DNA from: Saccostrea cucullata
Taxonomy: Eukaryota
DNA: 64,000 bases
Reading direction: 5' to 3'
Assembly (NCBI RefSeq): GCF_032062105.1
Contig: NW_026923439.1
Coordinates: 62,001-126,000 of the forward strand
Shown: in pieces, positions 1 to 64,000 of the stretch
How positions within the stretch are numbered: the first letter of the stretch is position 1
Layout: each line of letters begins with the position of its first letter
Notes under the pieces: model-generated
What the model was told of the DNA's origin: nothing
Databases searched by the model: none
The model's input: the letters and a program-made list of their open reading frames with translations, nothing else
Made by a program: the position numbers and the translations under genes

Positions 1-26506
<26,506 letters not shown>

Positions 26507-28902
26507 GATGTCCTCAGAATCTCAGTCCCTTCTGGAGATTACCTCCCAGCACTGAATCACTTTATCCATCTCTCCCACAAAGCTGCAGAATTTTTTTCAC
26601 AGTATATATATATACAAAGAAAAATATTCTATTCAAAACTCTTACACAATGCTTACGATTCTCTTTGGCAGCAGAGCATATATTGAAAATTATCCAAAAC
26701 TTCTAAAAGTCACTAAAATTGGCTGATATAAACACACTGGCATTCTATTTCTAACTGGCTAGAGTCTTCTGGGTATTAATACATGCAGGGCGAATTAATG
26801 ATTGACAAATCTCCTTCACTAGAATCAAACTTGAATGTGTTATCCCAGGAACAATTAAACTGACAAACTGTCTTATTGATACACTAAAAGAGTAATCTGT
26901 GATAGATCACCACATCTTGACTAAGGCAAAATCAATGTCCACTGGTCTTTCTGAACACCAACCCTTGCCTATTAATTCCACTTCTTACACACAACACACA
27001 CAGGTCTGGATTGCATATAATTCATCAATACATAAAGATCCCTCGGTATTTTTAGGGGGGCACTGACCGCCAGCCCCATAATAATCTATATACAATGTGT
27101 TCCTTACTACTCCCCATAACAGCTCTCTCTCAAAACCACTGTGGGTAAAAAAAAAAAGAAACCACAAAATGATATTTTTAAGGTTTTGGTAATTTCTTGC
27201 CCTCTCACAATAATTGCTTCCATTTCCATTGATCTTCTAAACTATTCTCTCAACCATGAACCACAAGATCTGAAACTGCTAGCATATACCGACTTTGGAT
27301 CTTAGAATTAAATGATATACTATGAAGCTATCAAAAGATTTTACAATTAACATTCTAAGACCTACAGCCTCATTTATGTTTTATCCAACAAAATGCTATG
27401 AACTTCCTCATTAAATCTCAAAGGTGATGAAAACATGTGTAACCTCATCATCTGGTGGCCTAGCTGTACTTTTTGATATTGAAAGAGTTTTCTTTGCCTA
27501 GTGATATATGGTCATAACCTTTACAGTATGTACGGAATCCTGGTTCTACTTGTAAAAGCAGAAATATACACCGGGATTACATTTTTGTTTATTCCTTTGT
27601 TAACTTTTAACAAAGAAATGAAATCCCACACAAAATTTTTATATGACTATAAATTGAATATTTATTTTCGAAGCAACAAAAATTCAATGCCCATTATACT
27701 TTTTGATTGTACAAATCTACAAAATTTTATCCCCAGGAAATATGTGCTTCTGCAGTATTTATGTAAAAATATGGACTAATAAAACAAATTATTGTCTTCT
27801 GCCAATGCACTTAAAACTAATTCAAATAATCACTACAATACATACATGGAATATTGAATGCAATAGGTATTGATTCTCAGCATTCACTGTCAACCTCTTC
27901 AAATCTCATTTATTTGCTAAAAAATACTCAGAGTTCCTGCTTCAACAATTAAAAACATCTGTTATAAACTTTTTAAAATATTAAGCATGGTAAATGGAAG
28001 AACATTTGTACAGACAAACAGACAAAGTGATTTGACATTATAGGTGGGTGTCTTGGTGTTATAGTGAAATTTACATCATTTCATTGAAAACTGCTAAAAT
28101 TATCATGCCTTAACAAAAGTGCTGACAGAAAGATGGACAGCAAGAAGGACAGACAGACAGACAAAAGGATTCCTAGAATTAAATGGTTCCTTCATTCAAT
28201 TAAATGCTGTGTCCCTGATAAAACTTTTGAACTTATAATGGTAGTGTGTTTATCAATTTTATTTGTATGCAAATGGCTGCAAAAAAGGATAAGTCCACAT
28301 AAAAAAAATCCAGACCAAAGTGCAAATTAGTCAATGTCTAGTCCACTTCAAAGAAAGTGCCCCAAGACAGATTGTATCAGAATAATTTGTAATTCATACA
28401 ATTTTAATCTCGGTAGGAGCACCTTATCCTGGTGGGATCTATCTCCCAATCTGTGGGATCTGATTCCCGGTGTAACCCATTCAACCATTAAATATCATCG
28501 TAGAGATGGAGAAGCAGTTCACTGTCTTCCCGGCAAAGATACCAAACAAACTCATTTAGCTGGCCAACTGAAGAACACTGGAGCCAAAGAGAAACCTGCC
28601 ACTGACAATAGAAGGAAGACTTCCTATATAGCAAGCTACAATACACCAATAACAAATCACCTAGGAACTGTAAAAATCAGCAGTTTGTACCTAATGAAAT
28701 TATTGATTGCATCCAAATAATGAAAATAATGGAATGTTAAGAGTAATTTATCACAATTAAGATATAATTGATATCAACTATTCAGTGGCATGCAGAAAAA
28801 CAAACTTCAAAACATATTGTTCCATTAGCAATGTTATGCAATAAATTTGCCCGGATTTATTGATATTAAACATATGAATAAAATGGGTATTCTTTGTCTT
28901 AC

Positions 28903-28939
28903 CTTATAGTGATTCTGCTATGGCTCTGCTGTCCTGTTC
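28903..28939 (-). other. Candidate 37-nt 5'-UTR exon of the PLEKHH gene
   Basis: ttttttaaag|GAACAGG...CTATAAG|gtaagac: strong acceptor and donor upstream of the first coding exon. Confidence 0.4.
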
Positions 28940-30232
28940 CTTTAAAAAATGATTTTTTTTATGATGAGAAAACCATTCATTAACAACATGAAAAGTATTT
29001 AAACTCATGCATCAAATGATGCATCAGAGGAAATTTTCAACTGAGAAAATAATATCTCTTTTTATAAAACATATCTTATTAGTCTTAATATATACCTCTT
29101 AATAGCTTTATTTTTTCCACTTAACCTTAATGCTTTGTATAAAATGTATTTTAAAATGAGAAAGTGCTAGGCTGTATCAGCAAGGATAAGGAATTCTAAA
29201 AATTTCAGATAATATCTTTAAAGGTGCTATTGTCATATTTGTCTTTGTTCCTGATAGTAGCTGGCAGGTCAATCTTTTCACTGACACTTTAAATCATAAT
29301 AATGTGTTTACCCCATAAAGCAAAGACAGCATTAATTATGGTTGGTCACTTTCATACAAAAGATTGACCATAAAGCAGATTTCTGTCATCTCTACTGACC
29401 AATTTTAAAAAAAAAACAAGGTTTTAGAAGACGTGATTAGAAAGTCCTAGCTGACCCAAAACAAATCTGGACCCTTAAGGAATCGTCAATTTAAAATTCA
29501 TTCAGTTTTCCTTTTAATTATAATGGAAAATCAATTTAAAAAAAAAAAAAAAAAACATTTGTGAATAATTTTATTTTTTTAATGTTTAAAGGCTAAGATA
29601 CTCAAATTAGTATGGTTAATTAAGAAATTATGTTGGGGAATATTAATATTATTCATCATACACATGCTCTACCTGGATGCTCATCAATAAACCAGCTATC
29701 CCCCAAGCCAAAAATCAATTACATGTAACACTTCATGCTCCACCAGAAATAATTACACATACATCTATCATATGGCCTCTTCTCATGCAAAAGCCAGTGC
29801 ATATTAATTAGCCAGCAACTATTTCTGGTGAAGAGGAATTTCAGACAATTAACAAAAAGCACAGATGCACTTCCACTATATCAATACCACAAGCAACTGT
29901 TGGTGGTATTCTGTAAGTCTGCTTCATATATATCCTTACCAAGATCAATAGGTCCTCTTATTCACATAGCTCATGTTCAAAGAGACTTTCTGCTGCAGGC
30001 GTTAAACAGGGTTGAAAAATTCACTGCACCTAAAGCTAATATAGGACCAAAAGTAAATGACACTATAGCAAAGACAATACTGTTTTAAAGGGCCTTGCAT
30101 CAATGCATTAATACATCAATGATATATTTTTTCTCTTGAGCAGCTTACAACACATAAAAATTTTATCAAAATGCACTAGTTGATTTATGTGTCAACTGAA
30201 AACCAAAAGATTTAAGACTTCTATTTTAAAGA

Positions 30233-30806
30233 AAAACAAGATGTGTTTGTCAAACACTAATGCCCATGTATGTCAAAGGTTAAAGTTTCTCAAATGCAAA
30301 TAAAATTTCAAGGTCACGGTGAATAGATCAAAATTGTTGGTACATGTGTATCCAAAGGAAAGTCTTGCCCCATGGAATACACATGTGAAATATGAAAGCG
30401 TTAGTACATGAACTACCTGTTCAAAAGTTGGTTCAACTTTTTTTTTTTAAGTGGGTCAAACTCTAAGGTCAAGGTAAAAAATATTTATACCCTTAAAAGG
30501 TCTTGTCACAATGAACACACATGTAAAGTATGAAAGCCCTAGTACCAAGCGTTCAAAAGTTATGGCCAATACTTAAAGTTTGTTATTTTTTGTAAGTGGG
30601 TTATACTCCAAGGACAAGAGGTCAAATTTGGTGGTACCCAAAGAAATGTCATGTCACAAGAAATACACCTGTGAAATATGAAAGCCATACCCCCACCCAC
30701 TCAAAAGTTATGGCAAAGGTTAAAGTTTTTCTGGACAGACAAACAGACTGATGGACAGGGAAAAAAAACTGCACACCCCAGAATCTTTGATTATGGAGCA
30801 TAAAAA
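30233..30806. mobile_element. HINE-like element with ~150-bp internal repeats
   Basis: aacaagatgtgtttgtcaaacactaatgccc start, repeated catgtgaaatatgaaagcc...tcaaaagttatggc units, gacagac microsatellite, gcataaaaa end. Confidence 0.65.
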
Positions 30807-32639
30807 CTGATGCACTTTCATTATAAAAATGCACCATAAGGTTTGCAACAGGCCTACTTTCTTACATCTTGTGCTACACATTTACATACATGTATTTGTA
30901 ACCATTACACTTCAAAAGCTGAATATTCAGAATTATCTGGAAGAGATGTCCATTGTTCTGAAATCACTAAAAAAATATCTTTGTTTTCTGTTATCACAGA
31001 TCTATTGTCTCAGTTGCTCGACTATATTTTATTAAAATATAAAGGAGGAGCATAATATTTTTCTTGCATTAATATATTATCTTGCATGTAGGAGGCAGAA
31101 ATATGCCACCATATATAAGCTATTTTAAAGATGAATAATACAATCTTTGTGAGATATGTAATTGTGAAAATTAAAATACATGTATTACCAGTATGTAAGA
31201 AGAAGGTACAGTTTTTAGCTTTATTGAGCCCTAAAAATGTTATGTCATCAAAAAGTTTTGAAACTGGCTTAAATATTAGTTAAGTTTATGACTGTGACAA
31301 ATCAGGAAAGAGTATGGCATGAGAGTTTACCATTCTGCATATATGACGTCATTAAATGTAATGCATTTCTCTGTTTTAAACAGAAAAAGCCTTAAAATAG
31401 CCCATTTCAAGGGTAATTTTCCTTTAGAAAATAGTGTCCATGCACAGTTAATTTTTTAGTATATGTTGTGCAAAAGTCAATAAAATATCACATATCTCAA
31501 AATCTTAGTGGGCGATGCCTGTGTACAATATTAACTGAAAGAAAATTCCATTGAAAATTGGTGTCTTCTGCAACTTTTTAAGAAAATACGGGAAAATGCA
31601 CATGTTTATGATGTCACAATCAGCATTTTACAACACTGTGAGGAAAATGAATTGTATGATTTTTCTGCATTGAATTTCAACTATTCAGGAAGCAAGAGTG
31701 TTCAACTTTTACACCAGTTTTATTTTTTATAAAATTACAGGGCAGAATTTGTATGGAAACCATTAGCCCCTTCACGGTAACTGCAGTGTACACTTTTGCA
31801 GGGCAAAATAATAACGTTTGGCGAAATTTTTGTTGACAGATAATTAAATGACGTATCTTTAACAATTACTTTTACGTCATATTTCATCAAACTATATCAT
31901 TTTGCCCTGCAAAAGAGAGTACCACAGTTACGATCTATACCTTGTTCTTCAAAAGAGGAGAATCAGCTGTGCTTTTTTTTTTCTTTAAATAACTGGTACC
32001 AGTAAATGGTACTATTCCCATAAAAAGCACTTTTGAACTGTAAAGCACCATTTTTTACTTTTTTAAAATTGGCATGTGCACCGAAGTGGCAGTGTCATCA
32101 GTGAATGATGGTGGCCGCAGTGTGGAAGAAGTAAAAGTAGAAGGTTAATTTTTCCCAGTTTTTTGACTAAAAATTCCCAATCAACTGCATGTTATTGACA
32201 GTGAAGTCTTTCTAACGTGTTACATTTTTGACAACTTAAAAGGGACTTTTATATTTCAAAAGAGACATATAAAATTATGTCTCTGATATTTTAAACAACA
32301 TTTTGAAATTCCGTCTTTAACTGCTTTCCCCTTAGGCCTATCACTGATGACATACTTTTGTATTGATGTTTTCAGCAAAGGTTTAAAAAATTCATTCCAT
32401 TTCAATTGTTAAGAGTTCTATTAAATTACTAGTAGCACTCATGACTGCACTTAGTGTTGAAGCTACTTCAGTCATGCTCTTATTACACCACCTATGCACC
32501 TCCCCCTTTTCGATTTTCTTTGCTTCGTAATTCTAAACTGTTTATTGGATAAAGTGCTAGGTTTTGTGTAAAGCTAGTCAAGATAAACACATGTACTGTA
32601 CCGAAGATTCTTTTTCACAAATTCTGGTGAAAAAAACTT

Positions 32640-32882
32640 AATTTCTTACATCTTTTCCCTGCACGTTGACAGACGATCACTTTCTTCAAACCGGAAGTGT
32701 GTTTGTTGTAGTTTTCAGCAGAGAAGATTTTGTTATTATTTTTTCAAGCTGAGTTAAGTACAGTGGAAAATAATAATTTTTTGCGTATTTGACACTGAAG
32801 TAAATAAATCGATTCTTCTTTTCTTTTTTTTAATGTATTTTTTTAAATAAAAATAATATCCCCGGTACTGACAAGATGGCGG
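32640..32882. promoter_or_regulatory. Left half of the presumed PLEKHH/THADA bidirectional promoter
   Basis: ETS motif CCGGAAGT at 32691-32698; YY1-type CAAGATGGCGG at 32872-32882 cut by the TIR element; candidate minus-strand donor (plus cttac) at 32645-32649. Confidence 0.5.
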
Positions 32883-33417
32883 TGTAACCGTGAAAACTGT
32901 CGCTAGTGCTCAGTGTCGCTCTTAATAGAATATATAGGGGAAAGAGCGACACTGAGCACTGGCTTCTGCGCATGCCTAGGGATTTCGGTCGCTTCAAATC
33001 GAAGCGGTGTCCCACTGAATTTAATTCCATGGTAATAGTATCCAAAGTCGTAGATTTTTATGTTTTCTTTGTTTATTTTAATCTTAAAAGAAGGCAAGAC
33101 AAATAAAATTTTAAAATTTTAGAACTTTTCATATTTTTTTTTTACCTCGTATAGAATTATTAAACGATCTTTTAAATTTCTATATTATAGAGAATAAACG
33201 GCTACACATTTAATCGCGGTAAATTGAACAGATACTTGTATTTAAAAAAAAAAGAAAAAACATGCCACAGTCCCTCAGTCATTTCTTAATAGGTGTGAAC
33301 CGCGCCGTGGGCGTTATCTCAGACAGGTGTCAAAAATTACCTGTTTGTTAATAACTAACAAACATAGCTCCCCATGGTCGATTGATAATTTGATACCAAT
33401 TAAAGGTGTGAACGGAG

Positions 33418-36400
33418 GTTTCAGTTTCAGTTTCTTTATTTCTTTAAGCCAACTGGCCCATCAGAGTTATACAACAAACATGATAATAACAAAAAGAAAA
33501 AACATACAGAGAGAGTGAACGTAAAGAACACATACATGGGAATAATTCTATACATCAATTTTATTTTTTTCTTAACATTGTTGCTTCGTTCAAAAATTTG
33601 CCCAAATTTACGAGATCTTTAATATTGTGAGAACTTAACAGCTGAATTAATTTAAAGACACTAGGCCTAGTATAATAATACTTTTTCAAAAATTTCTTTC
33701 TTATATCAATATACAATGGACATTTCAAAATAAAATGAAATTCATCTTCTATATCATGGAGATTACAACATGTACATAATCTGTTATTTTTAGGTACGTT
33801 ATGGTGTCGACCTGTTTCAATATTCAACGTGTGATTGGATAACCTGAATTTTGTTAATAGCTGTCTTAATTTTTTGTCAATAGGTTTTGTTAAATACCAT
33901 TGCAAACAGAAATTGTCAAATAAATGTTGATATAAATTACACTTTGAAGAGTTTGATATATTTTCTAATATAGCTTGCCTGGAAACATCTAACAGTCGTT
34001 GTTTTATAATGAGATAAGATCTATCATTTAAATTATCTTCTGTCCAAAGTTGACCTAGACCTAAGAGGGACAATTCTTTTTTAATTTGTAAAATCCATTT
34101 GTCATTATGTAATACCATGCTTTCATAACAGGACTTAAGAATGCAATTTTCAGTTGTTCTCAGTTTGATCCAATATTTGAAAATTCTTAATTTCATTGTA
34201 ACTGCTAATGGAAAACGCCCGAGCTCTGAATAAATCAAACTGTTTGAGGTTTTCTTCCCCACACCTAGAGTATTTTTACAGAAATTTAAATGTACCTTTT
34301 CTACGTCAGAACATCTATGAAAACCCCATATCTCAGTTCCATAAAGTAACACGCTACATACATATGTATCAAAAATTGAACATAGAGTTTCTACATTAAA
34401 TTCATACCTCTTTAATTTACTTGAAATAGCAAACATAGCTTTTCTTCCTTGTTCAGCAGCATGCTTCTGCGTTTTTAAAAATTTCCCATTAAAGTTAAAT
34501 AACATACCTAGATATTTAAATTCATTCACAATTTCTAATTCAGCATTATTATAGAACCAGGATTCGTTATTGCGTAATTTACCACCATTTCTAAAGACAA
34601 CAATCTTTGTTTTTGTTACATTAACAGAAAGGCTCCATTCTTCAGTATAATTGTACAGTGTGTTTAACATTTTTTGTAAGCCTTCTGGAGATTCAGCAAA
34701 AATAACCATGTCGTCTGCATACATAAGTATGAATAAATTTAACATCTGTAAATCAATATATGGACAGTTATCTGATATAAAACCAACCTCGAAATCATTT
34801 ACATATAATGAAAATAATATTGGTGATAATGTTTCCCCTTGCATTAAACCTATATCATTGTGGAAGTAATCACTGAGGAAACCATTGTATTTAACACAAC
34901 TTTTAACATTATTGTATAAGGATTTGATTATCTTTAACATTTTACCTTGGATGCCTAAATGAAATAATTTTTGCCATAATTTTATCCTATCAACAGAATC
35001 GAATGCTTTTCGAAAGTCAACAAAACAGCAATATAATCTTTTCTTTATAGAAAGGTACTTATTTATAAGCGATTGCAGAACAAAAATAGCATCAGTTGTT
35101 GACATTCCTTTACGAAACCCAAATTGTGCATCCGTCAATATATCATAGGAGTGCTCCCATTCCAGTATCCTATTGTTTAGAACACTTGTAAATAATTTAC
35201 CAAAACAGCTTACAATAGATATACCACGATAATTGTTAACATCATTCTTATCTCCTTTTTTAAACAATGGAGTAATATATGAAACATTTTGACCATGATT
35301 CAGGGTAAAAACCAGAGTTAAAAATATTATTAAAGAGTTTATGTAGCAGCGGGAGCAATTCGTCGCGGCATTTCATAAACAGTTCGTTAACAATACAATC
35401 TTCTCCACAACTTTTATTTGTTTTTAACTTTTTAATTGCTGTGCATATTTCTTCGTAACTAATCTCTGTATCCAACTCGTCGTATACAGCATCCGAATAG
35501 AATTCTTTTTTCAAGTTGTCGCCCGTGTTAGAACCGAGATTTTTAAAATGAGTGAAGAAATCTTCTAAATTTAAATTACAATCAACATGCTTTGTCTTTT
35601 TCGTTTTAAAAAGTTTAAAGAATTGTTTTGGGTTCTGTTTCTTCAAAAAAGTAAGCATATCGCCCTCATGGCGTTTGTACTGTCGTTTAAGTTTATTTTC
35701 AAATTTTTTGTAAGTTTGTTTAGCGTTTGAAAGAACCTCTCTATTTTCTGATGCTTTATTTACATTAAACACATTTAGTTTTTGTTTGTACTCATTATAA
35801 AGATGTTTACACTTATCGTTAAACCATGGTTTATCCTCATATTCTTTAAATATTTTTATTGTATTAATGCCTTGCTGTGGGTTAGATTCACGAACATCAC
35901 AGAAAGGGAGTACGCAAGTATTTAATAATTCACAGAAGCTATCAACACAAGAATTAACATTCTCGATAGAAGTAAACTCTACATCTACAATACTTTGAAG
36001 CTCGTGTATTTTATTGTTCAAACAATCTTTAACAAGGCAAGAATTTTCGTCCTTCCACTTAACTGACCTCGCATTCACTCTACCGTGACAATTGTTTACT
36101 ACGTGTTCGTTATTCTGAATGGTCGAATATCTCAATGAAACACTAAAGGAAACAGGTGAATGGTCAGAAAAAACTGTAAAATTACCTGATTTGAACTTAC
36201 TTATACTGGATAATTGAGTACTTTCAACCAATACGTAATCTATCAAACTAAAACCTCTTTTACTATAAAAAGTCAAATTACCTACTTCATCACCATTTAT
36301 TCTGCCATTAACTATTCGAAAGCCAGTAGATTTACAAAAATCTAAAAGTTTTCTACCCAAACCATTTACACATTTATCCATATTATTACGCTTTATCGGA

Positions 36401-37210
36401 ACATTATCTTCGACGTAATTATCTTTTAAAAAATCTGAATAAGAGCCGTCTCGTAGAAGTTTATCGTGTTTGATATAGTCATCTTGCTCCGCTGTTCTAG
36501 CATTAAAGTCTCCAAAAATATATACCTGACCTTCATTTTTAAATTCACTATACAATTCCTCTAGTAATTGAAAAAAATTAACATCAACCTTTTCATAAAA
36601 AGAACTATTTTCGGAAGGAATGTAACAAAAAAATAAAAATATTGGGGTTTCACATTCGACTTTTAAGCAAATTACACTATCAAACAAGTTTTTAACTAAT
36701 TTTATCCTTGAACATAAAAAACTTCTATAAAAAATTACAATTCCTCCACCTTTTATTTTTCTGGGAACAATGAAATGTTCGTAACCTACCAAATGAAATT
36801 CATCGTCTGGATTAATCCAGCATTCACAAAGACAGATAACGTCGTAACTAGTAATGAATGAAACAAATTCAAAATGAGACAGTTTTTCGGATAGAGATCT
36901 TGCTATATTCCAAGATAGTACTGAAATTTCACTGCGGTCACTCTCAACGCGTCCCTAAGCGTTGCCACTTGCAGTTGGGTCAGGTGGTTGCTCGTCAGTT
37001 CTGAATTCCATCTCCTCTGGGTGCTTCTCAGACTCGTCTGGGATATAAGGCTTGCCGTCTACAATAAGTTTGTCTCTAACGAGTTTCACGCGCTTACCTT
37101 CGGCACGAAGACGGTGCATAACCGGAAGTAGATGTCTCCTTCGCTCGCTCATATCAGCTGGTAATTGCTCCTGGATGCCGTAGGGCTTGTTTTTGAACCG
37201 AGAACTGAAA
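33418..37210 (-). mobile_element. 5'-truncated non-LTR retrotransposon (APE-RT; RTEX/Daphne-like) with an ORF1 C-terminal remnant
   Basis: ORF1 tail 36955-~37200 (ERRRHLLPVM...VKLVRDKLIVDG). ORF2 has an endonuclease (SWNI, VICLCECW, GDFNART, SLIDY, SDHSP), RT (FVDFRKAFDSV, GLMQGETLSP, YADD) and a C-terminal CxxC...EDEFHFILKC. The 3' end has AATAAA plus a (GAAACT)n tail at ~33418-33440. Confidence 0.9.
33561..36954 (-). pseudogene. LINE ORF2 (endonuclease/reverse transcriptase) broken by one frameshift at ~35276-35281
   Basis: ORFs 35260..36792 and 33561..35267 overlap at SKCFI/TPLFKKGD within an (AT)n run. The frame is open upstream to the ORF1 stop at 36955-36957. Confidence 0.85.
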
Positions 37211-37321
37211 TCTAGTAACGAACCTTAAATATCTGTAATTTATCAAAATATAAGTTGAAAATGTATATAAGTTCTATCAACCAGTTTTTATTTAACAGAT
37301 AAATAACGAGAAACACGCATA

Positions 37322-40300
37322 ATTATGAAGAATGAGTATCAGTGAAAAGTGTGGCTCTTCAAAATGGCAGTTTCCTATTTTCTCACACCTGACTTATATA
37401 TCGTCTGTAAAACAGGTATACAGTAAAATTTCAAGCCGGTTTCAGTTGATATAGATGATTTAAGTATAATTTAATAATTCTAGAAGATAAAATTGTCGAA
37501 AATAATTATTTTGAAATAGTTATGAGCATCAGTGCTGAGTGTCGCTCTCCAAAATGGCAGTTTCCTATTTTCTCACACCTGACTTATATATCGTCTGTAA
37601 AACAGGTATACAGTAAAACTTCAAGCCGGTTTCAGTTGATATAGATGATTTAAGTATAATTTAATAATTCTAGAAGATAAAATTGTCGAAAATAATTATT
37701 TTGAAATAGTTATGAGCATCAGTGCTGAGTGTCGCTCTTCAAAATGGCAGTTTCCTATTTTCTCACACCTGACTTATATATCGTCTGTAAAACAGGTATA
37801 CAGTAAAACTTCAAGCCGGTTTCAGTTGATATAGATGATTTAAGTATAATTTAATAATTCTAGAAGATAAAATTGTCGAAAATAATTATTTTGAAATAGT
37901 TATGAGCATCAGTGCTGAGTGTCGCTCTTCAAAATGACAGTTTCCTATTTTCTCACACCTGACTTATATATCGTCTGTAAAACAGGTATACAGTAAAATT
38001 TCAAGCCGGTTTCAGTTGATATAGATGATTTAAGTATAATTTAATAATTCTACAAGAAAACATTGTCGAAAATAATTATTTTGATATAGTTATGAGCATC
38101 AGTGCTGAGTGTCGCTCTTCAAAATGACAGTTTCCTATTTTCTCACACCTGACTTATATATCGTCTGTAAAACAGGTATACAGTAAAACTTCAAGCCGGT
38201 TTCAGTTGATATAGATGATTTAAGTATAATTTAATAATTCTAGAAGATAAAATTGTCGAAAATAATTATTTTGAAATAGTTATGAGCATCAGTGCTGAGT
38301 GTCGCTCTCCAAAATGGCAGTTTCCTATTTTCTCACACCTGACTTATATATCGTCTGTAAAACAGGTATACAGTAAAATTTCAAGCCGGTTTCAGTTGAT
38401 ATAGATGATTTAAGTATAATTTAATAATTCTAGAAGAAAAAATTGTCGAAAATAATTATTTTGAAATAGTTATGAGCATCAGTGCTGAGTGTCGCTCTTC
38501 AAAATGGCAGTTTCCTATTTTCTCACACCTGACTTATATATCGTCTGTAAAACAGGTATACAGTAAAACTTCAAGCCGGTTTCAGTTGATATAGATGATT
38601 TAAGTATAATTTAATAATTCTAGAAGATAAAATTGTCGAAAATAATTATTTTGAAATAGTTATGAGCATCAGTGCTGAGTGTCGCTCTTCAAAATGGCAG
38701 TTTCCTATTTTCTCACACCTGACTTATATATCGTCTGTAAAACAGGTATACAGTAAAACTTCAAGCCGGTTTCAGTTGATATAGATGATTTAAGTATAAT
38801 TTAATAATTCTAGAAGATAAAATTGTCGAAAATAATTATTTTGAAATAGTTATGAGCATCAGTGCTGAGTGTCGCTCTTCAAAATGGCAGTTTCCTATTT
38901 TCTCACACCTGACTTATATATCGTCTGTAAAACAGGTATACAGTAAAACTTCAAGCCGGTTTCAGTTGATATAGATGATTTAAGTATAATTTAATAATTC
39001 TAGAAGATAAAATTGTCGAAAATAATTATTTTGAAATAGTTATGAGCATCAGTGCTGAGTGTCGCTCTCCAAAATGGCAGTTTCCTATTTTCTCACACCT
39101 GACTTATATATCGTCTGTAAAACAGGTATACAGTAAAATTTCAAGCCGGTTTCAGTTGATATAGATGATTTAAGTATAATTTAATAATTCTAGAAGAAAA
39201 AATTGTCGAAAATAATTATTTTGAAATAGTTATGAGCATCAGTGCTGAGTGTCGCTCTTCAAAATGGCAGTTTCCTATTTTCTCACACCTGACTTATATA
39301 TCGTCTGTAAAACAGGTATACAGTAAAACTTCAAGCCGGTTTCAGTTGATATAGATGATTTAAGTATAATTTAATAATTCTAGAAGATAAAATTGTCGAA
39401 AATAATTATTTTGAAATAGTTATGAGCATCAGTGCTGAGTGTCGCTCTTCAAAATGGCAGTTTCCTATTTTCTCACACCTGACTTATATATCGTCTGTAA
39501 AACAGGTATACAGTAAAATTTCAAGCCGGTTTCAGTTGATATAGATGAATTAAGTATAATTTAATAATTCTAGAAGATAAAATTGTCGAAAATAATTATT
39601 TTGAAATAGTTATGAGCATCAGTGCTGAGTGTCGCTCTTCAAAATGACAGTTTCCTATTTTCTCACACCTGACTTATATATCGTCTGTAAAACAGGTATA
39701 CAGTAAAACTTCAAGCCGGTTTCAGTTGATATAGATGATTTAAGTATAATTTAATAATTCTAGAAGATAAAATTGTCGAAAATAATTATTTTGAAATAGT
39801 TATGAGCATCAGTGCTGAGTGTCGCTCTCCAAAATGGCAGTTTCCTATTTTCTCACACCTGACTTATATATCGTCTGTAAAACAGGTATACAGTAAAATT
39901 TCAAGCCGGTTTCAGTTGATATAGATGATTTAAGTATAATTTAATAATTCTAGAAGAAAAAATTGTCGAAAATAATTATTTTGAAATAGTTATGAGCATC
40001 AGTGCTGAGTGTCGCTCTTCAAAATGGCAGTTTCCTATTTTCTCACACCTGACTTATATATCGTCTGTAAAACAGGTATACAGTAAAACTTCAAGCCGGT
40101 TTCAGTTGATATAGATGATTTAAGTATAATTTAATAATTCTAGAAGATAAAATTGTCGAAAATAATTATTTTGAAATAGTTATGAGCATCAGTGCTGAGT
40201 GTCGCTCTTCAAAATGGCAGTTTCCTATTTTCTCACACCTGACTTATATATCGTCTGTAAAACAGGTATACAGTAAAATTTCAAGCCAGTCTTACTTGAT

Positions 40301-40420
40301 ATACATCGTTTAGGTATAAGTCAATAATTCTAGAGGAAAAAATCGTAGGAAATAATTATTCTGAATTAGTTATGAGCATCAGGGATAAGTGTCGCTCTTC
40401 AAAATGGCAGTTTCATATTT
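37322..40420. repeat. 190-bp tandem repeat (satellite), about 16 near-identical units
   Basis: agtgctgagtgtcgctct recurs at 37531, 37721, 37911 ... 40191 (190-bp period), with degenerate edge units at 37341 and 40381. Confidence 0.97.
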
Positions 40421-40894
40421 AGGGGAATTTCAGACTTTGCACACCGGCGTTATAATACACAAAATAATTCAGCTGATCATCTTGATAAATTACATTTCCC
40501 AAGCTTTCTTGGAAGGACAGATATATTCCTTATCAACAGATTTGAGGCCCAGTTTAGTAAATCTGCACAATTTTTTATGCAAATCTGCAAATTAGGGAAC
40601 TTGTAATTTTTCTGCACTACTTTCTTCTCCTACCGATTCTAAAAATAATTAGTGGGATGTACTAAGTACACAACATACTGGTATTGTTAGGCATGTGAAT
40701 TATTGATACTTGTATTATATAATTTAATGTCATATCATTTCATACTCGGTATTCTTCCCGTTTCATTTATTGAGTTGCATTCCTGATATATATCTTACTA
40801 TATTGATATCGGTTATTTTTATTGAATATGGTATAAATTTAATACCTTGTAAAAGGAACGGTGTATCGTCTGCAGCGTGTTGTAGGATTTTTAT

Positions 40895-43375
40895 TCTCTG
40901 ATTTGAACATATTTTATTGATTATACTTTACAAATGGGATTGGGCAAAAGTTCTAAAAACTTATTACGCCCTCTCCCTACATATGCATTGTGTCAAACAT
41001 ATTTACATACATGGGTTTCAGCTTAAAATGAAATAACAATAATAATAATATAATAATAATATATAATAATCAGAGTAAAACACATTCAGTAGAATACATT
41101 TCATATGTCATAGACATGCTGTATAAGATTTACAATTAGAAATAATTATTGTATCAACCAAATCGTCCTGACTTTTTAATAAAAGTTTGTACAATAGAAA
41201 ATAGGTATTCATTTTCAAAATCATTTAACGATTTGTCTCCCCAGAGTAAAGTGTGAGTATCGACAGTGTGTAATTTACCCATTCGCAAAAATTTGTCAAA
41301 AAATTCTTTCCTGGCTTCTGTATATTTTTTGCATGAGAAGAAATAATGATGAGTATCCTCCACTCTTCCACAAGAACATAGTGGACTCAAGATTACATTA
41401 CATCGAAAAAGATCGCTATTAAGCACACAGTTATGTCTGAGCCTCGTGTGTATTATATTTAAGCGTCGATTTCCATAACTGAAGTAAGAGGGTGGCATTT
41501 GTTTATCGAAAGAAATAGACTTTTTAAAAATAGATAACGAGGGAGAATTTCTTACATTAAGAGGTAATGAGTTCCATTCTTCAATAACAAGGGGAACGAA
41601 AGTTGATTTGTAAGCTTGCAATCTGCATTTGGGTATGTTATAGTTCTGCGAGTTTCTCGTACTGTAACTTGATGAATTACATCGTAAGTTAGGGATTATA
41701 TCTGCGAGATATTCAGGAACTTGGTTTTTATCAATTTTATACATTGTAGTTAGTCTGGTCTTTTTCCTTCTTTCATGTAATGGTTCCCATCCAGTTTCAA
41801 TGTAAAGTGCATCTTTAGAAGCTAACAGAGTTAATCCTGTGACAATTCTAGCAGCACATAATTGTAATTTTTCTAATTTTTCGCTGTCACCTATATTACA
41901 TCCACCCCACACCAAGGAAGCGTATTCTAACTGTGGTCTAATGAAGGTTGTGTACATGAGTGAAAGAGTTTTTCGGTTGACAACAAATTTAAGTTTTTTT
42001 AACAAGCCCAATTTTTTATATGCATTGGCTAGAATAGTATCAATATGTGTAGACCAACTAAGATCTTGCGAGAAAAAAATTCCTAAATGTTTATGAAAAG
42101 AAACAAATTCTAGCTGACTTTGCTGGAAGAAAAGTTTAGGATAAATAACACTTTTTTTCAGGCTAAAAAATATTGCTTTAGTTTTAGTAGGATTGAATTT
42201 AAGAAGCCATTTTTTCGACCAGATTTCTAGCTTGTTAAGATCAGAATTCAGTTTGTTTTCAATAGTATTAACATTTTTAGATGACTGTTGTAGGGAGTTA
42301 TCGTCTGCAAATAATCTACAAAAACTTGTCATTTCTTCAGCAACATCATTAACATATATAAGAAATAATAAAGGTCCTAACACTGAGCCTTGAGGGACAC
42401 CGGCGTGTATAGGTTTTTCGTCAGATAGCAAGTTTCTGTATAAAACTCTTTGTGATCTACCTTCTATGTAACTCTTTAACCAATGAAACATATTTCCCTC
42501 TATACCATAAGTTCTAAGTTTGAACAAGAGACCCTTGTGCCACACACGATCAAATGCTTTAGAAAGATCACAGAATATCATACAACAATTTTCACCATCA
42601 TCGATGGCTTTAACAATAGTATCATATGTTTCTATTAGTTGATATACAGTGGAATGACCTGGTAAAAATCCAGCCTGGTATTTATAAAAAAGATTGTTGT
42701 CACGAAAGTGATTATACAAGTATTTGAATATGATTCGTTCCATTATTTTACCAATACAACTTAACAGTGACACAGGTCTATAATTAGACATAACAGATGG
42801 ATCATCTTTTTTAAATAAAGGGAGAACATTGGCAACTTTCCATTTGCAAGGAAAAATACAATCAACTAATGACCTATTAAACAATAAACATAATGGTTTT
42901 ACAATAGTATATATGGTAGATTTCAACATCTTGTGACTAATATTATCTGGACCTATTGCTTTGTTAACAGGAATAATTGAAATAATATCTATAATCTCTT
43001 GTTCATCAATACAGACTGTATCAAATAGGTTATTGCACACAGAATATAAATTAGGTAAAATAGCGTCGTTTTCGTCAATACAAGAGATAGAAGCAAAATA
43101 ATCATTTAAAACATCTATTTTCTCTTCATTTGTAAAAGCCACACGTGCGTCACCATTAACAGAGGTATACTGTAGAGGAGGAATATCGGTAGTAGATTTT
43201 ACTTTAAATATATCTCTCAATAACTTCCAGTAAAGTTTGGAATTATTTTTACTTGCGTCTGTAATATGATGCTCTATGTTATTATGATAATTTTCAATGG
43301 CGATTTTTTTCATATTGTTAAACTTATTCCTGCATTTCTTATATTTTTCCCAGTCAGAATTTTTTATTCTCTAAG
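40895..43375 (-). mobile_element. 5'-truncated CR1-type LINE
   Basis: 719-aa ORF 41154..43313 with RT motifs (NYRPVSLLS, DLSKAFDRVWH, GVPQGSVLGPLLFLIYVND, LFADD, IRPQLEYAS). The 3' UTR ends in aataaaatatgttcaaatc (plus-strand gatttgaacatattttatt at ~40900-40918). The endonuclease is missing because of truncation. Confidence 0.9.
41154..43313 (-). CDS. CR1-like reverse transcriptase ORF (uninterrupted, N-terminally truncated)
   Basis: ORF track 719 aa with a complete RT core and a C-terminal Cys/His motif (CSCGRVEDTHHYFFSC). Confidence 0.8.
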   Translation of the reverse strand: MKKIAIENYHNNIEHHITDASKNNSKLYWKLLRDIFKVKSTTDIPPLQYTSVNGDARVAFTNEEKIDVLNDYFASISCIDENDAILPNLYSVCNNLFDTVCIDEQEIIDIISIIPVNKAIGPDNISHKMLKSTIYTIVKPLCLLFNRSLVDCIFPCKWKVANVLPLFKKDDPSVMSNYRPVSLLSCIGKIMERIIFKYLYNHFRDNNLFYKYQAGFLPGHSTVYQLIETYDTIVKAIDDGENCCMIFCDLSKAFDRVWHKGLLFKLRTYGIEGNMFHWLKSYIEGRSQRVLYRNLLSDEKPIHAGVPQGSVLGPLLFLIYVNDVAEEMTSFCRLFADDNSLQQSSKNVNTIENKLNSDLNKLEIWSKKWLLKFNPTKTKAIFFSLKKSVIYPKLFFQQSQLEFVSFHKHLGIFFSQDLSWSTHIDTILANAYKKLGLLKKLKFVVNRKTLSLMYTTFIRPQLEYASLVWGGCNIGDSEKLEKLQLCAARIVTGLTLLASKDALYIETGWEPLHERRKKTRLTTMYKIDKNQVPEYLADIIPNLRCNSSSYSTRNSQNYNIPKCRLQAYKSTFVPLVIEEWNSLPLNVRNSPSLSIFKKSISFDKQMPPSYFSYGNRRLNIIHTRLRHNCVLNSDLFRCNVILSPLCSCGRVEDTHHYFFSCKKYTEARKEFFDKFLRMGKLHTVDTHTLLWGDKSLNDFENEYLFSIVQTFIKKSGRFG

Positions 43376-43689
43376 CACGAGTTCTTTAGTAAAGCCTATT
43401 AATTCTGGCGAATTGTGAATCTTTTTCGACATTGTTTCCACTATAAATAAAAGGAGCAGTGTTGAGACTGGACACCCTTGTGTCATTTTGCATTTCTGCC
43501 CATCTGTTACACTTTCTTTCGAACTTGTGCTGACATTTTACATAGCAATTCCCTATACATGTACGGCCTGAAGATTATTTTTAGATAGATATGATGCATT
43601 CCAGTAAAATGCGTTATTTTTATTTTGAATCTGTGTTCCTCTAAAAATTGACGCTTTCCAAATATGCTGCATCTGAATCTTGCACACTA

Positions 43690-44480
43690 GTAGCATAAGA
43701 AGAAAAATGGGCTACCGGTAAAGCAGGTGTACCCCAGTCTTCAATTGCAAGAGGTTTTAATGTTACGCACAGCACCATATGTTACGCACAGCATTTATAA
43801 AATATAAAAATGCAACACCAAATTAAATGTTCGCAAAAATACGAGATACCACGTGTAATATCAGCAGCAAAGAATCACTTCAGAGAATTACTAGTACGTA
43901 AAAGTGAATGTAAACAGTGACATCATCTACAGCATGAATTATCCCTAAACTGCAAAGATCATCTAGCAATACCCTTTTCAACTGACTAAGACTTATTGCA
44001 AAAGGATTACCCATGCCAGTGTTCTGGTCCCACAGCACTCCATGCAAATATCTACTTCAAAGATCTCAGATCAATGGAGTATGACCAAAGCATCACCATT
44101 GAACATTTTGGTGTAGCTAGTCCAGAATGTTTATCAGAGAGCCTGTTATTGAAGTGCTAGGGTTTCGTAATGAACATTAGACAGAAAACTGCCTCCAGGA
44201 CGTTAAAAAAGGTGGTGGTGGTAGTTTAGTGGAATGAAAAACGGTATTACACAAGAGTAAGACTGATTTGGTTCGTATTTAAAGGTCTTTGATGGTAAAA
44301 GGTACTCTAACTATGTTCTACCTGAACACGCCTATTCAATTTTGCAATGACAACCTCATTCTTGCAAAACAACAGAAACCTGATTCTGCAATTGTCACCT
44401 CGAGAGTTAAGCCTAACTAAGCAGCATTAGACAAAAGGGATTGACATGATCCATTTGCCAAAGACAATCACATCCCTAGA
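43690..44480 (+). pseudogene. Heavily decayed Tc1-type transposase
   Basis: Fragmentary peptides: AGVPQSSIARGFNVTHSTI (N-terminal HTH, ~43722-43780), IPRVISAAKNH (~43845-43880) and NCLQDVKKGGGGSL (the GGGSVMVW motif, ~44188-44230), with many stops and frameshifts. Confidence 0.6.
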
Positions 44481-44554
44481 CCCTGCAACAGCTGACTAAA
44501 GCTCTACATTTGGAGTGGGAGAGTATTCCTATAGAGTTTTTATAACACACATTA

Positions 44555-46800
44555 CCCTTTGACTGTAGATTTCAACTTGCCTGTGAACTACCCCCTGACT
44601 GCAGACTCCATTTTGACTATAAAGAACCCCCCTGACTATGAACTTTGACCTTGACTATGAACTATCCCTTGACTGTGAACTACCCCCTGACCGTGAACTT
44701 CCCCCTGACTGTAGACTCCACCTTGACTATGAACAACCCCAAACTGGAGACGCCACCTTAACTATGAAGTATCCCCAAATGTAGACTCCACCTTGACTGT
44801 GAACTACCCCTGACTGTGAACTACCCCCCTGACTGTACAATCCAACTTGACTATAAACAACTCCAACCTGTAGACTCGATTGTGAACTATTCCTTTACTA
44901 TGAACTACCCACTGACTGTAGTTTCCACATTGACTATGAATCACCCCTTGACTGAGACTCCACCTTAATTATGAAGTATCCTCAAACTGTAGACTCCAAT
45001 TTGACTGTGAACTACCCACTGACTGTAGACTCCACCTTGATTGTGAACTACCCCTTGACTGTGAACTACCCACTGATTGTAGACTCTACCTTGACTATGA
45101 ACTAACCCTTTACTGTAGACTCCACCTTAACTATGAAGTGCAGTAAAACTCGATTAGTACGAACACGGAGATTGCGAATTCACAGATACAGCAAAGTTAT
45201 CTTGGATCCCCAGCTATATAAATTTAACGAATTCCTTATACAGATATAACGAATTACGGATATAATGAAGTTATTTCATAGGTCCCAGTGTCTTCGCTAT
45301 AACCGAGTTTAACTGTATCCCCAAACTGTAGACTCCAATTTGACTGTGAAATACCCCCTGACTACACACTCCACCTTGACTATGAACAACCCCCTGACTG
45401 TAGTCTCCACCTTCACTATGAACAACCCCATGACTGCAGACTCCACCTTGACTGTGAAATAACACCTGACTGTAGACTCCATCTTGAGTGTGAAGTTTTT
45501 ATTACACACAGTGCCCTCTGACTGTAGATTTCAACTTGACTGTGAACTACCCCCTGACTGTAAACTCCACATTAACTGTGAACAACCCCCTGACTGTAGA
45601 CTCCATCTTGACTGTGAAGTTTTTATTATATACAGTGCCCTCTGACTGTAGATTTAAACTTGACTGTGAACTACCCACTGACTGTACACTCCACCTTGAC
45701 TATGAACTACCCCTGACTGTAGACTCCACCTTGATTATGAACTTTCCCTGACTGTAGACTCCATAGACGCCACCTTGACTATGAGCTACCCCTTGAACCT
45801 TGACTGTACACTCCACCTTGACTATGAACTACCCCTGACTGTACACTCCAAACTGTAGACTTCCTTAATTGTGAACTATCCCTTGACTATGAACTACCCT
45901 TTGAACCTTTACTGTAAATTCCACCTTTATTGTGAACTACCCGCTGACTGTAGACTCCACCTTGACTATGAACTACCCCTTGAACCTTGACTGTAGACTC
46001 CACCTTGACTATGAACTACCCCATGAACCTTGACTGTAGACTCCACCTTGATTATGAACTTTCCCTGACTGTAGACTCCATAGACGCCACCTTGACTATG
46101 AGCTTCCCCTTGAACCTTGACTGTACACTATGAACTACCCCTGACTGTACACTCCAAACTGTAGACTTCCTTAATTGTGAACTATCCCTTGACTATGAAC
46201 TACCCTTTGACTATAGACTCCACCTTGACTATGAACTACCCCTGACTGTACACTCCAAACTGTAGAATTCCTTAATTGTGAACTATCCCTTGACTATGAA
46301 CTACCTTTGACTATAGACTCCACCTTGACTATGAACTACCCCTGACCATAGACTCCACCTTGACTATGAACTACCCTTTGTACCTTTACTGTAAATTCCA
46401 CCTTTATTGTGAACTACCCACTGACTGTAGACTCCACCTTGACTATGAACTACCCCTGACTGTACACTCCAAACTGTAGACTTCCTTAATTGTGAACTAT
46501 TCCTTGACTATGAACTTCCCTTTGACTATAGACTCCACCTTGACTATGAACTACCCCTTGAACCTTGACTGTAGACTCCACCTTGACTATGAACTTCCCC
46601 TGACTGTAGACACCACCTTGACTATGAACTACCCTTTGAACCTTTACTGTAAATTCCACCTTTATTGTGAACTACCCGCTGACTGTAGACTCCACCTTGA
46701 CTATGAACTACCCCTTGAACCTTGACTGTAGACTCCACCTTGACTATGAACTACCCCATGAACCTTGACTGTAGACTCCACCTTGACTATGAACTACCCT
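44555..46800. repeat. Complex minisatellite (~35-43 bp units built on tgactgtagactccaccttgactatgaactacccc)
   Basis: Dozens of imperfect copies are visible; interrupted at ~45140-45316. Confidence 0.92.
45140..45316. mobile_element. TA-type MITE (cagtaaaactcg...cgagtttaactg) inserted in the minisatellite
   Basis: Short inverted termini; it interrupts the unit motif gaagTAtcccc. A relative is present at ~55888-55982. Confidence 0.65.
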
Positions 46801-47697
46801 ATTGCAACACAAGACCTCAATGCATGCTGTTTCATCCAAAGGAGCAGTCTCCACGTCCAACAGTGGGATTTGAAACCACAACATAAGAACCAACCCCTTA
46901 CTTGGCAACTCTAGAAAATTTCTAACCACTGCACCATGCATGCGACAGCACAGCAATTTAGAAGATCCATAAACTGACTCAAAAAAACTTAAATTGTTGC
47001 CCAAAAGCAAGAAAATGGTATCACTAGGACCATCAAAATAATTGGTCTAGTATCTGTCTATTTATCATAATTATCATGAAACTATTAACAATAAAATATA
47101 CTTTACATGCATTTCATACTCTATACTATACCTCTCATACAGGCCTATCTTGGCCTTTGAAGAACATTAAAAAAGGTATTTTTTGCTCATTTTTAATCAT
47201 CTATTATTTACAAGTCTACCTATCATTAAATCAATGAAAGTTCTATTTGTGTAATAAAAAAGTGTTCTTGTGCAGTTCTCTTATTCTATAAACCTTTCAA
47301 ATACATGTATATTATTGTCCCTGCCATTGCAAAAGTGGGGGGGGGGACAATATAAATCTCATCCGTCTGTACTTCTGTCAATCTGTAGTTCTGTCCATCA
47401 CAAAAACTTTAAATTTGGTCATAATAGTAAGATTCTCAGCCAACCTTGGTCTTTCAGTCAGGTGATGTAACCTAATTAGCGTCTGAAACTTACACAGCTT
47501 TTCATTCATGGCTGAAATATAGATTTCGGCAAACATCAACAAGTTTAGAGATAATACAATGAAAGTTTGTTGTACGGCAAGTGGTGGGGCTTAGTCACAT
47601 TTGGTGATGTGCCATATACCCTGGAACTAAAAGTGAGAGCCTGCCAGGGATGATCCTGGGTTGGGGTCTTTAAACCAAGACCTTTAAGAACCTTAAT

Positions 47698-47825
47698 GTG
47701 GCAGTCAGCCCAGTTAGATCGCCAGTGACCGGATAGATCAGTTGGTTATTTGAGACCTGACCAGAGATTCAGGGGGCCACGGTTTGAATCTCAGTCTGGT
47801 CAGCATTGTTTTTCTCCTCTCCCAT
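47698..47825 (+). repeat. tRNA-derived repeat (SINE-like), decayed copy
   Basis: Similar to 58168-58295, including the upstream gtggcagtcagcc...gatcgccagtg and the B-box region. Confidence 0.55.
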
Positions 47826-50814
47826 AAAAGGAAAAGATCCGAAGGGGACATCAGATCATTAGAGTGAAATTACTCCTACTCTCAGCATAGCTCTATCATG
47901 TCTATTAACAATACTCATTTTCTTATACTTATATTGTCTTCACTTTTTTATAGAATAATGTTTAGCAAAAAGTATAATAAATGTTAGTACAGTAAGAAAA
48001 AATGTATGTTAAGAGAAATTTTATTTGATCAAGCCGTTCAATTGAATTTCAGGTTAAAATGTAATTTCTTGAATATCTTAAACAATTGTCAATCTGTCAT
48101 TAAACACTTACAACATGTGTACAAACTAATGAATTATTTGGATTTTATAGTAATTTTTAAATGGATTTCAAATTTAATTTAAAGTGTAAAAAATAGATAG
48201 GTCAATTTTTCCCCAAATTCATTTTCTCTGATACTTTGATCTTTTGCTCTAAGATACAAAATCTCTTCTTTATATGATATGAAAGAAATTCGATCACACA
48301 TTTTTGTCCACATAGTTTGAAATATGGTCTGTAAGAAAGTTGTGAAATCAGACATTCAACGTTTTTCAACATTATCAATTAATTTATTGAAAACTTGCAT
48401 GATGCTGTTTATAAAGACAATATTTTTGTTACTGGTACTTGAATTCAATAAGTTTAGTTATAATGATACTGGTAAATTTGAATATTAAGATATTATGTAA
48501 AAATAGAGCATACATATAAGTGTCAGAATTGAAAATAATTCACAAGTAACTATGCTACACATAAAGTTATCTCATGAGAAATTGTATAATTCAATTTTTA
48601 CAAAAAAAAAATCAACAGAATGATTCCAATGGGTCCCAAAATTGTGTCAGATTAAGGAAAATTGAACTGATAGTGTTAGATATTTCATCACAATATTTTA
48701 TCTTTAATACTTTTTATCTTTAACCTCTTGATATGACATTGACCTTTACGGTACATTAAACATCTCGTAATATATGTGTCCAAATATCAGCCCTCTACTA
48801 TATATGGAACATAAGTTACACTGCATTTCGTAACAGACTTACAGTCTGTACTGCATTTAAACAGCATTAAGCCATTCTAAAATGTAAGCTACCAAGTGAC
48901 CGATACATGTATATAGAATTCTCTGATTTTTTTCCCCACAAAATATGTCAATTTTTGCTTAAGTAGCGCATAAAATATCTACCAAACTAAGCGATTTTGT
49001 CGTCAAATACTGGGCAAGTTCTTTTATAGTTGTCTTACTGGTAGCTTGTCTAGCATTGTAGTGCATATGCAAGATGTTTTTTTTTTCACTTTACTATCTG
49101 GTTTCATCTCTTTGTATGATATATAATTTTATATTGTGTGTGGACTCTAGACTCAGATCATGCTGATAGATGTTTGAAGTTATAAATCTAAGTTTATCAT
49201 CACTGTAATGAAAATGAACTGTCTATCCCAACATTAACAATATTTCAGTGACATTGCATCTTACTGAACGGTGTGTCGATTTACCCAAATGGAGCCAAAG
49301 ATGACTCAAATGGACTTCTGTAGACTTTATATCAAAAATAAAATGCATCTACAGTGTATATATATATAAAAATAATTATTTATTTTTGCATTTAGATATT
49401 TATATTGTTGAATATTCAGAATAATGGCTATTGAAATAAATGTGTTTTGTGTTTATGACAAACATTCAAATTATTGTATTAAAAAAAAAAAATTATTCAT
49501 TACAATTAAGTAAATTATTTTAAAATATATGAGTTTACCAATCAGAAAATTTCACAAAGTTATATTCTTTTTTAGTAAATCAGTACGTAGCAACAGGGGG
49601 CCGGGGGCTTGCTCCACCTCTATTTTCCAGACATAACTTTTAGTTTTACTGTATTAAAAATGTTCATTGAAAGCCCCCCTCCACCACACACACTTTCAAA
49701 AAAAAGATGCTACATCACTATAAATGATATTACTATTTTATCATAATTAAGTCCCTTTGCTTAAATCGACGCAATTTACTGAATGTCACCTATCATGGAT
49801 CATCATTGAACATATACACTGTATAAATGAATCAATGTGAACAGAACTCATCTAACCAAAAACTATATGATGAAAAATGATTGAAAACTGCTCAGTTTTT
49901 AATTTATGACAGAGAATGTTAACACCTAAACATTCATAGGGAAAATCCACATTAGTCTTTGTGTACAAGAAAAAAAAAAAACTTTTCAGCATTATAGACA
50001 CATTAAAACCACAATAAATAGAGGAAATTCGCGTCGCAACTTTATACTGGTTGCAAGTGGCGAGACCATAATTTAACCTTACTTGTGTCTAACATTACAT
50101 TTATCGGCAAAACAAACGATAATTATTTTTATTTTATCTTGTTAAAATACTGTCTTACTTACAATAGATCGGTTTTGATTGCGAGTTTACTAATCATAAT
50201 ATTGTTCTCTCGAGTGCAAACAGCTGATTAAGTTGGATGCCGATCTCGATGTTTAAAAACATTAAACAGTTTATAGTACACTTCTGCTGTCGCTTTCTTT
50301 TCCCAAATAGTTTTTTTTTTCAGTCAATTAATAAATATCTAATTAAATTAGTCATATATTGCACTTCTTCTTATGTAATTTTAGAGATGAAGTATCACAT
50401 GAAAGCCCAGATCAGATGCCGATCGCGATGCAATAGCGTCGAATGTCAAACACTTATTTTTCAAGATTTTGCTGAAAATATTCAAAAAACCAGAATTCTT
50501 TAACAGTCTTGGAACTTTATTACTTCGATTTTACTTCATTTTAAACACTAATTGCGTCTATATAAGGCGATTACAACTTTCTCGGGGTCTAATTATACGA
50601 GTGTCGAATTGCACGGCTACCGCTTTTTTCAGAGCGACACTGAGCACTAGCGACAGTTTTCACTGGTACAGCGGCCCACATGAGTGAAAATGCTGCTGTC
50701 AGACTACATTTGCCATTTGGTGGAAAACATCGCTGAATCGGTCAACATGATACTTACCAAAAGAGAATACCACAAGCAACTTTCTTAATAAACATTTTAG
50801 GCTATTTGTTGAAA

Positions 50815-63897: not shown

Positions 63898-64000
63898 GTA
63901 GAATTTACTGCAGCAAGTCTCTCCTACCTCATATTTCAGACCATGTCTATAATGATGGACCAATATACAACTAATTTACTGAAGATCATTGTGTAGCCTT

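What the first reader, a model, noticed from the sequence alone, without database searches (positions are those of the whole stretch)
32879..50674. The 17.8-kb block between the two genes is one Ginger-like TIR transposon carrying cargo
Seen: 40-bp inverted termini (32883-32922 and 50631-50670, 38/40 identical) begin TGT and end ACA, with GCGG duplicated exactly outside both. Known: TGT...ACA TIRs with 4-bp TSDs characterise Ginger (integrase-type DDE) DNA transposons. Inference: what looks like scattered LINEs, satellite and junk is one large non-autonomous unit of 17,788 bp with no own transposase visible. It may be an undescribed giant element family mobilised in trans.
Basis: partly seen in the sequence, partly recalled or inferred. 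Interest (0 to 1): 0.9.

Follow-up and report, generated by a model that had tools for sequence, protein, structure and literature searches.

The report
Large satellite-filled Ginger1 transposon in oyster
This is one copy of a real family of about 50 large, gene-less jumping DNAs in an oyster genome; it landed in the shared promoter of two old neighbouring genes and was later enlarged by two unrelated retrotransposons, so it is an unusually big member of a known kind rather than a new kind.

Summary
The termini are confirmed: 32883-50670 (17,788 bp), 38/40 inverted repeats TGT...ACA, GCGG on both sides. The TIR has about 100 hits in the genome (control 0), forming 25 inward-facing pairs of 1.5-21.6 kb (median 12.1 kb) at different loci. 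16 of 22 checked pairs have a perfect 4-bp duplication (14 CCGG), the Ginger1 signature. The orthologous site in Saccostrea echinata and Ostrea edulis is empty, with one GCGG. Correction: the shared mobile unit is a non-coding core of about 7-12 kb (11.4 kb here). The two LINEs and a MITE (6.4 kb) occur only in this copy, so they are nested insertions, not transported cargo. The core holds a 190-bp satellite whose every unit carries the TIR motif, and a 36-bp minisatellite. The copy splits a conserved ATGGCGG (YY1-like) motif in the head-to-head PLEKHH/THADA promoter. No transposase partner was found, so Ginger1 membership rests on ends and target. New variant of a known kind.

The parts
32879..32882 (+). 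left target-site duplication GCGG (also the end of the conserved ATGGCGG promoter motif)
   Evidence: single GCGG at the empty site in S. echinata and O. edulis
32883..50670 (.). whole element copy, 17,788 bp, of which about 11.4 kb is family core
32883..32922 (+). left TIR (TGTAAC...), 38/40 to the right TIR
32943..32962 (-). extra inverted copy of the inner TIR motif, present at the left end only
32883..33419 (+). conserved left arm of the core, 93-98% identical among copies
33420..37193 (-). nested LINE 1 (endonuclease 35260-36951 and reverse transcriptase 33561-35267, in two frames), private to this copy
   Evidence: Pfam RVT_1 and Exo_endo_phos; empty junction in other copies; free copies 98-100% identical, none spans the junction
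37332..40420 (+). 190-bp satellite, 16.3 units; each unit carries the inner TIR motif with one mismatch, pointing like the left TIR
   Evidence: (best match in shuffles: 4 or more mismatches)
40900..43360 (-). nested 5'-truncated LINE 2 (ORF 41154-43313) with a 12-bp duplication (40888-40899 and 43361-43372), private to this copy
43361..44550 (.). shared non-coding spacer, probably decayed transposon debris (weak Tc1-like and LINE-like peptide traces)
   Evidence: (E 0.05 to a Tc1 protein); no Pfam hit
44553..46799 (+). 36-bp/18-bp minisatellite, variable in length among copies
45141..45315 (.). nested 175-bp MITE with CAGT...ACTG ends, private to this copy
46800..50670 (+). conserved non-coding right arm, with a SINE-like piece at 47697-47825
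50631..50670 (-). right TIR (...GGTACA)
50671..50674 (+). right target-site duplication GCGG
32600..32882 (.). conserved promoter module of the head-to-head gene pair: CCGGAAGT (ETS-like, 32691) and AAGATGGCGG (YY1-like, 32873), now 17.8 kb from the THADA start codon
   Evidence: aligned to S. echinata and O. edulis; the ATGGCGG motif also lies upstream of THADA in C. virginica; factor names from own knowledge
50815..50900 (+). first coding exon of THADA/Trm732 (ATG at 50815, 144 bp right of the element)
   Evidence: DUF2428 on later exons; orthologue alignment
26363..26506 (-). first coding exon of the PLEKHH-type gene (PH, MyTH4, FERM)
   Evidence: MyTH4 exons in the window; same gene head-to-head with THADA in O. 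edulis and S. echinata

Best explanation
It is one copy of a non-autonomous cut-and-paste DNA transposon family of Ginger1 type. An integrase-like transposase made elsewhere in the genome (inferred, not found) binds the 40-bp TIRs, excises the unit and inserts it with a 4-bp staggered cut at CCGG, less often CCGC/GCGG, which leaves the duplication (shown: same ends and same 7-12 kb interior at many loci, with duplications). The master copy was already non-coding when it spread, and held a 190-bp satellite with the TIR motif and a 36-bp minisatellite; both arrays have since grown and shrunk within each copy (shown). This copy inserted into the shared PLEKHH/THADA promoter in this lineage (shown by empty sites), and two young LINEs and a MITE then inserted into it (privacy shown; the order, after landing, is inferred). 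The TIR motifs in the satellite probably bind transposase and may help a long element to be moved (inferred).
For: 25 inward pairs; 9 of 13 fetched copies with a perfect duplication and different flanks, 16 of 22; left-end targets CCGG 20, CCGC 4, GCGG 3 of 30; collinear interiors, 0.7-5.9% pairwise divergence, two supported subfamilies; empty site in S. echinata and O. edulis; Ginger1 defined by 40-270 bp TIRs, TGTNR ends and CCGG (75%) targets (PMC2836005); no ORF over about 100 codons and no Pfam hit in the core; LINE junctions unique; satellite units more alike within a copy (95-99%) than between copies (89-94%).
Against: No transposase gene was tied to these TIRs. None of the listed OTU or Ulp1 hits lies inside a TIR pair; the rve and OTU lists were capped at 150. 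The right end starts TGTAC, not strictly TGTNR. The second-choice target is CCGC/GCGG, not CCGT/ACGG as in Hydra. Described Ginger1 elements are 2.6-7 kb. A role for the satellite in transposition is untested, and short derivatives without it (1.5-3.3 kb) exist, so it may not be required.
Confidence: 0.85

Rival explanations
1. The full 17.8 kb, LINEs included, was mobilised as one cargo-carrying unit.
For: Other copies reach 16.6-21.6 kb, and four large copies could not be read inside.
Against: No second place in the genome spans either LINE junction; free copies of both LINEs are 98-100% identical; every large copy read has its own private inserts.
Confidence: 0.08
2. The ends are moved by a different enzyme with TG...CA ends and a 4-bp stagger (Ginger2, or an integrase borrowed from a Gypsy or Polinton element), so the family is Ginger-like in look only.
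For: No partner found; Ginger2 also has TGTNR ends and 4-bp duplications; the genome has thousands of integrase candidates.
Against: Ginger2 prefers AT-rich RTATAY targets and Polintons make 6-bp duplications; there are no terminal direct repeats, so it is not an LTR derivative; among these groups CCGG specificity is reported only for Ginger1.
Confidence: 0.1
3. The two ends belong to separate short elements that happen to face each other, and the interior is host DNA.
For: Short 1.45-kb relatives exist.
Against: No partner ends lie inside the block; the interior is shared by at least 10 other loci; the empty site is clean.
Confidence: 0.01

Closest known systems
Ginger1 DNA transposons (Bao, Kapitonov, Jurka 2010, PMC2836005)
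   Same: TGT...ACA ends, TIR of about 40 bp, 4-bp duplication specific for CCGG, animal host (the group is known from the mollusc Aplysia); non-autonomous copies are mentioned for lancelet.
   Different: Described elements are 2.6-7 kb and code for a transposase; this family is non-coding, median 12 kb, filled with two tandem arrays. Second-choice target CCGC/GCGG rather than CCGT/ACGG.
Satellite-bearing foldback elements Tetris (Drosophila virilis, PMC4079207) and Rehavkus (Tribolium, PMC12581902)
   Same: TIR elements whose internal tandem repeats vary in number, homogenise locally and can grow into long arrays; extra repeats are proposed to strengthen transposase binding.
   Different: There the arrays lie in both inverted arms; here one array sits near the left end only, and the element is not a foldback.
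Helentron non-autonomous elements with central satellite arrays in Crassostrea gigas (PMC7492417, PMC8268682)
   Same: Oyster mobile elements that scatter short satellite arrays; one C. gigas satellite (CgiSat41) is annotated as similar to Ginger1.
   Different: Helentrons are rolling-circle elements without 40-bp TIRs or a CCGG duplication.
Pack-MULEs and other large non-autonomous TIR elements (PMC6431247)
   Same: Long passenger DNA between TIRs, moved in trans.
   Different: No captured host gene fragments were found here; the filling is tandem repeats and old repeat debris.

Membership tests
Ginger1 | TIRs of about 40-270 bp | tested here: met
   40-43 bp
Ginger1 | 4-bp duplication specific for CCGG (or CCGT/ACGG) | tested here: met
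   CCGG at 20 of 30 left ends, on both sides in 14 of 22 pairs; the minor class is CCGC/GCGG
Ginger1 | termini TGTNR | tested here: inconclusive
   left end TGTAA fits; right end TGTAC fits TGT but not the fifth base
Ginger1 | transposase with YPYY, H2C2, DDE, GPY/F and OTU or Ulp1 domains (in the autonomous partner) | tested here: inconclusive
   absent from the element; no listed OTU or Ulp1 hit inside a TIR pair, one rve hit 12 kb from a lone right TIR on C3891 that could not be read; lists capped
Ginger1 | transposase phylogeny within the Ginger1 clade | not testable with these tools
   no transposase sequence in hand
Ginger2/Tdd | AT-rich RTATAY target | tested here: not met
   targets are CCGG or CCGC
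Polinton, IS3EU/GingerRoot | 6-bp duplication; TA..TA ends for IS3EU | tested here: not met
   4-bp duplication, TGT...ACA ends
LTR retrotransposon derivative (LARD/TRIM) | long terminal direct repeats | tested here: not met
   only the inverted 43 bp and one 21-bp motif copy match between the ends
Foldback (Tetris/Rehavkus type) | long inverted arms built of tandem repeats at both ends | tested here: not met
   array near the left end only, single orientation
Non-autonomous TIR element (general) | dispersed copies with unrelated flanks, and an empty orthologous site | tested here: met

The most novel reading that the evidence does not exclude
A giant non-coding Ginger1 lineage that offsets its size with an internal array of transposase-binding motifs, seeds long satellite arrays (one spread over 33 kb on C2956), is steered by its CCGG target into unmethylated promoters, and here has rewired an old two-way promoter so that THADA is now started from the element's right end.
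Probability: 0.15. Interest if true: 0.65.

Novelty: new variant of a known kind. Interest (0 to 1): 0.4.

Why it matters
It extends Ginger1, a little-studied group described as 2.6-7 kb coding elements, to gene-less units of about 12 kb that spread fairly recently (0.7-6% divergence). It is a clean, dated case of a satellite that appears to live only inside a DNA transposon and carries that transposon's end motif, which makes the link between end-binding sites and satellite birth testable. This copy is also a natural 17.8-kb insertion into a promoter conserved across oysters, so its effect on THADA and PLEKHH can be measured. Repeat pipelines would split such elements into LINE, satellite and unknown pieces. 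None of this is a new mechanism.

Tried and rejected
An empty site in the same assembly: none. I sent no letters of window 50675-56500 to a database search afterwards; those letters were only compared locally with oyster orthologues and included in a whole-window tRNA scan. Autonomous partner through rve, Ulp1, OTU and relaxed TIR patterns: none identified. Hidden transposase exons in the core: no long ORF, no Pfam hit. A LINE reverse-transcriptase remnant at 43367-43537, suggested by eye, was not confirmed. tRNA and Rfam: none. A minus-strand splice donor near 50757 is not conserved in S. echinata and was dropped. A TATA-like box 112 bp inside the right end is present in only 5 of 13 copies, weak support for an outward promoter. 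Repbase could not be checked, so the family or a relative may already be deposited there.

Full report
Observation. The element runs from 32883 to 50670 (17,788 bp), its 40-bp ends match at 38 positions, and GCGG flanks both sides. The left end carries one more, inverted copy of the inner TIR motif at 32943.

It is a family. The left TIR has 90 matches within three mismatches in the 1.17-Gb assembly and the reversed control has none; a relaxed pattern gives 103, so about 50 copies. Left-type and right-type ends form 25 inward-facing pairs of 1,455 to 21,636 bp, median 12,091. I read 12 other copies. Nine of the 13, this one included, have a perfect 4-bp duplication with unrelated flanks: seven CCGG, one CCGC, one GCGG. 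A pattern test adds seven more pairs with CCGG on both sides, so 16 of 22 pairs. Thirty left ends are preceded by CCGG (20), CCGC (4), GCGG (3) or other (3), and only two pairs of them share flanks. A fixed target on both sides is weak proof that two ends belong together. The stronger proof is that the rare variants match on both sides (GCGG here, CCGC in C8922) and that the interiors are collinear.

Empty site. I therefore found the right-hand gene's orthologues. An exon at 61810-62238 matches THADA of Ostrea edulis at 77%, so the host is an oyster. In Saccostrea echinata the left and right flanks are contiguous, with a single GCGG at the exact junction, followed by CCCACATGAGTG as predicted. 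O. edulis shows the same. Neither locus has the TIR or the satellite.

What moves and what does not. After removing pieces private to one copy, the core is 7.3-12.1 kb in the eleven long copies, and 11.4 kb here. It consists of a 540-bp left arm, a 190-bp satellite, a spacer, a 36-bp minisatellite and a 3.9-kb right arm. Three pieces are private to this copy: a LINE at 33420-37193 (endonuclease and reverse transcriptase), a truncated LINE at 40900-43360 with its own 12-bp duplication, and a 175-bp MITE. The other copies show the empty junctions. No other place in the genome spans either LINE junction, while free copies of both LINEs are 98-100% identical over their 3' ends. They are young nested insertions, not cargo shown to travel. 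Other long copies carry different private inserts (MITEs, a Tc1 piece, a LINE), as expected of large neutral targets. The core has no ORF over about 100 codons outside the arrays, no Pfam hit, no tRNA and no Rfam match. It includes a SINE-like piece and weak traces of older transposons. Copies differ by 0.7-5.9% and fall into two supported groups; this copy is closest (0.7%) to a 3.3-kb deletion derivative on C3573. A 1.45-kb sister subfamily has ends 86% identical.

The satellite. Each 190-bp unit contains the inner 17 bases of the TIR with one mismatch, facing the same way as the left TIR; shuffled units never came closer than four mismatches. Unit number ranges from about 4 to 26 per copy read, and units are more alike within a copy than between copies, which indicates local homogenisation. 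A unit-specific probe has 745 genome hits, about what 50 copies would give; 99 of the 100 listed lie on contigs that carry a family end, and on C2956 they spread over 33 kb. So the satellite seems to be confined to the element and has grown long at least once. That the motif binds transposase is an inference from its place in the TIR. Derivatives without the array exist, so it may not be required.

The landing site. The left gene has MyTH4 exons and the right gene DUF2428 exons; they are the PLEKHH-type gene and THADA, head to head also in O. edulis and S. echinata. The target GCGG is the end of an ATGGCGG motif found upstream of the THADA start in all four oysters compared, with a CCGGAAGT motif further left in three. 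From my own knowledge these resemble YY1 and ETS sites. The duplication leaves the whole module on the PLEKHH side and 17.8 kb from the THADA start codon at 50815. The effect on expression is unknown. Flanks of family insertions are CpG-rich (observed/expected 0.8-0.9 against 0.29 in the gene bodies of this window), and such promoter-like motifs are more frequent within 200 bp (6 in 5.2 kb against 2 in 28.6 kb). This is a post hoc lead: it includes this locus, and CCGG sites are simply more common in CpG-rich DNA.

Comparison with what is known. Ginger1 is defined by 40-270 bp TIRs, TGTNR ends, CCGG-specific 4-bp duplications, lengths of 2.6-7 kb and a Gypsy-integrase-like transposase with OTU or Ulp1 domains; Ginger2 prefers RTATAY (PMC2836005). 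This family meets the TIR and target features, fits the end pattern on the left only, and fails the tests for Ginger2, Polinton, IS3EU, LTR derivatives and foldbacks. The transposase feature could not be settled: none of the listed OTU or Ulp1 hits lies inside a TIR pair, the rve and OTU lists were capped, and one integrase hit 12 kb from a lone right end on C3891 could not be read. So it works like a non-autonomous Ginger1 and probably is one (about 85%). Tandem arrays inside mobile elements are known from Tetris (PMC4079207), Rehavkus (PMC12581902) and oyster Helentrons (PMC8268682). Four paper searches on Ginger found no description of large non-autonomous Ginger1 elements; Repbase was not available.

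Verdict. A real, well-bounded element and an apparently undescribed family: a new variant of a known kind, notable for its size, its TIR-motif satellite and its landing site. Interest 0.4.

Noticed in passing
window 26363-26506 (-) and 50815 onward (+); L051, L052: The PLEKHH-type gene and THADA stand head to head in this oyster, O. edulis and S. echinata. From memory the two genes are also divergent neighbours in vertebrates, which would make this an old conserved gene pair; I did not test that.
   Followed up: partly
G000 C2956:25269-58783: The 190-bp unit is spread over about 33 kb, 14 kb upstream of a right TIR at 72529: possibly a satellite array growing out of one copy.
   Followed up: no
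G000 C3891:63674 and 75889-76158: A lone right TIR with CCGG lies 12 kb from an integrase-core hit in a 400-codon frame: a nested Gypsy, or a candidate partner transposase. Could not be read.
   Followed up: partly
G000 C13793:18154-19608, C17781:11902-13358 (also C895, C13720, C20220): A sister subfamily of about 1.45 kb with a variant TIR and right ends 86% identical.
   Followed up: partly
L006 and L016, left flanks: Two other left ends, which share one flank at 91%, also end in a GGTAC..GAC..AAGAT..GGCGG stretch like the promoter motif hit in this window.
   Followed up: partly
L021, left flank: The left TIR is preceded directly by 13 bases matching a right end, as if one copy sits against the stub of another.
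   Followed up: no
L003:2661-3011: A RecQ-like helicase fragment (Pfam DEAD) is nested 147 bp inside a left end, perhaps an AcademH-type insertion.
   Followed up: partly
window 37361-40401: Most satellite units also hold AAAATGGC, a YY1-like core, next to the TIR motif.
   Followed up: partly
window 20098-20773, 59947-60442, 51181-51316, 53995-54151, 31777-31931, 14209-14318: Several small inverted-repeat elements (MITE-like) in the introns of the two genes.
   Followed up: no
window 10976-11604, 5713-6358, 16055-16532: Intronic tandem arrays (45 bp, 108/146 bp, 50/100 bp) in the left gene; the 45-bp unit starts with a splice-donor-like sequence on the minus strand.
   Followed up: no

What the first reader, a model, noticed from the sequence alone, without database searches (positions are those of the whole stretch)
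37322..40420. Each satellite unit carries the transposon's own TIR motif plus a YY1-like core
Seen: every 190-bp unit contains AGTGCTGAGTGTCGCTCT, a 17/18 match to the inner TIR (AGTGCTCAGTGTCGCTCT), followed closely by CAAAATGGCAG, which resembles the CAAGATGGCGG target. Inference: the array is native to the element, about 16 putative transposase-binding sites at roughly nucleosome spacing. It could act as a transposition enhancer, a transposase decoy, or a satellite being born from a subterminal repeat. It independently ties the interior to the TIRs.
Basis: partly seen in the sequence, partly recalled or inferred. Interest (0 to 1): 0.7.

Follow-up and report, generated by a model that had tools for sequence, protein, structure and literature searches.

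The report
Oyster transposon growing its own satellite
A 3-kb run of 190-base repeats inside a 17.8-kb jumping element in an oyster carries, in nearly every repeat, a short DNA word also found at the element's ends, so the repeats likely grew out of the element's own end region, a known way for satellite DNA to start, and no function for them is shown.

Summary
Observation largely confirmed. The array (37332-40420, 16.3 x 190 bp) carries the 18-nt motif exactly at 15 of 17 positions; its 17/18 match to the TIR exceeds all 1000 shuffles (best 15). The element is real: 40-bp TIRs (38/40), TGT..ACA ends, 4-bp GCGG duplication, and public contigs show its right end joined to many unrelated flanks, mostly after GCG(G). 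It sits between head-to-head PLEKHH-like and THADA genes. New: the TIR is two tandem 16-bp boxes; all 22 close box copies in the window lie inside the element, and the array's first unit carries the outer-box variant. Without a nested LINE, the array starts 642 bp from the left end. Best reading: a subterminal repeat of a non-autonomous element with Ginger1-like ends, recently expanded; boxes are likely transposase sites. Not shown: that other copies carry the array, that the monomer is absent elsewhere, any binding, or any function. No transposase was found. The YY1-like word is an 8/9 match that 1.6% of shuffled units reach. Same pattern as Tetris/TIR-220 and Galileo.

The parts
32872..32882 (+). 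Host YY1-type motif CAAGATGGCGG; its last four bases are the left copy of the target duplication
   Evidence: only strict AANATGGCG in the window; motif definition from PMC4871433 passages
32879..32882 (+). Left target-site duplication GCGG
   Evidence: 4-bp direct match at the TGT/ACA boundary; the other 12 symmetric boundaries tried gave 0-3 bp
32883..32922 (+). Left TIR, 40 bp: 6-bp end, outer box (32889-32904), inner box (32905-32920)
32943..32960 (-). Inverted inner copy of the 18-nt motif, forming a hairpin with the left TIR
   Evidence: the sequence next to it also occurs in contigs of runs X1 and X9 (loose ends at 50648)
33419..37225 (-). Nested 5'-truncated LINE (endonuclease and reverse transcriptase ORFs); boundaries read by eye
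   Evidence: Pfam Exo_endo_phos E 1.5e-8 and RVT_1 E 5.8e-36; ends
37332..40420 (+). 190-bp tandem array, 17 box copies; homogeneous centre (units 2-15, 1.2% mean pairwise difference), diverged edges, 4-unit periodicity
37341..37356 (+). Box of unit 1, with the outer-TIR spacer; 37335-37356 matches the first 22 nt of the right TIR at 18 of 22
37234..37259 (+). Left arm of a weak 27-bp inverted repeat around the array (partner 40468-40494); begins TGTAA; flanks differ at 1 of 4
   Evidence: 12 of 1000 shuffles (610-bp flank), 2 of 1000 (200-bp flank)
40468..40494 (-). Right arm of that weak inverted repeat
41032..43465 (-). Second nested LINE fragment with AAT tail; right boundary approximate
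   Evidence: RVT_1 E 6.4e-36
44553..46799 (+). Degenerate 18/36-bp minisatellite inside the element, without the box
50631..50670 (-). Right TIR, 40 bp, 38 of 40 identical to the left, same two boxes
   Evidence: many contigs end or change flank here
50671..50674 (+). Right target-site duplication GCGG, 140 bp before the THADA start codon
50815..50892 (+). First coding exon of THADA (host)
   Evidence: spliced contigs
26345..26506 (-). First coding exon of a PLEKHH1/2-like gene (host), head-to-head with THADA

Best explanation
The array lies inside a 17.8-kb element with 40-bp inverted ends and a GCGG duplication and repeats a 16-bp box that also builds those ends, so it is likely a subterminal repeat of this non-autonomous transposon that recently expanded from a few diverged copies to about 16, probably by unequal exchange or slippage and probably without a selected function. 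Steps. Shown: the element's ends, duplication and multi-site family; the two-box TIR; box sharing; subterminal position; recent block-wise expansion. Inferred: that the box is the transposase-binding site; that the mobilising enzyme is a Ginger-type integrase encoded elsewhere; that a short ancestral array (about three units) is part of the family; that the expansion is neutral. The YY1-like word is most likely a passenger next to the box.
For: Element: TIR 38/40, TGT..ACA ends, 4-bp GCGG duplication. In one search summed contig depth at 50640-50665 is 2351, 4516, 177 and 3711 in four runs against 5, 12-31, 2-10 and 102 on the neighbouring THADA exon; of the 18 contigs in the shown rows with loose ends at 50668-50677, 14 (8 rows, all with different flank consensus) carry on through GCG(G) first; 16 further rows were not shown. 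GCGG/CCGC occurs at only 37 places in 64 kb. X1 record 8 starts exactly at 50671 with 33 unaligned letters before it, as an empty site would (letters not printed). Box: 22 copies with at most 1 mismatch, all inside the element; two 2-mismatch copies lie outside (the pattern was drawn from these copies). 17/18 versus at most 15 in 1000 shuffles. Unit 1 has the outer-box spacer, units 2-16 nearly the inner-box spacer, unit 17 a third spacer: fixed halves with a free 3-nt spacer, as a protein site would show. Position 642 bp from the left end without the LINE. Units 2-15 differ by 1.2%, one variant recurs every 760 bp, edges are up to 20% diverged. Precedent: TIR-220 of Tetris shares 37 bp with the TIR's outer domain (PMC4079207, passages); Galileo's internal repeats hold footprint-defined transposase sites (PMC3688188, abstract).
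Against: No other copy of the element's interior was seen, so the array may be private to this insertion or belong to a separate unit. A weak 27-bp inverted repeat starting TGTAA brackets the array. The unit has no significant match in the right subterminal 1.3 kb (32 and 23 of 300 shuffles), and only a weak inverted match in the left interior (3 of 1000, one of nine tests). No integrase or transposase was found in 30 read-through frames of the non-LINE, non-repeat interior. The duplication GCGG is not among the published Ginger1 targets, and the right end reads TGTAC, not TGTNR (PMC2836005). In the diverged last unit the 27 nt covering the box's second half and the YY1-like word are unchanged while 18 of 88 preceding sites differ, which hints at constraint and fits a neutral passenger less well. 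All four runs laid behave like RNA and differ from the window at several sites, so they are not the window's individual.
Confidence: 0.6

Rival explanations
1. The array belongs to a separate, smaller mobile unit (about 37234-40494) of a related family that uses the same box, or to a dispersed satellite family, and it landed inside the large element later.
For: 27-bp inverted repeat starting TGTAA on both sides of the array, 12 of 1000 and 2 of 1000 shuffles. The element already holds two LINEs and other nested pieces. One search shows contigs that share the TIR but have other inner sequence (loose ends before 50626), so related families exist.
Against: The arms are AT-rich, contain no box, and their flanks agree at only 3 of 4 bases; the test was one of nine. 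A later arrival of a box-bearing unit exactly in the subterminal zone would be a coincidence. No HINE ends or GTCY microsatellite near the array, although the same scan found them at 22.8-24.0 kb.
Confidence: 0.2
2. The array is a selected regulator of transposition: extra transposase sites that raise end recognition (enhancer) or soak up and restrain the enzyme (decoy or inhibitor).
For: Bipartite box kept in all 17 positions with at most 1 mismatch; no variable site among units 2-15 falls in the box (variable positions 28, 36, 98, 128, 152, 157, 160, 184). Extra sites are proposed to help in Galileo and Tetris and shown to inhibit about 6-fold in piggyBat (PMC11707139 section 10).
Against: With 8 variable sites in 190, none in a 16-bp box is expected about half the time. 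This copy is swollen by LINE insertions, one of which now parts the array from the end by 3.8 kb. One copy cannot show selection. Tetris authors suggest long arrays disable the element.
Confidence: 0.1
3. The box and the adjacent CAAAATGGC word are host transcription-factor sites; the array works as a cluster of regulatory sites for the flanking PLEKHH-like and THADA genes, and its likeness to the TIR reflects a shared host factor.
For: The element sits in the shared upstream region of two head-to-head genes, in CpG-rich DNA (observed/expected about 1.0-1.2 against 0.4 for the window). The unit word fits the YY1-family core described in PMC4871433 and is unchanged in the diverged last unit. 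TIR sequence is abundant in RNA-like contigs.
Against: The box occurs nowhere in the host flanks at 0-1 mismatch. The unit word lacks the CG of CGCCATNTT, is broken in 3 of 17 copies and arises in 1.6% of shuffles. The array is 4.4 kb and 10 kb from the two gene starts' nearest element ends.
Confidence: 0.1

Closest known systems
[quoted passage not shown]
   Same: Non-autonomous TIR element; AT-rich roughly 200-bp internal unit sharing a short stretch with the outer TIR; expansion into kb-size homogeneous arrays inside the element; enhancer-then-disabling idea already proposed there.
   Different: Tetris is a foldback element with repeats in both long TIRs; here the TIRs are 40 bp, the array is at one end only, and the ends and duplication are Ginger-like.
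Galileo, Drosophila (PMC3688188, abstract and outline)
   Same: The terminal binding motif recurs in internal tandem repeats.
   Different: P-superfamily THAP transposase with binding shown by footprinting; here no enzyme is identified and no binding is tested.
Ginger1 DNA transposons (PMC2836005, passages); CgiSat41 of Crassostrea gigas, 1736 bp, labelled DNA/Ginger1 (PMC8268682 table 1)
   Same: TGT..ACA ends, TIR at the short end of the 40-270 bp range, 4-bp GC-rich, sequence-specific duplication; Ginger1-labelled repeats exist in oysters.
   Different: Target GCGG instead of CCGG or CCGT/ACGG; right end TGTAC; no integrase in this copy; 17.8 kb against 2.6-7 kb. CgiSat41's first 400 nt do not hold the motif and its unit is element-sized.
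Cg_HINE non-autonomous Helentrons of the Pacific oyster (PMC7492417, parts 1-2 of 7 and supplement 1)
   Same: Short satellite-like arrays carried inside oyster mobile elements; terminal motif with an inverted copy just inside the left end.
   Different: HINEs have 11-12 bp subterminal repeats, a microsatellite and a 3' hairpin, and Helitron-type elements make no duplication; this element has true 40-bp TIRs, a 4-bp duplication, and no HINE ends near the array.

Membership tests
Ginger1 | TIRs of about 40-270 bp | tested here: met
   40 bp, 38 of 40 identical
Ginger1 | 5' ends TGTNR | tested here: inconclusive
   left TGTAA fits, right TGTAC misses the fifth base
Ginger1 | 4-bp target duplication | tested here: met
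   GCGG at 32879-32882 and 50671-50674
Ginger1 | Duplication is CCGG or CCGT/ACGG | tested here: not met
   GCGG here and GCG(G) after 14 of 18 shown contigs; so filed as Ginger1-like ends, not as a member
Ginger1 | Gypsy-like integrase (YPYY, zinc finger, DDE, GPY/F) in the element or an autonomous partner | tested here: inconclusive
   none in this copy; the rest of the genome could not be searched
Ginger2/Tdd | AT-rich target RTATAY | tested here: not met
   target is GC-rich; definition from PMC2836005
HINE (non-autonomous Helentron) | 11-12 bp subterminal repeats, left microsatellite, 3' hairpin around the array | tested here: not met
   nine published end motifs and a GTCY scan hit only outside 32883-50670; unknown HINE ends would be missed
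HINE (non-autonomous Helentron) | No target duplication | tested here: not met
   4-bp duplication
Foldback elements (Tetris, Galileo) | Long TIRs with the tandem repeat in both arms | tested here: not met
   no significant unit match in the right subterminal 1.3 kb
Foldback elements (Tetris, Galileo) | Internal unit shares a motif with the terminus | tested here: met
Transposase-binding subterminal repeat | Binding by the cognate transposase | not testable with these tools
   no enzyme identified; needs EMSA or footprint
YY1 site | Consensus CGCCATNTT (reverse AANATGGCG) | tested here: inconclusive
   unit 8 of 9, keeps the family core; flank 9 of 9
YY1 site | YY1 occupancy | not testable with these tools
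   needs ChIP or EMSA
Classical satellite DNA | Long or abundant arrays across the genome | not testable with these tools

The most novel reading that the evidence does not exclude
An undescribed oyster family with Ginger1-like ends and a new strict target (GCGG) homes to CpG-rich gene starts, and its subterminal unit pairs the transposase box with a YY1-class core, so that the expanding array is at once a transposase sink and a host-factor platform planted in the middle of a head-to-head promoter: a satellite born at an active gene start.
Probability: 0.12. Interest if true: 0.6.

Novelty: new member of a known kind. Interest (0 to 1): 0.35.

Why it matters
It is a clean, dated-by-divergence example of a satellite-like array arising inside a cut-and-paste element from a unit that carries the terminal motif. 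The spacer variants predict the binding site (a bipartite 16-bp box) of a transposase class whose end recognition I found no paper on in these searches. The host element is arguably more interesting than the array: it appears to favour GCGG, which would steer it to gene starts, and here it splits the THADA start from its likely YY1 motif by 17.8 kb. The principle (TIR-derived repeats seeding satellites) is already in print for Tetris and Galileo, so the array itself is not a surprise.

Tried and rejected
No genome held, so no genome-wide monomer map. Motif scans: viral contigs 0; metagenome contigs 9 single hits with GC 0.41-0.65 and no extension past about 22 nt, taken as chance; prokaryote genomes 0; these collections are not expected to hold oyster DNA, so they say nothing about distribution. 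Reads could be laid on the right end only; the array and left end have no read data. My early idea that the two 'TIRs' were just host promoter motifs was dropped. HINE carrier rejected. Transposase search: long ORFs, 30 read-through frames against Pfam with no hit below E 0.07; a stretch at 43690-44550 looks Tc1-like by eye (motifs recalled) but gave only HTH hits at E 0.06-0.2, no homolog and one repetitive protein matched over 14 residues: inconclusive, and a Tc1 enzyme would not fit a GCGG duplication (TA is typical, PMC10045372 passages). C. gigas satellitome supplement: motif absent from the held text, where entries are cut at 400 nt; CgiSat04 shares a 14-nt word with the unit, seen by eye only, not aligned, probably chance. 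The supplement of PMC11136912 (five oyster satellitomes) could not be read and could hold this monomer. Full-text search for the motif found only unrelated papers by title (listing only). Earlier-finding look-ups by sequence and for 'Ginger' were empty. Run shares were at most 0.17; 4 of 24 runs were laid.

Full report
1. Observation. Tandem Repeats Finder gives 37332-40420, period 190, 16.3 copies, 97% matches. The 18-nt motif is exact at 15 of 17 motif positions; the last partial unit has 3 mismatches and the first 4. The C-form occurs three times outside the array: 32905(+), 32943(-), 50631(-). Treating the array as one unit, the best 18-nt match to the 40-bp TIR is 17/18, and 1000 dinucleotide shuffles of the unit reach at most 15. 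CAAAATGGCAG follows after one base, exact at 14 of 17 positions, with a G-to-A change in 3.

2. Setting. The host is an oyster: an exon at 61.8 kb matches THADA of Saccostrea echinata at 86%. THADA starts at 50815 on +; a PLEKHH1/2-like gene starts at 26506 on -. The genes are head-to-head and the element lies between them. No genome is held for this window.

3. Is the element real? At first I doubted it, because both 'TIRs' lie in promoter-like, CpG-rich DNA. Two results changed that. (a) The arms 32883-32922 and 50631-50670 are 38 of 40 identical, begin TGT and end ACA, and are flanked by the same four bases, GCGG; the other 12 symmetric boundaries tried gave 0-3 matching bases. (b) Contigs of 4 of the 24 listed runs laid on 50380-51150 pile up on the TIR (summed depth 2351, 4516, 177, 3711 at 50640-50665, against 5, 12-31, 2-10 and 102 on the THADA exon; the tool warns that depth is no copy number) and leave it into unrelated flanks. 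Of 18 contigs in the shown rows with loose ends at 50668-50677, 14 in 8 rows with different consensus flanks run through GCG(G) first; 4 leave at 50668-50670 (three of them the same sequence); 16 more rows were not shown. GCGG or CCGC occurs 37 times in 64 kb, so this points to a sequence-specific target. In X9 the inner 180 bp of the stretch are shallower (40-46) than the exon (102), so the depth argument rests on the TIR itself and on X1 and X6. One X1 contig begins at 50671 with 33 unaligned letters before it, as expected of an empty allele, but the letters were not printed. All four runs look like RNA (contigs stop at the first THADA donor, almost no intron cover) and differ from the window at several sites.

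4. What kind of element. Ginger1 has 40-270 bp TIRs, TGTNR ends and 4-bp duplications of CCGG or CCGT/ACGG (PMC2836005, passages). TIR length and duplication length fit; the target is one base off and the right end reads TGTAC. The interior holds two LINEs, the array, a minisatellite and about 6.2 kb of other DNA (one boundary approximate), in which 30 read-through frames gave no Pfam hit below E 0.07. A decayed Tc1-looking stretch (recalled motifs) stayed inconclusive. So: non-autonomous, Ginger1-like ends, membership not established. A Helentron carrier, the usual host of oyster tandem repeats (PMC7492417, parts 1-2 and supplement 1), is not supported: published end motifs hit only elsewhere in the window.

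5. Anatomy of the link. The TIR is a 6-bp end plus two tandem 16-bp boxes, AGTG-nnn-AS-TGTCGCT, with spacer AAA (outer) and CTC (inner). All 22 box copies with at most one mismatch lie inside the element: four in the TIRs, one inverted just inside the left end, 17 in the array; two 2-mismatch copies lie outside (the pattern was derived from these copies, so this count is partly circular). Units 2-16 have spacer CTG, unit 17 ATA, and unit 1 AAA; the head of unit 1 matches the first 22 nt of the right TIR at 18 of 22. Fixed halves with a free spacer are what a protein-binding site would show (inference). If the LINE at 33419-37225 is discounted, the array starts 642 bp from the left end.

6. History of the array. 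Units 2-15 differ by 1.2% on average; one variant recurs at 37522, 38282, 39042 and 39802, every four units; the first 22 nt of unit 1 and the second half of unit 16 (18 differences in positions 98-185) are much more diverged. This is the pattern of a short old array whose middle unit was recently amplified in blocks (inference: unequal exchange or slippage).

7. The YY1-like word. The in vitro YY1 consensus is CGCCATNTT and an AAGATGGCG motif is reported in vivo (PMC4871433, passages). The left flank matches 9 of 9 and is host DNA outside the element; the unit matches 8 of 9 and lacks the CG. AANATGGC occurs in 82 of 5000 shuffled units and 6 times elsewhere in the window; three copies lose the core. 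In its favour, in the diverged last unit 27 consecutive bases covering the box's second half and this word are unchanged (counted by hand). Verdict: open, weak.

8. Results against the best reading. A 27-bp inverted repeat starting TGTAA brackets the array (12 of 1000 shuffles with a 610-bp flank, 2 of 1000 with 200 bp; flanks agree at 3 of 4; one of nine tests), which leaves room for a nested mini-element. The unit has no counterpart near the right end.

9. Comparison and novelty. Tetris has 220-bp AT-rich repeats sharing 37 bp with the outer TIR that expanded into satellite arrays, and its authors already propose the enhancer-then-disabling scenario (PMC4079207, passages). Galileo's internal repeats hold transposase sites (PMC3688188, abstract and outline). 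Extra subterminal sites can inhibit (piggyBat, PMC11707139, abstract and section 10). Internal tandem repeats also occur in Merlin elements (PMC8101967, passages). A Ginger1-labelled 1736-bp 'satellite' is listed for C. gigas (PMC8268682, passages and supplement parts 1-2). Searches for Ginger1 with oyster (4 papers) and Ginger1 with satellite and tandem repeat (3 papers; listings only apart from PMC8268682) showed no description of a TIR-motif array inside a Ginger-type element; Repbase and the unreadable supplement of PMC11136912 (passages of the main text) could hold it. Three earlier notes on this genome (unchecked) report other TIR elements with satellite-like arrays, which suggests the pattern is common in this oyster.

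10. Verdict. Real link, real element, familiar kind. The array most likely descends from the element's own subterminal repeat (0.6); nested or dispersed origin 0.2; selected enhancer or decoy 0.1; host-factor platform 0.1. New member of a known kind; interest 0.35.

Noticed in passing
window 32879-50674: The element splits the shared upstream region of head-to-head PLEKHH-like and THADA genes; its right end lies 140 bp before the THADA start. One contig (X1 record 8) starts at the duplication with 33 unaligned letters, as an empty allele would.
   Followed up: partly
window 50668-50677: Shown flanks follow the right end with GCG(G); none of the shown rows reads CCGC, although a non-palindromic target entered in random orientation should give both. 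Oriented insertion, or an effect of the 16 rows not shown.
   Followed up: no
window 50626-50670: Runs X1, X3 and X9 share a contig in which 45 nt of the TIR region sit between other sequences, with CCGG and a TGTAACC start just before: possibly a tiny derivative or a sister family with a CCGG target.
   Followed up: no
window 43690-44550: Heavily decayed stretch that looks like a Tc1/mariner transposase by eye; statistics inconclusive.
   Followed up: partly
window 24000-24480 and about 22770-23300: Elements with Cg_HINE_1- and Cg_HINE_4-type end motifs and GTCY-type microsatellites in a PLEKHH-like intron.
   Followed up: partly
window 10976-11604: A 45-bp x 14 tandem array begins at the end of a PLEKHH-like exon and repeats the exon's last codons; could supply alternative splice donors.
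   Followed up: no
window 44553-46799: Degenerate 18/36-bp minisatellite with a small insertion at 45141-45318 whose ends match 55887-55981 in inverse.
   Followed up: no
window 13068-13118 and 21406-21450: Alternative first coding exons of the PLEKHH-like gene matching other oysters' isoform starts.
   Followed up: no
window 51181-51316, 53995-54151, 59947-60442, 20098-20773, 14209-14318: Several small palindromic or inverted-repeat insertions in introns.
   Followed up: no
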